The notes under the pieces: model-generated | What the model was told of the DNA's origin: nothing | Databases searched by the model: none | What the model saw: the letters and a program-made list of their open reading frames with translations, nothing else | From: an uncultured Acidobacteriota bacterium | GTDB taxonomy: Bacteria; Acidobacteriota; Vicinamibacteria; Vicinamibacterales; SCN-69-37 | Direction of reading: 5' to 3' | NCBI GenBank assembly: GCA_963739035.1 | Contig: CAVTYZ010000022.1 | Span: forward strand, 57,334-121,333 | DNA length: 64,000 bases | Made by a program: the position numbers and the translations under genes | Part shown: piece after piece, positions 1-64,000 of the stretch | How the letters are laid out: the number at the start of each line of letters is the position of its first letter | Numbering within the stretch: position 1 is the stretch's first letter

Positions 1-338
1 AGGCGGATTCGCGCCAGGCCCTGGACGATCAGGCGAAGGCTGCCGTCGGGCAGCTTGAACATCTTGTGAATGTGGGTCAGCGTGCCGACGTCGTGCAGGT
101 CGCCCTGGCCAGGATCCTCGTGCGACGGATCCCGCTGGGTGAAGACGCCGATGACCTTGGCGCCGGCGATCGCCTCGTCGATCAACTTCACGGACGACTC
201 GCGGGCCACCGCCAGCGGCATGAACGAGTTCGGAAACAGCACGGTGTCGCGCAGCGGCAGGACGGGAACGTCGCCCGGCACGGTGTACGAGCGCTCACCG
301 GCGCCCGGTTGGACGATGCGGGTGGTCTCGTCGCTCAT
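1..338 (-). CDS. lon: Lon protease, N-terminal part (runs off window start)
   Basis: Not in ORF track. Manual translation from ATG at 338: MSDETTRIVQ...VPVLPLRDTVLFPNSFMPLAVARESSVKLIDEA...VGTLTHIHKMFKLPDGSLRLIVQGLARIR, typical Lon N-domain. GGAGGG SD upstream. Confidence 0.9.
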   Translation of the reverse strand, partial: MSDETTRIVQPGAGERSYTVPGDVPVLPLRDTVLFPNSFMPLAVARESSVKLIDEAIAGAKVIGVFTQRDPSHEDPGQGDLHDVGTLTHIHKMFKLPDGSLRLIVQGLARIR

Positions 339-513
339 GATGCCCTCCCTCCCCACAGGAGCCTCGCTCCGGTGGTGAGACCGGCAGAGGCCCTGATGGC
401 CTCTGCCGAAACACTGACTTCTTCTGTGTTAGACGCCGAGCGGGAGGAAACGATGTGATCGCTCGTCCCGCCGTCCGGCAGGCCGTCGCGATCTGATGCG
501 AAGGTCGCCGGAG

Positions 514-954
514 TTAACTCAAATCGAGCAGGAACCCTGCCGATCGCCGCTGCGATTGCTGCCGGGCGCGCTGCTCGGCAATCTCCCGGGCCTCCTCGCA
601 GTCCTTGCAGCGGACCGCGAAGGGCAGGGCGCGCAGGCGCCGCTCGGAAATCTCGTCGCCGCACTCGAAGCAGTTGCCGTAGGAGTTCTCGTCGAGCCGC
701 TTCAGCGCTTCCTCGATCTTGTGCAGCGTCTCGGATTTCATTTGAATCAGGGCGAGCTCGATCTCGTCCTGGATGTCCGCTTCGGAGGTCTCGGCCGCGT
801 CGAGGACGCCTTCGCCGGACGCGTCAACCGCGCGGACATCACGCATCTTCTCCTGAACCTCGCTCAGGATCTCCCGCCGGCGGTCCTCGAGGATCCGCTT
901 CAACTCGGCGTAGCGTTCCGTCGCCTTTTCCGTGTGATTCGCGCGTGCGTTCAT
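514..954 (-). CDS. TraR/DksA-family C4 zinc-finger transcription factor
   Basis: Coiled coil followed by YGNCFECGDEISERRLRALPFAVRCKDC. Start taken at ATG 954 after a GGGAGGGAG SD. Confidence 0.9.
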   Translation of the reverse strand: MNARANHTEKATERYAELKRILEDRRREILSEVQEKMRDVRAVDASGEGVLDAAETSEADIQDEIELALIQMKSETLHKIEEALKRLDENSYGNCFECGDEISERRLRALPFAVRCKDCEEAREIAEQRARQQSQRRSAGFLLDLS

Positions 955-1014
955 GACGTCTCTCCCTCCCGATCCGCTCTCCGACCGACTAGCCGCTCCG
1001 ATGGACTCGGCTGT

Positions 1015-1030
1015 AGCAATTCGGGTGCCA
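1015..1030 (-). promoter_or_regulatory. sigma54 (-24/-12) promoter of the DksA-family gene
   Basis: Minus strand reads TGGCAC-CCGAA-TTGCT, matching TGGCAC-N5-TTGC(A/T), about 60 nt upstream of the ATG. Confidence 0.7.
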
Positions 1031-1294
1031 GCCACCGGTTTCTTGCCCACTGTCCCGGTCCGGGACTGTTGGTCCAGCTGGTTTCACCCGCTGTCATTAA
1101 TTCACCACGACTCGTTACCTGAGTCTCGGAGCGGCCGCCCTGTATCCTTTGGCTCCGCCTGTGCCGCTTTAGACGAAGACACGACGGCTCGCGGTTCTCG
1201 TCGCCTTCTGTGAGATGACCAAACATGAACCGTCTGCTATACTTGGACGTTTTTCGGGGTTGCAGGTGTCGCCCCAGACGGAACCGCGACGAGT

Positions 1295-1486
1295 ATGGCA
1301 AAGAGTTGTGAAATCTGTGGAAAGAAGCCGGTGGTCGGCCGTATCGTCAGCCACGCGCACAACGTGCGGGCCCGCCGGTTCGAACCCAACCTGCAGCGCG
1401 TCCGCGCCTTGATTAACGGCGGGGTCCGCCGCATCCGCGTCTGCACGCGCTGCCTCAGGTCCAATAAGGTCGTAAAGGCCGCCTAG
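1295..1486 (+). CDS. rpmB: 50S ribosomal protein L28 (zinc-binding form)
   Basis: [23 protein letters not shown]...[11 protein letters not shown]...VCTRCLRS, 63 aa with two CxxC pairs. Confidence 0.97.
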
Positions 1487-1492
1487 CTGGAC

Positions 1493-1585
1493 AAGTTTGA
1501 ACTTCGAACTCAGAACCAACAGGGCGCATGCTCTGGACGCGCGTCCAGTAGCTTCTGACTTCTAACTTCTGAAGTTCGAAGTTGC
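1493..1585. repeat. 7-bp-periodic imperfect inverted repeat between convergent rpmB and rel
   Basis: Left arm aacttcgaactcagaa pairs with right arm ttctgaagttcgaagtt; units ttctgac/ttctaac/ttctgaa; central palindrome ctggacgcgcgtccag. Confidence 0.75.
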
Positions 1586-3749
1586 CTACCTGGCCGCTCG
1601 CTCGACGGCCAGCACCCCATCCACATCCCGAATCGACCGCATCACCTTTTCGAGGTGTTTGAGGTCGCTGATCTCCACCGTCATCCGAATCGATCCGCGC
1701 TGGTCGACTCCGACGTTGGCTTCCACGTCTTTGATGTTGGTCTCGATGTCGGCAATCCGCGAGCTGACGTCCGCCAGAATGCCCCGCCGGTCCTCGACAC
1801 TGATCTTGAGTCGTACGGTGTACGGCGTGTCCTGCCCCGTATCCCACTCCACGTCGATGCGGCGATCCGGATCGAACAGGAGGTTGACGACGTTCGGACA
1901 CGTCGCCGAATGGACCGACACGCCTTTGCCGCGCGTGATGTAGCCGACGATACGCTCGCCACGAATCGGATTGCAGCATCGGGCGCGGAACACCATCAAG
2001 TCGTCAATGCCCCGAACCTTGATTTTCTGATCGGCGGCCCCAGCGCCAGTGCCGCCCGGCGGCCGCCGCGGACCGACCGGCGCTGATTCGGCACTCCGCT
2101 CGCGGAGCGCCTCCTGGCCGACAAGCCGCGTGAGCAGCGCGCGGGCCGTGATCTTCCCGTAACCCAGGCCCGCGAACACATCGTCGGCCTTTTGCGCGCT
2201 GAATTCGCCGGCAATCTTGGCAATCGCCTCATCGGTCACGAGGCTCCGGTCCACGGTGAACCGCCGCAGTTCCTTGTCGAGAAGACGCCGGCCGAGCTCC
2301 ACGCTTCGCGCCTTCTCCTCACCGTGCACAAAGTGCCGGATCTTGTGACGGGCTCGCGACGTCGCGACGAAATTGAGCCAGTCGCGACTCGGCGTGTGGC
2401 CGGCCTGCGTGACGATCTCGACGATGTCACCGTTGTTGAGGCCGGTGCGCAGGGGCACCATGCGGCCGTTGACACGGGCGCCGACGCACTGATGGCCGAC
2501 GTCGGTGTGAATCGCGTAGGCGAAGTCCACCGGCGTGGAGCCTCGAAGCAGTGACTTGACTTCGCCTTTTGGCGTGAAGATGTAAACCTCCTCCGGGTAG
2601 AGCTCGATGCGGAGGTTCTGCATGAACTCCTGCGGGTCGCGCACTTCTTGCTGAAGCTCGAGGAGCCGCCGCAACCAGTTGAAGTAATGCTCGTCGCGCT
2701 CCGCACCGACGCGGCCTTCCTTGTACTTCCAGTGCGCCGCGATGCCTTCCTCGGCGATCTGGTGCATCTCCTCGGTGCGAATCTGAACCTCGAAGGGCAG
2801 GCCGCGATCGCCCAGGACGGACGTGTGCAGCGCCTGGTAGCCATTCGGGCGCGGCATGGCGATGAAATCCTTGAACCGGCCCGGAACCGGTGACCAGATC
2901 TGGTGGATGATGCCGAGCACGCCGTAGCAGTCCTTGACGCTCTTCGTGATCACGCGGAGCGCGATGAAGTCGTACACCTGGTCCAGGGGAATGCGCTGAC
3001 GCTGCAGCTTCTGGTGGATCGACCAGAGGCGCTTGATGCGGCCGTCAATCGCCGACGACTTCGATCTGCGCTTCGTCCAGCTTCGCCTCGAGCTGCCGGC
3101 GTAACGTGTCGATCGACCCCTCGGTGGCCGTGCGGGTGGCTTCGACGTCCTGCCGCAGCGCCTCGTAGGCCGTCGGATCGAGGTGGCGGAAGGCCAGCTC
3201 TTCCAGCTCGTTCTTGATCTTGCTCATCCCCAGGCGATTCGCGATGGGCGCGTAGATGTCGCGGGTCTCCTCCGCGATGCGGGCACGGCGGTCCTCGGGG
3301 AGGTGCTGCAGCGTCCGCATGTTGTCGAGCCGGTCGGCGAGCTTCACGAGGATGACGCGGATGTCGTCCACCATCGCCATCAGCATCTTGCGGAAACTCT
3401 CGGCCTGCCGCTCCTCGCTCGACGCGAACTGGAGCGTGGACAGCTTCGTGACACCCTCCACCACGTGCGCCACGGGCTCGCCAAAGAGCTCCCGGATTCG
3501 CTCGATCGAGGTCGGGGTGTCCTCGACGATGTCATGGAGCAGGCCAGCGGCAATGGCGACAACGTCGAGCCTCAGGTCGGCCAGGATGTCGGCGACCGCC
3601 ACCGGGTGCACGAGATAGGGCTCACCCGACTTGCGGACCTGACCGCTATGTTCTTCAGCCGAAAAGGCATGGGCGCGCCGGAGCAGATCGATATCCGCGT
3701 CGGGGGTCAGTGCACGCACCTTCTCGATGACGTCATCGAACCGGATCAT
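1586..3749 (-). CDS. rel: Bifunctional (p)ppGpp synthetase/hydrolase Rel (RelA/SpoT), split by a frameshift near 3045
   Basis: RKSGEPY..HP, intact HD motif LLHDIVEDT, KLADRLDNMRT, YDFIALR, KDFIAMPRPNGYQALHT, TGS (TPVDFAYAIHT), CCNPI and ACT domains across ORFs 3045..3749 and 1586..2977. Confidence 0.95.
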
Positions 3750-3978
3750 GGGTGCCGGTGTCTAACCGGTTCAGGTCTGATTGGGGGCGGACGGCGGTCT
3801 GACCGTCGGCTCATGATAACGGCAAACGCCGCGGGACGCCCGAAAGTGAGGGTCCAGCCCCTAAATCAGGCCCTGAACCCGCCTTGCGGAGACCTGGCCG
3901 GTTCACTATACTGGCCCGTCTCTGAACCACTCCGCAGGACCTCCCAGGAAGTCCTTGGCGTCACGAAAGGGGAAGTAC

Positions 3979-4987
3979 ATGCAGTTTCGATTCAGCCGCA
4001 TGGTCGTGCTCATCGTCGGGCTGTCGTTGGCCGCGAGCGCTTGCGGACGCTATTCCATCAGCAGCATTCGGTCCGCCAAGGCGTTCCAGGACGGTATCGG
4101 GCTCTATCAGCGCGGTGACTACGTGCCGGCCGCCGAGCACCTCACGGAAGCGATTCGGCTGAACCCGGATTTCCCCTTCTCCTACTTCTTCCTGGGCAAT
4201 AGCTACGACAAGATGTATCGGCCGGCCCGAAAGGGCGAGGCGGAAAACGACGCCTACCTGCAGAAGGCGGTCGAAAACTACCGCCAGTCCATCGACCACC
4301 TGAAGGGGCGGACCGAGGAGCAGGCGCCGCAGTTCTTGAATCTGTCCTACCAATATCTGATCGCGGCCTACGGCTCCGACCGGCTCAACGACTTCGCGAA
4401 GGCTGAAGAAGCGGCCAAGGAGCTCATCGCCACGACGCCGGACGAGCCGGGCAACTATCAGGCGCTGGCGCGCCTCTACCAGGATCAGGGCCGGAACCAG
4501 GATGCTGAAGCGATGTTCGTGAAGGCCGCCGAAGTTCGCCCGAACGACCCGGTGGGCTATCAGATGCTGGCCAATTTCTACAACCAGCAGGGAGACTTCG
4601 ACAAGACCATCGCGGCCTTCCAGAAACGCGCCGACCTCGAGCCGAACAACCCCGAGGCGTGGCACACCATCGGTACGTTCTATTACGACAAGGCCCTGCG
4701 CGACACCCGTCTTCCCATTGATACGTTCAGGAAGTTCGTGTCCTCGGGCATCTCCGCCGAGGACCACGCCCTGAAGCTGAATGACGAGTACTACGAGGCC
4801 GTGACCTACAAGGGGATGCTGCTCGGGCTCCAGGCCAGCCGGGAGCGCGATGTGGCCGTCCAGAAGAAGCTACTGGGCGAGGCGACCGCGCTCCGGGAGC
4901 GCTCGCTCGATTCTGAGGAAGAAACAGGAGGCAGGCGCCGCCGCGACCGCCGCAGCCTCTGCCAAGCCGAAACCGGCCGGAAGCTAG
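3979..4987 (+). CDS. TPR-repeat lipoprotein (frameshift near 4910)
   Basis: Lipobox-like LAASAC, several TPR helices. The alternative frame gives the tail ...KKQEAGAAATAAASAKPKPAGS* ending before the terminator. Confidence 0.8.
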
Positions 4988-5035
4988 AGACCGGCCGGCT
5001 CGATGCCGGCGCGGTGGCTCGGAGTCGAGAGACAC

Positions 5036-5080
5036 AGGCCTGGGGCCGTTCGAATCATCGAACGGCCCCAGGCCTTTTTT
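5036..5080 (+). terminator. Intrinsic terminator of the TPR gene
   Basis: 18-bp perfect stem aggcctggggccgttcga-atca-tcgaacggccccaggcct followed by a T run. Confidence 0.9.
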
Positions 5081-5114
5081 GTCGGAGCGCACCCCATGGA
5101 ACTCGGGTAGGCGT

Positions 5115-5232
5115 CGTTCCCCGTTCCGTGTTCCCTGTTCCCCGTTCTTCGTTCTCCTGAACGTGGAACCGGGAACAAGAACGACAGGAACGGGGAACGC
5201 GGGAACCGGAGAACGGGGAACGGGGCAACGAC
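5115..5232. repeat. Heptamer-periodic inverted repeat, (gttcNNN)n then (gaacNNN)n
   Basis: gttcccc gttccgt gttccct gttcccc gttcttc gttctcc followed by gaacgtg gaaccgg ... gaacggg gaacggg. Confidence 0.85.
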
Positions 5233-5250
5233 GATTTAACTCGCGCCCGT

Positions 5251-5293
5251 AGAAAAGGCAAAGGCCGGGAACCGTTCATGAACGGCCCCGGCC
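5251..5293 (-). terminator. Probable terminator of the tonB-exbB-exbD operon
   Basis: Minus strand ggccggggccgttcatgaacggttcccggcc followed by tttgccttttct. Confidence 0.7.
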
Positions 5294-5338
5294 CCAGTCT
5301 ATTTCTGCCTTCTAAGTAACTTCTGCCTTCTAACTTCC

Positions 5339-5821
5339 CTAAGGCTGTCCGCCTGCGCTGCCGCCGCCGGCCGCTTCGCGACGCATGCCGTCGGTCACGA
5401 CGCCGATCTTCTGGACGCCGGCGCCCATGGCCGCGTCGATGACCGCCATGATCTCGCCGTAACGGACGTTGCCCGCGCCGATGAGGAAGAGGGTCTTGTC
5501 CTTGCGGGTCTCGTAAATCTCACGAAAGCGCTCTTCGGCCTGCTGGATCGGGACTTCCTGCTTGTTGATCGTCAGACGACGGTCGGCGGTGTAGTCCGCC
5601 ACCACCTGTCCCAGCACGTCCGCCGCCTTGGCGTTGGCGTTGGTCTCGAGCGGCAGGTTGATGTCTGTTCCGCGCTGAGCCAGAGGCAGCGCAGCCATGA
5701 AGATGATCAGCAGCACGAGCAGCACGTCGATGAGCGGCGTGACGTTCATATCCGCCGACGCTTCGGCCTTGGAGGCTTTGAAGACGCGTTCCGCGCCGTG
5801 GTGCATGTGGGCGTGTGACAT
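5339..5821 (-). CDS. exbD: Biopolymer transporter ExbD/TolR family
   Basis: MNVTPLIDVLLVLLIIFM signature, YGEIMAVID. Confidence 0.93.
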   Translation of the reverse strand: MSHAHMHHGAERVFKASKAEASADMNVTPLIDVLLVLLIIFMAALPLAQRGTDINLPLETNANAKAADVLGQVVADYTADRRLTINKQEVPIQQAEERFREIYETRKDKTLFLIGAGNVRYGEIMAVIDAAMGAGVQKIGVVTDGMRREAAGGGSAGGQP

Positions 5822-6249
5822 TACTGCCCTCCTGTCGGCTTCAGCGGATCGGTGATGAGCGCGACCGATTCGATCTTGGCGCCCCGAAGCGCGTCCATCA
5901 TCTTCATGACGGCACTATATGGGGCGTCCTGGTCACCCTTGAGATAGACGATCTTCTCGGTCTTGGACTCGAGGATGTCCGTCAACCGCCGGATCAGCTC
6001 GGGCTCGGTCGCTTCGAGCGCATTGATGTAGAGCCGGCTCTGACCGTCGATGTAGACGACGGTCTGGTCGGAGGTATCCGGCTTCTCCTGCGTGTGTGCG
6101 GCCTTTGGCAGCGTCACCTGGACAGGCGTCTGCAGCAGGGGCGCGACGATCATCATGATGATGAGCAACACCAGCATCACGTCCACGAGGGGCGTGACGT
6201 TGATATCGGATTTGACGCCACCTTTGGCGCCGCCGACATCCATTGACAT
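5821..6249 (-). CDS. exbD: Biopolymer transporter ExbD/TolR family
   Basis: INVTPLVDVMLVLLIIMMIVAP, KGDQDAPYSAVMKMMD. Confidence 0.93.
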   Translation of the reverse strand: MSMDVGGAKGGVKSDINVTPLVDVMLVLLIIMMIVAPLLQTPVQVTLPKAAHTQEKPDTSDQTVVYIDGQSRLYINALEATEPELIRRLTDILESKTEKIVYLKGDQDAPYSAVMKMMDALRGAKIESVALITDPLKPTGGQ

Positions 6250-6325
6250 GACAAGACTCCTGCCGCGACGTGGAGGATTCCGGGCGGCGTCGTGACCGGT
6301 CCCGACGCCTCCGCCGCAAGCCGAA

Positions 6326-6998
6326 CTACGCCGTCTTCTTGATGAAGTAGTCGACGAGCTCCGAGGACGAGTTGTCCATCTCGACGCTGAAGTACCTCGA
6401 GCCGGCCCGTGAAGTAGTTGTACATCCAGACCGCCGGGATGGCGACGACGAGACCGAGCGCGGTCTCGATCAGCGCTTCCGAAATACCGGCCGAGACGGC
6501 GCCGAGACCGCCCAATCCAGCGGCGGCGATGCCCTGGAACGCCGAGATGATACCGACGACCGTGCCGAGCAGTCCGACGAACGGCGCCGTGGCGCCGATC
6601 GTGGCGAGGGCCGGAATACCCTTCTTCAGGTCGTTCGACGTGAGCGCGGTGGCGCGCTGGATGGCGCGGCGCACGGTGTCGACCAGGTCGTCGCGATTCA
6701 TCGACGCACCGGAATCGGCCTGGAACTGATACTCCTGGAGCCCGGCCAACACCACCTTGGCAAGGTGGCTGTACTGATACGTCTTGGCCTGCGAGACCGA
6801 GAGCGCATCCTTCAACCGGCCTTCCTTGAGGTGCTTGGCCACCTGGGGCGCGTAGAACTTCGACTGCTTGCGCGCCTGCGAGAACGTGTAGAACCGTTCA
6901 ATGGCAACGCCAAACGACCACATCGACATGAAAACCAGAACGAAGGCCACGAGCTTCGCGACCCAGCCCATCTGGTTCCACATTTCCATCAGATCCAT
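6326..6998 (-). CDS. exbB: MotA/TolQ/ExbB proton channel (frameshift near 6395)
   Basis: LATIGATAPFVGLLGTVVGI, GISEALIETALGLVVAIPA. Corrected tail ...YFSVEMDNSSSELVDYFIKKTA*. Confidence 0.92.
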
Positions 6999-7130
6999 TG
7001 CCAGCCTCCGAAACCTGTCTTGACTTGCGATTACGCCAACGAATCAAGAGTCCTGCGCGACACGGGCACCGGGCCGAACTCGAGACGACACGAACAGAAG
7101 AGCGCCGCGCCCCGCGCGGCGTTCCCACTC

Positions 7131-7830
7131 CTACTGAATTGCGAACGTCACGTTCACGGACATGATGACTTCAACCGGCTGGTTGTTGAGCAGCGTCGGC
7201 GTGTAGCGCCACTGATTCACCGCATCCAGCGCGGCCTGGTCCAGCATCGGGACCGAGCGAATGACCTTGGCGTTCTTGATCGTCCCATCTCTCGCGATCG
7301 TCGCTTCGATGATCACCATGCCGGCGACGCGAGCGGCTTTCGCGATCGGCGGATAGATCGGGATCGACCTTCTTCACGATCTCCGGACGCTTGATGTCGC
7401 CACCGACGCGCACCGGCGCGGCAGGAGGCGGCGCATTGCCCAGGGCCATGGTGTTCGCCGCCGCGGGCAGGTTCGTCGGAATACCGCCGACGACCGACAT
7501 CAGCCGGGGCGGCGGCTCGGGCTTGATCTCGCGAGGCGCCTCGACCGGGGCCGCCGCCGGGTTCACGTTGACCTCCACAGGCGGCGGCGGCGGCGGCGCC
7601 GCTGACGGCGGCGGTGGAGGCGGCGGTGGTGGCGGCGGCGGAGGCGGCACCGCGGCGAACGCCATCACCGACTGCGGCGTCGGAAGCGCGTCAGTCGCGA
7701 GCAGCGGAATGACGATCATCGCCGCCAGCCCGAGCGTGTGCGTGAGAATCGACAGCGGCACCGTGTACCACTGCTTGGTTCCCACCTGAATGGACGGTTT
7801 GACGACGTCGCCGAACATTTCGCGTGGCAC
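7131..7830 (-). CDS. tonB: Energy transducer TonB (frameshift near 7365)
   Basis: N-terminal TM with SxxxH (SILTH), poly-Pro linker, C-domain VIIEATI...LDQAALDAVNQWRYTPT. GTG start after GGAGGA. Confidence 0.9.
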
Positions 7831-7952
7831 GGTGATCCTCCTTACGGCCGTTCCTTTACCGTCAGGCCTCGGCGATGGCACGCATCGGTCGGGCAGATAC
7901 CAGGGACGGCGACGCCCCAAGCGTCTCCCGGCTGATTTCGTAAAGGCCCGGC

Positions 7953-7982
7953 ATTATAGTCAGACACAAAAAAACGTGTCAA
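7953..7982 (-). promoter_or_regulatory. Consensus sigma70 promoter for the tonB operon
   Basis: Minus strand TTGACA-N18-TATAAT; the spacer contains a homopolymer run, so 17 is possible. Confidence 0.75.
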
Positions 7983-8115
7983 CGAACTCAACGACTTCTT
8001 TGGGGGCGCTCGGCGAACGGTCGGAGCCCGACGCCCCCGAGTGACGGCAACGTAACCTACTTAGACACCGGTGTTGCCAGAACGGACCCGCCCGATCGCA
8101 GGCAAACACCCCTCT

Positions 8116-10600
<2,485 letters not shown>

Positions 10601-10611
10601 TCCGACTCCGT

Positions 10612-10710
10612 CGTCTCGGGGGCTTCGCCCCCGCGAACCCCCTACGCGCTCACTCGCGGGGCCCCAATACCCCACTCCGTTCGCGCGGTCGCTCGTTCGC
10701 GTCGGACCGT
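10612..10710. repeat. GC-rich REP-like palindromic intergenic element
   Basis: Hairpin cgggggc-ttc-gcccccg (10617-10633) followed by cgcg/ctcgc-rich self-complementary segments. Single copy in this window. Confidence 0.4.
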
Positions 10711-10766
10711 CGCCTGAGCCATGGCACGTCAGTCGTACCTCGCGGTCCTGGACAGCGCCGCCCAGT

Positions 10767-11399
10767 CTACCCCGCTCCGGGCCGCTCCTGACCGCCAACG
10801 CTCGTGCGAACCACGTCCGGCATCCCCATGCCGCCGGTGAGAAACACGCGAATGCCTTCCTCCACCGTCATGTCCGGAAATGACACCTGCTCCAGGGGGC
10901 ACACCACAACGTCTCCCAGATAGAGGTGATTTGTCGGCATGTAGACGGCCACGAGTGTCTCGGGGCCCTGGCCGCGATCGACAGAAAACTCCTTGGTCAG
11001 GAAGCCCAACGCAAACCCCCTCGATCCGTTGTCGACGAGCACCATCCGTTTGAAGCCGAACTCGTTGTCAGGGGAAAACGCCGAGATGAGCTGTTTGACC
11101 GGCGCGTACACGGTGCGAAAGAGCGGAACGTGCAGGAGGATCTGCTCGGCGCGCTCGAGCAGCCGCCGGCCGATGACGTTGGTCGCCACGGTGCCGACAA
11201 TGAGAACGAACAGGGCCGTCGCCACCAGACCGAGACCCGGCACATGCCGTCCGAGAACGCGCTCGCTCAGGCCGCCGGTGAGCCGGTCTGCCCAGCCAAA
11301 CACCCAGACGATCGCCACGACGCTGACGACGAGCGGTACCGTGACGAAGAAGCCGGTGATGAAACGCCGGCGCAGCCAGGGGCCGGGCCCGCTACCCAC
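10767..11399 (-). CDS. DUF502 family membrane protein
   Basis: LRRRFITGFFVTVPL...VPLFRTVYAPVKQL...VYMPT...MTVEEGIRVFLTGG. GTG start overlaps the uppP stop (TAGTG). Confidence 0.85.
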   Translation of the reverse strand: MGSGPGPWLRRRFITGFFVTVPLVVSVVAIVWVFGWADRLTGGLSERVLGRHVPGLGLVATALFVLIVGTVATNVIGRRLLERAEQILLHVPLFRTVYAPVKQLISAFSPDNEFGFKRMVLVDNGSRGFALGFLTKEFSVDRGQGPETLVAVYMPTNHLYLGDVVVCPLEQVSFPDMTVEEGIRVFLTGGMGMPDVVRTSVGGQERPGAG

Positions 11400-12200
11400 T
11401 ACTGCCACCCTGCGGCGATCGCCGCGAAAAGTCCCAGTCCCACCACGATGCGGTACCAGGCGAACGGGACGAACCCCGAGCGGGTCACGAACCGAAGAAA
11501 CGGGCGTACGACGAAGAAGCGCGGCGAGGAACGCCGCAAGAAATCCGACACCGATCTCCGTCAGTCGCTCGGCGCCCAGCAGATCACGGGCCGACCACAT
11601 CTCGTAGACGAACGCGCCCGCCATCGTCGGCATCGCCAGGAAGAAGGAAAACTCGGCGGCGGCCGGCCGGTCGAGGCCGGCAAGGAGGCCTCCCACGATC
11701 GTCGCGCCGGAACGCGACACACCCGGAACGAGCGCGGCGGTCTGGCAGACGCCGATCGCGACCGCACGCGCCATGGGTGTCTTGTCCGCGGCGAACACTG
11801 TGGGTACCGGCCGCGCGCGTTCGACGGCCAGCATGATCACGCCACCGACGATGAACGCCGCCGCATAAACGGCGGGCGTCTCGTAGAGCACGCTCTTCAC
11901 CGTGTCCGCGAACAGCGCGCCGGCGACGGCAGCCGGCAGGAACGCCGCAACAATCATCAGTGCGAACCGCCGCGCGTCCGGATCCCCGCCGAGGCCGGCG
12001 ACGACAGACCAGATCCTCGAACGGTAGAGCCACATCACGGCCAGAATCGAACCGAATTGGATGACGATTTTGAAGACGTCGCCGGGATCGTCGAACGCGA
12101 GCACGCGTTCACCGATCAGCAGATGCGCCGTCGACGAGATCGGCAGAAATTCCGTGAGTCCCTGCACGACGCCCAGAAGAGCCGCGTCGAGGAGGCTCAC
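11399..12200 (-). CDS. uppP: Undecaprenyl-diphosphate phosphatase (frameshift near 11515)
   Basis: GVVQGLTEFLPISSTAH, PGVSRSGATI, AAEFSFFLAMP. Corrected tail ...FVPFAWYRIVVGLGLFAAIAAGWQ*. Confidence 0.93.
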
Positions 12201-12238
12201 AACGCGAAGGCAGAAGGCATGAGCTGGCTTATGCCGTG

Positions 12239-13195
12239 CTACGCCCGCTTCCGCCGGGCTTCGACAGAACGGGCCCCCTGCGGGTTCGGCACGGCCGACT
12301 TCCTGCTCATCAGAATGGCGATGGCGGAGGCGATGAAGATCGTGGAATACGTGCCGGTCACGATGCCAACGAGCATCGTGAAGGCAAAACCGTGAAGGAC
12401 CTCACCGCCAAAGAGAAAGAGCGACACGACGGCGAGGAAGGTCGTGCCGGCGGTGATGATGGTCCGGCTGAGCGTCTGGTTCACGGCCTGATTGACGATT
12501 GAGTCGAGCGGCTCGCGACGGAGGATCCGCTGGTTCTCTCTCACGCGATCGAAGACCACGATGGTGTCGTTCACCGAGTAGCCGGCGATCGTGAGGATCG
12601 CGGCCACGACGTTGAGCGTGAGGTCGTAGCCAAACCAGGTCAGAAACGCGAGCGTCACGAGAATGTCGTGGAACGTCGCCACGACGGCGCCCACCGCAAA
12701 ACCGAAGCGGAATCGCACCGCGATGTAGACGAGGATGCCGCCAATGGCCGTGAGCGTGGCCCAGATGCCCTTCTGCTGCAGATCGCGCCCGATCGTTGCG
12801 CCGACGAGCTCGCGGTTGATGACGCTGAACTGACCGACGTTCGCCGCCCGGAGCGCCTGTTCGACCCGTTCCGATACGGCCGAGAGTGAGTTGGCCTGGT
12901 CGGCGCCCGGCTCGAGGGGCAACCGGATGAGGGTGGCGTTGTTCGTGGCTGGTCCGAATCGCTGCACGGCGGCCTCGGAGGACATCGCCCCGAGGGCATC
13001 GCGCACGCGATCCTCGCCGGTGGGCTGGGTGAACTGCACCACGATGACGGTGCCGCCGGAGAAGTCCACGCCGAGCGGCAGGCCGCCGCGCGCCACGACG
13101 GTCAGGATCCCGGCGGAGATCACGATCACAGACAGCGCGATCGCGTGCCAGCGCCACTTCAGAAAATTGAAATTGGGATTGGAGAGGAACCGCAT
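12239..13195 (-). CDS. secF: Protein translocase subunit SecF
   Basis: LGVDFSGGT, GYSVNDTIVVFDRVREN, QTLSRTIIT. Confidence 0.97.
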   Translation of the reverse strand: MRFLSNPNFNFLKWRWHAIALSVIVISAGILTVVARGGLPLGVDFSGGTVIVVQFTQPTGEDRVRDALGAMSSEAAVQRFGPATNNATLIRLPLEPGADQANSLSAVSERVEQALRAANVGQFSVINRELVGATIGRDLQQKGIWATLTAIGGILVYIAVRFRFGFAVGAVVATFHDILVTLAFLTWFGYDLTLNVVAAILTIAGYSVNDTIVVFDRVRENQRILRREPLDSIVNQAVNQTLSRTIITAGTTFLAVVSLFLFGGEVLHGFAFTMLVGIVTGTYSTIFIASAIAILMSRKSAVPNPQGARSVEARRKRA

Positions 13196-13211
13196 GGCGC
13201 GAAACTCCCGG

Positions 13212-14766
13212 CTAGATGCTCAACTGGGTTGCGCCAGCGGGCCGCCTCGAGAGAACGAACTCGAAGACTGTGCGCGAGACAAAGACGGCCGTGAACACGT
13301 TGGCGATCAAGCCAAAGAAGAGGGTGGTCGCAAAACCGCGAATCGGTCCGGTTCCGAACTGGAACAGGAACGCCGCCGCGATGAGCGAGGCGACGTGAGT
13401 GTCGATGATGGTGATGAGGACGCGGTCGAAGCCCGCGGCGATCGCCTGGCGCGCGCCCTTCTTCAGCGCGAGCTCCTCGCGGATACGCTCGAAGATCAGG
13501 ACGTTCGAGTCCACGCCCATGCCGATCGTCAGGATGAAGCCCGCGATGCCCGGCAGCGTCATGGCCGCGCCCAGGTAGGCCATGAAGCCGAGCAGGATCG
13601 TCATGTTCAGCACGATCGACACGAATGCGTTGATCCCCGCCAGCCTGTAGTAGGTCAGCATGAACACGGTGACGAGCACGAGGCCCCCAATCGAGGCCGT
13701 CACGCCGGCGCGGATCGAGTCGGCGCCGAGCGACGGACCGACTTCACGCTGCTCGAGATAGGTGAGCGAGGCCGGCAGCGCGCCAGAACGCAGCACGAGC
13801 GCGAGGTCATTGGCTTCCTGCGGGGTGAAGGTGCCGGTGATCCGGCCCTCGCGTTCGATGGGTCCGTCGATGCGCGGCGCGGACATCACCTGGTTGTCGA
13901 GCACGATCGCCAGGAACCGGCCGATGTTGTCCGTCGTCGCGCGGCTGAACTTCACCGCGCCCTCGCTGTTCAGCGAGAAACTGACGGCCGGTGTGTTGAA
14001 CTCGTCGAGCGTCGGACGCGCATTGCGAAGGTCGCGGCCCGTCACCGCCGGCACCTTTCGAATCAGGTAGTACGCCGAGCCCATCCCGGGCGCGGCACCG
14101 CCGACGATCTCGAGGTCGGGCGGCACCTGGCCGTTGAATCCCTGGAGCAACGTCGCCTGCTCGGCCGCGGGGCCCGCCTCGACGAGCGCCAACTTGAGCA
14201 CGGCCGTCTGGCCGATGATGTTCTTGGCGCGGTTGATATCGGACAGCCCGGGAAGCTGGACGAGGATCTGGTTGTCCGTGTGAACCGTACGGAGCGACGG
14301 TGGGCTCGGAAACGCCAAGCTCGTTGATCCGGCGCTCAATCGTCTGGATCGACTGCGTCACGGCCTCGGTGCGTCGCTGCACGGCGATGTTCGGCCGCAT
14401 GCGGAACGTATGCGTTCCGCCGCCGCTCGCTTCACGCGTGAACGCCAGTGTGGTCTGCTGGTCGGCAAGCGCCCGGAACTGCTGATCCATTCCGGCCGGC
14501 ACACCCTCCGCCACGAACGTGTCGAGCGCGGTGACGCGCGTCGTGGCCGGAATATTCGCTTCCTTTGCCGCCACCCGCAGCTGCTCCGACGTCGTCTCCG
14601 TCTCGAGCCGGACGGCATCGTCGGTCTTCACTTCGAGCACGAAGTGGGCGCCGCCCTTGAGGTCGAGACCCAGCGCAACCTTCTGGCTGGGCGGAGTGAA
14701 GGACCAGATCGACAGCCCGGTCACGGCGGCTATCACGATGAGCTTCCAGCGAAGGTTCTTCTGCAT
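13212..14766 (-). CDS. secD: Protein translocase subunit SecD (frameshift near 14285)
   Basis: LGLDLKGG, RRINELGVSEP, VGPSLG, TLPGIAGFILTIGMGVDSNVLIFERIREE. Confidence 0.96.
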
Positions 14767-14768
14767 AG

Positions 14769-15119
14769 TTAGAGCCCGCCCCTGTCCGGCGGGACCACCG
14801 GGTCCTGGCCCTGATACCCACCGATCGAGGCACGCGCCACGTCAATCCGCACTTTGTCGGCGATCTGCAGCTGCACGGAGGCCGGCTCGAGCTTGGTGAC
14901 CAAGCCGTAGATGCCACTTGTCGTGATGACGCGGTCGCCGACCTTCAGGGCGGTCTGAAACTCCTGGATCTTCTTCTGGCGGCGGCGCATGGGCAGCAGC
15001 ACCAACACATAGAAGATCCCGATCATGAGCACGATCGGAATGAACGACACCAGCATGTTTTGGGGCTGTTGCCCGGCAGGCTGCATGGCGAACACGATTG
15101 GAGCGAAGGCGTCTGTCAT
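14769..15119 (-). CDS. yajC: Preprotein translocase subunit YajC
   Basis: IFYVLVLLPMRRRQKK...LKVGDRVITTSGIYG; lies between tgt and secD. Confidence 0.95.
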   Translation of the reverse strand: MTDAFAPIVFAMQPAGQQPQNMLVSFIPIVLMIGIFYVLVLLPMRRRQKKIQEFQTALKVGDRVITTSGIYGLVTKLEPASVQLQIADKVRIDVARASIGGYQGQDPVVPPDRGGL

Positions 15120-16282
15120 CTACTGCGATCGTCGGCGGGAATAGGTCTCGAGGAATGCCGTTCTGAACGAGTCGAAGTTTCCGAACTCAATAGCCTTCCT
15201 AATCGCTCGCATGGTGTCAAGGTAAAAGTGCAGATTATGCAAGGTGTTGAGGGCAGCGCCGCTCATCTCGCCGGTCATGAAAAGGTGACGCAGATAGGCG
15301 CGTGAATGATGCCGGCACGTCGGACACGTGCATCCCGGATCGGGCGGCCGCGGGTCCTCGGCGTACCGGGCGTTCTTGATCGAGATCGGACCCTCCCGGG
15401 TGAGGAGTTGACCGTTCCGCGCGTTGCGGGTCGGGAGCACGCAGTCGAACATGTCGATCCCGCGGGCCACGCTCTCAATGAGGTCGTTGGGCGTCCCGGT
15501 GCCCATCAGATATCTGGGAGCCGACTCGGGCAGGGCGCAAGCCGTGTGCGCGACGACGTCGTACATCGTGGCTGTCGGCTCGCCGACCGAAAGTCCGCCG
15601 ATGGCATAGCCCTCGAAGCCGATCGCGACGGTGCCTGCCGACGCTGCGGTCCCGCAAGTCCGAGGAACGTTCCGCCCTGAACGATGCCGAACTGGGCCTG
15701 CCCTGGTGTGGACACGGCAATGCCGGCAGTCGCGGCCGTTCCGAGCGCCTCGAATCGCGCTCGCCCGCGGCGAGCCCATCGGAGCGTACGCTCCATCGCC
15801 GCCTCGACGTCGGCCTGCGGAATCGGCCAACTCGGGCATTCGTCCAGGATCATCGCCACGTCGGATCCGAGGCGCGACTGAATGTCCACGGCGGCTTCAG
15901 GTGACAGCGAAAGTGGTTGTCCGTCGAGATGCGACTGAAAGACGACAGCGTCCTCGGTCACGCGCCGACGCGCGGCGAGCGAGAAGACCTGATATCCGCC
16001 GGAGTCGGTGAGAATCGGTCGCGACCAGCCCGCGAAGGCGTGAAGCCCGCCCAGCCGGGCGATGCGATCGTCGCCGGGACGCACGTGCAGGTGGTACGTG
16101 TTCGCCAGCAGGATGTCCGCGCCAAGATCGCACAAGGCCTCGATCGTGATGGCCTTGACGGCACCGCGCGTGCCGACCGGCATGAAGGCCGGAGTCTCGA
16201 CGACGCCGTGTGGCAGATGCAGGCGACCCCGACGCGCGCGTCCGTCACGGGAAAGAATTTCGAACCCGAAGCGGGCGCTCAC
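15120..16282 (-). CDS. tgt: tRNA-guanine transglycosylase (frameshift near 15650)
   Basis: TPAFMPVGT, LANTYHL, TDSGGYQVFSL, FGIVQGG, RYLMGTG, DMFDCVLPTRNARNG, CTCPTC. Confidence 0.96.
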
Positions 16283-16353
16283 GGCGCTTAGCCTATAATG
16301 ACTGCCCTCGCGCCGGCTTCGAGCCGCCGCGTTCCTTTTCTTCTTCGACACAC

Positions 16354-17516
16354 GTGAAGCGACTTCGTGTTGGCGTCTTGTACGGCGGCCGCTCGGGCGA
16401 GCACGAGGTGTCGCTCGCGTCGGCGGCGTCGGTGTTCGCGCACATCGATCGGCAGCGCTATGAGCCCGTCGCGATCCGCATCGAGAAGGACGGCCGCTGG
16501 GTGCTCGCCGATCGCCCACCGTCCGCCTCTTCGGCCGCCGAAGTGATCGAGCAGATGCGCAGCGACGTGTCGCGCCTGCGCACCGGTCGCACGGTGTTCC
16601 TTCCGCCGTATCCGGGTGACGACACGCTCGTGCTGGTCGATCGTCGCGGCACCGGAGGCGCGGAAGCGGCCGCGACACTGACCGGACTCGGACTCGACGT
16701 CATCTTTCCGGTGCTGCACGGTCCGTTTGGCGAGGACGGCACGGTTCAGGGCCTGCTGGAACTGGCCGGCGTGGCCTACGTCGGCTGCGGCGTGCTGGCC
16801 TCCGCCGTCGGGATGGACAAGGCCGTCATGAAGGTGCTGTTTCGGGCCCACGGGTTGCGGGTTCCGGACTGGGTCGTGGTCCGGCAGCCGCGAGTGGACC
16901 GCCGATCGCGCCCGGGTCGATCGGCGCGGATTCACGACGCGCCTCGCCTTTCCGCTGTTCGTCAAACCCGCCAACCTGGGATCGAGCGTCGGCATCTCCA
17001 AGGTGCACGACCCGTCGGCCCTGGCGGGCGCGCTCAACTACGGCGCTGGACTACGACCGGAAGGCGGTCGTCGAGTGCGCCGTTCCGGATGCGCGCGAGA
17101 TCGAGTGCGCGATCCTCGGCAACGACACGCCCGAGGCGTCGGTGCCGGGCGAGATCGTGTCGTCGCGCGAGTTCTACGACTACGAGGCGAAGTATCTCGA
17201 CGGTGCGTCGCGCCTGATCATTCCGGCGCCGCTCGAACCGGACATCGACAGCCGAAGTGCGGCGGCAAGCGATCCAGGCGTTTCGTGCGATCGAAGGCGC
17301 GGGGCTCGCGCGCGTGGATTTTCTGCTGAGTCGATCGACCGGCGAGCTCTTCGCCAACGAGATCAACACGCTGCCAGGGTTCACGACGATCAGCATGTAC
17401 TCGAAGTTGTGGGCCGCGTCGAAGCGTCGACCTCGCCACGCTCGTGGACCGACTGATCTCGCTCGCCCTCGATCGTCACGCCGAGAAGCAGACATCTCCG
17501 CGTGAGCGCGTTCTGA
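16354..17516 (+). CDS. ddl: D-alanine--D-alanine ligase (several frameshifts)
   Basis: [66 protein letters not shown] across frames. Confidence 0.93.
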
Positions 17517-17599
17517 GCCCCGCACGCGCGCCGGCGCGTTCCGACCGCGTCCCGACGATCGACGCGCGTGATGTTTTGACAACACGCGCGAGTTTGTGC

Positions 17600-17627
17600 T
17601 TGACACTGTTTCGAACTCGTCCATAAT
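17600..17627 (+). promoter_or_regulatory. sigma70 promoter
   Basis: TTGACA (17600-17605), N16, CATAAT (17622-17627) in an intergenic region. Confidence 0.7.
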
Positions 17628-17633
17628 CTACAT

Positions 17634-17832
17634 CTTGCGTGAGAGCGAATCACTCAGCCCACCTGTTGGGTACGCCAGCGATGGTGGAGTGGAGTGACGC
17701 GGCGCAAACAGTCCGAATGGACAGCGACGACAGTCGACGCCAACGAAACGCGTCGATCAATTTACGCGCGACACGCCGGTCGGCACTCGACTCGGCGGCA
17801 GGGTGCAGCACTTCTGCTGGCACCCTTTTTTT
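17634..17832 (+). ncRNA. Candidate ~200-nt structured sRNA or attenuating leader
   Basis: Starts right after the promoter; nested stems ttgcgt/gcgcaa, tcactc/gagtga, ccacc/ggtgg; hairpins gtcc/ggac, tcgacgc/gcgtcga, cgccg/cggcg; ends at a terminator. No credible ORF. Confidence 0.5.
17801..17832 (+). terminator. Intrinsic terminator inside the leader
   Basis: gggtgcagca-cttc-tgctggcaccc followed by T7. Confidence 0.8.
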
Positions 17833-17976
17833 GTGCCTTGTCGGAGATCAGGCATCTCCGTCCGCAACGAAGCCAGGGCGCTCTGCGTGTGACTCGGGCA
17901 GGCCGGGAGGCCGCGGGGTCGCAGCAGAGTTGAGCGCCTGCGCATGACACCAAGCCGAAAGGGGGGACTCCAAGCA

Positions 17977-18030
17977 ATGGCAAAGAAAGCAGCTAAAGGC
18001 GGCAAGAAGAAGGGCGGCAAGAAGCGGTAA
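17977..18030 (+). CDS. 17-aa Lys-rich micro-protein MAKKAAKGGKKKGGKKR
   Basis: ATG..TAA preceded by an AAGGGGGG SD-like sequence and followed by a terminator; below the ORF-track size cut-off. Confidence 0.7.
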   Translation: MAKKAAKGGKKKGGKKR

Positions 18031-18048
18031 GAGTCGCTCCGCCAAGAG

Positions 18049-18076
18049 AAAGGGGGCGAACGCGCCCCCTTTTTTT
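18049..18076. terminator. Intrinsic terminator, probably bidirectional
   Basis: aaagggggcg-aacg-cgccccc followed by a T run, between convergent genes. Confidence 0.85.
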
Positions 18077-18133
18077 CTATGCGACGACCGGGAACGGGAC
18101 GTGTTCGTTCGTCCCGTTCCCGTCAATCTCCGG

Positions 18134-20284
18134 TCAGTTGAACGTCACGCCGTCCCAGATCCGCACGCGATCAATCACGTCCCACTGCGACAGCCGATCG
18201 AGCACATCCCAGCCGTTGACCACGCGCGCGAACACCGTGTATCTCGCGTCCAGGTGCGGTTGCGGCGAGAGCGTAATGAACCATTGGCTGCCCGCCGTGT
18301 CGCGCCAATCGAGAGCCATGCCGACCGTGCCCCGCACGTAGGGCTGCCAGGTGAGCTCGTCGGGAATGGCGTAGCCCGGACCACCCTCGCCGTCGCCTCG
18401 CTGGTCACCCGCCTGCACGACGAACGTCGGCACGACGCGATGGATCTTCATGCCCGTGAAGAACCCGGCGCGCGCAAGCTCGACGAAGTTCTTCGCCGTG
18501 ATGGGCGTGTCAACCACGTTGAGCTCGAGCTCGATGACGCCGCGGCCGGTCTCGATGAACGCATGCGGCGAGAACTGAGGATGCAGCACGTCCGGGGCTT
18601 CGAACGACTCGACCGGGACGCGAAGCGGCGCGGGACGCGTTGGCGCGGCCGCACGATCGCCGAGACCGTGGAGGAGTGAGGCCGCCCGCCACCGAACCGG
18701 CCAGTCGCGATCCGAGAGGCCCTCGCGGAGTGCCGCCATCGCCGCGTCGCCGCCGTATTTGGACAAGGCTTCGAGCGCAGCCGTGCGCGCCGCATACGCC
18801 GCGTCGCTCTGCCCTCGCGTATACGCCGCGATGAGCCGTGGGATCCCACCATCGGGGCGCGAGTCGCCAATCAATCTGGCGGCCGCGGCGCGCTCCATGA
18901 AGTCAGCCGCCTCGAGCGACTTGAACAGGAGGTCGGCGACGTTCTGGGCCTTGACGGACGCGAGCGCGTCAAGAGCCGACCCGTGCACGCGCGCGTCTTC
19001 GTCAGCCAGCAACTCTTCGAGCGCCGGCGTCACGCGTTCCGAGGCAAAGGTACCGAGCACGTTGGCCAGCGTCGGCCCGAACTGACCACTCGGGATCGCG
19101 ATTGAGGCCGGACAGCACCAGGAGAAACGCGTCGGGCGAGAGCTTGGCCGCGGCGGTCAGTGCGGCCGCGCGCATCGCGGGCGATGGATCGTTGAGCCGC
19201 TCGACCACCACCTCGAATGCCCGCGCGTGACCTGAGGCCCCGACCGCCGTCACGATCTCCAGCGCGATCGAGCTGTCGATTGGCTGCCCCAGCAACTCGA
19301 GCAGCGGCTCGATCGCCGCAGGACCGCCGATCTGCCCCAGCGCGCGCACGGCCGCGATGCGGACCTTGACGTCGGCCTCGGCGTTGAACGCCGCCGACTT
19401 CGCGAGGGGCACGGCGGCCCGGTCTTTGAGCGTGCCGAGGCCACGAAGGGCAAATCCCGCGGTGTCGATGCCTGGCGTGGTCGCCAGCACCAGGAGCGCC
19501 GGAGTCGGCTCGCGGATCACCAATCCGCTGAAGCGCATACGCGACGGGCCACCAGCGGGAAACCGGCTGGCCCTCTGGTGTCAACGCCACCTGGGCGAGC
19601 CGCTCGTAGTCGCGCAGCCGCGCGAGCGCAAACAGCGCAAGCCGGCAAATCTCGATTTCCGGTGCCTTGGCCGGCTCCTCGTCGTCTGGCGCGATCGATG
19701 CGATGCGCGCGTCGCATCCGGCCGCCGCCGTGACGATGGCTGGCGCCGAGGCTGCGTCGCCAACGAGCCCAAGACCTTCGACCGCGCGGGCACGGACGAC
19801 GGGCGAGGGATCCTCCAGGGCGGCACGGAGCGGGCGGGCCCCCTCGCGCGCATCCGATCCAATCAGTCCAATGCCGAACGCCGCCACTGCGCGTACCTCG
19901 GCGTCGGAATCCTGGAGCGCGGACACGAGATAGGGCAGACCCTCCAGCATGCCGATGCGGCCGATGCGCCAGGACGGCACGCCGCCGCACCGCCGGGTCG
20001 AGATCGAGCGCCAGTTGATCCAGCCCCGCGGCCGCGGCGGGGGCGAGCGTGCGTGGCGGAAGGACGTCGGCAACCGGCGCCGCGATCGCAGCGGCGTCAG
20101 CATCGCGAAGCGTGCGCTGCTGTTCCAACCGCAGGATCCAGGCCATCTTGCGGTCCAAGGGAATCACGGGCGGCGGAGCCACAACCGGGGCTGGCGTGAT
20201 GGTGGACTTGCACCCCCACGCGGCCACGCTCGCCATTCCGAGAAACAGGAGCGCGAGGGCGCGAACACGTCGTTGGCGCGGCAT
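18134..20284 (-). CDS. HEAT-repeat protein with C-terminal cyclophilin-type peptidyl-prolyl isomerase, probable lipoprotein (frameshifts)
   Basis: Signal ending AWGC, many HEAT/PBS repeats, C-terminal IHRVVPTFVVQAGD..GDGEGGPGY, GTVGMA, GSQWFIT..PQPHLDARYTVF. Confidence 0.87.
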
Positions 20285-20326
20285 CGTCGTATGGTAGCGC
20301 AGCGGGTTTGGCTATACTCGGCGCGA

Positions 20327-20967
20327 GTGGACTTCCGCTACCTCGCCATCGAAGGCCCGGTGGGCGTTGGTAAGACCACATTGGCCGAGCGCCTCGCCGC
20401 GCGGCTCGATGCGCGCGGCGTCTTCGACGATCGCGAGAATCCCTTCCTCGTCGACTTCTATTCCGGACGCAACGGCGCGGCGTTTCAGACGCAGCTCTTC
20501 TTCACGCTCGCACGGCATCGCCAGCTCACGGGCCTGCGCCAGCGGGAACTGTTCAACCAGACGACGGTCTGCGATTACATCTTCGAACGCGATCGGATCT
20601 ACGCGTTCGTGAATCTCGACGACAACGAGCTGTTCATCTACCAGCGCTTGTTCGAGCTCCTACGGGGGACGTGCCGGCGCCTGACGTCGTGATCTACCTG
20701 CAGACGCCGACCGAGGCTCTCCGCCGCCGACTGCGGGACCGCGAACGGCGCGCGTCCGAACAGCTGCTCGTGCCCGACGACGATTACATTGCCGAATTGA
20801 ACGAGGCCTATAACCACTTCTTCTTCCACTACACCGCCACTCCCCTGCTCGTGGTGGAGACCTCGCAGGTGGACCTGACGTGGGGCGACGATGCGGTCGA
20901 GGATTTGCTGCGTCAGCTGCGGACGATGACTCGTGGGACCAGGTACTACGTGCCGAGAACGCTGTAG
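20327..20967 (+). CDS. Deoxynucleoside kinase (frameshift near 20665)
   Basis: YLAIEGPVGVGKTTLA, ENPFLVDFY, AFQTQLFF, PDVVIYLQ. Confidence 0.9.
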
Positions 20968-21110
20968 CTATTGCTTATTGGTTATTGGCTATTTGCTATT
21001 GCATTGGTGATTGGTCATTGGTGATTGGGCGCTCGGGCCACCCAAGGACCCAATAACCAATAGCAAATGACTCAATGCAATAACCAATAGCCAATAGCCA
21101 ATAACAAATG
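20968..21110. repeat. AT-rich heptamer-periodic inverted repeat
   Basis: Left units ttattgg/ctatttg/tgattgg/tcattgg, GC-rich spacer, right units ccaataa/ccaatag/caaatga. Confidence 0.9.
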
Positions 21111-21132
21111 GTTTCCGGTACAGTGACGACCA

Positions 21133-21987
21133 ATGGCGTGGTTCAAGAAGACCCGCAAGCCAATCGAAACACCCGAAACCGCGAGTCGGGTGCCCGAGGG
21201 TCTCTGGGTCAAGTGCCCCTCCTGCAGCCGTGTCATCTACAACAAGGAACTGGTGGCCGCGCTGCAGGTCTGCCCGCACTGCGCCCACCACTTCCGGATG
21301 TCGGCCAGCGACCGTTTGAAGGCGCTCTTCGACGGGGCGCGCTGGACCGAACACGATCCGGGCCTGCGTTCGCTCGATCCACTGCGGTTCACGGACACGA
21401 AGAGCTACCGGCAGCGCCTGACGACGACGTCCAAGGCCACGGGTCTGCTCGACGCGGTGATCGTCGGCAGCGGCCACATCGAAGGCCTCCCGATCGTCGT
21501 CGCGGCGATGGAATACGCGTTCATCGGCGGCAGCATGGGGGTCGTCGTTGGAGAAAAGATCACGCGTGCGGCGGAACGCGCGCTCGAGGCGCGGTCCGGG
21601 CTGATCGTGGTCAGTTGCTCGGGCGGGGCCCGAATGATGGAGGGCGCGCTCTCGCTCATGCAGATGGCGAAGATCAGTGCCGCCCTTGGCCGTCTCGACC
21701 GCGCCCGACTTCCCTACCTCTCGGTGCTCACGGACCCGACGACGGGCGGCGTGACCGCGAGTTTCGCGATGCTCGGCGACTTCAACATCGCCGAACCCCG
21801 CGCGCTCATCGGGTTCGCCGGACCTCGCGTCATCGAGCAGACAATCCGGCAGAAGCTGCCCGAGGGATTCCAGCGCAGCGAGTTCCTGCTGGAGAAAGGC
21901 TTCATCGACATGATCGTGGACCGGCGTGAGATGAAGGCAACCCTCGGCCGTTCGCTGCGGCTGCTGGGCATGCGTGCCACCGCGTAG
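21133..21987 (+). CDS. accD: Acetyl-CoA carboxylase carboxyltransferase beta subunit
   Basis: GLWVKCPSC..VCPHC, FIGGSMG, SGGARMMEG, DPTTGGVTASFAMLGD, GFAGPRVIEQT. Confidence 0.97.
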   Translation: MAWFKKTRKPIETPETASRVPEGLWVKCPSCSRVIYNKELVAALQVCPHCAHHFRMSASDRLKALFDGARWTEHDPGLRSLDPLRFTDTKSYRQRLTTTSKATGLLDAVIVGSGHIEGLPIVVAAMEYAFIGGSMGVVVGEKITRAAERALEARSGLIVVSCSGGARMMEGALSLMQMAKISAALGRLDRARLPYLSVLTDPTTGGVTASFAMLGDFNIAEPRALIGFAGPRVIEQTIRQKLPEGFQRSEFLLEKGFIDMIVDRREMKATLGRSLRLLGMRATA

Positions 21988-23245
21988 CGCCCGCGCGTCA
22001 CTGCTCGCCCTCGAGCAGATTGGCATCAAGCTCGGCCTGGATCAGATTCGGGATTTGGTCGAGCACCTTGGGCGGCCGGATCGCGCCTTCCCATCCGTGA
22101 TTGTCGCGGGCACGAACGGCAAGGGTTCCGTCACCGCGATGATCGAACGCGGTCTTCGCGCGGCGGGCTACCGGACAGGGCGTTTTACCTCACCGCATCT
22201 CGTCGACCTCGAAGAGCGGTTCGCCGTGAATGGCGAGCCCATCTCGGCGGAGGCTCTGGATACATCGGCCGCACGCGTTCTCGACGCCGCGAGTCACTTG
22301 CCCGCTCCCCCGAGTTTCTTCGAAGCCACGACCGCGATCGCGCTGGAGGTGTTCCGCGACATGGAGGTCGACGTGGCTGTCCTGGAAGTGGGTCTCGGCG
22401 GCCGCCTGGACGCGACGAATGTGGTCGATGCGATGGCCGCCGTCATCACGTCGGTGGATTTCGACCACGAGCAGTACCTCGGACACACGCTCGAGGCCAT
22501 CGCGCGCGAGAAGGCTGGCGTGATCAAGCCTGGCGCAATGGTGGTGCTCGCGGTGAACCCGCCCGAGGTGGACGCGGTCGTCGCGGCGGCGTGTGACGTG
22601 GCGCGCGCGTCGCTCGTGCGGGTTCGAGACGCCGTCTCGGCCGACGTTCGCATGGTGAAAGGACGGGCGGATCTGACACTGACCACACCGGTGCGTTCGT
22701 ACGGCACCCTCCGCGTATCACTTCCCGGACGGCACCAGGCCGACAACGCGATGACGGCCATTCGACTCCTCGAGGCGCTGGTCTCGGCGCGGGGCTTCGC
22801 GATTACACCGGAAGCGATCGCGAAGTCCGTCGAGGACGTCGTGTGGCCAGCGCGCCTCGAAACCATCACGATGTCGTCGGTCGAAGTGCTCCTGGACGGC
22901 GCGCACAACCCGGCCGGCGCGCGAACCCTCGCCGACCATGTGCTCGACACACACCATCGCCGCGTGCCCATGGTGGTCGGCGCGATGCGGGACAAAGCGC
23001 TGGACGCCCTGCTGTCGGCCTTCGCCCCGGCAGCGTCTCACTTCATCTTCACGGCGGCCTCGACGTCCCGGGCCGCGACGCCGGTCGACCTTCTGGAAGC
23101 CGCCGCACGTATCGCACCGGGTATCCCGGTGTTGATCGAGGCGCAGCCGACGCGCGCGGTGATGTTGGCGGCCGCGCTCGGATCGCCGGTCGTCGTTGCG
23201 GGCTCGCTGTATCTCGCAGGCGAAATTCGCGCTGCACGGTCGTGA
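21974..23245 (+). CDS. folC: Folylpolyglutamate synthase/dihydrofolate synthase
   Basis: VAGTNGKGS, FTSPHL, LEVGLGGRLDATN, LLDGAHNP, GSLYLAG. Confidence 0.96.
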   Translation: MPPRSARASLLALEQIGIKLGLDQIRDLVEHLGRPDRAFPSVIVAGTNGKGSVTAMIERGLRAAGYRTGRFTSPHLVDLEERFAVNGEPISAEALDTSAARVLDAASHLPAPPSFFEATTAIALEVFRDMEVDVAVLEVGLGGRLDATNVVDAMAAVITSVDFDHEQYLGHTLEAIAREKAGVIKPGAMVVLAVNPPEVDAVVAAACDVARASLVRVRDAVSADVRMVKGRADLTLTTPVRSYGTLRVSLPGRHQADNAMTAIRLLEALVSARGFAITPEAIAKSVEDVVWPARLETITMSSVEVLLDGAHNPAGARTLADHVLDTHHRRVPMVVGAMRDKALDALLSAFAPAASHFIFTAASTSRAATPVDLLEAAARIAPGIPVLIEAQPTRAVMLAAALGSPVVVAGSLYLAGEIRAARS

Positions 23246-23297
23246 TACCCTGCGAAAGTTCACGCCATGTGCGCCTGCAGATGAACGTGGCGGTGTG

Positions 23298-25632
23298 ATG
23301 TACACATTCGTTGCCGTTCTTGCCGTGACGGCGGCCGCACTCATCGGTCCTCGTGCGGCCGATGCTCAAGACAGCATGCTGGGCTCGTGCAAGAGCACGA
23401 TCCGGCCGCTGGGCCAAACGCCGGAACCCATTACCGACCGGCCCGCGCCACCCAACGCACTGCGCTACACCTTCGTCGGCGCGCCCGTCGTGATCACGTG
23501 CGACGACATGGTCCTGCAGGCGCGCACAATCATCTACGAAACGGACACGCAGGACATCCGAGCCAGCGGCGACGTGCTCCTGCAGCAGCGCGATCTGCGG
23601 GTGTTCGCCGAACGGGCTGAAATGAACAGCCGCACCAAGCTCGGCGTGTTCTACGAGGCCAACGGCATCGCCCGCATCGGCGAGGCCCCCGAGGAAAAGA
23701 GTCAATTCGGCACGCTCGAGTCGGACGTGTCATTTCGGGGCAAGCGAATCGAGAAGGCCGGACCGAAGACGTACAAGATCAACGACGGCGCCTTCACCAC
23801 GTGCGCTCAGCCCGTGCCGCGGTGGGAAATGACGATGGGCAACGCGACAATCACGCTCGACGAGCACGCCCTGATGCGCAGCGTCGTCCTGCGCGTCAAG
23901 GATGTGCCGCTGTTCTATCTACCCGCGTTCTACTACCCCATGGAGAAGGACGACCGAACCACCGGATTCCTCCTGCCGACTTATGGCGCCTCCAACCTGC
24001 GAGGCTCCTCGCTCAGCAACGCGTTCTTCTGGGCCATCAGCCGCAGCCAGGACGCCACGTTCTTCCACGACTGGACGTCGAAGTTCGGACAGGGCTTCGG
24101 CAGCGAGTACCGCTATGTCAAATCAGCGGGCTCCCGGGGCACCGCCAAGTTCTTCATGACGAACACTCCAGCCACGTTCGGCGACGAAGGCGCGGCCGCG
24201 ACGAGCGCCAGCCGGTCCTATGACGTGACGGGCGACGTCAACCAGGCGTTGCCTCGAAATTTCCGGCTGATCGGCCGGGTGAACTACTTCACGGACATCG
24301 CGACGCAGCAGCTGTATCAGGACGCGTATCAGTCGGACCAACGGCAACGCCGCGACATCACGGCGAACGTCAGCGGCAGCGTGGCCCGGATGCGCATCAC
24401 CGCGGGGGCTGAGCTGCACGAGTTACTTTTACGACCGAGTCGATAGCGAGAGCGGTGTGGTCTCCGCCAGCCGTCAACGGAACGGACGCATGCCGACGGT
24501 CAACGTGTCGATGCCGGACCGCGCGATTGGCTCGTCAAGGGTCTACCTCGGCGGTTCCGCACAGGCCAGCTACCTGCTCGATCAACAGAATCTCGACGAT
24601 CCGCTCACGAAACAGAATCTGTTCCGGTTCGATGGCGGGCCGTCGATCCGCGCGCCGTTGAGCACCCTGTCGTTTCTGTCCGCGACGGCGGATGCCTCGT
24701 GGCGAATCACGCACTGGAGCAAGTCGTACGTGATCACGAATCTTGACGATCCGACGGAGGATCGCCTGCAAGTGCCGATCGGACTGACCCGTCAGCTCTT
24801 TGAAGTCGAGGCCAGCATGACAGGACCGGTCCTGGCGCGCATCTTCCCGGGACCGCGGGCTGAAACACGTCATCGAGCCGCGGTTTTCCATCGGTCGGAC
24901 CTCGTCGTTCGCCGATCGGATCCGGGTCGTCGAGATCGACAGCGTCGATACGCTGGTGGGTGGAACGACGACCGTGAACTACGGCTTGATCAATCGCCTG
25001 CTCGTTCGCGGCGCGCCGTCCGCGCCCGGCCGGCGGGGGCAGGTGCGCAGAGGTCCTGTCTGTCGCGATTACGCAGTCCTACTACACGGAGCCAGCTGGC
25101 CTCCATCTACGACCCCGACTACTCGAGCAATCTGGATGCGACGGCGTCCAGTTTTTCGCCGGTGAGCATTCGCGCGTCCGTCCGCGTGAACGACAGCTCG
25201 TCCGGCGACTTCCGGATGGACATCGACTCGAAGCACCGCGCGATTCGGACCACGAGCGGCACCTTCAGAATGTACTGGGAGACGACCGAAGTCAGCGCGG
25301 AGTGGTCGAGGCGCTTCGTCATTCCCGGGCTGGCCGGTTTCAAGACCGGCCGGCATTTTCTCAGCGGCGGCACCACCATACGTTCCCGGAACAATCACCT
25401 GGGCGGTTCGTACCGGTTCACCTTCGACGTGCTGGATCGCTCATTTGTGGACCAGCGAATGGGCGCGTACTACAGCAGCCAGTGCTGCGGCGTGTCGTTC
25501 GACTACCAGAAGATGGACACGCCGCTCTGGTCGGCGCAGGGGGTACCGACAAATTCGCAATTCTCGCTGTCCTTCACGCTCGCCGGCATCGGATCGTTCT
25601 CGAACCCGCTCGGGTCCTTTGGTGGACGATAA
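23298..25632 (+). CDS. lptD: LPS-assembly outer-membrane protein LptD family (frameshifts)
   Basis: Signal peptide, OstA-like region, FTTC..P.PRW, DVPLFYLP, GFLLP, C-terminal Y..QCCG and FSLSFTLAGIGSF. Confidence 0.82.
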
Positions 25633-25674
25633 TGTCCGCGCGGGTCGGATGACGACCCGAAAGGACCTCTTGCT

Positions 25675-26701
25675 GTGACACTCGTGAACGTGCTCGTCAC
25701 CGGCGGCGCCGGTTTCATCGGATCGAACTTCGTGCGGTGGGCGCACGAGCGCCATCCCGACTGGCGCATCACCACGCTCGACAAGCTGACCTACGCTGGC
25801 CGCCTCGAGAACCTGCGCGAGGTGATGGACAGCCCGCGGCACCGTTTCGTGAAGGGCGACATCGCGGACGCGGCGGTCGCGGCGCCGCTCGTCCGCGAGT
25901 CCCACGTGGTCGTCCACTTCGCCGCCGAGACCCATGTCGATCGCTCGATTCAGTCGGCGGGCGATTTCATCCAGACGGACATTTTCGGCACGTTCGTGCT
26001 GCTCGAGGCCGCCCGCGAGGCGACTGGGCTTCGTCGCTTCGTCCAGATTTCCACCGACGAGGTGTACGGCAGCGTGCCCGAAGGTCACAGCCGGGAAACG
26101 GACGAGCTCCGCCCGCGCAACCCGTATTCGGCCAGCAAGGCGGGCGCGGATCGCCTGGCCTACAGCTACTTCGCGACGTACCAGGTGCCGGTGGTCATCA
26201 CCCGCGCGTCGAACAACTACGGCTCGCATCAGTTCCCGGAAAAAGTGATTCCGCTCTTCATCACCAACGCGATCGACAACCTGGCCCTTCCGCTCTACGG
26301 CGACGGGTTGAATGTGCGCGATTGGCTGCATGTGGACGATCACTGCCGGGGCATCGACGTCGTGATCGACAAAGGGCAGCCTGGCGAGGTCTACAACATC
26401 GGCGGCGGAAACGAAGTGCGGAACGTCGACCTGACGCATCGCATCCTCGAGCTGGCGGGAAAGCCGACGTCGCTCATCCGGCCCGTGGCCGATCGGCCAG
26501 GGCATGACCGCCGCTATGCCCTGGACACGACGAAGCTCAAGAGCCTCGGCTGGCAGCCCGAGGTGCCGTTCGACCGCGGGCTCGCGGGTACCGTCGAGTG
26601 GTACCGAGCGCAACGAGTGGTGGTGGCGGCCGATCAAAGAGAAGGATGAGGCGTTCCGCGCCTACTACGCGGCGCAGTACGGCAATCGATCGGGTGCCTG
26701 A
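25675..26701 (+). CDS. rfbB: dTDP-glucose 4,6-dehydratase (frameshift near 26610)
   Basis: VTGGAGFIGSNF, DKLTYAG, FAAETHVDRSI, STDEVYG, PYSASK, DRPGHDRRY. Confidence 0.96.
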
Positions 26702-26710
26702 CGCCCTGAC

Positions 26711-27690
26711 ATGCGCGCGGACGTGACCCTCGTCACCGGGGCCACCGGGTTTGCCGGCTGGCACCTCCTCAGCAGTCTGGATCAGCGCGGCACACTGGTC
26801 GGGTGCTGCCGGCCGGGCGGCCAGCCGCCAAAGCCGGGTGGGCGGATCATCTGGCAAGGCGTCGACCTGACCGACCGCGACAGCGTCATCTCGGCGGTCG
26901 CGGAGACCCGCCCGTCGCGGATCTTCCACGTCGCCGGCGCGCCCAACGTGGCGACCTCATGGTCGAGCGCGGTCTCACACCTCGCGGTGAATGCACTGGG
27001 CACTCATCACGTCCTCGAGGCCGTGCGGCTGCGCGGTGAACCCTGCCGCGTTCTCGTCGTGTCGTCGGGCCAGATCTATCGGTCGAGCGACGATCCGATC
27101 GACGAGAATGCCCCGCTCGCGCCATCGAATCCGTACGGCTTGTCAAAACTCGCGCAGGACCAACTGGCCCTCAACGTGGCGCGCGACGAGCGGCTCGACG
27201 TCGTGGTCGCCCGCCCGTTCAACCACATCGGGCCCGGCCAGCAGCCCGGCTTCGCGGTGTCGAGCTTCGCGCGACAGATCGCGCGAATCGAACGCGGTCT
27301 CGAGCCGCCGACCATCCGCGTCGGCAATCTCGAAGCACGGCGCGACATCACCGACGTGCGAGACGTCGTGCGCGCGTACGGCCGGATCATGGAGGGTGGA
27401 ACCAGCGGGCGCGCGTACAACGTGTGCTCCGGACGATCGTGGCGGATTCGCGATTTGCTCCACGAGCTCCTGAACCTCTCGTCGGCGTCGATTGACGTCG
27501 AGATCGACGCCGCCCGCTTTCGGCGGAACGACGTGCCCATCGTCCAGGGCGACGGTAGCCGGATTCGCTCCGAGCTCGACTGGACGCCCACCATTCGCGT
27601 CGAGCAGACGCTCCGCGACACCCTGGACTGGTGGCGGGAGGAGATCAGCGAACAGCAGAAGGCCGAGAACGCTCGAGCTGGGTTAGGCCG
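26711..27690 (+). CDS. NDP-sugar epimerase/dehydratase, GDP-mannose 4,6-dehydratase/Rmd-like; 3' end uncertain
   Basis: TGATGFAG, PYGLSK, RPFNHIGPGQ, VGNLEARRDITDVRDVVRAY, TLRDTLDWWR. Confidence 0.85.
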
Positions 27691-27730
27691 AAGTCGCCTG
27701 ATTCTGCTGTCTGCGGCCAGGGCGTCGCAT

Positions 27731-27754
27731 TTTCGTCTTATCTTCGCCTATGCT
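27731..27754 (+). promoter_or_regulatory. Candidate LexA-type direct repeat plus -10 box for the radical SAM gene
   Basis: TTTC-N7-CTTC (27731-27745), then TATGCT (27749-27754), 6 nt before ATG 27761. Confidence 0.45.
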
Positions 27755-27760
27755 GTGCTC

Positions 27761-28737
27761 ATGCGGGCACAGCTTCCATTGTTCCCAGAGGCGATCGAGG
27801 CACCCACGCTCCGCGACATCGCGAACGCCGTCCGGGAATCCGGTAGCGAGTCGCTTCCCGACGCCCACCGTCGTGCGGACGAGGCGCGCTACCAGGAAGT
27901 CCACGTTCGGTCCGCCCTCACCCGGTCGATGGGCATGCCCTTCAAATGGGCGCTCAATCCGTACCGCGGCTGTACGCACGCCTGCGAGTACTGCTACGCG
28001 CGCAAATATCAGCGACACCTCGAGCTCAATGCCTCCGATGACTTCTCGACGTTGATCCTTGTCAAACGGAATCTGCCCGATGTGTTGCGGCGGGAGCTTT
28101 CACGCGCCGCGTGGGCGCGCGAAACCGTCGCGGTCGGAACCGCGACCGACCCGTATCAGCCGATCGAAGGTCACTACCGCATCACCCGGCGCAGCCTGGA
28201 AGCGCTCGTCGAGGCCGGCACGCCGTTCTCGGTCGTCACGAAGGGCCCGATGATCGTGCGCGACGCCGACGTGCTCGCTCGGGCGGCGCGGTCGTCTGGG
28301 TGCACGGTCTACATGAGCGTACCGACCGTGCTCGATGATGTCTGGGCCAGCCTCGAGCCGGGGACGGCCCACCCGCGCCAACGCCTGCGGGCCGTTCGCC
28401 AGCTCATGGACGCCGGCGTCGATGCCTCGGTGTTCATGATGCCGCTCGTCCCGGGTCTGAGCACGTCACGGACGAGCATCGAGCGCACGCTGTCGGCGAT
28501 TGCAGAAGCCGGAGTGCCGTTCTCCGGCTCCGGCGTGGCTCGCTTCGATCCGGGCGCGCGCGAGCACTTCTTCGCGTTTCTCGCGCGAGAACACCCGGAT
28601 CTCGTTGAAGGCTACGAGCGCTTGTACCCGGCGTCAACGCGCCGGCCACGTACGCGAAGGCGGTAAAGAAAGTCGTGACGGATACGCTCGAGCGCCTGCG
28701 TGTCGCAGGAAGGGTCCGAATCCGCCACAAGCCCTAG
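27761..28737 (+). CDS. Radical SAM protein, Rv2578c/SplB-like family (frameshift near 28630)
   Basis: WALNPYRGCTHACEYCYAR (CxxxCxxC), GTATDPYQPIE, LEPGTAHP. Confidence 0.87.
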
Positions 28738-28746
28738 GCCGTGAGC

Positions 28747-29580
28747 CTAGGCCCTGTTCAAGAGCTTCTGAATCCTGGCTTCGGTCGAGGGATGCGTCGA
28801 GAAGAGCGACATCAATCCGCCGCCAGAAAACGGCGACATGATGAACATGTGCGCCGTCGCCGGGTTGGCGTCGAGCGGCACGTGCCTGGCCGTGGCTTCA
28901 ATGCGCCGCAGCGCCTGGGCGAGACCGAGCGGCGAGCCCACGATCTCCGCGCCGCGGCGATCCGCCGCGAATTCGCGCTGACGGGAAATCGCCGCCTGGA
29001 TCAACATCGCGGCGATCGGCGCGAGGAGTGCCGTCGCGAGAAGGCCAAACGTATTGCCGCCTTCGCGGCTGTCGCGGCTTCCGCCAAAGAACGCGGCGAA
29101 CCGGGCCATGTTGGCCAGCATCATGATCGCCGCCGCCATCGTCGCGGCCACCGAGCTGATCAGGATGTCCCGGTGCTGCACGTGTGCCAGCTCGTGCGCG
29201 ATGACACCTTCGACTTCGCTTTCCGAGAGCGCCTTCAACAAGCCCTCGGTCGCGGCGACGGCCGCGTGCTGAGGATTCCGTCCGGTGGCAAACGCATTGG
29301 GGGACGCGTCAGGAATCACGTAGACACGCGGCATCGGCAACCCGGCCTTCTGGGCCAGGCGCGCCGTGATCCGATGAAGCGGATGATCGGATCCGACCTC
29401 CTGCGCGCGGTACATCCGGAGCACGATCTTGTCGGAGAACCAGTAACTGCCGACGTTCATCACGACCGCCAGCCCGAACGCGAAGACCATCCCCTGCTCA
29501 CCGCCCAGGTAGCCGCCGATAAGCAGAAAAAGGGCACTGAGCCCGCCGAGCAACGCCGCCGTCTTCAATCCACTGGTCAT
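28747..29580 (-). CDS. htpX: Zinc metalloprotease HtpX
   Basis: [32 protein letters not shown]. Confidence 0.96.
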
Positions 29581-29699
29581 GATTTTCGATTATCGCACGC
29601 CGATTGTTTGCTCGCCGGCGAGCGGCCATCCCTCTGCGTTTATGACGTCAGCGAGAAACGGCGAGTTTCAATCGTGGCCGTTCGTATAATGAGGATGAG

Positions 29700-30260
29700 A
29701 TGAAGGCGCTCTTGACGCCGGCCGCCGCGGCGTTGCTCATGGCGACGAGCCCTCTACGCGCAGGCACCGCAGGGTCCCTTCGTGCCGAAGCCGTTTCCCG
29801 GCAGTGTTCCGGCCCGGCCGGCGGATCCGCAACGGCCCCGGCGCCGTCAACCGCGCCGCCCGCGACGAGCGCGCCGCTCCCGGAGGTTCCGCCTCCACCG
29901 CCGAGCGCACAGGCGCCTCAGGGTCTTCCGGTGTACCCGACGGCCGAGTTCATCGACGGCTTCGACGCCGGCTCCGGGCAGCGCTACTACCTGTACGGCA
30001 CGGACATGCCGTTCGACGACATCGTCGCCTACTACCGCAACGTTCTGAAGAATGGCGGGCGGGAGCTCTTCCGCGAACCACCCATGCGGCAGTTCGATCT
30101 GGGCCGCTACCAGGAAAACACGATGGCCTACCCGCCGAGCGTCGTCGTGAAGGACTACACGTGGAACGGCGGCACGGGATATCTGGCCGTGTCGGGCACG
30201 ACCGAGAAGCGCTTTCGAACCATCATTCAGATCGTCCCAGTCACCGCCGCGCAGCAGTAG
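29700..30260 (+). CDS. Hypothetical secreted protein with Pro-rich linker
   Basis: Signal-like N-terminus, Pro/Ala linker, globular C-terminus (PVYPTAEF...IVAYYRNVLK); TATAAT just upstream. Confidence 0.65.
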   Translation: MKALLTPAAAALLMATSPLRAGTAGSLRAEAVSRQCSGPAGGSATAPAPSTAPPATSAPLPEVPPPPPSAQAPQGLPVYPTAEFIDGFDAGSGQRYYLYGTDMPFDDIVAYYRNVLKNGGRELFREPPMRQFDLGRYQENTMAYPPSVVVKDYTWNGGTGYLAVSGTTEKRFRTIIQIVPVTAAQQ

Positions 30261-30832
30261 ACGCCGGCCGCCGCCCGGATACATTCCGCCGAAAACAATC
30301 GCTCGTGTGGTCGTTGACGAGACCAACGGCCTGCATGAAGGCGTAGCAGATCGTCGAGCCGACGAACCGGAATCCTCGTCGCCGAAGATCGTGGCTCAGC
30401 GCGTCTGAATCGGACGTCCGTGCCGGCACGTCCGACATCGCCCGCGGTCGGTTCACGAGCGGCGCGCCTGCCACCATGCTCCAGACATAGGCATCGAAGC
30501 TCCCGAATTCCGACTGAACTCGGAGAAACGCCTTGGCGTTGGTGACGGCGCTCTCGACCTTGAGCCGGTTGCGGACGATGCCGGCATCGGCGAGGATGCG
30601 CGCGACTCGCGCCTGAGAGAAGCGCGCGACCCGCTCGGGATCGAATCCGTCGAACACCCGTCCTGTACGCGTCGCGTTTCCTGAGGATCGTCTCCCAGCT
30701 GAGACCGGCCTGCGCGCCTTCGAGAATCAGGAACTCGAACAGGACGCGATCGTCGTGCACCGGCACGCCCCACTCGGCGTCGTGATACGCGATCGACAGG
30801 TCGGATCGAGCCCAGCCACAACGCGTGGCCAC
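30241..30832 (-). CDS. tag: DNA-3-methyladenine glycosylase I (frameshift near 30660)
   Basis: RCGW, YHDAEWG, LEGAQAGLSWETILRKR, IVRNRLKV, GFRFVGSTICYAFMQAVGLVNDH..DC. Confidence 0.95.
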
Positions 30833-30833
30833 G

Positions 30834-32061
30834 TCAGCGACGCTCCCCGGGAAGAATCGCGGCGAGTGTCATCGCACCGGTCAGATTCGCCGTCGTCCGA
30901 AACATGTCGGGAATCGTGTCCAGGGCCAGGAGGACGCCGATGCCGTCGATCGGCAGCCCGGCGGCCGCCAGAACCGGGACCAGCGTGACGATGCTGCCGC
31001 CGGGAATACTGGGAACGGCGTACGTCGCCAGGACGACGGCGACGACCACTGTCGCCATGGCCGCGCCGTCGAGGGTGACACCAGAGAGATTCGCCAGAAA
31101 CAGCACACCGACAGTCTGTGCGACGGCGGCGCCGAAGTGAAACACCGACACGGCGAGCGGCAACACGAATCGCGAAAGACCGGGCGCCAGTCCTTCACGC
31201 TCGGCGCTGGCAATGGCCGCTGGCAGCGACGCGAGCGACGATCGGGAGGCAAACGCGATGGCCTGGGCCGGCGCCAGAAAGGCTGCAAACGCGGCGGGGC
31301 GCATGCGTCCCCACACGAGGCCCAGCGGATAGAGCATGACGAGCACCGCGGTGACGGTCATCACGACGACCAGTCCAACGTACGCCAGCGCGGCACCCGC
31401 GAAGGACGCGCCGAAGCGTGCCGAGAGCGGCACCGCCAGCGCGAACACGCCGATTGGCGCGAGTTGCAGAATCCACGTGACCATGCGCTGCATCACTTCG
31501 ACGACGCCTTCGGCGACCTTGAGCACCGCCGCGCGCCGCTCGTCCGCGACCTGGCCGAGCGCGAGACCGAAGATCACGGCGAACAGAATGACCGGGAGCA
31601 TGGCACCGTCGGCCGCCGCCCGAATCACGTTCTGCGGCACCAACTCGACGAACCATTGGGCGACGCTCGGCGACTGGGCGCCTGACGAAGAGGTCGCGGT
31701 GGAATCGGCCGCATGCAACGATTCCGCGGCGCTCGCGTCCACGCCGACGTGCGCAAGGATGGGCGCCGCGACCAGCACGCTCGCGGCTGACGCGACGGCG
31801 ACGCAGGATCACCGAGATGACCGCCGCCTGAAGCGTGACGCGGCCCAGCCCGCCCGGCGCAGACATGGCGCCCAGGCTCGCCACGAGCATCGACGCGACC
31901 AGCGGGATCGCCGTCATACGAATCAGATTGACGAAAATCGTGCCGACCGGCGTCAGCAATTGCCCCAGGAGCTCCGCAGCTCGCGGCGATACCTCGACGA
32001 GCAGCATGCCGATCAGGAACCCGGCGACGAGGCCCGCGAGCACCCGGACGGTGAGCGTCAT
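30834..32061 (-). CDS. Dicarboxylate/amino acid:cation symporter, GltP/DctA family (frameshift near 31800)
   Basis: GTIFVNLIRMTAIPLV, VPQNV, LAPIGVFAL, AFASRSSLASLP, DMFRTTANLTG. Confidence 0.9.
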
Positions 32062-32067
32062 CGTCTG

Positions 32068-32138
32068 CTAACTTCGAACGTGGAACTTCAAACTCCAAAC
32101 TTCGGAATTTGAAGTTTGAAGTTTGAAGTTCGAAGTTG
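32068..32138. repeat. Heptamer-periodic inverted repeat
   Basis: aacttcg aacgtgg aacttca aactcca aacttcg followed by tttgaag tttgaag tttgaag ttcgaag tt. Confidence 0.85.
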
Positions 32139-32149
32139 GCGCACGCTTT

Positions 32150-33871
32150 CTACTCAACACCCACCGACCCGTCCGGTTGCCGCCGGTCGAGCCCGCCTTC
32201 GACGACGTCGCGAGTGGCGTCGTAGACGATCACCTCGGCGACGCCCTGCCGAGTGCCTTCGTCCAGCTCATGGCCCATCGCGCGAAGGGCGCCGAGCGTG
32301 TCGCTCGACAGGCCGTAGCGTTCGTAGCTGAGCTGATTCGGCAGCCACTGGTGATGAAAACGGCCCGCGTCCACGGCCTCCTGGGCATTCATGCCGAAGT
32401 CCACGGCGTTGAGAATGGTGAGGAGCACGGTGTTGATGATGGTCCGGCCTCCGGGACTGCCGGTGACCATGAACAGGCGACCGTCCCTGGCCACTATCGT
32501 CGGCGTCATGCTCGACAGCATGCGCTTGCCGGGCTGGGCGAGATTCGGCGCGGTTCCAATCAGACCGTCGGGCGTCGTGAGATCCGGCGCCGCGTTGAAG
32601 TCCCCCATCTCGTTGTTGAGGAGAAAGCCCGCACCGGGCACGACGATCCCCGATCCGTATCCGTACTCGAGCGTGTAGGTCAGCGCGACGGCGTTGCGTT
32701 CGGCATCCACGACTGAGAAATGGGTGGTCTCGGTGCTCACGGACGGCCAGGTGAAACTCGTCGGCGTCGATGGTGAAGCGCGGCGCGGATCGATCGTTTT
32801 CCGGAGCTCTGCGGCGTACGGTTTCGAAATCAGCCGGTCGATCGGCATGCGCGGGTTGAACGCCGGATCGCCGAGGTGGGCGCGCGCGGTCGGCAAACGC
32901 CCGCCGCATCGCCTCCGACAATCAGATGGACGTTCTCGGCCGAACCGTAGCCGTTCTTCGCGAGGTCATAGCCCTCGAGGATGTTGAGCATCTCGATGAG
33001 GCCACGCCGCCGGAGCTGATCGGCGGCATCGACAGGACCTCGTGTCCACGGTACTCGCCGCGAAGCGGTGGCACGCGGCGCTGCGCGGATACGCGCCGAG
33101 ATCCGCGCGTCGTGATGAGCCCGCCGCGCGCCTTCATCTCGGCCTCGATCAGCCGCGCCGTTTCGCCCTCGTAGAAGCCTTTCGCGCCTTGTGTCGCGAT
33201 GCGTTCGAGCGTCCGCGCGAGATCCGGCTGTCGCAGCACCTCACCCGGCCCGTACGGGACGCCGGCCTTCGAAAACTGCGCGACCGACGCCGGATACGGC
33301 GCCATTCGGTCCAGCACGCCCTCGAGCGAACGCGCCAGATCGATCGTGACCGGAAATCCGTCGCGGGCCAACTGTATGGCCGGCTCGATCAACTGTGGCC
33401 ATGGCAGCCGCCCGTGCTCTTCCCACGCGAGGAACAAGCCCGCGACGGTGCCGGGGACGCCGACGGCGAGGTGGCTCTGGTGGTGGACATTCGGGTCGGT
33501 ACACCCCGTCCTTCATGAACATCGTCGGCGACGCGCCGGCCGGCGCCATCTCGCGGAAGTCGTACGCGGTTGGTTCACCCTTGGCCGGCCGAAACACGAG
33601 AAACCCGCCGCCGCCGATGTTGCCGGCCGTCGGGTGTGTGACCGCAAGCGCGAAGGCCGTCGCGATGGCCGCGTCCACCGCGTTGCCGCCTCGTCGCAGG
33701 ATGTCCGCGCCGATCTCCGACGCACGGCCGTTGGCGGACACCACCATGCCTTTCGTGGCCCGGACCGGCTGGGAGCTGCGGGCGAGCGCGCCGGGAGTGA
33801 GTGCGTAGAGAACCAGCCCCAGCACGACGTACGTCACGCCGGGCGTCAACCCGGCGCCGTTCCGCGTACGC

Positions 33872-33882
<11 letters not shown>
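32150..33882 (-). CDS. ggt: Gamma-glutamyltransferase (several frameshifts)
   Basis: GGNAVDAA, AGNIGGGGF, DFREMAP, ETTHFSVVD, LLNNEMGDF, PGKRMLSSMTPT, GSPGGRTII. Confidence 0.95.
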
Positions 33883-36931
<3,049 letters not shown>

Positions 36932-36949
36932 TTGGACTATAACACCCTC

Positions 36950-36985
36950 AACTTTGAACTTCGAAGTTCGAACTTCGAAGTTTGA
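36950..36985. repeat. Short heptamer palindromic repeat
   Basis: aactttg aacttcg aagttcg aacttcg aagtttg. Confidence 0.75.
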
Positions 36986-36994
36986 CGTTTCCCG

Positions 36995-38180
36995 CTACTC
37001 CGCCCGTCTCAGCACCATGCACTTCAAATAGTGCGTTTCGGGCACCGTCAGCAGAACGGGATGATCGCGTGACTGCATGCGTTTTTCGACGAGCGTCATC
37101 GATCGGCGCGCGTCGATCGCGGCGTCTCGCAGCACCTCGAGGAACAGCGCCTCGCCGACGTTATACGAACAACTGCACGTGATGAGATGGCCGCCGGGCG
37201 CGAGCAGGCGCATCGCCCGGAGGTTGATCTCCTTGTACCCGGCCAGGGCGCGTTCGACCGCCGCCTTGTTCCTGGCGAAACGCCGGAGGGTCGAGCACGA
37301 TGACGTCGAAGGTGACGCCGCTTGATTCGAGCTCGCGCAGCTCATCGAACACGTTGACGTCGCGCGCCTCGACATTGCCCAGCTGGTTCAGGCGCGCGTG
37401 CTCGAGCGTCGCCGCCACGGCCGCGTCCGAGCTGTCGAGCGCCACCACGGAGTCGGCGCGGGCCGCCATCTGCAGGGCAAATCCTCCGTTGTACGTAAAC
37501 GCGTCCAGCACCCGCCCACGGGCGTACCGTGCCGCCGCCTGGTGGTTCTCGCGCTGGTCGAGAAATGCCCCGGTCTTCTGGCCCTGGCGAAGATCCACCG
37601 GCACGGTGATGGCGCCCTCACGTACGGCGATGCGGTCAGGAATCTCGCCGTAGAGAACGGCGACCTGCGAATCCAGGCCCTCGAGCTGCCGGACCTTCGG
37701 ATCGTTCCTGGCGAGGACGCCGCGAGGCGCGAACAACTCGACGAGCGACTCGACCAGCAGACCAAGCCGACGATCAGCCCCCTGCGACAGCGTCTGCACG
37801 ACGAAGTACGTCCCTGACGCGTCCTCGTAGCGATCCACGATTGTGGCCGGCAGACGATCGGCTTCCGCGTGGACCAGCCGCCAGGCCGACGAGTCGATGT
37901 CCAGTCCGGCGCGGTAGTCGGCGGCGGCCGCAAGCCGCTCGCGGAGCCACGCGGCCTCGTCGGTCACCGCACGCTCAGGCTCGAGCGCGATCATGCGCAG
38001 CGCGATCTGCGAGAGGCTGCTCCAGTACGCCCAGCCGAGCGGCCGACGCCCCTCACCAACGACCCGCACGATGTCGCCGGGATCGGCATCGGCGCGTGAG
38101 ATGTCCGATCGATAAATCCAGGGATGCCCGGCGCGAATCCGTTCCGCGCCGCGGCGCGTGACGACGGCGGTGTGGGCCAT
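36995..38180 (-). CDS. Class I SAM-dependent rRNA methyltransferase, RlmI family (frameshift near 37280)
   Basis: PUA-like GHPWIYRS, RLVHAEAD.LP, GQKTGAFLDQRENH, FDVIVLDPPAF, TCSCS, ETHYLK. Confidence 0.9.
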
Positions 38181-38184
38181 GCGG

Positions 38185-38835
38185 CTACTCGCCGGCGCCA
38201 ATGAACTTGTCGTCCTCGTCGGCGAAGAGGATGTTGAAGCTCGTCAGCGATCCGTAGCATCCGCTGATGTACGACTGGAGCTTGACCTTCACGTCGTCGG
38301 GAAGATCGGAGGCATTCACCTGCTGTTCAAGCGTTCGCAGGCGATTGCGGAGCATGACCACCTTATGGAAGAAGGTCTCGATCGGCCAGGCCTTTTCCTG
38401 GACACCCGGCGTGCCCGGCCGCAGCACGAGCGTGCCGCCACGCCACTTGTCCGCCGGCACGGCCGACGTCAGGCCAGACTCTTCGCGAATGATGCGGCGC
38501 AACAACAACTCGAGGTCAGCCGTGGGATCCTCCGGCAGCATGATAGCGGGCGAACGGCGCTCGCGATCGCTGACGAGCGCGAATGTCGTCCGGGACTCGC
38601 GCGCGGGCGATGTGGCCGGCCGACGCGAATCCGGCGGGCTGACGGACGGCTCACCGGCTGGCGATTGACGCGGCCCGCCCCGGTACGCGTGCTCGCTTCG
38701 GCAGAAGCCGCACGTCACCCGCAGTGGAACGCCCGCGGCGTCCGACGCGATCACGGTGTGCATGCGATCGGCTTTACACGCACGGCAGTAGTCCTCGATC
38801 GCCGAGCCGGCGCGATAGGTGCGCATGACGGTCAT
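38185..38835 (-). CDS. Conserved hypothetical protein with N-terminal zinc ribbon
   Basis: CRAC...CGFC..H, low-complexity linker, helical C-domain PIETFFHKVVMLRNRLRTLEQQ...YGSLTSFNILF. Confidence 0.8.
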   Translation of the reverse strand: MTVMRTYRAGSAIEDYCRACKADRMHTVIASDAAGVPLRVTCGFCRSEHAYRGGPRQSPAGEPSVSPPDSRRPATSPARESRTTFALVSDRERRSPAIMLPEDPTADLELLLRRIIREESGLTSAVPADKWRGGTLVLRPGTPGVQEKAWPIETFFHKVVMLRNRLRTLEQQVNASDLPDDVKVKLQSYISGCYGSLTSFNILFADEDDKFIGAGE

Positions 38836-38891
38836 GACGAATTATCATCCACACGCCGACCGGCATCGCGTTTTCAGCTATCATTTCGGCC

Positions 38892-40166
38892 ATGGCGCTC
38901 ACGTCCGACGTCACGACGCTCGATCACCTGTCGGCGACCGATCCTGAAATCGCGGAGGCCATCCGCCACGAACTGAAACGACAGGACGAGGGGCTCGAGC
39001 TCATCGCGTCGGAGAACTTCGTGAGCATGGCGGTGCTCGAGGCCGCCGGCAGCGTGCTGACGAACAAGTACGCCGAGGGCTATCCCGGCAAGCGCTACTA
39101 CGGGGGCTGTGAGTTCGTGGACGTCGCCGAGTCGCTCGCGATCGAACGCGCGAAGCAGCTCTTCGGCGCCGAACACGTCAATGTCCAGGCGCATTCGGGC
39201 GCGCAGGCCAACATGTCGGTGTACGTCGCGATGCTCAAGCCGGGCGACACGATCCTCGGCATGAACCTCGCCCATGGCGGCCACCTCACGCACGGGCACC
39301 CGCTGAATTTCTCGGGCAAGTACTTCAACATCGTGCCGTACGGCGTGCGCGAGAGCGACGAGCGGCTCGACTACGACGAGTTGGACCGTCTCGCAAAGAC
39401 GCACCGCCCGAAGCTCATCGTCGTCGGCGCGAGCGCCTATCCGCGGCAGATTGACTTCGCACGCGTTCGCCGCACCGCGGACGAAACTGGCTCGCTCGTG
39501 ATGACCGACATGGCTCACATCGCGGGGCTGGTCGCCGCTGGTGAGCATCCCAGCCCGGTGCCGTACTCGGATTTCGTGACGACCACGACGCACAAGACCT
39601 TGCGCGGGCCGCGCGGCGGCATGGTGCTGTGCAAGAGCCAGTTCGCGAAGGACCTCGACCGCGCGCTGTTCCCAGGCGTGCAGGGCGGGCCGCTCATGCA
39701 CATCATCGCGGCCAAGGCCGTGTGCTTCAGAGAAGCCCTCACGCCCGCGTTCCGCGACTACCAGCATCAGATCGTCCTGAATGCGGCCCGGCTCGCCGCC
39801 CGGCTGTCCGAGGCCGGCTTCCGCCTCGTGAGCGGCGGCACCGACAACCATCTGATCCTCGCCGACGTCTTCTCACGCGGCCTGACAGGCAAGGCCGCCG
39901 AACACGCTCTCGGGCGCGCGGGCATCACGGTCAACAAGAACGCCATTCCCTTCGACAAGAACCCGCCGATGGTGGCGAGCGGCATCCGTGTCGGGACGCC
40001 GGCGGTCACGACCCGCGGCATGCGGGAGGCTGAGATGGATGCCGTCGCGGCTCTCATCGTTCGCGCGCTCCAGGCGCCGGACGATGAAGCGTCGCTCAAC
40101 GGCGTACGGGCCGACGTGGAAGCGCTGTGCCGGAAGTTCCCTCTCTATCCGGCCCTGGCTCGCTGA
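38892..40166 (+). CDS. glyA: Serine hydroxymethyltransferase
   Basis: [44 protein letters not shown]. Confidence 0.98.
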
Positions 40167-42118
40167 CCGCGCGCGTCGATCGCATTTTCGACGCCAACGG
40201 GCCGCTCGTCGCGGCCGTCGATCAGTTCGAACCCCGTCACGGGCAGCGCGCGCTGGCTGCCGAAGTGGCGCGCACCTTCGACAGCGGCGGCACCCTCGTC
40301 GCGGAGGCGGGCACCGGCACCGGCAAGACCCTCGCCTACCTCGTCCCGGCGGCACTGGCGGGCCGACGCGTGCTCATTTCAACGGGAACCCGCCCGCTTC
40401 AGGATCAGATCTTCTACAAGGACATCCCGGCTCTTCGACGAGCGCTGGGGCATCAACGTGCGCGCCGCGTACATGAAGGGACGCACCAACTATCTCTGCC
40501 TCCACCGGCTGGACCGGCTGCGCGAGGCGGCCGCCGGGCTCCCGCCGGCTGATCGCGCCTGGCTCGAGCGCATCGCGGATTGGGTCAACGACACCCAAAC
40601 CGGCGATCGCGCGGAAATCGACGACCTGCCGGATGACCTGCCGCTCTGGTCCGACGTGTCCACGACGAGCGAGCAATGCCTCGGACGCGACTGTCCGGTG
40701 TTCTCCTCGTGCTTCGTCACGCGCATGCGTGAAGCGGCCGCCCAGGCGGACATCGTCGTCGTCAATCACCACCTGCTCTGCGCCGACGCGGCGGTGCGCC
40801 AGGGTGGCTTCGGCGAAGTCATCCCGGAGTGTGACCTGACGGTCATCGACGAGGCGCACCAGCTCGAGGACGTTGTCACGAACTACTTCGGCGTCTCGGT
40901 AACGCTGACACGCGTCGACGAATTCGCGCGTGACGGCTCGCGTGCCGCCGGCCTCCTGCCCCCGGAGGCGGCGACATTCGCCGTCGCTCTCGTGCGCGCG
41001 ATGACCGACGCGCAGCAGAGCGCGCGGCGTCTTTTCGACGTCGCCCGGCTCCAGCTGCTGACACGGCAGGACGGCTCAGGCGATCGCGGCATCATCACGC
41101 CCGGCATGGCGTCGCACCTGTACGAAGCCGGCCGCGGCCTGGACGAGGCGCTCGCGCGATTCGTGCACGCGGTCGCGAGCCCGCCAATCGGTTGCGAAGT
41201 ACCGCCGGACCTTGCGCTCGCGCGCACCCGCGCCGAAGCGTTGCGCCGGGACGCGTCGCTCGTGACGACGGCGGAGGACGAGCGCTACGTGTATTTCGTC
41301 GAGCAGCGCGGCCGGGGCGTTCAGTTGCGCGCGGCGCCTATCGATCCGTCGGGAATCATTCGCGACGCGGTCGTCGGGGACCGCTACGCGACGGTGCTGA
41401 CGTCGGCGACGCTTTCGGTCGAGGGTTCGTTTGACTACGCCCTGGGCCGGCTCGGACTACCCGATGCCGTCACGGTCTCGGTGCCGTCCGAGTTCGACTA
41501 CCGGACCCAGGCCCTGCTCTACCTGCCGGCCGACATGCCCGATCCGCGGTCACGCGGATTTCAACCGTGCGGCCGCGAGCCGAAATCGAGGCGCTGCTCG
41601 ACTGCTCGCAGGGGCGCGCATTCGTCCTGTTCACGTCGTACGCGGCGATGCGGGAAGTTCGTGAGGAGATCGACGGACGTGTGCCGTGGCCCCTGCTCGT
41701 CCAAGGCGAGGCGCCGCGGTCGGCGCTGCTTCGGGACTTCCGCGCCACGCCGAATGCGGTCCTGCTGGCGACGGCGAGTTTCTGGCAAGGCATCGACGTG
41801 GCAGGCGAGGCGCTGAGCTGCGTCATTGTCGACCGGCTGCCGTTTGCGTCTCCGGGCGATCCCATCGTGGCCGCAAGGATTGCCGCGGTCCAGGCGCGCG
41901 GCGGGCAGCCGTTTCACGACTACCAGGTGCCGCTGGCCACGTTGGCCCTGCTCCAGGGTCTCGGGCGGCTCATTCGGACGCGCGCGGATCGTGGGGTCCT
42001 TGCGGTGCTGGACCCGCGCCTGACGCGGATGCGCTACGGCCGTCGGTTTCTGGCCTCGATGCCGCCGTGTCCGATCACCGCGAACCGGGCCGACGTGGCG
42101 CGGTTCCTCGAGCGGTAA
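40127..42118 (+). CDS. ATP-dependent DNA helicase DinG/YoaA family (frameshifts; start uncertain)
   Basis: [21 protein letters not shown], Fe-S cysteines, [33 protein letters not shown]. Confidence 0.93.
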
Positions 42119-42232
42119 CGGCTCGAGATGTCAGCGACGACGTCACTGCTCGTCGTAATCTGGAGTACGGGCTGGTGCCGGCCCTGACATTGAGGCCGGT
42201 GTAAACTGTTTGCACTGGTGAGGAGGACGTTT

Positions 42233-43202
42233 ATGAATCTCGACCGCGCCGCCCGGGTGGCCGTGGCCGGACTGTTTGCTCTGACACTCGCGGCGCTGCC
42301 GGCCCTGGCGCACGCTCAGGTTGGCTCGTTGGCCGGAAAGGTCGTCGGAGCGGACGGAAAGCCCGTCCCCGATGCCGTCGTGACCCTGACCCAACCGGCC
42401 AACAGTCTGACCGCCACCGTGAAGACCAACAACAACGGTGAATGGGTTCGGGCGGGCCTCCAGGCCGGCAATCCCTGGAACATCCGGGCCAAGAAGGGTG
42501 ACCTCGAGGGCGGCATCAACAACGTGCGCGTGCAGTTCAACGGCGTCCTCGAACTGCCGCCGATCATGATTACGGCGGCTGTCGATCCGGCGACCAGAGC
42601 CCGAATGGAGGCCGAGAAGGCGGAAACGGCCGCCATCGCGAAGGCGACTGCGGAGGTGGAGGCGGCGATCAAGGCCGGTGACTTCGACCTCGCCATCGCC
42701 AAATACACCGAAGCGCTGGTCGCGCTCCCTGGATGCGCCGTGTGCTACGTCCGGATGGGCGACCTCCATATGAAGAAGGAACGTGTCGCCGAGGCTGAGA
42801 AGGCATATCTGGCGGCCATCAAGCTCGACGATCAGAACTCCGAGGCGTACAACGCGCTGACGAACATCTACAATGCGCAGCGGAAATTCGATGAGGCCGC
42901 GAAGATGTCCGCCAAGTTCAACGCGATCGCCGCGTCCTCCGGCGGCGGCGGCAACGCGGAGTCGCTGTTCAACCAGGGCGCGATCGCGTTCAACCAGAAC
43001 AAGATCGCCGAAGCCAAGCCCTTCCTCGAGAAGGCGATTGCTCTGAAGCCGGACCTGGCCGAAGCGCACTATCTGTACGGGATGGTGCTCGATCAACGAA
43101 GGCAAGGTCGCCGAGGCCAAGAAATCGCTGGCCGAGTACCTGAAACTTGCGCCGAGCGGGCCGAACGCGCCGACGGCGAAGGCCATCATCGACACACCGT
43201 AG
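42233..43202 (+). CDS. Secreted carboxypeptidase-regulatory-like domain plus TPR protein (frameshift near 43095)
   Basis: GAGGAGG SD, signal peptide, GKVVGADGKPVPDA..TNNNGEW, TPRs; corrected tail ...YLKLAPSGPNAPTAKAIIDTP*. Confidence 0.8.
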
Positions 43203-43204
43203 CG

Positions 43205-43922
43205 ATGTCGCCCCCTGAGGGCGTGGCCAGCATCGCCGAGCATCTCGAGGCCGTGCGCCGCCGCATCACCGCGGCGGCGCAACGCGCCGGCCGTTCCCCT
43301 TCCGACATCACCCTGATCGCCGTTTCGAAGACGGTCGCGCCTGACCGCGTGCGCGGGGCCGCCGCCGCGGGGCAGGTTTCCTTCGGCGAAAACCGCGTGC
43401 AGGAGGGGCTGTCGAAGATCGACGTCCTGTCCGACCTTCCGCTCGAGTGGCATCTCATCGGACACTTGCAGTCGAACAAGGCCAGGCGCGCCGCCGGATC
43501 CTTCGCATGGATTCAGTCGGTGGACAGCATCGAGCTCATCCAGCGGCTCGACCGCGGCGCCGCCGACGCGGGCCGCCGGCCGCGCATCCTGATTCAGGTC
43601 GACCTGGCTCACGAAACGACCAAGCACGGCGCGGATGAAGCCGCCGTGGTGGCCCTCGCGGCCGCCGCCGCCGAGGCCACGTCGCTCGAGCTTCGGGGCC
43701 TCATGATCGTTCCACCCAACCCGGACAGCGCCGGAGGAGTCGCGCTCTTGGTTCCGCCGCCTGCGGGAGCTGCGCGACCGGCTGGTCGCATCGGGCCTGC
43801 CGGCCGCCTCGATGGCCGAGCTGTCGATGGGGATGAGCCACGACTTCGAGGTCGCGATTGAAGAGGGCGCGACGATGGTCCGCGTGGGCAGCGCGATTTT
43901 CGGCGACAGGCCGGCGGTCTGA
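43205..43922 (+). CDS. yggS: PLP homeostasis protein, YggS family (frameshift near 43740)
   Basis: [57 protein letters not shown]. Confidence 0.93.
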
Positions 43923-44278
43923 TGGCCGCCGCGGATCCGTCCCGCGTGGAGATCCGCGTGGTGCCGCGCGCCTCGAGAAACGGGGTCGACGGTCTGCGCG
44001 ACGGCCGGGTCGTCGTCCGCGTGACGGCGCCCCCTGTCGATGGCGCCGCAACTGCCGCCGCGGTGTCGGTGCTGGCGGAGGCGCTCGACGTCGCGCCGAC
44101 GACGATTCGCGTGGTGGCCGGAGCAACCTCGCGGAACAAGGCCGTGACCGTCGGAGGACTCTGCAGAACCGACGTGCTCTCGAGGCTGGCTATCGGACCG
44201 GATCGAGCAGGCGGCTCCAGCGAATCCCACCAACCAGGTCCACGATCGACCGGCTCGCGTCGGCGGAGAAATAGATAA
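43922..44278 (+). CDS. DUF167/YggU family protein; 3' end uncertain, overlaps lepB end
   Basis: IRVVPRASR, VRVTAPPVDGAA, GATSRNK; follows yggS. Confidence 0.85.
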   Translation: MAAADPSRVEIRVVPRASRNGVDGLRDGRVVVRVTAPPVDGAATAAAVSVLAEALDVAPTTIRVVAGATSRNKAVTVGGLCRTDVLSRLAIGPDRAGGSSESHQPGPRSTGSRRRRNR

Positions 44279-44836
44279 ACAGAGCGCGGCCCTTCACGTA
44301 GGACGCCGGGAGAAAGCCCCAGTACCTGCTGTCCTGTGAATTGTCGCGGTTGTCGCCCATCATGAAGTACTGGCCCACGGGCACGGTGACCGGGCCATAT
44401 TCCTCGCGCAGATCCCCGGGCTTGGGCGGTGCGTTCTCGGATGGCGGCTCGAGGTACTGAACATACGGTTCGTCGAGCCGGTTGCCGTTGACGTACATCC
44501 GTTTCCGGCGAAGTTCCAGCCGGTCGCCAGGCAAGCCAACCACTCGTTTGATCAGATCGCGGTCCGGCTCTTCCGGCGACTTGAACACGATGACGTCACC
44601 GCGCCGGATGTCGCGGCGAGGCAGCACGGCCCGCTCCACGGCGGTGACCGTGGGCGCGAACGACATCTTGTTCACAATCAGGTGGTCGCCGATGAGCAGG
44701 TTCGGCTCCATCGATCCCGACGGGATCTTGAACGCCTGAAACACCCACGTCCGGACGAAGAGCGCCAGAATGACCGCGATGACGAGCGATTCGAAGTACT
44801 CGCGCGCGACGGACTTGCGCCCGGGGGCTTCGCCAT
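44190..44836 (-). CDS. lepB: Signal peptidase I (probable indel just after the start)
   Basis: IPSGSMEPNL, GDVIVF, LIKRVVGLPGD, MMGDNRDNSQDSRYWG; downstream of lepA. Confidence 0.95.
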
Positions 44837-44844
44837 TTCGACTT

Positions 44845-44878
44845 CCCTTCAACTTCTGGCTTCTCACTTCTCACTTCC
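44845..44878. repeat. Single-arm heptamer repeat between lepA and lepB
   Basis: aacttctggcttctcacttctcacttcc; its reverse complement shares 21 nt with 63124-63144. Confidence 0.7.
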
Positions 44879-44879
44879 G

Positions 44880-46685
44880 TCAGCTGTCTTGCCCCACCTT
44901 CAGCACGGCAAGGAACGCTTCCTGCGGGATCTCGACGCGCCCGACGCGTTTCATGCGCTTCTTGCCTTCCTTCTGCTTCTCGAGGAGCTTTCGCTTCGCG
45001 AGATGTCGCCACCGTAACACTTCGCGAGCACGTTCTTCCGAAGCGCGCTGACGGTTTCGCGTGCGACGATGCGGCTGCCGATGGCGGCCTGAATGGCGAC
45101 CTCGAACATCTGGCGCGGGATGAGCTCGCGCATCTTCGACGCCAGCGCGCGGCCGCGCGCGTAGGCGTTCTCCTCGTGGACGATCATCGACAGGGCATCG
45201 ACGGGTTCGCCGTTCACGAGGATGTCGAGCTTGACCAGCGGCGATTCCCAGTAGCCGGTGACGTGATAGTCGAGCGAGGCATAGCCCCGCGAGATGGTCT
45301 TCAGCCGGTCGTAGAAGTCCAGCACGACCTCGTTGAAGGGCATTTCGTAGGTGACGAGCACACGGTTCTGCGAGACGTACTCGAGACCCTTCTGGATGCC
45401 GCGCTTCTCCTGGCAGAGCTCGAGGATGCCGCCCACATGTTCGTTCGGCGTGAGCATCATCGCGGTGATCACGGGCTCCTCGAACTCCGCGATTCGGCCC
45501 GGCTCAGGCAGCTTCGCGGGGCTGTCGATCTCGTGGACGGCCCCGTCGGTCGTGGTCACGCGGTACAGCACGCCCGGCGCGGTCGTGATCAGGTCCTGGT
45601 CGAACTCACGCTCGAGGCGCTCCTGAACGATTTCCATGTGGAGCAGGCCGAGGAACCCGCACCGGAAGCCGAAGCCCAGCGCCACCGACGTCTCTGGCTC
45701 GAAGAAGAACGAGGCGTCGTTCAGCCGGAGTTTCTCGAGCGCCTCCCGGAGCTCCGCGTACTTCGATCCCTCGACCGGATAGAGCCCGGCGAAGACCATC
45801 GGCTTCAGCTCTTTGAAACCCGGAAACGGCGCGTCGGTGGGACGACCGACTTCGGTAATCGTGTCGCCGATTTTGGCGTCGGCGACGTTCTTGATGTTCG
45901 CGACCATGAAGCCGGCTTCACCGACACCCAGCTCGGTCACGGGCACGGGTTTCGGCGAGAACACACCCAGTTGTTCGACCTGAAACTCCTGGCCCGTGAT
46001 CATCAGGCGAATCTTCTGGCCGGGCCGCAGCACGCCGTCGATGATGCGGGTCAGAATGACCACGCCGCGGTACGGGTCGTACCAGGAGTCGAAAATGAGC
46101 GCCTTGAGCGGCGCGTCGGGGTCGCCAGTCGGCGGCGGCAGACGCTGAACGATCGCTTCGAGGATCTCCGCCACGCCGCGCCCTTCCTTGGCGCTCGCCA
46201 GGATGGCTCCGGACGCATCCAGGCCGATGATCTCCTCGATCTGGCGCCGCGCTTCTTCCGGCTGCGCGCCGGGCAGGTCGATCTTGTTGATGACCGGGAT
46301 AATCTCGAGGTTGTTCTCGACCGCGAGGTAGGCGTTGGCCAGCGTCTGGGCTTCGACACCTTGCGACGCGTCCACGAGGAGCAGCGCGCCTTCGCAGGCC
46401 GCGAGCGAACGCGTCACTTCGTACGAGAAGTCCACGTGGCCCGGCGTATCGATCAAGTTCAGGATGTAGTCCTGCCCGTCGTTCGCCCGGTAGGTCAGGC
46501 GAACCGCGTGCGCCTTGATGGTGATGCCGCGCTCGCGCTCGAGGTCCATGCTGTCGAGGACCTGCGCCTCCATCTCACGGGCCTGCAAGCGCGCCCGTCA
46601 GCTCGAGGAAGCGGTCGGCCAGCGTCGACTTGCCGTGGTCGATGTGGGCGATGACGGAGAAGTTCCTGATGTAGCGTTGATCCAT
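44880..46685 (-). CDS. lepA: Elongation factor 4 (frameshifts near 46595 and 44995)
   Basis: [51 protein letters not shown]. Confidence 0.97.
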
Positions 46686-46720
46686 GACGTGCGCAGCCTT
46701 CTATTATGGCGCACGCCGGG

Positions 46721-47271
46721 CTAGTCTCGCCGGGCCAAGGCGGTGCGTCGTGATGTTGCCTTCGACCACCGCGCCGGCAAAGGCGACGAGCACGTGCCGG
46801 TCCGCGACCGATGAGGGTCAGTGTCCATGCGGCGCTCGAGCCGGGCTCACGAGCGACTGCGATGAAGGCCCGGTCAAAACTGTAAATCTCGATTTTTTCA
46901 GCCCGGTGAATCCGTCGGCAGAGAGCTGTCGCAGCCACTGGGCCGTGTCCTTGTGCGTGTACACCACGACCGGTCCGCGGCCTTGCTGGCCCGATGCAGA
47001 CGCCCGCCGTCCGGCGATCCGATCTCGGCCCACACCCGCACGGCGCCGGTGAGATCACGAACGGCGAACGTCGGCTCGTCTGGATCCGACAGACCGGTCG
47101 AGAACTCGATGCCATCGTCGTATCCAGGCAATACGCGAGCACGCGAGCGACCAGGTACTCCTCACTCTCCGATGGATGACGAGCGACACGAAGGGCGAGC
47201 GACTCGTAGCGGCCGCGGTCGGTGTCGGCCAGGTCGATGTCGAACGTATAGACGGTCGCGGTCAGCGCCAC
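46721..47271 (-). CDS. yaeQ: YaeQ family protein (heavily frameshifted)
   Basis: ALTATVYTFDIDLADTDR..YESLALRVARHPSES.EYLVARVLAYC, GLSDPDEP, DLTG..W.EIG.PD. Confidence 0.85.
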
Positions 47272-47290
47272 GGGAGTTGGGTGGCGGAAT

Positions 47291-48808
47291 CTATCGCAGC
47301 CGCGCCGCCTCTCGCCGGACCTCGTCTTCGGTGAACGCGGCAAAGACGAAGGGCTGGGCCTCGAGAAAGGCCGTCAAATCCTTGAGAGAGAGACCGAGCG
47401 CGGCAAGGCGTTCCTCGTCCACGAAAATCTGGGAGTTCTCCGGCTCGTAGTATGGAACCAGTTGGGCGCCCGGATCGAACTTCGCGTGGAGTGACGCGAT
47501 GATGTCAGGAGCGAAGTAGCGGCCCCCGGTGGCCGGCGGGTTCGTCGGCATACCGTGGTCGCCGGTGATGGCGACGAGGTAGTCCTTCCCGACGCGCGCC
47601 TCGATCGCCTGAAGAATCCGCGCGAGGTTGCGATCGAGCTCACCGAGCGTGGCCGCGAGTTCCGGCGAATCCGGACCGTGCTTGTGACCGACGTAGTCTG
47701 CCGTCTTGTAGTTCAAGAGCAGCAGGTCCGGAACGGCGTCATCTCCGACGCCCTGTGTTTCGATCAGACGTACGAAGGTGTCCGCCTCGAAACGCGAGAA
47801 GAGCGCCGAACGGCGGATCTCCGAGACGGTGTCGACCTTGTGGCCCATCCACAGGCCGTCGGCCGGAAAGATCTGGCGCGAATCGAAGCTGTCCAGCTGA
47901 CGCGGCATCGTGAAGCAGTCCGGATCGGTTTTCCAGACTCCGGCGGTCTCGTCGTAGGCCGCATGCACGACCGGAAATCCGGCGGTCTGACAGGCTCCGT
48001 GACCTGCGAGCGAGACGCTCGCCGGCAAACTGCTGCCTTGGGCGATGACACGGCCGCCGCGGCCCGCGTGCATCTGCCACACGTCCGACAGCGTCAGGGC
48101 CACAAGGTCGCGCGGATTCCAGTCGTCGAGCGTGTCGTGTCGCTGGCGTGTCACCCGATCAAAGAAGTTGTTGCCCGTGATGCCGTGCACCCGCGGCTCC
48201 GCGCCCGTGGCGATGGTCGCGTGACCCGCGCCTGTGTTCGTCGGCAGAAAGTTCACCTCGGCGTTGCCGAACCACGCGCCGGCCTTTCGAAGGCCCGTCA
48301 GCGTCGGCATGACGGGCGCATGGCGGTCGAAGTAGTCCGGCCGCATCCCGTCGAGCACCAGCAGGAAGACCGCACGCGGTTTCGGCGTCGCGGGCCTGAT
48401 GCCTGGCAGGACCTTGCCGGTCGCCGTGCGCGGCATCGCAACACCCAGTGCGGAGGCGATCGTCACCGCGACGTCCTGCTGCACGGCAGGTATGGCGTAG
48501 GTCCCCGGGGTGACGCCGACACCCGAAAACAGCATCGGGATCCGACGGTCGTACGCCCAGGGCGACCCGTGCATGTACGGCACGCTCGTCTCGGGACGCG
48601 TGAGGATCGTCCCCTCCCGCGGAACGATCAGAACCTGACCGGTGCGACCTGGAAAGTACCCGCGCGCAAACATCGTGAGGAACTGCGCGCGCTGGGCGGT
48701 CCGCGTTGGCCGCGGGGCCTGCGGCGCCGTGGACTGGCGCGCGAGACCGGCCGCGGTCGTGAGGCCGATGAGAATCGCAGTTGTGCCGAGGCGCCTGAGA
48801 GGGGTCAT
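47291..48808 (-). CDS. Alkaline phosphatase superfamily (PafA/NPP-type) protein with permuted motif order
   Basis: Intact 505-aa ORF with signal peptide; motifs LVLDGMR, TNTGAGHAT, DYVGH, TGDHG, with HGSPWAYD placed N-terminally. Confidence 0.88.
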   Translation of the reverse strand: MTPLRRLGTTAILIGLTTAAGLARQSTAPQAPRPTRTAQRAQFLTMFARGYFPGRTGQVLIVPREGTILTRPETSVPYMHGSPWAYDRRIPMLFSGVGVTPGTYAIPAVQQDVAVTIASALGVAMPRTATGKVLPGIRPATPKPRAVFLLVLDGMRPDYFDRHAPVMPTLTGLRKAGAWFGNAEVNFLPTNTGAGHATIATGAEPRVHGITGNNFFDRVTRQRHDTLDDWNPRDLVALTLSDVWQMHAGRGGRVIAQGSSLPASVSLAGHGACQTAGFPVVHAAYDETAGVWKTDPDCFTMPRQLDSFDSRQIFPADGLWMGHKVDTVSEIRRSALFSRFEADTFVRLIETQGVGDDAVPDLLLLNYKTADYVGHKHGPDSPELAATLGELDRNLARILQAIEARVGKDYLVAITGDHGMPTNPPATGGRYFAPDIIASLHAKFDPGAQLVPYYEPENSQIFVDEERLAALGLSLKDLTAFLEAQPFVFAAFTEDEVRREAARLR

Positions 48809-48868
48809 CGCTGCAAGGATACGTCACGCATCCGCCGGGCTCACACGAACTCGAAGAATGTCGAACGG

Positions 48869-49830
48869 TCAGCGCTTGAGACGTCTGCGCGCCACCGAGG
48901 CGGTGCGTGCCCAAGGCCGGGCCGGCTCCCGCGCCGGCGATGCAAACGGCGGGTGGTCTACCACCAGCTGGACGAAGTCCCTGACGTACGGCACGCGCGC
49001 CACGTCTTTCAGTGCGGCAGCGCTCCAGGTGCGCTTGTAGCCATGGCGCGTAAACGGCAGGGCGCGCACCGCGCCGGCCCGTACCGCCGGGTCGACAGCC
49101 CATCTCGCAAGGGCGGCGACGCCCAGACCCGCCTTCACGAGCTCGATCAACGCTTCGGTCAGTTGCACCTGCTGCACGACGGGAGTCACGCCGGCAGCCA
49201 CCAGATACCTCTGGTAGAACGTGCTGTCTTCCTTGGGCGAATACGTCAACACCGTCTCGTCGGCGAGGTCCTCTGGTCGCACGAACCCTCTCGCGGCCAG
49301 CCGATGCCGCGGGTTGACGATCACGAGGACCTCATCGTCGAACAGCCGGGTCGTCTGAATCCGTCGATCCCGGACCGGGTCGCTCACGATGGCGAGGTCG
49401 AGTCGTCCTTCGAGCAGGTGCGCGATCGGGTCGGCGGTGGCGGCCGCATCGATGCGAATGTCGATCTCCGGATGCGCGGCCCGGTAGCGCTTGAGCAGCG
49501 CGGGCAGCCAGTGGTAGCAGGTGTAGCACTCCGTCGTGAGCCGAAGCAGGCCGCGCTTGGCGCCCGCAGAGGTGGCGAACCGCGTCTTCCGTCCGCTCGA
49601 TCGTCGGCAAGGACCTCGTTGGCGGATCGCAAGACGCGCTCGCCGGCCGGCGTCAGCACCATGCGCTTTCCGACGCGCAGGAACAGCGGCGCGCCCAGGC
49701 GCGACTCGATGTCGCGCAGCTGGTGGCTGAGCGCCGACTGCGTGAGGTGGAGCGCGGCACCGGCCCGCGTCAGGCTGCCGGCGGCGCTGACTTCACGCAC
49801 GAGCCTCAGGTGCCGAACCTCGAGGTCCAT
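48869..49830 (-). CDS. LysR-family regulator, MetR-like (frameshifts near 49590 and 49385)
   Basis: LEVRHL, HLTQSALSHQLRDIE..LG.PLF.R; TECYTCYHWLP in the alternate frame; LVKAGLGVA. Confidence 0.9.
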
Positions 49831-49845
49831 GCGTCCAACCGTAGC

Positions 49846-49860
49846 ATGAACATCGTTCAT
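49846..49860. promoter_or_regulatory. LysR operator palindrome
   Basis: ATGAAC-ATC-GTTCAT (T-N11-A; TGAA-N5-TTCA) between divergent starts. Confidence 0.7.
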
Positions 49861-49918
49861 CGTATTGATGAAAACATAGAGATTTGTTCATGACGCATGC
49901 GACCATAGCATCGGCGAC

Positions 49919-50600
49919 ATGACGTGGTCCGGCAGCGTGGCGATGCTGGGGCTGGTGATGGCCCTCGCGTATGCCCCGACGAGCTCGATGGCGTTCGCGA
50001 TCGACATCACGGCGCTCATGCCGATGTCCGACGTCGCAGCTCCGAGCGATGGTCAGCGAAACCGCGGCGCTCTGGAAGCCGCACGGTGTCGTCTTCAGGT
50101 GGAGTGCCGTGGCACGTCGGGATCCACTCCGCACGGTGAGGTGAGGGTCGTCAGCGATGGCTGTGTCGGCCGATCTGCCTTCCGGCAGGCACCAACGCAG
50201 GCGTGTCGCGGCCTGCAGCGCCGCTCGGCGCTGTCGTCTTTGTCGAGGAAGCACCACCCCGGAGAACACGCTGATGCTCTCGGTGGACGCAGTGGTTCAG
50301 ACCGTGGAAAGCGTCAAATGGCAGAATCGAGCCCTCGCCGACCTGCCGGGCAATTCCGCGGTCACCTCATCGGGCGTGCCTTGGGCCGTGTGCTCGCCCA
50401 TGAAATCGGGCACTATTTGCTCGCCTCGCGCTTCCACGCTCCGGACGGGCTGATGCGGCCCGAGTTTCGTGCCGATCAGCTCATCGCGCTGAGTCGGCGT
50501 CAATTCAGATTATTGGAGGGGCAGTTGCCGTGGTTACGCCTTCGGTTGGCACACCTGGCTGATGGGCCGCGCGAGATCGCCTGGGGAACCTCATTGATAC
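49919..50600 (+). CDS. Hypothetical secreted protein with HExxH zincin-like motif (frameshifted, end uncertain)
   Basis: Signal-like N-terminus; GRALGRVLAHEIGHYLLASRFHAPDGLMR. Confidence 0.6.
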
Positions 50601-52012
50601 AAGCTGTCCAGAAATCCGCTCTCGTCCAGTTCGCGCATCAAGCTGTCGTCGTAGAAACTCTCGGGAGTGTGCCGGCGCATCTCGCTGGAGTCGTAGAACT
50701 CCATCGCCTTCTTGATGCCGTCGTAACACGGAAAGGGTTTGCGAGGAAAAGACTCTCCTCGGTCATAGATTGCGTCAGCGAGTTCAGTCACCCATGTTGC
50801 CGTTCCACTTCGCCATGGTCTGACGCGCGAGTTCGGGGTTCCGATGGAAGAGCGCGAAACCTTCCGCCGAGGCTTTCAGAAAACGGAGCGCCACGTCGCG
50901 GTGCCCTGGGACTTTCAACCAGTCCAGGTCGACGAGAACACTGTTGCCTGCTATCGGGTCGTTCCAGTCGAGGGTGTCCGCGAGGATCGGATAGCCTTCC
51001 GCCTGAAGCTCAGCGAGGTTGCGCTCCTCAGCGACGATCGCGTCCACGACTCCGGTCCTCAAGGATTCCGCATCGCGACCGAATTGCAGAATCGAGATGT
51101 CGAGGTCAGGATCCCATCCCATCCGTCGTGCCAGCAGTTGTGCGACAAACGTGGTCGTTGACCGCTGGAGATTGACGCCGAGTCGTTTGCCTTTGAGATC
51201 TTCCAACCGCTCGAAGCCCCCGCTTTCCGACAATGAGCGATACGGGCCGTGCAGTCGCCACCGGCTAAGGCAATCATCGGCGGAAAATTCGCCTCCGTCA
51301 CCATTCGGTACATGATCGGCGAATGACCGTCGACGAGAATGTCAGGACGCGCGGGCCGATTGAACTGGCTCGCTGAAATTTCGCTCTCGCCTTCCGCCGG
51401 CGGTATCCACAGGGAAACATTCAGACCGTATTTTTCGAAGATCCCTTGGTCCATGGCGATCACGAACGGGACTTTGCTCAGTGCCCGCGCGTTGCCGAAG
51501 ACCACCTGCACCGGGATCCCGCCAGACGCCTTCTGACTCCACAACCCAGTGATACCGAGGATGAGAACGGCGTGAATCACGAAGCCGTAGGCTCGCCGCC
51601 GTTGCAGCACGATCGGCAACACGGCGAGCGAAACGGCAAGGAACATCGACAGCGCCGCGACCGTCGCCGCTGCGGGAATGTCAGGGCGAAAGCTCAGAAG
51701 GGCGAGTGCGAGTCCGTAGACGCTGGCTCCTGCGACTATGACATCCAGCACCCCGCGCAGCGTTCTTTCGGCCGCACCAAAGCGACCACGAGTTGCCAGG
51801 CCGAGGTATGCGGCCCCCATCGCGAGGACGAAAGGCATCCAAGTCAGCGGCACAGAGGCCACCGATTCGCCCCACTGGTAGTAGGCGGGAACGGCCAGAA
51901 CGATCGCCAGGCCGAGGGCGTGCCAGATCGTCCAGAAAAGCGGACGGCCTGATGGCGTGTCGTGCTTTGGAGAGTTTGGAGAGTGAGATATCACGCCGGC
52001 AACCCGCGTCAA
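50591..52012 (-). CDS. Multi-TM N-terminus fused to NMT1/SsuA-type substrate-binding domain (frameshifts)
   Basis: About 5 hydrophobic helices, then VPFVIAMDQGIFEKYGLNV, LEDLKGKRLGV, FLKASAEG, YDDSLMRELDESGFLDSLY. Confidence 0.7.
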
Positions 52013-52086
52013 TTCACCCGAGCTGTGCGTGTGGAAGGGCTCGAGGCCGAGCGCCTCAAGCCTTCCATGACTGATTGCGCAGGAGA

Positions 52087-52293
52087 CTACTTCAATCTGC
52101 GACGCGCGCGCAGCCAGAGCATGCCCCCGCCCAGCAGCGCAAGGCCTGCCGACAGCGACGCGCCGCTGATCTCCGGTGCTACGCCAGCGACCAGTGTTTC
52201 AGCGGCGAGCGGCGTTCCGAAAGCCACCATCGCCACAACGGCCACTACTAAGCCCAAGCTCACTCGTTTGACCAAGTCGCTGATTCCTCGCAT
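52087..52293 (-). CDS. 68-aa secreted mini-protein with PEP-CTERM/VPEID-CTERM-like tail
   Basis: GAGGAG SD; MRGISDLVKRVSLGLVVAVVAMVAFGTPLAA-ETLVAGV-APEISGASLSAGLALLGGGMLWLRARRRLK. Confidence 0.75.
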   Translation of the reverse strand: MRGISDLVKRVSLGLVVAVVAMVAFGTPLAAETLVAGVAPEISGASLSAGLALLGGGMLWLRARRRLK

Positions 52294-52414
52294 ACCACGC
52301 TCCTCGCTGTCGAACAGCAGGGCTAAGACCCTAACAACCATCGTCCCGTGGCCAGCACGTGCGCCTGGAAATCGTTCGAAGCGTCGCGGGCGAGAAGTGC
52401 AGAGGCCCTTGCTT

Positions 52415-52430
52415 AGCAACTGGCGTGCCG
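52415..52430 (-). promoter_or_regulatory. sigma54 (-24/-12) promoter
   Basis: Minus strand CGGCACG-CCAG-TTGCT about 120 nt upstream of the mini-protein ATG. Confidence 0.7.
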
Positions 52431-52560
52431 TTCACGACACGATTGCCGATTCGTCCATGAGCGGACCGGCTATGGGAATAAGTCGGCCTGAGGCTGACTT
52501 TGGTCCCCTGCGCGGGAACCGTGACAGACGAACGGCCCGCCCAGAACGAGCTCGGACACC

Positions 52561-53409
52561 TCAGCTGTCATACGTGTAGCCTCGAAGAAATGCGTAGCGA
52601 GCTTGCCGGGCCTCGATGCTCGCACGCTGGTCCGCGGTATAGCCCGCCTTCGTCCGACTCCTCGAAGGCGACGCAAAGACGATCCTGGCGCAGTCGGCGA
52701 GGTAGGACCGCGACGGAACGATCCCGACGAACTGGCACATCCCCTGAAGACTTTCGACCGGTGCGGCGATCAGGTCCTCGTGTCGCAGGTGCAGCACCTC
52801 CGACGAATCGCAGCGCCGCAAGGTCCCCGCGACCGCGTCGCACAGCGAAAAATACGTCCGCGCGGCCTCTTCGACGGACCAGGACCGGCGCGCCGCGATC
52901 GTGGCGATATTGTCGAACGGGTTGCGCGTCACATGGATCACACGAAGAGGGACCTCGACCGTACGTCGCAGGCGCTCGAGTAGTGCCGGGTTTTGGCCGA
53001 GTCGGCGGGCGGTGCCGGCACCCTTCTTGTCGCCGATGACACGCAGACCTTCCGTGCGGCCCTGAGACTGATTGGGAATCGTGTAGGAATATCCCGTCCA
53101 CTCGCAGCCTCGGCGGCAGAACCACCGGTCGCGGTCGACGAGCAGCGAAAACAGGGCGTCGCGCCCGAACCCCATGTCCACGTACTGCAGCGCGTCCAGT
53201 TCGTGCGCGATCAGGGCGTTCGGATGCGCGTTGAGCATGGCGCCGGGCAGCGTGTGGCCGCTGCGCGGATATCCGAGAAACAGACAGAAGCGTTCGACGC
53301 CGGCGAAATCCGCGCGACGCCTCGCCGCACCGATGATCGCGCGCGGGTAGTCCGCGTAGCCCAGGACGAGCTGCGCTCCTCGGATAACCGCACGGCGAAT
53401 CGATCGCAC
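52561..53409 (-). CDS. PAPS-dependent sulfotransferase family protein
   Basis: 5'-PSB-like GYPRSGHT..G.MLNAHP, GDK, 3'-PB-like IHVTRNPFD, LRHEDL. Confidence 0.85.
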   Translation of the reverse strand: MRSIRRAVIRGAQLVLGYADYPRAIIGAARRRADFAGVERFCLFLGYPRSGHTLPGAMLNAHPNALIAHELDALQYVDMGFGRDALFSLLVDRDRWFCRRGCEWTGYSYTIPNQSQGRTEGLRVIGDKKGAGTARRLGQNPALLERLRRTVEVPLRVIHVTRNPFDNIATIAARRSWSVEEAARTYFSLCDAVAGTLRRCDSSEVLHLRHEDLIAAPVESLQGMCQFVGIVPSRSYLADCARIVFASPSRSRTKAGYTADQRASIEARQARYAFLRGYTYDS

Positions 53410-53493
53410 CAGCTGTGGACGATACCTCAGCTGCGGACCTGCCGGACCAACCGTGTCAGGCGGTCGCTGACGTCCGCTCGTGTCGGATGTTTT

Positions 53494-54642
53494 TCACCGC
53501 TGATCCCGTGGTACGACCTGCTGGGGGTAGGAGGGTCCGGTGTACTCCATCCTCGGCCGTATCAGCCGGTTGTTCGCGTACTGCTCGAGGACGTGCGCGG
53601 TCCATCCGGAAACGCGGCTGACGGCGAAGACGGGCGTGTAGAGATCGATCGGAATCCCCAGCGCGTAGAACGTCGACGCCGAGTAGAAGTCCACATTGGC
53701 GTTCAGCTTCTTCTCGGCCTTCACGACAGCTTCGATGCGTTGTGACATCTCGAACCACTGCGGTTCGCCTGAGATTTCGCCGAGCGTTTTCGAGAAGCGC
53801 CGGAGATGGGTCGCACGCGGGTCTTCCGTGTGATACACGCGGTGTCCGAATCCGGCGATTTTCTCCTTGCGCCGAGCTTCGCGCGCACGACGGCCTCGGC
53901 GCGGTCCGGTCCCGCGTCGCGTCCGATCTCGATCAGCATCCGCATGACGTCAGCATTCGCGCCACCGTGAAGCGGTCCTTTGAGCGCGCGCGACACCGGC
54001 GACGATCGCCGAGTGCATATCGGACAACGTCGCCGCGACAACGCGGGCCGCAAACGTCGAGGCGTTGAGCTCGTGGTCGGCGTGCAGAATCAGCGACACG
54101 TCGAACGCGCGTGTGGCCACGGCGGAAGGCCGGTCGCCGGTCAGCATGTACAGAAAGTTCGCCGCGTGACCGAGGACCGGGTCCGGATCGATGGGACCGC
54201 CACCGGCGCCCAACCGTCCCCAGGCCGCCACGAGCGCGCTGATCTGCCCGGTGAGTCGAACTGCCTTCCGGTAGTTCGCCTGCGGCCTGTGATCCGCGGC
54301 CTCGGCATCGCTGTGCGCCAATATCGATGTCAGCGTGCGGAGCGCCTCCATGCCGTCAACCCGCGGCAGCGACCGCATCGCGCGAACGACGCCGTCGGGC
54401 AGAATCCGGGCCGCGGCGAGGGCGGTCTGGAGATCGCCAAGCTCGGCGCGACTTGGCAAGCGTCCGTGCCAGAGGAGGTAGCAGACCTCCTCGAACGTCA
54501 CGCCACGCTCTGCGTCCGCCAGGTCATGAATGTCGTAGCCCTGGTACGCGAGGATGCCGCGGTCGCCATCGAGATAACAGATGGCGGAGGTGCCGACGAC
54601 AACATCCTCCAACCCGGCCTTGGCCTTTTGTTCAGTGGTCAT
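53494..54642 (-). CDS. gltA: Citrate synthase (frameshifts near 53990 and 53865)
   Basis: GLEDV, LHADHELNASTF, LKGPLHGGAN, GFGHRVY, NVDFYS, R.SGW.AH. Confidence 0.93.
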
Positions 54643-54723
54643 GTGGGACCCACGCCCGTCCGCGCAGTCTGCGACCTCGTTGAGATGTGATCGGATTCTA
54701 TGCGGAAACGGCGGGGCGCGGGC

Positions 54724-56223
54724 TTACTTGCCGCCGGCGATCTGCGGCGCCTTCATGAGCACGTCGTCGTCGCGGAACTGCTGGACGATCGACACGAGAC
54801 CCATGTAGAGGTAGCCGAACTGAAACAGCACGAGAAACGGCAGTGTGCCGTAGATGCCATACGCCAGCGCGTAGAAGACCGTCGCGGTGAAATACAGGCC
54901 GAGCGCGAGCTCGACGAACGGCTGGATGGGCATCGACTGGTGGTAGCGCTTGTGCTGCCAATCGTCCTGGCGGCGCTCGATACCGTACTTCGGCGTGCGC
55001 GTGAACTCGCCGGGCGCGCCGAAGAGCGCTTCGAGCACGGCTTTCGCGTTGTTCACGGACAGCCCGATGCCAATCGCCATGACCACGGGCAAATACCGAA
55101 TCCGGCTGCGCCAGTCGGGATAGGTCTCTCGCTGGCTCATCATGTAGAAGTTGAACACCGAGAACGTCGCCGCCGCGAAGAGCGGGATGTCGATGAGCAG
55201 CATTTCGGTCCAGCCCATCTCGTAGCGCACGATCATCGCCGGGAACATCAGCACCGAGAGCACGATCATCAGCAGGTAGTTGAAGTTCGCCGTCAGGTGA
55301 AAAAACGCCTCCGCCTTGACCTTCAGCGGCAGGTCGGCGAGCAGAACGTACGGCAAGACCTTGCGGCACGTCTGAATGGAACCTTTCGCCCAGCGGTGCT
55401 GCTGCGACTTGAACGCGTTCATCTCGACCGGAACTTCCGCGGGCGTGACGAGGTCGGGCAGGAACTTGAACTTCCAGCCGCGCAGCTGCGCCCGGTAGCT
55501 GAGGTCGAGGTCCTCGGTCAGCGTGTCGTGCTGCCAGCCGCCGGCATCGACGATGGCCTCGCGCCGCCAGACGCCGGCCGTGCCATTGAAGTTGAAGAAG
55601 CAGCCCGCGCGGTTGCGGCCGCCATGCTCGAGCACGAAATGCCCGTCGAGCAGGATCGCCTGGACCTTCGTGAGCAGTGAGTAGTTCTGGTTCAGATGCC
55701 CCCAGCGCGCCTGCACGACCGCCAGCCGCGCATCGCGGAAGTACGGCACGGTCCGTCGCAGGAAGTCGCTCGGCGGGGTGAAGTCGGCGTCGAAGATCGC
55801 GACGAACTCCCCGCGCGCAGACTGAAGTCCGGCTTCGAGCGCGCCGGCTTTGTAACCAACGCGATTCGTCCGATGGATGTACTTGATGTCGAACCCGCGG
55901 GCGGCCTGGCGGCGCACGGCGAGCTCGGCGATTTCCCGCGTCTCGTCGGTGGAATCATCGAGAACCTGAATCTCGAGGAGCTCGAGCGGGTAGTCGATGG
56001 CGCAGACCGAGTCCACAAGCCGATCGACGACGTACATCTCGTTGTAAATAGGCAGCTGGATGGTGACGACCGGCCACTCACTGACGGGTGGTGGCGGGCC
56101 CGGGACCTGATCCTTGTACTTCATGTACTGGTAGACGATGAAGTAGCGGTGCCACCCGTAGATGCCGAGGATACTGAGGACGAAGAAGTAGGAAACTAAG
56201 GTCAGCGTCTCGGGTGTGGTCAT
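54724..56223 (-). CDS. GT2 processive glycosyltransferase (cellulose-synthase-like family)
   Basis: QLPIYNE, DDSTD, GYKAGAL, FDAD, FNGTAG, TED, QQHRW, C-terminal TMs. Confidence 0.92.
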
Positions 56224-56293
56224 AGAATGGGCCACGGAACCACGTGCACAACACGCAATTCTAGGAAGCTCGTCTCCATTGAGTCAACCAGCC

Positions 56294-57100
56294 GTGCCTG
56301 AACCCGACGCCGCGTCTCATCGCTCATTGGCCTCGTTGGGGGCCTCGTTGGGCTCCCTGCGCGCGATCCTCGACGCCGTCGCGGCCGGCGAACTGAGCGC
56401 CGCTGACGCCGAGCGTCTGGCCTTGACCGACCTGGCGGGCGCCGCCATCGAAGACCTGACGTTCGCCCGTGTCGACCACACCCGCGCACGACGACAGGGA
56501 TTCCCGGAAGTGATCTTCGGACAAGGCAAAACCGCCGATCAAATCTCCCGGATTGCCCACGCCATCGTCTTGCGTGGACACAGCCTGCTCATCACCCGGA
56601 CGGATCGCGCCGCGTACGGCGAAGTAGCGAAACTCGTGCCGGACGCCCATTTCCACGAACAGGCCCGGATCATCGAGCGCCGAGTCGACGTGCCGCGTGG
56701 TAAGGGCATTGTAATGGTAGCGGCGGCGGGAACTTCTGACATACCCGTGGCAGAGGAAGCGGCGATCTCCGCCGACGTGATGGGCAACGATGTCGACCGG
56801 CTTTACGACGTCGGGGTTGCCGGCATTCACCGGCTCCTGGCCGAACGCCCGCGCATCGACAAGGCTCGCGTCATCATCGTGGTGGCCGGCATGGAGGGCG
56901 CGCTCGCCAGCGTGGTGGGCGGCTTGGTGAGTGCACCGGTCATCGCCGTGCCGACCAGTGTCGGCTATGGTGCGAGCTTCGGCGGCATCGCGGCGCTGCT
57001 CGCCATGCTGAACTCCTGCGCGACCGGCGTGTCGGTGGTCAACATCGACAACGGGTTTGGCGCGGCCGCGATTGCCAGTGCGATAAATCACCTCGATTGA
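56294..57100 (+). CDS. larB: Nickel-pincer cofactor biosynthesis protein LarB family (start uncertain)
   Basis: [59 protein letters not shown]. Confidence 0.92.
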
Positions 57101-57151
57101 CGCGTACCGTGCCATAATCATGGGCTCCCCCCGGTCTCCCGGGGCACCCCC

Positions 57152-59617
57152 ATGCACGCTGCAGTCTTTCGAGCCCTGGAGTTCGACCAGGTGCGCGAGG
57201 CCCTGGCCGAGGTCGCGCTGACGCCGCTTGGCCACGCGCGCGCGCTGGATCTGGCGCCGGCCACCGACCCGGACGAGGTCGAAGCCCGTCTGGCCCTGAC
57301 CTCCGAGGCGGTGGCCTTCCTCAAGCAGGGTGGTTCGCTCGCTCTTCGCGCGCCGGCCGATCTCGAATCCACGCTCGCGGCACTGGACGTCGAAGGCCAG
57401 CCGCTCGAGCCACGCCAGCTCACCGGACTCGCTGAGCTTCTGGACTCGATCGACACGGTCGCGTCGGCCGTTCGTCGATCGGTCGGACCCGACGGTCCGT
57501 CGGGGTTGGCCGAGATCGCGGCACGCGCCGCGTCGTTCGCGAACGAGACCGCCGCCGTCCGGCGCGCGATCGATGACGCCGGCGACGTGGTGGACAGCGC
57601 GAGTCCCGCGCTGCGCGACATCCGTGAATCGCTCCGGCGGCAGCGCACGAAGCTTCGGTCAACGCTCGACACGCTGACGCGGGGACGCGATACCGCAAAG
57701 TACCTGCAGGATCAGATCGTCACCGATCGCAACGGACGCTATGTGGTCGTCGTTCGCGCCGAGCATCGCGACGCGATTCCGGGCATCGTGCACGGCGCGT
57801 CAACGAGCGGCGCGAGCGTGTATCTCGAGCCGTTGTCGACGGTCTCGCTCAACAACGAGATCGTCACGCTGTCCGACCGTGAGCTGGCGGAAGTCCGCCG
57901 GATTCTTCGGGCGCTGACGGACGCTTTTCGTGCGCGCGCGGAGGAACTGTCGAGCACGCTCGATGCCGCGGCCGAGCTCGACGAGCTGTACGCGAAGACC
58001 GAGATCGCGAGGCGTGTGCAGGGCCGCGCGCCGGCGGTCGCCCGCGACGGCCGCCTCGAATTCCGCGGGGCACGCCATCCACTCTTGATTCCCGCGATTC
58101 GCGAACTGACCGAGGGCACGACGCTGCGCGATGCGGTCGTCGTCGGCTCGGACCTGGTTCTCGTGCCGCCAGCCCGAGTGCTGGTCATCTCCGGACCCAA
58201 CACGGGCGGCAAAACGGTGGCCCTGAAGGCCGTCGGCCTCCTCGCGCTGATGGCCCAGTCCGGTCTGCTGATCCCGGTCGAAGCGGGCAGCTGCTTCACG
58301 CCGTTCAAGACGGTCTTCGCGGACATCGGCGACGAACAGTCGATCTCCGCGAGCCTGAGTACGTTCTCCGGCCACATCGCCAACATTGTCGCGATGGATC
58401 GCGCGTTCGATCCGCCGGCGCTCGTGCTGCTCGACGAAGTCGGGAGCGGAACGGACCCGGCCGAGGGGGGCGCGCTGGGAACGGCGATCCTCGATCATTT
58501 CCGCCGGCGTGGCGCGACGGTCGTGGCGACGACCCACGACGATGCGCTGAAGTCGTACGCGGTGACGACGGAGGGCGCTGTCACGGCCGGATTCGGATTC
58601 GATCCTGACACGTACGCGCCGACCTACCGCCTCCTCTATGGCGCGCCGGGCCGCAGCCTGGCGTTCGAGATCGCGGAACGATTGGGCATGCCCGCCACCG
58701 TGGTCGCCGACGCGCGATCCCGCCGGTCGGATCGAGAGTCGCAGCTGGCGGCGCACCTCGCGCGAGTCGATCAGGAACTTGCTGCCATCGAACGCGAGCG
58801 TCAGTCCGTCGCCGGCGAGCGTGATGACGTCGCGCGCGAGCGGGAACGGCTCCTCGAGCGCGAAGGGCGGTTGGCCGAGCGCGAGGCCGTCGTCAAGCGG
58901 CGGCTCGACGACCGTCTGAACGACACGCTTCGGGAGGCTCGAGCGGAAGTCGATCGTGTCGTGGGCAGTCTGAAGCAGCGCGCCCATGCCCTGGCCAATG
59001 CCGTGGAGGCACCCTCGTCTCGTCCCCGGCTTTCGACCGGGGACGTCGGAACGCTGCGGTCGGATGCCCGCACGGCACTCGGCGCCATTGCCGATCGCCT
59101 GCAGGACTCGGGGGCGCCGACGACCGACGACATGCGGTTCGACGACCTGCCTGCCGTTGGGGAGGCTGTCTTCGTCGCGACCGTCGGCGCCTCGGGCGTC
59201 GTGCGCGAAGCGTCCGGCAAGCACGTCGATGTCGACGTCCGCGGCAAGAGGATGCGCGTTCGGTTGGCGGACCTTCGGCGTCCTGACAAACGCGAGGCCG
59301 CCCCGCCCGTCAGAACGAAGCCGGTGCCGAAGGGCGGGATCACGGTTGCCATGGCGGCCGCCGACGCGCGGGCCAACCGTGAACTGGTCGTGATCGGCTC
59401 GACGGTGGATCAGGCGATCGACCGCGCCGAGAAGTTTCTGGATGATGCCCTCTTGTCAGACGAACGCCGGCTGCGAATCGTCCACGGTCATGGGACTGGA
59501 CGGCTTCGCGAAGCCCTGACAAAGTTCCTGCGCCAGCATCCACTCGTGCTCTCAACCTCCCCCGCGCCGGAGAACGAAGGCGGCGGTGGCGCGACGATCG
59601 TGGAGCTCAAGGAGTAA
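57152..59617 (+). CDS. mutS2: Endonuclease MutS2
   Basis: ISGPNTGGKT, DIGDEQSI..SLSTFS, LDEVGSGTDP, TTH, Smr domain IVHGHGTG.LR...GG.GATIV. Confidence 0.96.
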   Translation: MHAAVFRALEFDQVREALAEVALTPLGHARALDLAPATDPDEVEARLALTSEAVAFLKQGGSLALRAPADLESTLAALDVEGQPLEPRQLTGLAELLDSIDTVASAVRRSVGPDGPSGLAEIAARAASFANETAAVRRAIDDAGDVVDSASPALRDIRESLRRQRTKLRSTLDTLTRGRDTAKYLQDQIVTDRNGRYVVVVRAEHRDAIPGIVHGASTSGASVYLEPLSTVSLNNEIVTLSDRELAEVRRILRALTDAFRARAEELSSTLDAAAELDELYAKTEIARRVQGRAPAVARDGRLEFRGARHPLLIPAIRELTEGTTLRDAVVVGSDLVLVPPARVLVISGPNTGGKTVALKAVGLLALMAQSGLLIPVEAGSCFTPFKTVFADIGDEQSISASLSTFSGHIANIVAMDRAFDPPALVLLDEVGSGTDPAEGGALGTAILDHFRRRGATVVATTHDDALKSYAVTTEGAVTAGFGFDPDTYAPTYRLLYGAPGRSLAFEIAERLGMPATVVADARSRRSDRESQLAAHLARVDQELAAIERERQSVAGERDDVARERERLLEREGRLAEREAVVKRRLDDRLNDTLREARAEVDRVVGSLKQRAHALANAVEAPSSRPRLSTGDVGTLRSDARTALGAIADRLQDSGAPTTDDMRFDDLPAVGEAVFVATVGASGVVREASGKHVDVDVRGKRMRVRLADLRRPDKREAAPPVRTKPVPKGGITVAMAAADARANRELVVIGSTVDQAIDRAEKFLDDALLSDERRLRIVHGHGTGRLREALTKFLRQHPLVLSTSPAPENEGGGGATIVELKE

Positions 59618-59646
59618 GAAACCGGAAACCCGGTTTCATCGACACG

Positions 59647-61410
59647 ATGGCACTTTTCCCTCAGTCCTTCCTCGACGATCTCAAGACGCAGACAGACATC
59701 GTCTCGATCGTCAACGAGGTCGTTCCCCTGAAGAAGGCGGGCGCGACCTTGAAGGGACTGTGTCCGTTTCATCAGGAAAAATCTCCGTCGTTCACGGTCA
59801 ACCGCGACAAGGGAGTGTTCCACTGCTTCGGTTGCGGCGTCGGTGGAGACGTCGTCAAGTTCGTGCAGCTCTATCAGAAATCCACGTTCCCGGACGCCGT
59901 CCGTTATCTGGCTCAGCGGGCGGGCCTGCCGCTGCCCGAACTGGAAGGCAGCGCGGACGACCGGGCGGCCACCGCTGAGCGCGAAGCGCTGGTGGCGCTG
60001 CACGACGACGCGCTGGTCTTCTTCCAGGAGCAGCTGGCCACGCCGGCCGGAGCCAGGGCCCGGCGTGAGTTGGAAGCCAGGATGGTCTCGAACGAGACGA
60101 TGGCCTCGTTCCGGTATGGCTACGCACCGGCGGGAGGCCGGGACACCCTCGCGGCCCGATTCGCGTCAAACAAGGTGCCGCGTGAGCTGCAGCTTCGGAG
60201 CGGCCTCATCCAGGAGCGCGATGGCGGGCGACTGGCCGACCGGTTTCGACACCGCCTGATGATTCCGATCGCCAGGGATTCGGGTTCCGTCGTGGCCTTT
60301 GGCGGGCGCGCCCTGGACGAGGGGCAGGTGCCCAAATACCTGAACTCGCCGGAAACCCCCATTTATACGAAGGGGCGGACCCTCTACGGCCTCGACGTGA
60401 CGAAAGGGGCCATTCGGAAGCACAATTACTGTGTCCTGGTTGAGGGCTATTTCGACCTTGCGCAGGTGTGGCAGGCCGGGGTTCACCCCGTGGTGGCCGT
60501 TTCGGGTACCGCGTTGACCGCGACCCAGGCACGGCTCCTGAAGCGTTTTGCCACGAAAGTCGTCTTGAGTTTCGATCCCGATACGGCCGGGCAGAACGCG
60601 GCGGCCAGGTCGTCGGAGCTTCTCGTGGCCGAAGGGTTTCAGGTGAACGTGGCGTTACTGCCGGCCGGGAGCGACCCTGACGCGTTTATTCGACGTTCCG
60701 GCGGCCAGGCGTATGTGGAACGGCTCAGGACGTCTCGACCATATCTTGATTTCCTGCTCGATCGGGCTGCGGCGGGCTTGGACCTTGGGCGCTCGGACCA
60801 TCGTAAGAAGTTTCTGGACGGCATGCTGACCGTCGCGGCGACGATCCCCGATGCGGCGGCCCGGGACCAGTTCGCGGACCGGCTCGCCCACAAGGCGCGC
60901 ATTACGGAATCGGTGATCAGGGACGAGATCCGGAAGACAGCCGGTCAGCGAAAGACCGTCGCGCCGGCCTCCGCCGTCCCGGCCGTGGCGAGGGTCCGAA
61001 TGGCCGAGCAGGGGCTGCTCTGGGCGCTGATTCATCGTCCGGTCGAGGGCCTGGCGGCGGTGGCCCAGCTCGAGGCGGAGGACCTCGAAGGTCTGGTTGC
61101 GGCACCGATATTGCGGCTGGCGGCGGGCCTGTTGGACATGCCGCCCGACATGCTCCCGGAGTTGCTCCGCGAGCGTCTAAGTGAGGGTGAGCGGGCCATG
61201 CTCGACCGGGCGGCCGCCGCCCCGGCCGAGGCCGCTTCTGCCGCCGACTGTGTCGGCGCCTTTCGTCGTCTCCGGGTAGACCGCGAACGTGCTGCCGTCC
61301 AGGACGAAATCGACCAGCTTCAGGAGCGCTCCGAGATTACCGACGGCGCGCTCATGACGCTGTGGGAACGCAAGAAGGAGCTGCTCCGGCGGCTCGAAGA
61401 ATTGAATTAA
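59647..61410 (+). CDS. dnaG: DNA primase
   Basis: CPFH.EKSPSF..FHCFGC, KYLNSPET, VEGYFD, FDPDTAG, DPD. Confidence 0.97.
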   Translation: MALFPQSFLDDLKTQTDIVSIVNEVVPLKKAGATLKGLCPFHQEKSPSFTVNRDKGVFHCFGCGVGGDVVKFVQLYQKSTFPDAVRYLAQRAGLPLPELEGSADDRAATAEREALVALHDDALVFFQEQLATPAGARARRELEARMVSNETMASFRYGYAPAGGRDTLAARFASNKVPRELQLRSGLIQERDGGRLADRFRHRLMIPIARDSGSVVAFGGRALDEGQVPKYLNSPETPIYTKGRTLYGLDVTKGAIRKHNYCVLVEGYFDLAQVWQAGVHPVVAVSGTALTATQARLLKRFATKVVLSFDPDTAGQNAAARSSELLVAEGFQVNVALLPAGSDPDAFIRRSGGQAYVERLRTSRPYLDFLLDRAAAGLDLGRSDHRKKFLDGMLTVAATIPDAAARDQFADRLAHKARITESVIRDEIRKTAGQRKTVAPASAVPAVARVRMAEQGLLWALIHRPVEGLAAVAQLEAEDLEGLVAAPILRLAAGLLDMPPDMLPELLRERLSEGERAMLDRAAAAPAEAASAADCVGAFRRLRVDRERAAVQDEIDQLQERSEITDGALMTLWERKKELLRRLEELN

Positions 61411-61422
61411 GGAGACGACGCC

Positions 61423-63105
61423 TTGTCCATTGAAGAAAAGTACGACGAAATTCGGCAGCTGATCACAATCGGCAAGGAGAAGGGGTACCTCCTCTACGAC
61501 GAAGTCAACGAGCTGCTCCCCGCCGACATCACGTCGTCGGAGGAGCTCGACGACCTGTTCAGCACGTTCGGCAGCGCCGGCATCGAGGTCGTCGATTCCG
61601 AGAAGAGCTACCGCGACGACAAGCTGCAGGGCGAGGGCGGCGAGGAAGGCGACCTCGACCTCACGCCGGGCGCGCTCGACAAGACGAACGACCCGGTCCG
61701 CATGTACCTGCGCGAGATGGGCACCGTGCCCCTCCTCACCCGCGAGGGCGAGGTCGCGATCGCGAAGCGGATCGAGCAGGGCAAGCTGGCCGTGATCAAG
61801 TCCATCTCGCGCACGCCGAAGGTGACGCAGGAAGTCATCGAGATGGGCGAACAGCTTCGCCGCGGCGAGCGTACCGTCCGCGAGCTCGTGGTCTTCAACG
61901 AGGAAGAGATCACCGACGAGAAGATTGCCGCGCGCCAGCGCGAGTTCCTCAAGCAGGTGGACCGCGTCAAGGTGCAGACCGACGCCGTCGTCAAGCTGGA
62001 ACAGAAGTACGGCGACGTTCCGAAGGCCGAGAAGCGGAAATACCGGAAGGCCCGCTGGAAGATCCTGCGCGCCCAGGTCGAACAGTCCCGCTACATCCGG
62101 AAGATTGAGTTCACCGAGATGGTCAAGCGCCGCCTGATCGACGGCATGAAGAATGCCGTCGAGGACATCCAGGCCCGCCAGCGCGACATCCGGCACATCG
62201 ACCAGCGGCTCGAGCCCAAGGGCAAGCGGAAGATCCGCGAGGAGGAGAAGAAGATCCTCCTCAAGCACAAGGACGAGCTGCGCAAGGAAATCCGCGGGAT
62301 GGCCTTGAAGCTCGAGCAGCCGGTCGAAGAGCTGACGAGCACGCTTCGGACGATCCTCGAAGGCGAAGCCCAGGCCGAGCAGGCGAAGAAGGAACTCGTC
62401 GAGGCCAACCTCCGGCTCGTCGTCTCCATCGCGAAGAAGTACACGAACCGCGGGCTCCAGTTCCTCGACCTGATTCAGGAAGGCAACATCGGCCTGATGA
62501 AGGCGGTGGACAAATTCGAGTACCGCCGCGGCTACAAGTTCTCGACCTACGCCACGTGGTGGATCCGCCAGGCCATCACGCGGGCGATCGCGGATCAGGC
62601 GCGGACGATCCGCATCCCGGTCCACATGATCGAGACCATCAACAAGCTGATCCGCACGTCGCGCGCGCTCGTGCAGGAGCTCGGCCGCGAGCCCACCTCG
62701 GAGGAGATCGCGCAGCGGATGGACATTCCGGTCTCGAAGGTCCGGAAGGTCCTCAAGATCGCGCAGGAACCCATCTCGCTCGAAACACCGATCGGCGAGG
62801 AGGAAGATTCGCATCTTGGCGATTTCATCCCCGACACGAACGTCGTGTCGCCGTCGGAGGCCGTCATCAACCTGAACCTGAAGGAACAGACCGACGACGT
62901 GCTGAAGACGCTGACGCCGCGCGAAGAGCGGGTCATCAAGATGCGCTTCGGGGTCGGCGAGGGATCCGAGCACACGCTCGAAGAGGTCGGCCAGAGCTTC
63001 GCGGTCACGCGCGAGCGTATCCGCCAGATCGAGGCGAAGGCACTGCGCAAGCTCCGACATCCGTCTCGAAGTCGCAGGCTGCGCCCATTCCTGGAAGGCA
63101 GATAG
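61423..63105 (+). CDS. rpoD: Primary sigma factor sigma70
   Basis: [57 protein letters not shown]; TTG start after AGGAG. Confidence 0.98.
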
Positions 63106-63119
63106 GCGGAGCTTGCGCA

Positions 63120-63216
63120 AGTTAGAAGTGAGAAGCCAGAAGTTCGAAGTTGCTGACGGCGTGATACGGTGAGCGCCCAGTAATTTCTGACTTCTGACTT
63201 CTAACTTCGAACTTGC
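63120..63216. repeat. Heptamer-periodic inverted repeat between rpoD and the tRNA
   Basis: ttagaag tgagaag ccagaag ttcgaag, spacer, ttctgac ttctgac ttctaac ttcgaac. Confidence 0.88.
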
Positions 63217-63233
63217 TGTCGAAGTACCCCTGA

Positions 63234-63309
63234 GGGCCCCTAGCTCAGCGGTTAGAGCTGCCGGCTCATAACCGGTTGGTCCCAGGTTCGAATCCTGGGG
63301 GGCCCACCA
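63234..63309 (+). tRNA. tRNA with CAT anticodon, most likely tRNA-Ile2
   Basis: GGGCCCC TAGCTCAGCGGTTAGAGC, anticodon arm GCCGG-CTCATAA-CCGGT, GGTTCGAATCC, ends GGGGCCCACCA. Ile2 rather than Met is inferred from the acceptor stem and the position after rpoD. Confidence 0.93.
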
Positions 63310-63349
63310 ACCGAAGCTCGCGAGCGCAGAGCGGCTCGCGAGCTTGGCT

Positions 63350-63500
63350 GGAAGGCAGAGGCAAGGCGAGAGGGCAAAGGAGAAAGACATACGTGCAGCC
63401 AAAGGTGCGAAACGCGTGATCGGACTTCTCCCTCTGACCTTTCCCTTTCCCTTTTCCCTTTTCCCTCTCCTTTGCCCTCTGCCCTTTGCCCTCTGCCCTG
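63350..63500. repeat. Purine/pyrimidine heptamer-periodic inverted repeat
   Basis: Left ggcagag/ggcaag/ggcgaga/ggcaaag; right ccctttt/ccctctc/ccctctg/ccctttg/ccctctg. Confidence 0.8.
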
Positions 63501-63519
63501 TCGTCGGGTCTGCTCGTCA

Positions 63520-64000
63520 ATGATTCCCCAGCTCGCCGCGCTGATCGCACTGCAACAACTCGACACCGCCGCCGAGGCGGCTCGTCGGCGGCTCGGTGAG
63601 CTGCCGGGCGCGGAACAGGCACTCGACGCCGGCGTCGCCGCCGCCTCGCAGAGCGTGGACACCGCGAAGGCGCGGCTCGCGGAGAACCAACACGCGCGCC
63701 GCGAGCTCGAGAAGCAGGTCGCGGTCGTGGACGGCCGATTGTCGCGCTTCGAAGACCACAAGGCGGCCGTCAAGACCAACCAGGAATTCACGGCGCTCCT
63801 CCACGAGATCACGACCGCCAAGGGCGAGAAAGATGCCGTCGAAGAGCAGATTCTCGTCCTGCTCGAGGCCGCCGACGTCATCACGGCGGAGATCAAGGCC
63901 GCCGAGAAGGCGCTCACGGAAGCGCGTCGGGACGCGGAGACCAGCAAGGCCGCTCTGAACGCCGAGCGCCACGCCCTGGATACGGAACTGGCGCGCCTGA
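63520..64000 (+). CDS. Coiled-coil protein of the C4 zinc-ribbon (DUF164-type) family, partial
   Basis: Not in ORF track: MIPQLAALIALQQLDT...VKTNQEFTALLHEI...EEQILVLLE, open to the window end; the zinc ribbon itself is outside the window. Confidence 0.8.
   Translation, partial: MIPQLAALIALQQLDTAAEAARRRLGELPGAEQALDAGVAAASQSVDTAKARLAENQHARRELEKQVAVVDGRLSRFEDHKAAVKTNQEFTALLHEITTAKGEKDAVEEQILVLLEAADVITAEIKAAEKALTEARRDAETSKAALNAERHALDTELARL

Follow-up and report, generated by a model that had tools for sequence, protein, structure and literature searches.

A 17-codon open reading frame (ORF) in the window, the whole 64,000-nucleotide stretch of DNA analyzed here, is by its coding signatures a real gene, and it belongs to a unit that recurs across its bacterial order. 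We lean toward reading the locus as one strongly promoted unit, or operon, in which an internal terminator (T1) would act as an attenuator and the product would be an ultra-short polycationic peptide. The support for this reading was observed as conservation, coding signatures, RNA structure and presence in RNA libraries. The features of the locus are collected in Table 1.

Table 1. Features of the micro-gene locus, with positions in the window
Feature	Position	Strand	Remarks
Inverted repeat CGCGCGTGATGT / ACAACACGCGCG	17563..17590	.	Encloses TTTTGACA box
Sigma-70-type promoter TTGACA-N16-CATAAT	17600..17627	+	11/12 consensus positions
Conserved 5' leader (CTACATCTTGCGTGAG...GCTCAGCCCACCTGTTGGGTAC)	17628..17674	+	Start site predicted at ~17632-17637
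Variable middle of the 5' RNA	17675..17799	+	Conserved within the genus only; place of copy 1 in sister families
Internal intrinsic terminator T1, GGGTGCAGCA-CTTC-TGCTGGCACCC then T7	17800..17832	+	
Hairpin P1 (cggagat/atctccg), directly after T1	17840..17862	+	-9.5 kcal/mol
Long irregular hairpin P2, tip CC-GNRA/GGNN-GG	17872..17943	+	-45.8 kcal/mol, ~72 nt
Extended G-run Shine-Dalgarno GAAAGGGGGGA	17957..17967	+	10 nt before ATG
Micro-gene MAKKAAKGGKKKGGKKR*, 17 aa	17977..18030	+	8 K + 1 R of 17
Terminator T2, AAAGGGGGCG-AACG-CGCCCCCTTTTTTT	18045..18076	+	-22.6 kcal/mol, z -4.58, U7

Conservation among relatives, which the initial annotation had put forward for checking, was found in 39 of the 41 genomes of the order, the window's own included, and this recurrence makes the unit more than a chance arrangement. 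Sister orders carried related ORFs with the same Shine-Dalgarno motif. Family f10 of the order mostly lacked the unit (3 of 20 genomes by BLAST, 0 of 10 with the hairpin model), and two f10 genomes had ddl and the PPIase gene directly tail to tail; the unit is therefore dispensable in this family.

Coding signatures of the micro-gene

Intact copies of the micro-ORF numbered 77, in 56 of the 59 related genomes examined; those starts that were collected with an ATG-only filter are ATG. The copies end in KK[R/K] followed by TAA or TAG, with one sole exception ending in KKC. Insertions and deletions were whole codons only, save for one frameshifted copy in a genome that is 62% complete. Across the 34 copies of 17 codons, 8, 9 and 16 of 17 columns were variable at codon positions 1, 2 and 3, with 28, 49 and 127 minority letters, respectively, and 16 of these copies encode a peptide identical to that of the window. 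The arginine codon switches among CGG, CGC, CGT, CGA and AGA. At four loci, the tandem copies of a genome differ at synonymous sites but yield identical or almost identical peptides. Codon differences among copies were 1486 non-synonymous vs 2030 synonymous; the non-synonymous differences are thus many, and tight constraint on the peptide is limited to its lysine pattern. The open frame alone is weak evidence, since the stretch is purine-rich and has few stops in any frame. Beyond it, the 77 ORFs showed a start with a Shine-Dalgarno sequence, an in-frame stop, in-frame length changes and a third-position excess. The initial annotation had proposed that the ORF is genuine and would be missed by gene callers. 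The 77 intact copies and the third-position bias bear this out, as does an exact look-up of peptide variants in a collection of 15 billion proteins, in which 0 of 16 were on record.

The micro-ORF is nested in a listed 28-aa ORF (17944..18030). Both the G-rich Shine-Dalgarno sequence and the lysine-rich frame described earlier were located, with refined coordinates for the ORF (Table 1). Five G columns and the next A of the Shine-Dalgarno were invariant in two alignments (37 and 36 loci). A small ORF from the conserved ATG/GTG of the leader was ruled out, as two loci read ATG TAG there, and so was a 102-aa ORF (17639..17947), which sits in a non-conserved stretch. Four pattern matches outside the class were the starts of ordinary proteins of 69-428 aa.

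Alternatively, the ORF could be incidental and the transcript could function at the RNA level (e.g., a purine-rich (AAG)n sponge or an RNA-chaperone binding platform), an explanation that we consider quite improbable. The AAG/AAA repeats, with a U-tailed terminator behind them, are reminiscent of chaperone-binding modules, and third-position A/G changes would be neutral for such a motif too. However, the distance from ATG to Shine-Dalgarno is fixed, and over the whole length range of 13-33 codons the stop stays in frame. GCN/GGN wobble and CGG-to-AGA changes preserve the residue, and the paralogues of one genome share their peptide while their synonymous sites differ.

The second terminator that had been reported after the ORF was there as well (T2, Table 1). 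Its sequence was conserved across loci, the form of its A-tract and U-tract looks bidirectional, and it separates the micro-gene from the convergent HEAT/PPIase gene. A consensus terminator scan of 17300-18300 returned 0 terminators; both hairpin-plus-U-run sites were plain on direct folding. In 56 of 61 loci the next gene is a convergent PPIase gene, which starts 50-398 nt past the last ORF. This gene order bears on the possibility of a lysine-sensing leader peptide, in which ribosome stalling at Lys codons would control the following terminator. In the his, thr and phe leader attenuators, an intrinsic terminator comes after a short ORF that is enriched in a single amino acid. The locus shares this layout, with Lys at 8 of 17 codons and an intrinsic terminator after the ORF. 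Unlike those leaders, it has no co-oriented downstream gene to regulate, and the peptide itself is conserved and duplicated; nor was a consistent alternative pairing with the Shine-Dalgarno or ORF region found. Because the next gene is convergent in most loci, a Lys-sensing attenuator is very unlikely.

Promoter, leader and internal terminator

The promoter sequence reported earlier was there, at corrected coordinates (Table 1), and one sigma-70-like site was found in 17300-18300 vs 0.1 +/- 0.3 expected. The promoter was nearly invariant across the order in an alignment of 36 loci, preceded by a conserved TTTGTGC, and the promoter-plus-leader pattern occurred once per genome in five of five near-complete genomes. 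The inverted repeat noted before the promoter was also present, with arms (17563-17574 and 17579-17590) that are 92% complementary. The TTTTGACA box (17574-17581) is conserved and recurs in most loci; the enclosing arms differ, already in two genomes of the same genus, so the repeat is probably incidental.

The leader alignment of 43 loci was gap-free, and 16 of its first 44 columns were invariant. Folding of 17634-17832 gave -88.4 kcal/mol (z -3.77), and the fold of the window's leader alone was not significant (z 0.07). In other families, a leader helix GGUGG:CCACC was 87.9% paired with 4 double changes vs 1.1, which is modest support; this helix does not form in the window's family. The middle stretch was alignable among close relatives only and was almost absent at two loci. 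The initial annotation had considered a ~200-nt structured RNA or a riboswitch. The first ~45 nt and the terminator of this RNA proved conserved, the middle was not kept, and the idea of a free-standing structured family did not stand. No ligand-sensing aptamer was evident between leader and T1, where sequence and length vary, and the riboswitch option found no support in this stretch.

The internal terminator with its T7 run was found, again at corrected coordinates. Its hairpin (17800-17826) folds at -17.0 kcal/mol (z -2.99) and is followed by U7 at 17826-17832; in 30 of 40 loci, leader and ORF2 are separated by a T1-like hairpin with a T-run after it. T1 has the look of a strong terminator, which was counted against a single-transcript reading.

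The majority of sister families had two tandem copies of the micro-gene under one near-invariant promoter and leader. The first copy lies between leader and T1 in 18 of 26 genomes of the other families in the order. In these 18 two-copy genomes, ORF1 starts 94-110 nt past the -10 marker, and the Shine-Dalgarno sequence of copy 1 in sister families is AGGAGG. The window's family lacks copy 1 and retains promoter, leader and T1. The putative "sRNA" thus occupies the position of copy 1, which was lost in the window's family and is present there in sister families.

If the locus is one unit, transcription would begin a few bases past the near-invariant -10 box and proceed through the conserved ~45-nt leader. 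In most sister families it would then pass copy 1, T1, P1 and P2, copy 2 with its G-run Shine-Dalgarno, and T2. Since promoter, leader and T1 persist in the window's family though copy 1 is lost, most transcripts there would probably stop as non-coding RNAs of ~200 nt, and the fraction that reads through would bear the micro-gene. T1 may act as an attenuator controlling the dose of copy 2.

In RNA libraries of four soil studies, contigs span T1 (17660-18024, 17670-17971, 17667-17891 and 17767-17973). These contigs are strandless, a single transcript is not provable from them, and DNA can be present in RNA libraries. For three of the studies the contigs start at 17660, 17667 and 17670, and bins 17502-17553 had zero depth in every RNA run. 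The runs were picked for containing words of the window's stretch, and positions lacking contig cover (e.g., 17632-17657) are uninterpretable.

These contigs also bear on an unlikely two-gene arrangement, in which a trans-acting sRNA (promoter, 5' seed and T1) would precede a micro-gene with its own promoter of an unrecognized type. The window's family keeps the promoter, ~45 nt and T1 without an ORF between and leaves the middle free to vary. Seed-plus-terminator sRNAs usually have this anatomy, and T1 has a good stem and U7. However, the interval from T1 to the ORF contains no sigma-70-like site, and the length of P1 varies, so that promoter boxes would have no fixed spacing. Moreover, a T1-like site is absent from 10 of 40 loci, where both copies would be co-transcribed, and the contigs of four studies cross T1. 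In dual-function sRNAs such as SgrS/SgrT, RNAIII/hld and SR1/SR1P, a short terminated transcript carries a tiny ORF. Similarly, the tiny ORF is found here in some lineages and the transcript persists without it in others. Unlike these sRNAs, the locus has a second ORF copy downstream on read-through, and no base-pairing target is known here.

Hairpins P1 and P2 upstream of the ORF

The base of P1 was conserved and its tip variable; by eye, the base alternates in the alignment among GTCGGAG...CTCCGC, GTCAGAT...ATCTGC and GCCAGGC...GCCTGC. The stems ggcgctc/gagcgcc and ctctgc/gcagag, listed separately in the initial annotation, are parts of the single hairpin P2, which is long but simple and has no multi-stem junction. 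Compensatory changes occurred at 18 of 23 P2 pairs, with 100 double-changed cells vs 40.6 +/- 6.7 in shuffles and a covariation score of 0.304 vs 0.075-0.101 in slid controls. On 14 genomes outside the model, 16 of 23 pairs were compensated, with 44 cells vs 16.7 +/- 3.2 and a score of 0.315 vs 0.044-0.105 in controls; 0 of 500 shuffles reached the observed values. One alignment of this covariation analysis, A5, was fitted to the structure of the model. G-U pairs, in keeping with the + strand, were frequent in helices 3 and 4 (e.g., GU:7 at columns 56/86), and the P2 model gave one match per genome. The stems described before the ORF thus withstood the covariation check, including its repetition on independent genomes, and by this covariation P2 is a structured element conserved within the micro-gene's 5' UTR. 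P2 may govern the stability or translation of the read-through mRNA.

Other pairings were set aside. On the raw MAFFT alignment (A1), the one pairing that RNAalifold gave joined the Shine-Dalgarno G-run to the 3' arm of T2; it showed no covariation and was rejected as a signal. Sequestration of the Shine-Dalgarno was rejected, as the predicted partners change from locus to locus. As to rRNA mimicry by the spacer including P2, a short BLAST against the own genome, in which the rRNA was not explicitly located, gave only chance-level matches of 12-18 nt.

The position of P2 raises the possibility that the peptide belongs to the ribosome, or associates with it, as a lineage-specific micro-protein and represses its own synthesis by binding P2, in the manner of ribosomal-protein leaders; we judge this rather improbable. 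Ribosomal-protein mRNA leaders place a hairpin upstream of the gene of a small basic product, and lambda N-boxB is a GNRA-like peptide-hairpin pair. P2, with its GNRA-type tip, likewise lies just upstream of the gene of a small basic product. In contrast to lambda N, the window's peptide is Lys-rich rather than Arg-rich, P2 has no Rfam match, and the two would be no more than a candidate pair. Lineage-specific micro ribosomal proteins exist: bTHX, bS22, bL37 and eL41 have a few tens of residues and are extremely basic, lineage-restricted and easily missed. The window's peptide is also tiny, very basic, lineage-restricted and missed by gene callers, has a dedicated near-invariant strong promoter, and is preceded by a conserved covarying hairpin just upstream of its Shine-Dalgarno. 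Unlike these proteins, it has no Pfam or NCBIfam match, ribosomal families included, and is made up almost entirely of K, A, G, T and R, without aromatic residues. Lengths of 13-33 aa and free A/G/T swaps favor loose electrostatic binding over a fixed ribosomal pocket. In addition, the unit is missing from most f10 genomes, and the hairpin-containing spacer had chance-level short matches only in its own genome.

The peptide among known families and its meaning

The peptide copies range from 13 to 33 aa, nearly all follow MA(A)KK...KK[R/K], and Lys and Arg make up ~54%. The variants contain almost only K, A, G, T and R, aromatic residues are absent, and between lysines the residues interchange freely among A, G and T. 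The longer variants read MAKKKAAKKKATKKKATKKK... Profile searches of the small-protein families in Pfam-A and NCBIfam (among them Thx, bS22, KGG repeat and H1-like) returned 0 families, both for 7 variants of 21-30 aa at E <= 10 and for 5 variants in a further search; these tools need at least 20 aa, and the 17-aa peptide itself is below this minimum. PDB sequences gave no match to the peptide (best E 6.9), and phmmer with a 33-aa variant gave 0 matches among 1.84 billion proteins. Low complexity and short length make the Pfam/NCBIfam, PDB and phmmer searches weak tests. At the level of titles and abstracts, the literature held nothing on such a peptide or locus.

The RNA had initially not been recognized as a known family, and the Rfam check agreed. 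At gathering score, Rfam 15 matched the whole window only with a tRNA at 63234-63306. At E <= 10, the region 17450-18150 had 10 matches, all far below gathering (best 25 bits vs 66); they lay on T1, on or around T2 (one overlapping the 3' half of the ORF), or on a downstream hairpin. Acido-1 (RF01686) and Acido-Lenti-1 (RF01687), non-coding RNA candidates described from Acidobacteria (PMC2864571), come from the same phylum as the window's RNA. They differ from it in that the window gave no match to either at gathering score, and the region none at E <= 10.

In composition, the peptide family resembles the H1-like Lys/Ala-rich nucleoid proteins and tails (Hc1/Hc2, AlgP and the HupB tail), which carry AKKA- or KKAT-type repeats whose number drifts between species. 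It shares such low-complexity repeats. In those, the repeats form a whole protein or a tail attached to a folded domain; here the gene codes for nothing but the repeat, which has no Pfam match. In line with the initial annotation, we infer from this composition that the peptide would bind nucleic acid or ribosomes; it may be an abundant polycation acting on RNA, ribosomes, DNA or polyphosphate. A bolder version, which we hold only tentatively and think doubtful, is that the gene encodes a protamine- or polyamine-like polycation that this abundant order of soil Acidobacteriota would make in large amounts, perhaps ribosome- or nucleoid-bound, with its dose set by the split at T1 and by feedback through P2.

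In soil, Acidobacteriota rank among the commonest bacteria; most of them are known from metagenome bins only, for which annotation programs cannot call a 17-codon gene. An order-wide gene with relatives in sister orders stands outside current annotation. P2 is a new covarying hairpin that could join RNA-family libraries. The locus is also a natural experiment in micro-gene evolution, in which tandem copies stay alike within a genome and one copy is lost while its promoter, leader and terminator stay. If the peptide binds ribosomes, nucleoid or polyphosphate, it would represent a new class of very small cellular polycation. If control of such a polycation by T1 and P2 holds true, no shorter self-regulating gene for a structural protein would be known in bacteria.

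Layout and coding character of the locus

All elements of the locus sit in the interval bounded by the 3′ end of ddl and by the HEAT/PPIase gene, which is convergent, and those described in the initial annotation were all found in the sequence, with slightly corrected coordinates. The promoter is the sole sigma-70-like site in 17300-18300 (1 observed vs 0.1 ± 0.3 expected). A consensus terminator scan of the same interval listed no terminators; T1 and T2, the internal and final intrinsic terminators, were called from direct folding. Folding of 17634-17832 gave -88.4 kcal/mol (z -3.77).

Elements of the micro-gene locus in window coordinates
Element	Position	Strand	Remarks
Upstream box TTTTGACA	17574-17581		inside an inverted repeat with 12-nt arms
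Sigma-70-like promoter, TTGACA-N16-CATAAT	17600-17627	+	11/12 positions match
Leader	between promoter and T1	+	
T1 intrinsic terminator	hairpin 17800-17826, U7 to 17832	+	-17.0 kcal/mol
P1, small hairpin	17840-17862	+	
P2, long hairpin	17872-17943	+	-45.8 kcal/mol
Shine-Dalgarno G-run motif GAAAGGGGGGA	17957-17967	+	
Micro-ORF MAKKAAKGGKKKGGKKR*	17977-18030	+	
T2 terminator	18045-18076	+	-22.6 kcal/mol, z -4.58

With 17560-18090 as a DNA query, 39 of 41 genomes of the order matched, the source genome counted, and the source genome itself gave a single match. Two blocks stood out in these matches: the promoter with the leader, and the Shine-Dalgarno motif with the ORF and T2. At least one intact micro-gene copy was present in 56 of the 59 genomes whose loci were read, giving 77 copies in total. 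The exceptions were locus L015 (frameshifted, in a genome 62% complete), L067 (zero copies by the ORF filter used) and L072 (where the one candidate is a Lys-rich ORF of 35 aa that does not begin with ATG). Copies were 13 to 33 aa long, with 17 aa in 37/77, and lengths differed by whole codons throughout. Their residues totaled K 685, A 334, G 176, M 77, R 71, T 37, P 5, S 4, V 4, and C 1; the arrangement of Lys is fixed, and the spacer residues drift among A, G, and T. Among 34 copies of 17 codons, 8, 9, and 16 of 17 columns varied at codon positions 1, 2, and 3, with 28, 49, and 127 minority letters, respectively, and the stop was TAA in 29 and TAG in 5. The Arg residue was retained through codons CGG, CGC, CGT, CGA, and AGA. 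Pairwise comparison of the 17-codon copies gave 2030 synonymous and 1486 non-synonymous codon differences, the latter counting against tight constraint on the peptide. The intact copies, in-frame length changes, and excess third-position variation bear out the proposal that the micro-ORF is a genuine gene, conserved and translated-looking.

The source bin is 59.9% complete, in 22 contigs. In 15120-17626 and 18134-20284, it takes two to four overlapping frames to cover each of tgt, ddl, and the HEAT/PPIase gene, and therefore the assembly probably contains frequent indel errors rather than real pseudogenes. The micro-ORF of the window is unbroken and encodes a peptide that recurs unchanged in 15 other genomes. 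A genome-wide scan also found a short basic ORF, MPKKARGTKKTQRKKR, at position 71910 (+ strand) of contig C15 of the source genome, with no evident Shine-Dalgarno; it is probably a chance ORF or a piece of a larger gene.

The longer peptide variants matched no Pfam or NCBIfam family, and the micro-peptide variant searched matched no PDB chain and nothing in a representative protein set. None of 16 variants looked up had an exact protein record, and full-text literature searches returned nothing relevant to such a peptide or locus.

Promoter, leader, and RNA structure

Between the -35 box and approximately +45 the sequence is near-invariant across loci, with 16 invariant columns within the first 44 of a gap-free alignment of 43 loci. 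Each of 5 near-complete genomes contained a single promoter-plus-leader pattern and no match to the reversed pattern. T1, taken as a hairpin of -8 kcal/mol or lower with a T4+ run no more than 3 nt from its end, lay between the leader and the distal copy in 30 of the 40 loci with such a copy and was absent in 10. A promoter scan between T1 and the ORF of the window found no sigma-70-like site. The micro-gene has a dedicated promoter and leader and a frequent internal terminator.

A second TTGACA-like box, TTTTGACA, is kept in most loci, ~20 nt 5′ of the -35 hexamer; possible roles are as an UP-like element, a regulator site, or a second promoter. TTTGTGC stands immediately 5′ of the -35 box. 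A conserved ATG/GTG in the leader was rejected as an ORF start, with L036 and L038 reading ATG TAG. In other families, a leader helix GGUGG:CCACC was modestly supported, with 87.9% of cells paired and 4 double changes vs 1.1 ± 0.9 (level reached in 4/500 shuffles). This helix cannot form in the window, where folding of the leader was not significant (z 0.07).

The locus is present in RNA libraries. An index search returned DNA runs from soil, plus six RNA runs in which the shares were small, and contigs of four RNA runs, one per study, were aligned to the locus at ≥85% likeness; these contigs attest presence only, as they are strandless, may derive from DNA, and come from runs selected for containing the locus sequence. 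Contigs spanning T1 covered 17660-18024 (360 nt, 14 other letters, 5 gaps), 17670-17971, 17667-17891, and 17767-17973. In three studies they started at 17660-17670, ~30 nt past the predicted start, which is no more than a weak hint. Depth was zero in bins 17502-17553 in all four runs and in 18048-18125 in three of the four. Copies from many relatives map to the ORF, which accounts for the peak of summed depth at that place.

The initial annotation had also noted stems ahead of the ORF. A P2 consensus derived from averaged pair probabilities of 36 loci held 23 pairs with 78.2% of cells paired, and both sides had changed in 18 of the 23. Double-changed cells numbered 100, vs 40.6 ± 6.7 shuffled (0/500) and 26-41 in slid controls, with a covariation score of 0.304 vs 0.075-0.101 in controls. 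Because this structure came from the same 36 sequences, a covariance model was built and searched against 151 genomes of the class. It gave 28 matches, one per genome, 27 of them within the order; family f22 gave 1/39, borderline, and f21, f24, f25, f26, and f10 none. In the 14 matching genomes outside the model, in an alignment itself fitted to the model, 76.7% of cells were paired and 16/23 pairs were compensatory, with 44 double-changed cells vs 16.7 ± 3.2 shuffled (0/500) and 11-20 slid, and a score of 0.315 vs 0.044-0.105. These counts uphold P2 as a covarying hairpin of the 5′-UTR. Its numerous G-U pairs are consistent with the + strand. The base of P1 is kept by paired changes, judging by eye from the alignment. 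A pairing partner for the G-run Shine-Dalgarno was sought across loci, and none was consistent.

A covariance search of the region matched no Rfam family, in agreement with the earlier view of an unfamiliar RNA; the families covered include Acido-1 and Acido-Lenti-1, which appear for the Acidobacteria phylum in a table of PMC2864571. The sole Rfam match at gathering score in the window was a tRNA gene at 63234-63306. A perfect 11-bp inverted repeat, GGAACGGGACG...CGTCCCGTTCC, at 18091-18120 between T2 and the PPIase stop codon hit only a spurious microRNA model (25 bits vs a gathering score of 66) and may be part of the 3′ end structure of the PPIase gene.

Tandem copies

In the order's other families, two tandem copies were found in 18/26 genomes, one in 7/26, and none by the filter in 1/26. 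Copy 1, the proximal ORF, begins 94-110 nt past the -10 marker with an AGGAGG-type Shine-Dalgarno, and copy 2 follows ~240-290 nt beyond, mostly behind a G-run. In the window's own family, 26/28 genomes carry copy 2 alone, L028 has both, and L015 is frameshifted; the promoter, first ~45 nt, and T1 are kept although copy 1 is mostly absent. The stretch from leader to T1 is not alignable in this family and is nearly missing in L012 and L016. Of the ~200-nt leader or sRNA described initially, the first ~45 nt and T1 are conserved and the middle is not; the whole therefore occupies the site that copy 1 takes elsewhere.

Where a genome has two copies, these give the same peptide or nearly so, with synonymous-site differences (L028, L029, L035, L045); L028 encodes MAKKAKGGKKKGGKKR twice and L029 MAKKGGGKKKGGKKR twice. 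Paired peptides in the two-copy genomes L028, L029, L035, L045, L039, and L073 are identical or nearly so and unlike those of other genomes, with the DNA of the two copies differing at synonymous sites. Such likeness is suggestive of gene conversion, or of selection acting jointly on the peptide, and of concerted evolution in a pair of genes 15-17 codons long.

Distribution and proposed function

By BLAST, 72 of 201 genomes of the class matched. Within the order, matches extended to almost every family, the exceptions being f10 (3/20) and f3 (0/2). In other orders, f22 gave 7/54, f25 13/17, f21 0/28, f24 0/19, and f26 0/8. The f22 and f25 loci hold MAAKKKAAKKKGGKKR-type ORFs behind GAAAGGGGGGAT, then a G5/C5 terminator, sometimes in tandem, and are without the order's leader motif. 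Across the phylum sample, a G-run-plus-MAKK pattern occurred in 28/401 genomes, 24 within the order; the 4 matches outside the class were rejected as starts of ordinary proteins. In the complete f10 genomes L088 and L090, ddl (its end located by eye in the sequence) and the PPIase gene converge directly, ~170-190 nt apart, without the micro-gene, and the five loci read in this comparison contained no Lys-rich small ORFs. Most of f10 has either lost the unit or never acquired it.

The convergent PPIase gene starts 50-398 nt past the last copy in 56/61 loci, and ddl is upstream in 36/61, some loci being duplicates of one genome. This leaves nothing downstream to attenuate, so a leader-peptide attenuator is excluded. 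T2 has an A-tract 5′ and a U-tract 3′ of its stem and may serve both the micro-gene and the PPIase gene, which would explain their tight linkage.

We propose that one promoter drives the whole unit, with T1 acting as an attenuator that would split output between copy 1 and copy 2. Copy 1 appears to have been lost in the window. P2 may affect stability, processing, or translation and could be an operator for the peptide itself. The peptide would be a polycation acting on RNA, ribosomes, DNA, or polyphosphate, and the variation in its length and spacers would suit a loose electrostatic interaction more than binding at one fixed site on the ribosome.

Follow-up and report, generated by a model that had tools for sequence, protein, structure and literature searches.

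A predicted circularly permuted PafA/PhoK-like phosphatase from an uncultured Acidobacteriota bacterium

In soil and sea alike, the alkaline phosphatase PafA and its relatives are counted among the key drivers of the mineralisation of organic phosphorus. They are also a leading model of how enzyme architecture relates to catalysis, and thousands of PafA mutants have been measured. PafA of Elizabethkingia meningoseptica (PDB 5TJ3, 5TOO) was the best match, both in sequence and in fold, to the protein described here (the query), which is encoded in a window of 64,000 nucleotides, i.e. the whole stretch of DNA that was analysed. The two proteins have in common the Thr nucleophile, Asn100 (Asn213 in the query), the two-zinc ligand set and large auxiliary regions. 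They differ in the order of their segments, as the part equivalent to PafA 445-529 (query 48-134) here stands ahead of the part equivalent to PafA 13-431, and in three active-site positions, PafA Lys162 and Arg164 corresponding to Ser260 and Pro262 of the query and a PafA alanine to Lys368.

The second closely related enzyme, PhoK/SPAP of Sphingomonas sp. BSAR-1 (3Q3Q, 5XWI, 5XWK), has the canonical order and 21-22% identity to the query; VIA-align placed model residues 135-505 on its chain positions 31-444 with a Z of 27.6. The NPPs (Xac NPP, 2GSN; ENPP1-7) and PhnA (1EI6, 3SZY) share with the query the bimetallo core and the Thr nucleophile and, like it, are without the Lys/Arg pair of the monoesterases. 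With them the VIA-align Z values over the core were 16-20 and the identities 17-23%, but they have the canonical order and are either much smaller or equipped with other accessory domains.

The same genome also carries a canonical PafA/PhoK-like paralog with a signal-like N-terminus (G000 C15; L002:634-2307, 557 aa). Its alignment with the query joined q135-430 to positions 43-382 (29% identity in the core) and q38-134 to positions 458-549 (36% identity in the C block), in the canonical order. Its K-x-R motif is intact (LKARS), Ala stands at the position equivalent to Lys368, and in the phylogenetic analysis it was placed among the canonical sequences.

Circular permutation itself is well known, and a permuted phosphatase is no new kind of system. 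Natural circular permutants occur among swaposins, some lectins, glucanases and DNA methyltransferases. As in those families, a short linker here joins the old termini, new ones are opened at a single site, and fold and active site appear to be kept; what sets the present case apart is that the permutation is the mark of an entire, deeply diverged family and seems to coincide with the relocation of an active-site lysine. No description of permutants in the alkaline-phosphatase superfamily was found in the searchable literature, and the permuted phosphatase family seems not to have been described before.

The open reading frame starts with ATG and is uninterrupted (Table 1). One relative, P0002, likewise has 505 aa and is 96% identical over 100% of the query. 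The first 23 residues are hydrophobic and without a lipobox Cys, with cleavage presumably at the end of this segment; in the AlphaFold2 model residues 6-22 formed a helix of low confidence (pLDDT 54-63). The relocated block reads FARGYFPGRTGQ...MHGSPWAYD...DVAVTIASALG...TGKVL and contains the HGSPW motif and the DxAxT helix. After the linker the core continues as PATPKPRAVFLLVLDGMRPDY...NTGAGHAT...DYVGH...TGDHG...AAFTEDEV, and at the position of the short tail that ends the protein the chain of the canonical relatives runs on into the block that is here moved N-terminal.

Table 1. Features of the predicted permuted phosphatase gene, with positions in the window; fractions give the permuted family members that have the residue
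Feature	Position	Strand	Remarks
Circularly permuted PafA/PhoK-like bimetallo phosphatase CDS (predicted)	47291..48808	-	505 aa + stop, complete
Probable Sec signal peptide MTPLRRLGTTAILIGLTTAAGLA, residues 1-23	48740..48808	-	read from sequence
Relocated 'C-terminal' block, residues 36-134	48407..48703	-	equivalent to PafA ~445-529
His80, inferred Zn ligand, now near N-terminus	48569..48571	-	PafA His486 equivalent; 163/163
Junction linker PGIR, residues 135-138	48395..48406	-	former C-terminus to former N-terminus
Core block, residues 139-497	47318..48394	-	collinear with PafA ~13-431 (SEQRES numbering)
Asp153, Zn ligand (predicted)	48350..48352	-	PafA Asp38 equivalent; 163/163
Thr192, nucleophile (predicted)	48233..48235	-	PafA Thr79 equivalent (aligned); 163/163
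Ser260-Leu261-Pro262 at place of canonical K-x-R	48023..48031	-	PafA Lys162/Arg164 positions
Lys368, family-specific, three residues before Asp371	47705..47707	-	K in 163/163 permuted
Asp371...His375 (DYVGH), inferred Zn ligands	47684..47698	-	PafA Asp305/His309; 163/163 each
Asp417-His418 (DHG), Zn ligands (predicted)	47555..47560	-	PafA Asp352/His353; 162/163 each, one gap
New C-terminal tail RREAARLR + stop codon	47291..47317	-	8 residues after AAFTEDEV

A preliminary description made from this DNA had proposed that the motifs of a PafA/NPP-type phosphatase stand in swapped order, and all the motifs it quoted were found in the translation in the order it gave. Profile and sequence alignments to PafA, PhoK, PhoY and the paralog of the same genome likewise matched the segments in swapped order. 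In the phmmer search against PDB sequences, PafA 5tj3_A gave a whole-sequence E-value of 2.1e-31 with three significant stretches, in which q139-228 matched positions 13-105, q349-497 positions 272-431 and q48-134 positions 445-529. PhoK 3q3q_A showed the same swapped pattern of three phmmer stretches, q32-128 matching positions 441-539, and the best stretch on the NCBIfam PhoY model placed q46-134 on profile positions 450-538 of 539. The protein belongs to Pfam PF01663 (Phosphodiest; 139.8 bits against a cut-off of 23, E 2.2e-40), and this match was collinear only over q147-424, which fell on positions 1-225 of the 342 of the profile. Thus the linear order typical of the NPP-type superfamily is absent, as the His block precedes the Asp of the N-terminal strand, and in addition to the four proteins named above the swap was seen against 34 canonical cluster representatives.

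The break points also fit the geometry of a circular permutation. With the canonical relative P0226 the core match ended at q501 (target 441) and the C block started at q42 (target 445), so that the break points are adjacent; with P0244 they fell at target positions 434 and 441, and with P0213 the C block ended at position 528 of 530, near the end of the chain. The former termini are thus joined by PGIR, and the new ones are opened at one site of the canonical chain. Judged from these alignments, the swap is statistically solid and the rearrangement real, and the gene is very probably a natural circular permutant. In a by-eye comparison with the canonical paralog the new termini looked like a clean cut with no leftover duplicated sequence.

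The same order was abundant among relatives. Of the 271 fetched, 191 were collinear with the query across the junction, 34 were canonical and 46 were fragments or other forms. Among the collinear ones were 72 of the best 150 representatives of 50%-identity clusters; all 120 matches listed in the 90%-cluster search (55-96% identity) ran through the junction in the same way, and the permuted order was present at 17 loci in named MAGs. The junction was furthermore bridged by contigs from three independent DNA runs (X1, X2 and X3): in X1 record 1, a contig of 3345 nt, positions 47200-48900 and hence the complete gene were covered with 0 gaps, and the junction was also crossed by record 22 of X2 and record 29 of X3. 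Two joints seen in single X1 contigs had less than 30 letters on the shorter side and were taken to belong to other organisms or repeats. Contigs of the RNA run X17 matched parts of the gene at a likeness of at least 88%, none of them bridging the junction under the 31-letter rule; they may reflect expression or DNA carry-over.

These results bear on the possibility that the gene is an artefact, either a chimeric contig or a frame created by indels, that fused the 3' end of one canonical gene with the 5' part of a second. The assembly is rich in indels, lepA lying over three frames, yaeQ over at least two and the adjacent LysR gene being split, and the completeness of the genome is only 59.9%. 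Against this stand the collinear relatives among the listed 90%-cluster matches and the best 50%-identity representatives, the gap-free contig of another run and the bridging contigs of two further studies, and an artefact is extremely improbable. The preliminary description had already argued against misassembly, and that conclusion holds on the external relatives and the bridging contigs; its argument from the intact frame is weak alone because neighbouring genes in the assembly are broken by frameshifts. The -10 box that it had adduced was not recovered: a consensus scan for sigma-70-type sites found 0 promoter-like sites in 47000-49100. The scan placed two terminator-like sites within the ORF, at chance level.

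The AlphaFold2 model of the full chain had a pLDDT of 94.9 and a pTM of 0.92, with pLDDT 93-98 within the N block. When residues 36-140 were modelled alone from an alignment of 16 rows, the model (pLDDT 48.4) was not good enough to search for similar folds; this is no more than an indication that the block does not form a domain of its own. VIA-align superposed the model on PafA 5tj3 with Z 30.0, an rmsd of 3.2 over 355 residues and 27% identity, using model residues 139-505 only, on chain positions 24-450. Foldseek gave an E-value of 1.5e-14 against PafA, and the sequential TM-score was only 0.59. The N block would occupy the place of PafA 445-529 in space, because of its sequence homology, the invariance of His80 and the confidence of the model.

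The retention of the Thr nucleophile and of the metal ligands, also proposed beforehand, was borne out by the 163 permuted members compared, in which these residues were invariant or nearly so (Table 1). The ligands were mapped to PafA from phmmer and structural alignments. The counterpart of His80 is PafA His486, a metal ligand. Asp38, Asp352 and His353 are Zn ligands of PafA according to Markin et al. (bioRxiv 10.1101/2020.11.24.383182). The predicted protein thus has the Thr nucleophile and the six presumed Asp/His ligands of a two-metal site that characterise the NPP-type superfamily.

It could be thought that the rearranged protein has retained the fold but is catalytically dead or non-enzymatic, serving for example to bind phosphate or another ligand. 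Such a role would agree with the absence of the phosphoryl-oxygen binders Lys162 and Arg164 of PafA and with the incomplete conservation of Asn213, the equivalent of PafA N100, which was found in only 133 of the 163 permuted members. Yet the nucleophile and all six putative metal ligands have remained invariant while the sequences diverged to about 25% identity, which argues for purifying selection on catalysis, and a dead derivative is very unlikely.

The most conspicuous differences from PafA concern the K-x-R positions and Lys368. Both Lys and Arg of K-x-R were present in all canonical sequences of the tree set (35/35 each), and the Lys was found in none of the permuted ones (0/43). The larger permuted set had K at position 260 in 0 of 163 members and R at position 262 in 55 of 163; the alignment at 260-262 lies in a divergent region and is anchored, gap-free, by the invariant G269. 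At position 368 all 43 permuted sequences of the tree set had K, while the canonical ones had S (34/35) or A (1/35). Of the PafA-like active site as defined by Markin et al. (T79, K162 and R164), only the Thr was recovered, the Lys and Arg being absent. The NCBIfam equivalog models were not reached either: the PafA model NF042991 gave 163.4 bits in three stretches against a cut-off of 650, and the PhoY model NF051873 109.3 bits against 1000. The protein is thus PafA-like in fold, without the active-site definition of the PafA type.

PafA lacking both K162 and R164 is an equally potent mono- and diesterase, according to Markin et al. (bioRxiv 10.1101/2020.11.24.383182). As Lys162 and Arg164 are lost and Lys368 is invariant, the substrate preference may differ from that of PafA, and a shift away from its strong preference for monoesters is expected. 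We would give a diesterase-leaning or generalist enzyme an even chance; a monoesterase in which Lys368 replaces Lys162 seems a somewhat weaker candidate, and a substrate of some other kind would be rather surprising. The loss of Lys162 together with the gain of Lys368 looks like the relocation of a catalytic residue.

Understood in this manner, the protein could be an ordinary PafA-like phosphate monoesterase, in which Lys368, together with His270, replaces Lys162 and Arg164 and only the topology is new. The distribution of Lys368, present in all 163 permuted members and in none of the 35 canonical sequences, is what a catalytic lysine that has changed its place would show; moreover, R is kept at position 262 in a third of the members, by the counts above, and a PhoD-like phosphatase is the immediate upstream neighbour at one related locus (L021). 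This reading has a real, though minority, share of the probability, as Lys162 and Arg164 are universal in the canonical relatives, their removal abolishes the monoester preference of PafA according to Markin et al., and the same genome retains a canonical paralog with K-x-R, which suggests that the two enzymes are not redundant. The other reading, also put forward tentatively, is that the permuted clade is a distinct and old enzyme class in which the permutation goes together with a rebuilt phosphoryl-oxygen site. In such a class, which we propose with similar reserve, Lys162 would have been lost everywhere and Arg164 in most members, and Lys368 gained on the strand leading toward Asp371.

A tree built of the core only (78 rows, 372 columns) divided 43 permuted and 35 canonical sequences by one branch with an SH-aLRT of 100, and segment order required one change. 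The tree is unrooted, comes from a quick search with SH-aLRT as the only support measure, and its canonical rows are those closest to the query. Identity to the query within the permuted family went down to about 25%. The single branch and these low identities look like one old event, and the permutation thus appears to have arisen once, long ago. By the sequences at hand the permuted enzymes are a separate, deeply diverged and large family of soil bacteria, with a patchy distribution in soil Acidobacteriota, Steroidobacteraceae and other Gammaproteobacteria, and Myxococcota. The protein had matches at E <= 1e-40 in 11 out of 300 further genomes from the phylum of the window, in 0 of 249 genomes of the class of G303 and in 0 of 200 genomes of the phylum of G302. 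A plasmid search returned one Prevotella record, which matched the collinear core only (q143-500).

Since the unrooted tree alone cannot separate gain from loss, the polarity could in principle be reversed: the permuted order would then be the original one of the PafA/PhoK branch, and the 'canonical' order would have been derived from it. Distant members of the superfamily aligned, however, by their N-terminal parts only, to model residues ~120-505: in VIA-align, phosphonoacetate hydrolase by chain positions 2-339 of ~401-413 and Xac NPP by 44-325 of ~383. Similarly, PF01663 puts q147-424 on the first 225 of its 342 positions, and in NPPs the last His ligand lies C-terminal. The distant members are therefore outgroups of canonical order, which makes a reversed polarity highly improbable. 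A circular permutation usually arises by tandem duplication, in-frame fusion and trimming at both ends. Long forms of 885-2525 aa, tandem-duplicated or fused, were sought as intermediates, and the only two matches were unrelated GPI ethanolamine-phosphate transferases, which is weak evidence.

No shared neighbourhood was detected with Pfam among 35 flanking ORFs of nine related loci, except for the 85%-identical locus L008, where synteny (lepA, lepB) was found. At L010 a TonB-dependent receptor lies upstream of the permuted gene. The evidence from the neighbourhood is too little for inferring a pathway. In the source and in automatic annotation the protein goes by generic names ('hypothetical protein', 'Type I phosphodiesterase / nucleotide pyrophosphatase', 'alkaline phosphatase family protein'), and the ESM Atlas likewise had generic names only. 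As Pfam covers only the collinear two thirds, no NCBIfam cut-off is reached and the names are generic, there is an annotation gap, and profile-based surveys of phosphorus-cycling genes may under- or mis-count the permuted family.

Taken together, the protein is very probably a natural circular permutant from the NPP/PafA/PhoK branch of the alkaline-phosphatase superfamily, acting in the periplasm or after secretion as a two-zinc phosphoryl-transfer hydrolase. We infer the secretion, the assignment of each ligand to its metal, the route by duplication and fusion and the substrate class. In the proposed protein the last ~90 canonical residues, including the final His ligand, would have been moved directly behind the signal peptide and connected by a linker of four residues to the beta-strand that is normally first, presumably through tandem duplication, in-frame fusion and trimming of the ends. 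The chain would fold into one domain in which the relocated block, packed against the core, contributes His80 to the metal site. Thr192, activated by a Zn whose ligands are Asp153, Asp417 and His418, would attack the phosphorus, the second Zn (Asp371, His375 and His80) would stabilise the leaving group, and the phospho-Thr intermediate would be hydrolysed last, as in PafA or NPP.

As the permuted family indicates, the chain of the alkaline-phosphatase core can be reconnected so that a metal ligand from its end comes to stand at its start. The family would also lend itself, as an experiment made by nature, to the study of folding order, secretion and active-site coupling. If the clade is indeed an enzyme class with a rebuilt site, its preference would differ from that of PafA, be it as a diesterase, a generalist or an enzyme of a substrate not yet considered. 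The class would then be missed or mis-assigned by the current phosphatase marker sets (PhoA, PhoD, PhoX and PafA), and it would be an unrecognised contributor to the turnover of organic phosphorus in soil.

The permuted PafA/PhoK-like phosphatase is encoded by an ORF that the preliminary description reported as uninterrupted, and all the motifs quoted there were found in the same order in the translation (see the table). A phmmer search of this protein (the query) against all PDB chain sequences gave PafA (5tj3_A) as the top match (E 2.1e-31), aligned in three stretches. The same swapped pattern was obtained with PhoK/SPAP (3q3q_A; query residues 115-222 on 9-119, 348-422 on 277-350 and 32-128 on 441-539). 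Also the NCBIfam PhoY model placed residues 46-134 on its final 89 positions (450-538 of 539), so that the swapped order of matches proposed earlier as a check was seen with both chains and with this model. The NCBIfam PafA model matched in three stretches with 163 bits (cut-off 650), and Pfam PF01663 covered residues 147-424 only, with profile positions 1-225 of 342. No model of Pfam or NCBIfam covered the query in its own order above the cut-off. By fold and catalytic residues the protein is a member of the alkaline-phosphatase superfamily, yet not a PafA, PhoK or PhoY equivalog.

Features of the phosphatase gene and its surroundings; PafA residue equivalences are from phmmer alignments and the numbering offset of VIA-align
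Feature	Query residues	Window position (strand)	PafA counterpart	Content
Phosphatase ORF	1-505	47291-48808 (-)		ATG start, no interruption
Signal-like hydrophobic N-terminus	1-23
Relocated block	36-134			FARGYFPGRTGQ, MHGSPWAYD, DVAVTIASALG
Linker at junction	135-138	48395-48406		PGIR
Usual N-terminal strand and later motifs	from 139			AVFLLVLDGMR, then NTGAGHAT, DYVGH, TGDHG
Chain end				AAFTEDEV and eight further residues
phmmer stretch	139-228		chain 13-105
phmmer stretch	349-497		chain 272-431
phmmer stretch	48-134		chain 445-529
Equivalent residue	D153		D38
Equivalent residue	T192		T79
Equivalent residue	N213		N100
Equivalent residue	D371		D305
Equivalent residue	H375		H309
Equivalent residue	D417		D352
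Equivalent residue	H418		H353
Equivalent residue	H80		H486
LysR-type regulator		48869-49860 (-)		HTH and substrate domains on separate ORFs
yaeQ		46964-47268 (-)		at least two frames; profile 2-51 and 51-103; remainder not found
lepA		44895-46673 (-)		three frames; profile 2-30, 29-563, 561-594
547-aa ORF		42218-43861 (+)		CarboxypepD_reg, several TPR repeats, Ala_racemase_N (PLP-binding barrel)
282-aa ORF		52561-53409 (-)		sulfotransferase-family match PF13469, E 8.6e-11

In P0226, a relative with canonical order (core first, C-terminal block last), the core match stops at residue 441 and the C block begins at 445, so the break points are adjacent; in a second such relative, P0213, the C block reaches residue 528 of 530, a few residues short of the chain end. 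The geometry of the query, as read from these alignments, appears to be that of a clean circular permutation, with the old termini linked by about four residues and the new termini at one loop. The genome itself also encodes a canonical-order paralog, a 557-aa ORF with a signal-like N-terminus and an intact K-x-R motif on contig C15 (L002:634-2307; about 415158-416831), and the organism thus has both topologies together. BLASTP aligned query residues 135-430 with residues 43-382 of this paralog (29% identity, E 7e-32) and residues 38-134 with its residues 458-549 (36% identity, E 3e-13). The circular permutation read from the sequence in the preliminary description was confirmed and extended by PafA, PhoK, PhoY, the paralog and the relatives, and we regard it as nearly certain.

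The AlphaFold2 model, built from a 54-sequence family alignment, was a single domain predicted with confidence (pLDDT 94.9, pTM 0.92; relocated block 93-98). The sequential aligner Foldseek placed PafA first with a TM-score of only 0.59, and VIA-align matched model residues 139-505 to PafA chain residues 24-450 (Z 30.0, rmsd 3.2, 355 residues) while skipping the well-modelled residues 36-134, as would be expected for a permutant. When the relocated block was folded by itself, its pLDDT was only 48.4, suggesting that it belongs to the predicted core rather than being an added domain.

An assembly artefact was considered as the source of the permuted order. The genome is 59.9% complete (3.87 Mb, 22 contigs), and this together with the three frameshifted neighbours of the gene points to an indel-rich assembly, probably long-read, rather than to pseudogenes. 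The artefact was ruled out by relatives and independent contigs having the same junction. The search of 90% clusters gave 1325 proteins at E ≤ 0.001 among 8000 candidates scored, the best 120 of them being 351-567 aa long with 55-96% identity and 68-100% query coverage; an exhaustive search of 50%-identity representatives gave 8130 proteins at E ≤ 0.001, of which 314 reached E ≤ 1e-30. When 271 fetched relatives were re-scored by phmmer, counting the junction as spanned if the match was collinear from residue ≤100 to ≥165, 191 were collinear over it, 34 canonical and 46 fragments or other sequences leaving it uncovered (72, 34 and 44 among the 150 representatives only), so that homologs in the same order, which the preliminary description had proposed to look for, were plentiful. 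Its conclusion against misassembly was borne out by DNA of other studies: a 3345-nt contig from public run X1 spans 47200-48900 gap-free, differing at 75 positions, and contigs from runs X2 (48351-48648) and X3 (48296-48446) also bridge the junction.

In three related MAG loci (L008:4001-5525, L009:4001-5525 and L024:4001-5426) the tblastn alignment ended early, at query residues 472, 237 and 225, and the ORF of L008 continues past the alignment end to 6085. These early ends are probably frameshift errors in those assemblies too.

H80, D153, T192, D371 and H375 were present in all the 163 full-length permuted sequences, D417 and H418 in 162 and N213 in 133. The six putative metal ligands and the Thr, earlier claimed to be retained, are thus kept in 162-163 of the 163; they include the counterparts of PafA D305, H309 and H486, which we take to be ligands. 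Given the conserved nucleophile and ligand positions, the query very probably has activity, following the two-metal, phospho-threonine mechanism usual for these enzymes. Passages of Markin et al. (bioRxiv 10.1101/2020.11.24.383182) and the title of entry 5TOO give PafA D38, D352 and H353 as Zn ligands and T79, N100, K162 and R164 as active-site residues. The K-x-R motif formed by the last two was found in all the 35 canonical relatives, but the query has Ser260 and Pro262 instead. None of the 163 permuted sequences has Lys at the first position, and the Arg position holds mainly P (63) or R (55), then T (16), Y (11) and H (7). Lys368, three residues ahead of the putative ligand Asp371, is Lys in 163/163 permuted sequences, whereas the canonical ones have Ser (34) or Ala (1). 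Passages of the same preprint describe K162 and R164 as touching that oxygen of the phosphoryl group which carries a charge in monoesters but an ester bond in diesters; with both residues removed, PafA works equally well on the two substrate types. Substrate preference may thus have shifted in the permuted family; alternatively, Lys368 may stand in for Lys162 from a new position.

The core tree was constructed of 43 permuted and 35 canonical sequences using only the 372 columns of the shared core (query residues 139-497), so that the trait itself could not drive the topology. A single branch separated the two orders (SH-aLRT 100; quick search, no outgroup), and one change sufficed for the order label (mean after shuffling, about 26), the canonical sequences being just those nearest the query. 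The canonical order is very probably ancestral, since phosphonoacetate hydrolase and NPPs cover model residues from about 120 to 505 with their N-terminal parts in VIA-align, and the core occupies the leading two thirds of the Pfam profile. Within the permuted group, identity to the query goes down to 25% and path lengths are similar to those found between canonical sequences, which shows an old family; the tree points to one event.

Close relatives (50-85% identity) were found in 17 MAG loci, labelled Acidobacteriota (nine, one of them Thermoanaerobaculia), Gammaproteobacteria or Steroidobacteraceae (seven) and Myxococcales (one). Of 300 other genomes sampled from its phylum, 11 had the protein at E ≤ 1e-40 (including the unpublished G024); at the same threshold it was detected in none of 249 other genomes from the class of genome G303 (one further genome unscored) and in none of 200 from the phylum of genome G302. 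This sparse occurrence, combined with copies of about 56-59% identity in three phyla, suggests horizontal transfer between soil bacteria; near-identical DNA came mostly from soil metagenome runs.

The gene has the LysR-type regulator immediately upstream of it; yaeQ, lepA and lepB follow downstream, and all of these lie on the minus strand. The same neighbourhood was present only in L008 (85% identical), the other related loci having unrelated neighbours, and the gene context gives no functional lead. A consensus scan of 47000-49100 for sigma-70-type sites found no promoter-like sites. In a Myxococcales MAG the permuted gene is immediately preceded by one for a PhoD-like phosphatase (L021:1331-3409), and in an Acidobacteriota MAG (L010:343-3762) a TonB-dependent receptor (Plug and OMP barrel) lies upstream on the opposite strand; these neighbours, not conserved between loci, possibly hint at a phosphorus-scavenging context. 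Contigs of a rhizosphere metatranscriptome (X17) matched five gene parts in 47553-48891 (151-269 nt, 7-12 differences each) and do not bridge the junction; they are a weak hint of transcription of a close relative in soil, with carried-over DNA as the alternative. Elsewhere in the window, the 547-aa ORF may represent either an unusual fusion or a pair of genes joined by an assembly indel, the sulfotransferase-like ORF lies a few kb from the phosphatase, and several ORFs in 49919-53745 had no Pfam match.

Full-text literature searches, covering few subscription journals, found no description of circular permutation for the alkaline-phosphatase superfamily, PafA, nucleotide pyrophosphatase, sulfatase/phosphodiesterase or PF01663; they turned up a review of SGNH hydrolases, a paper on an iridovirus genome and articles in which permutation is a statistical procedure. 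The term 'permut' is absent from the main text of the PNAS 2022 paper on PafA distribution, passages of which mention Acidobacteria homologs and do not remark on the order; source and automatic names for permuted proteins were generic. The topology is not recorded for the superfamily in the literature searched, and an earlier description is possible. The novelty lies in a permuted topology in a known superfamily fold with the catalytic residues kept. It is highly likely that the permutation is real, inherited and of single origin, and that it defines a large, catalytically competent family with a rewired phosphoryl-oxygen site. That the genome also encodes the canonical paralog with its K-x-R motif is mild evidence that the two enzymes differ in role.
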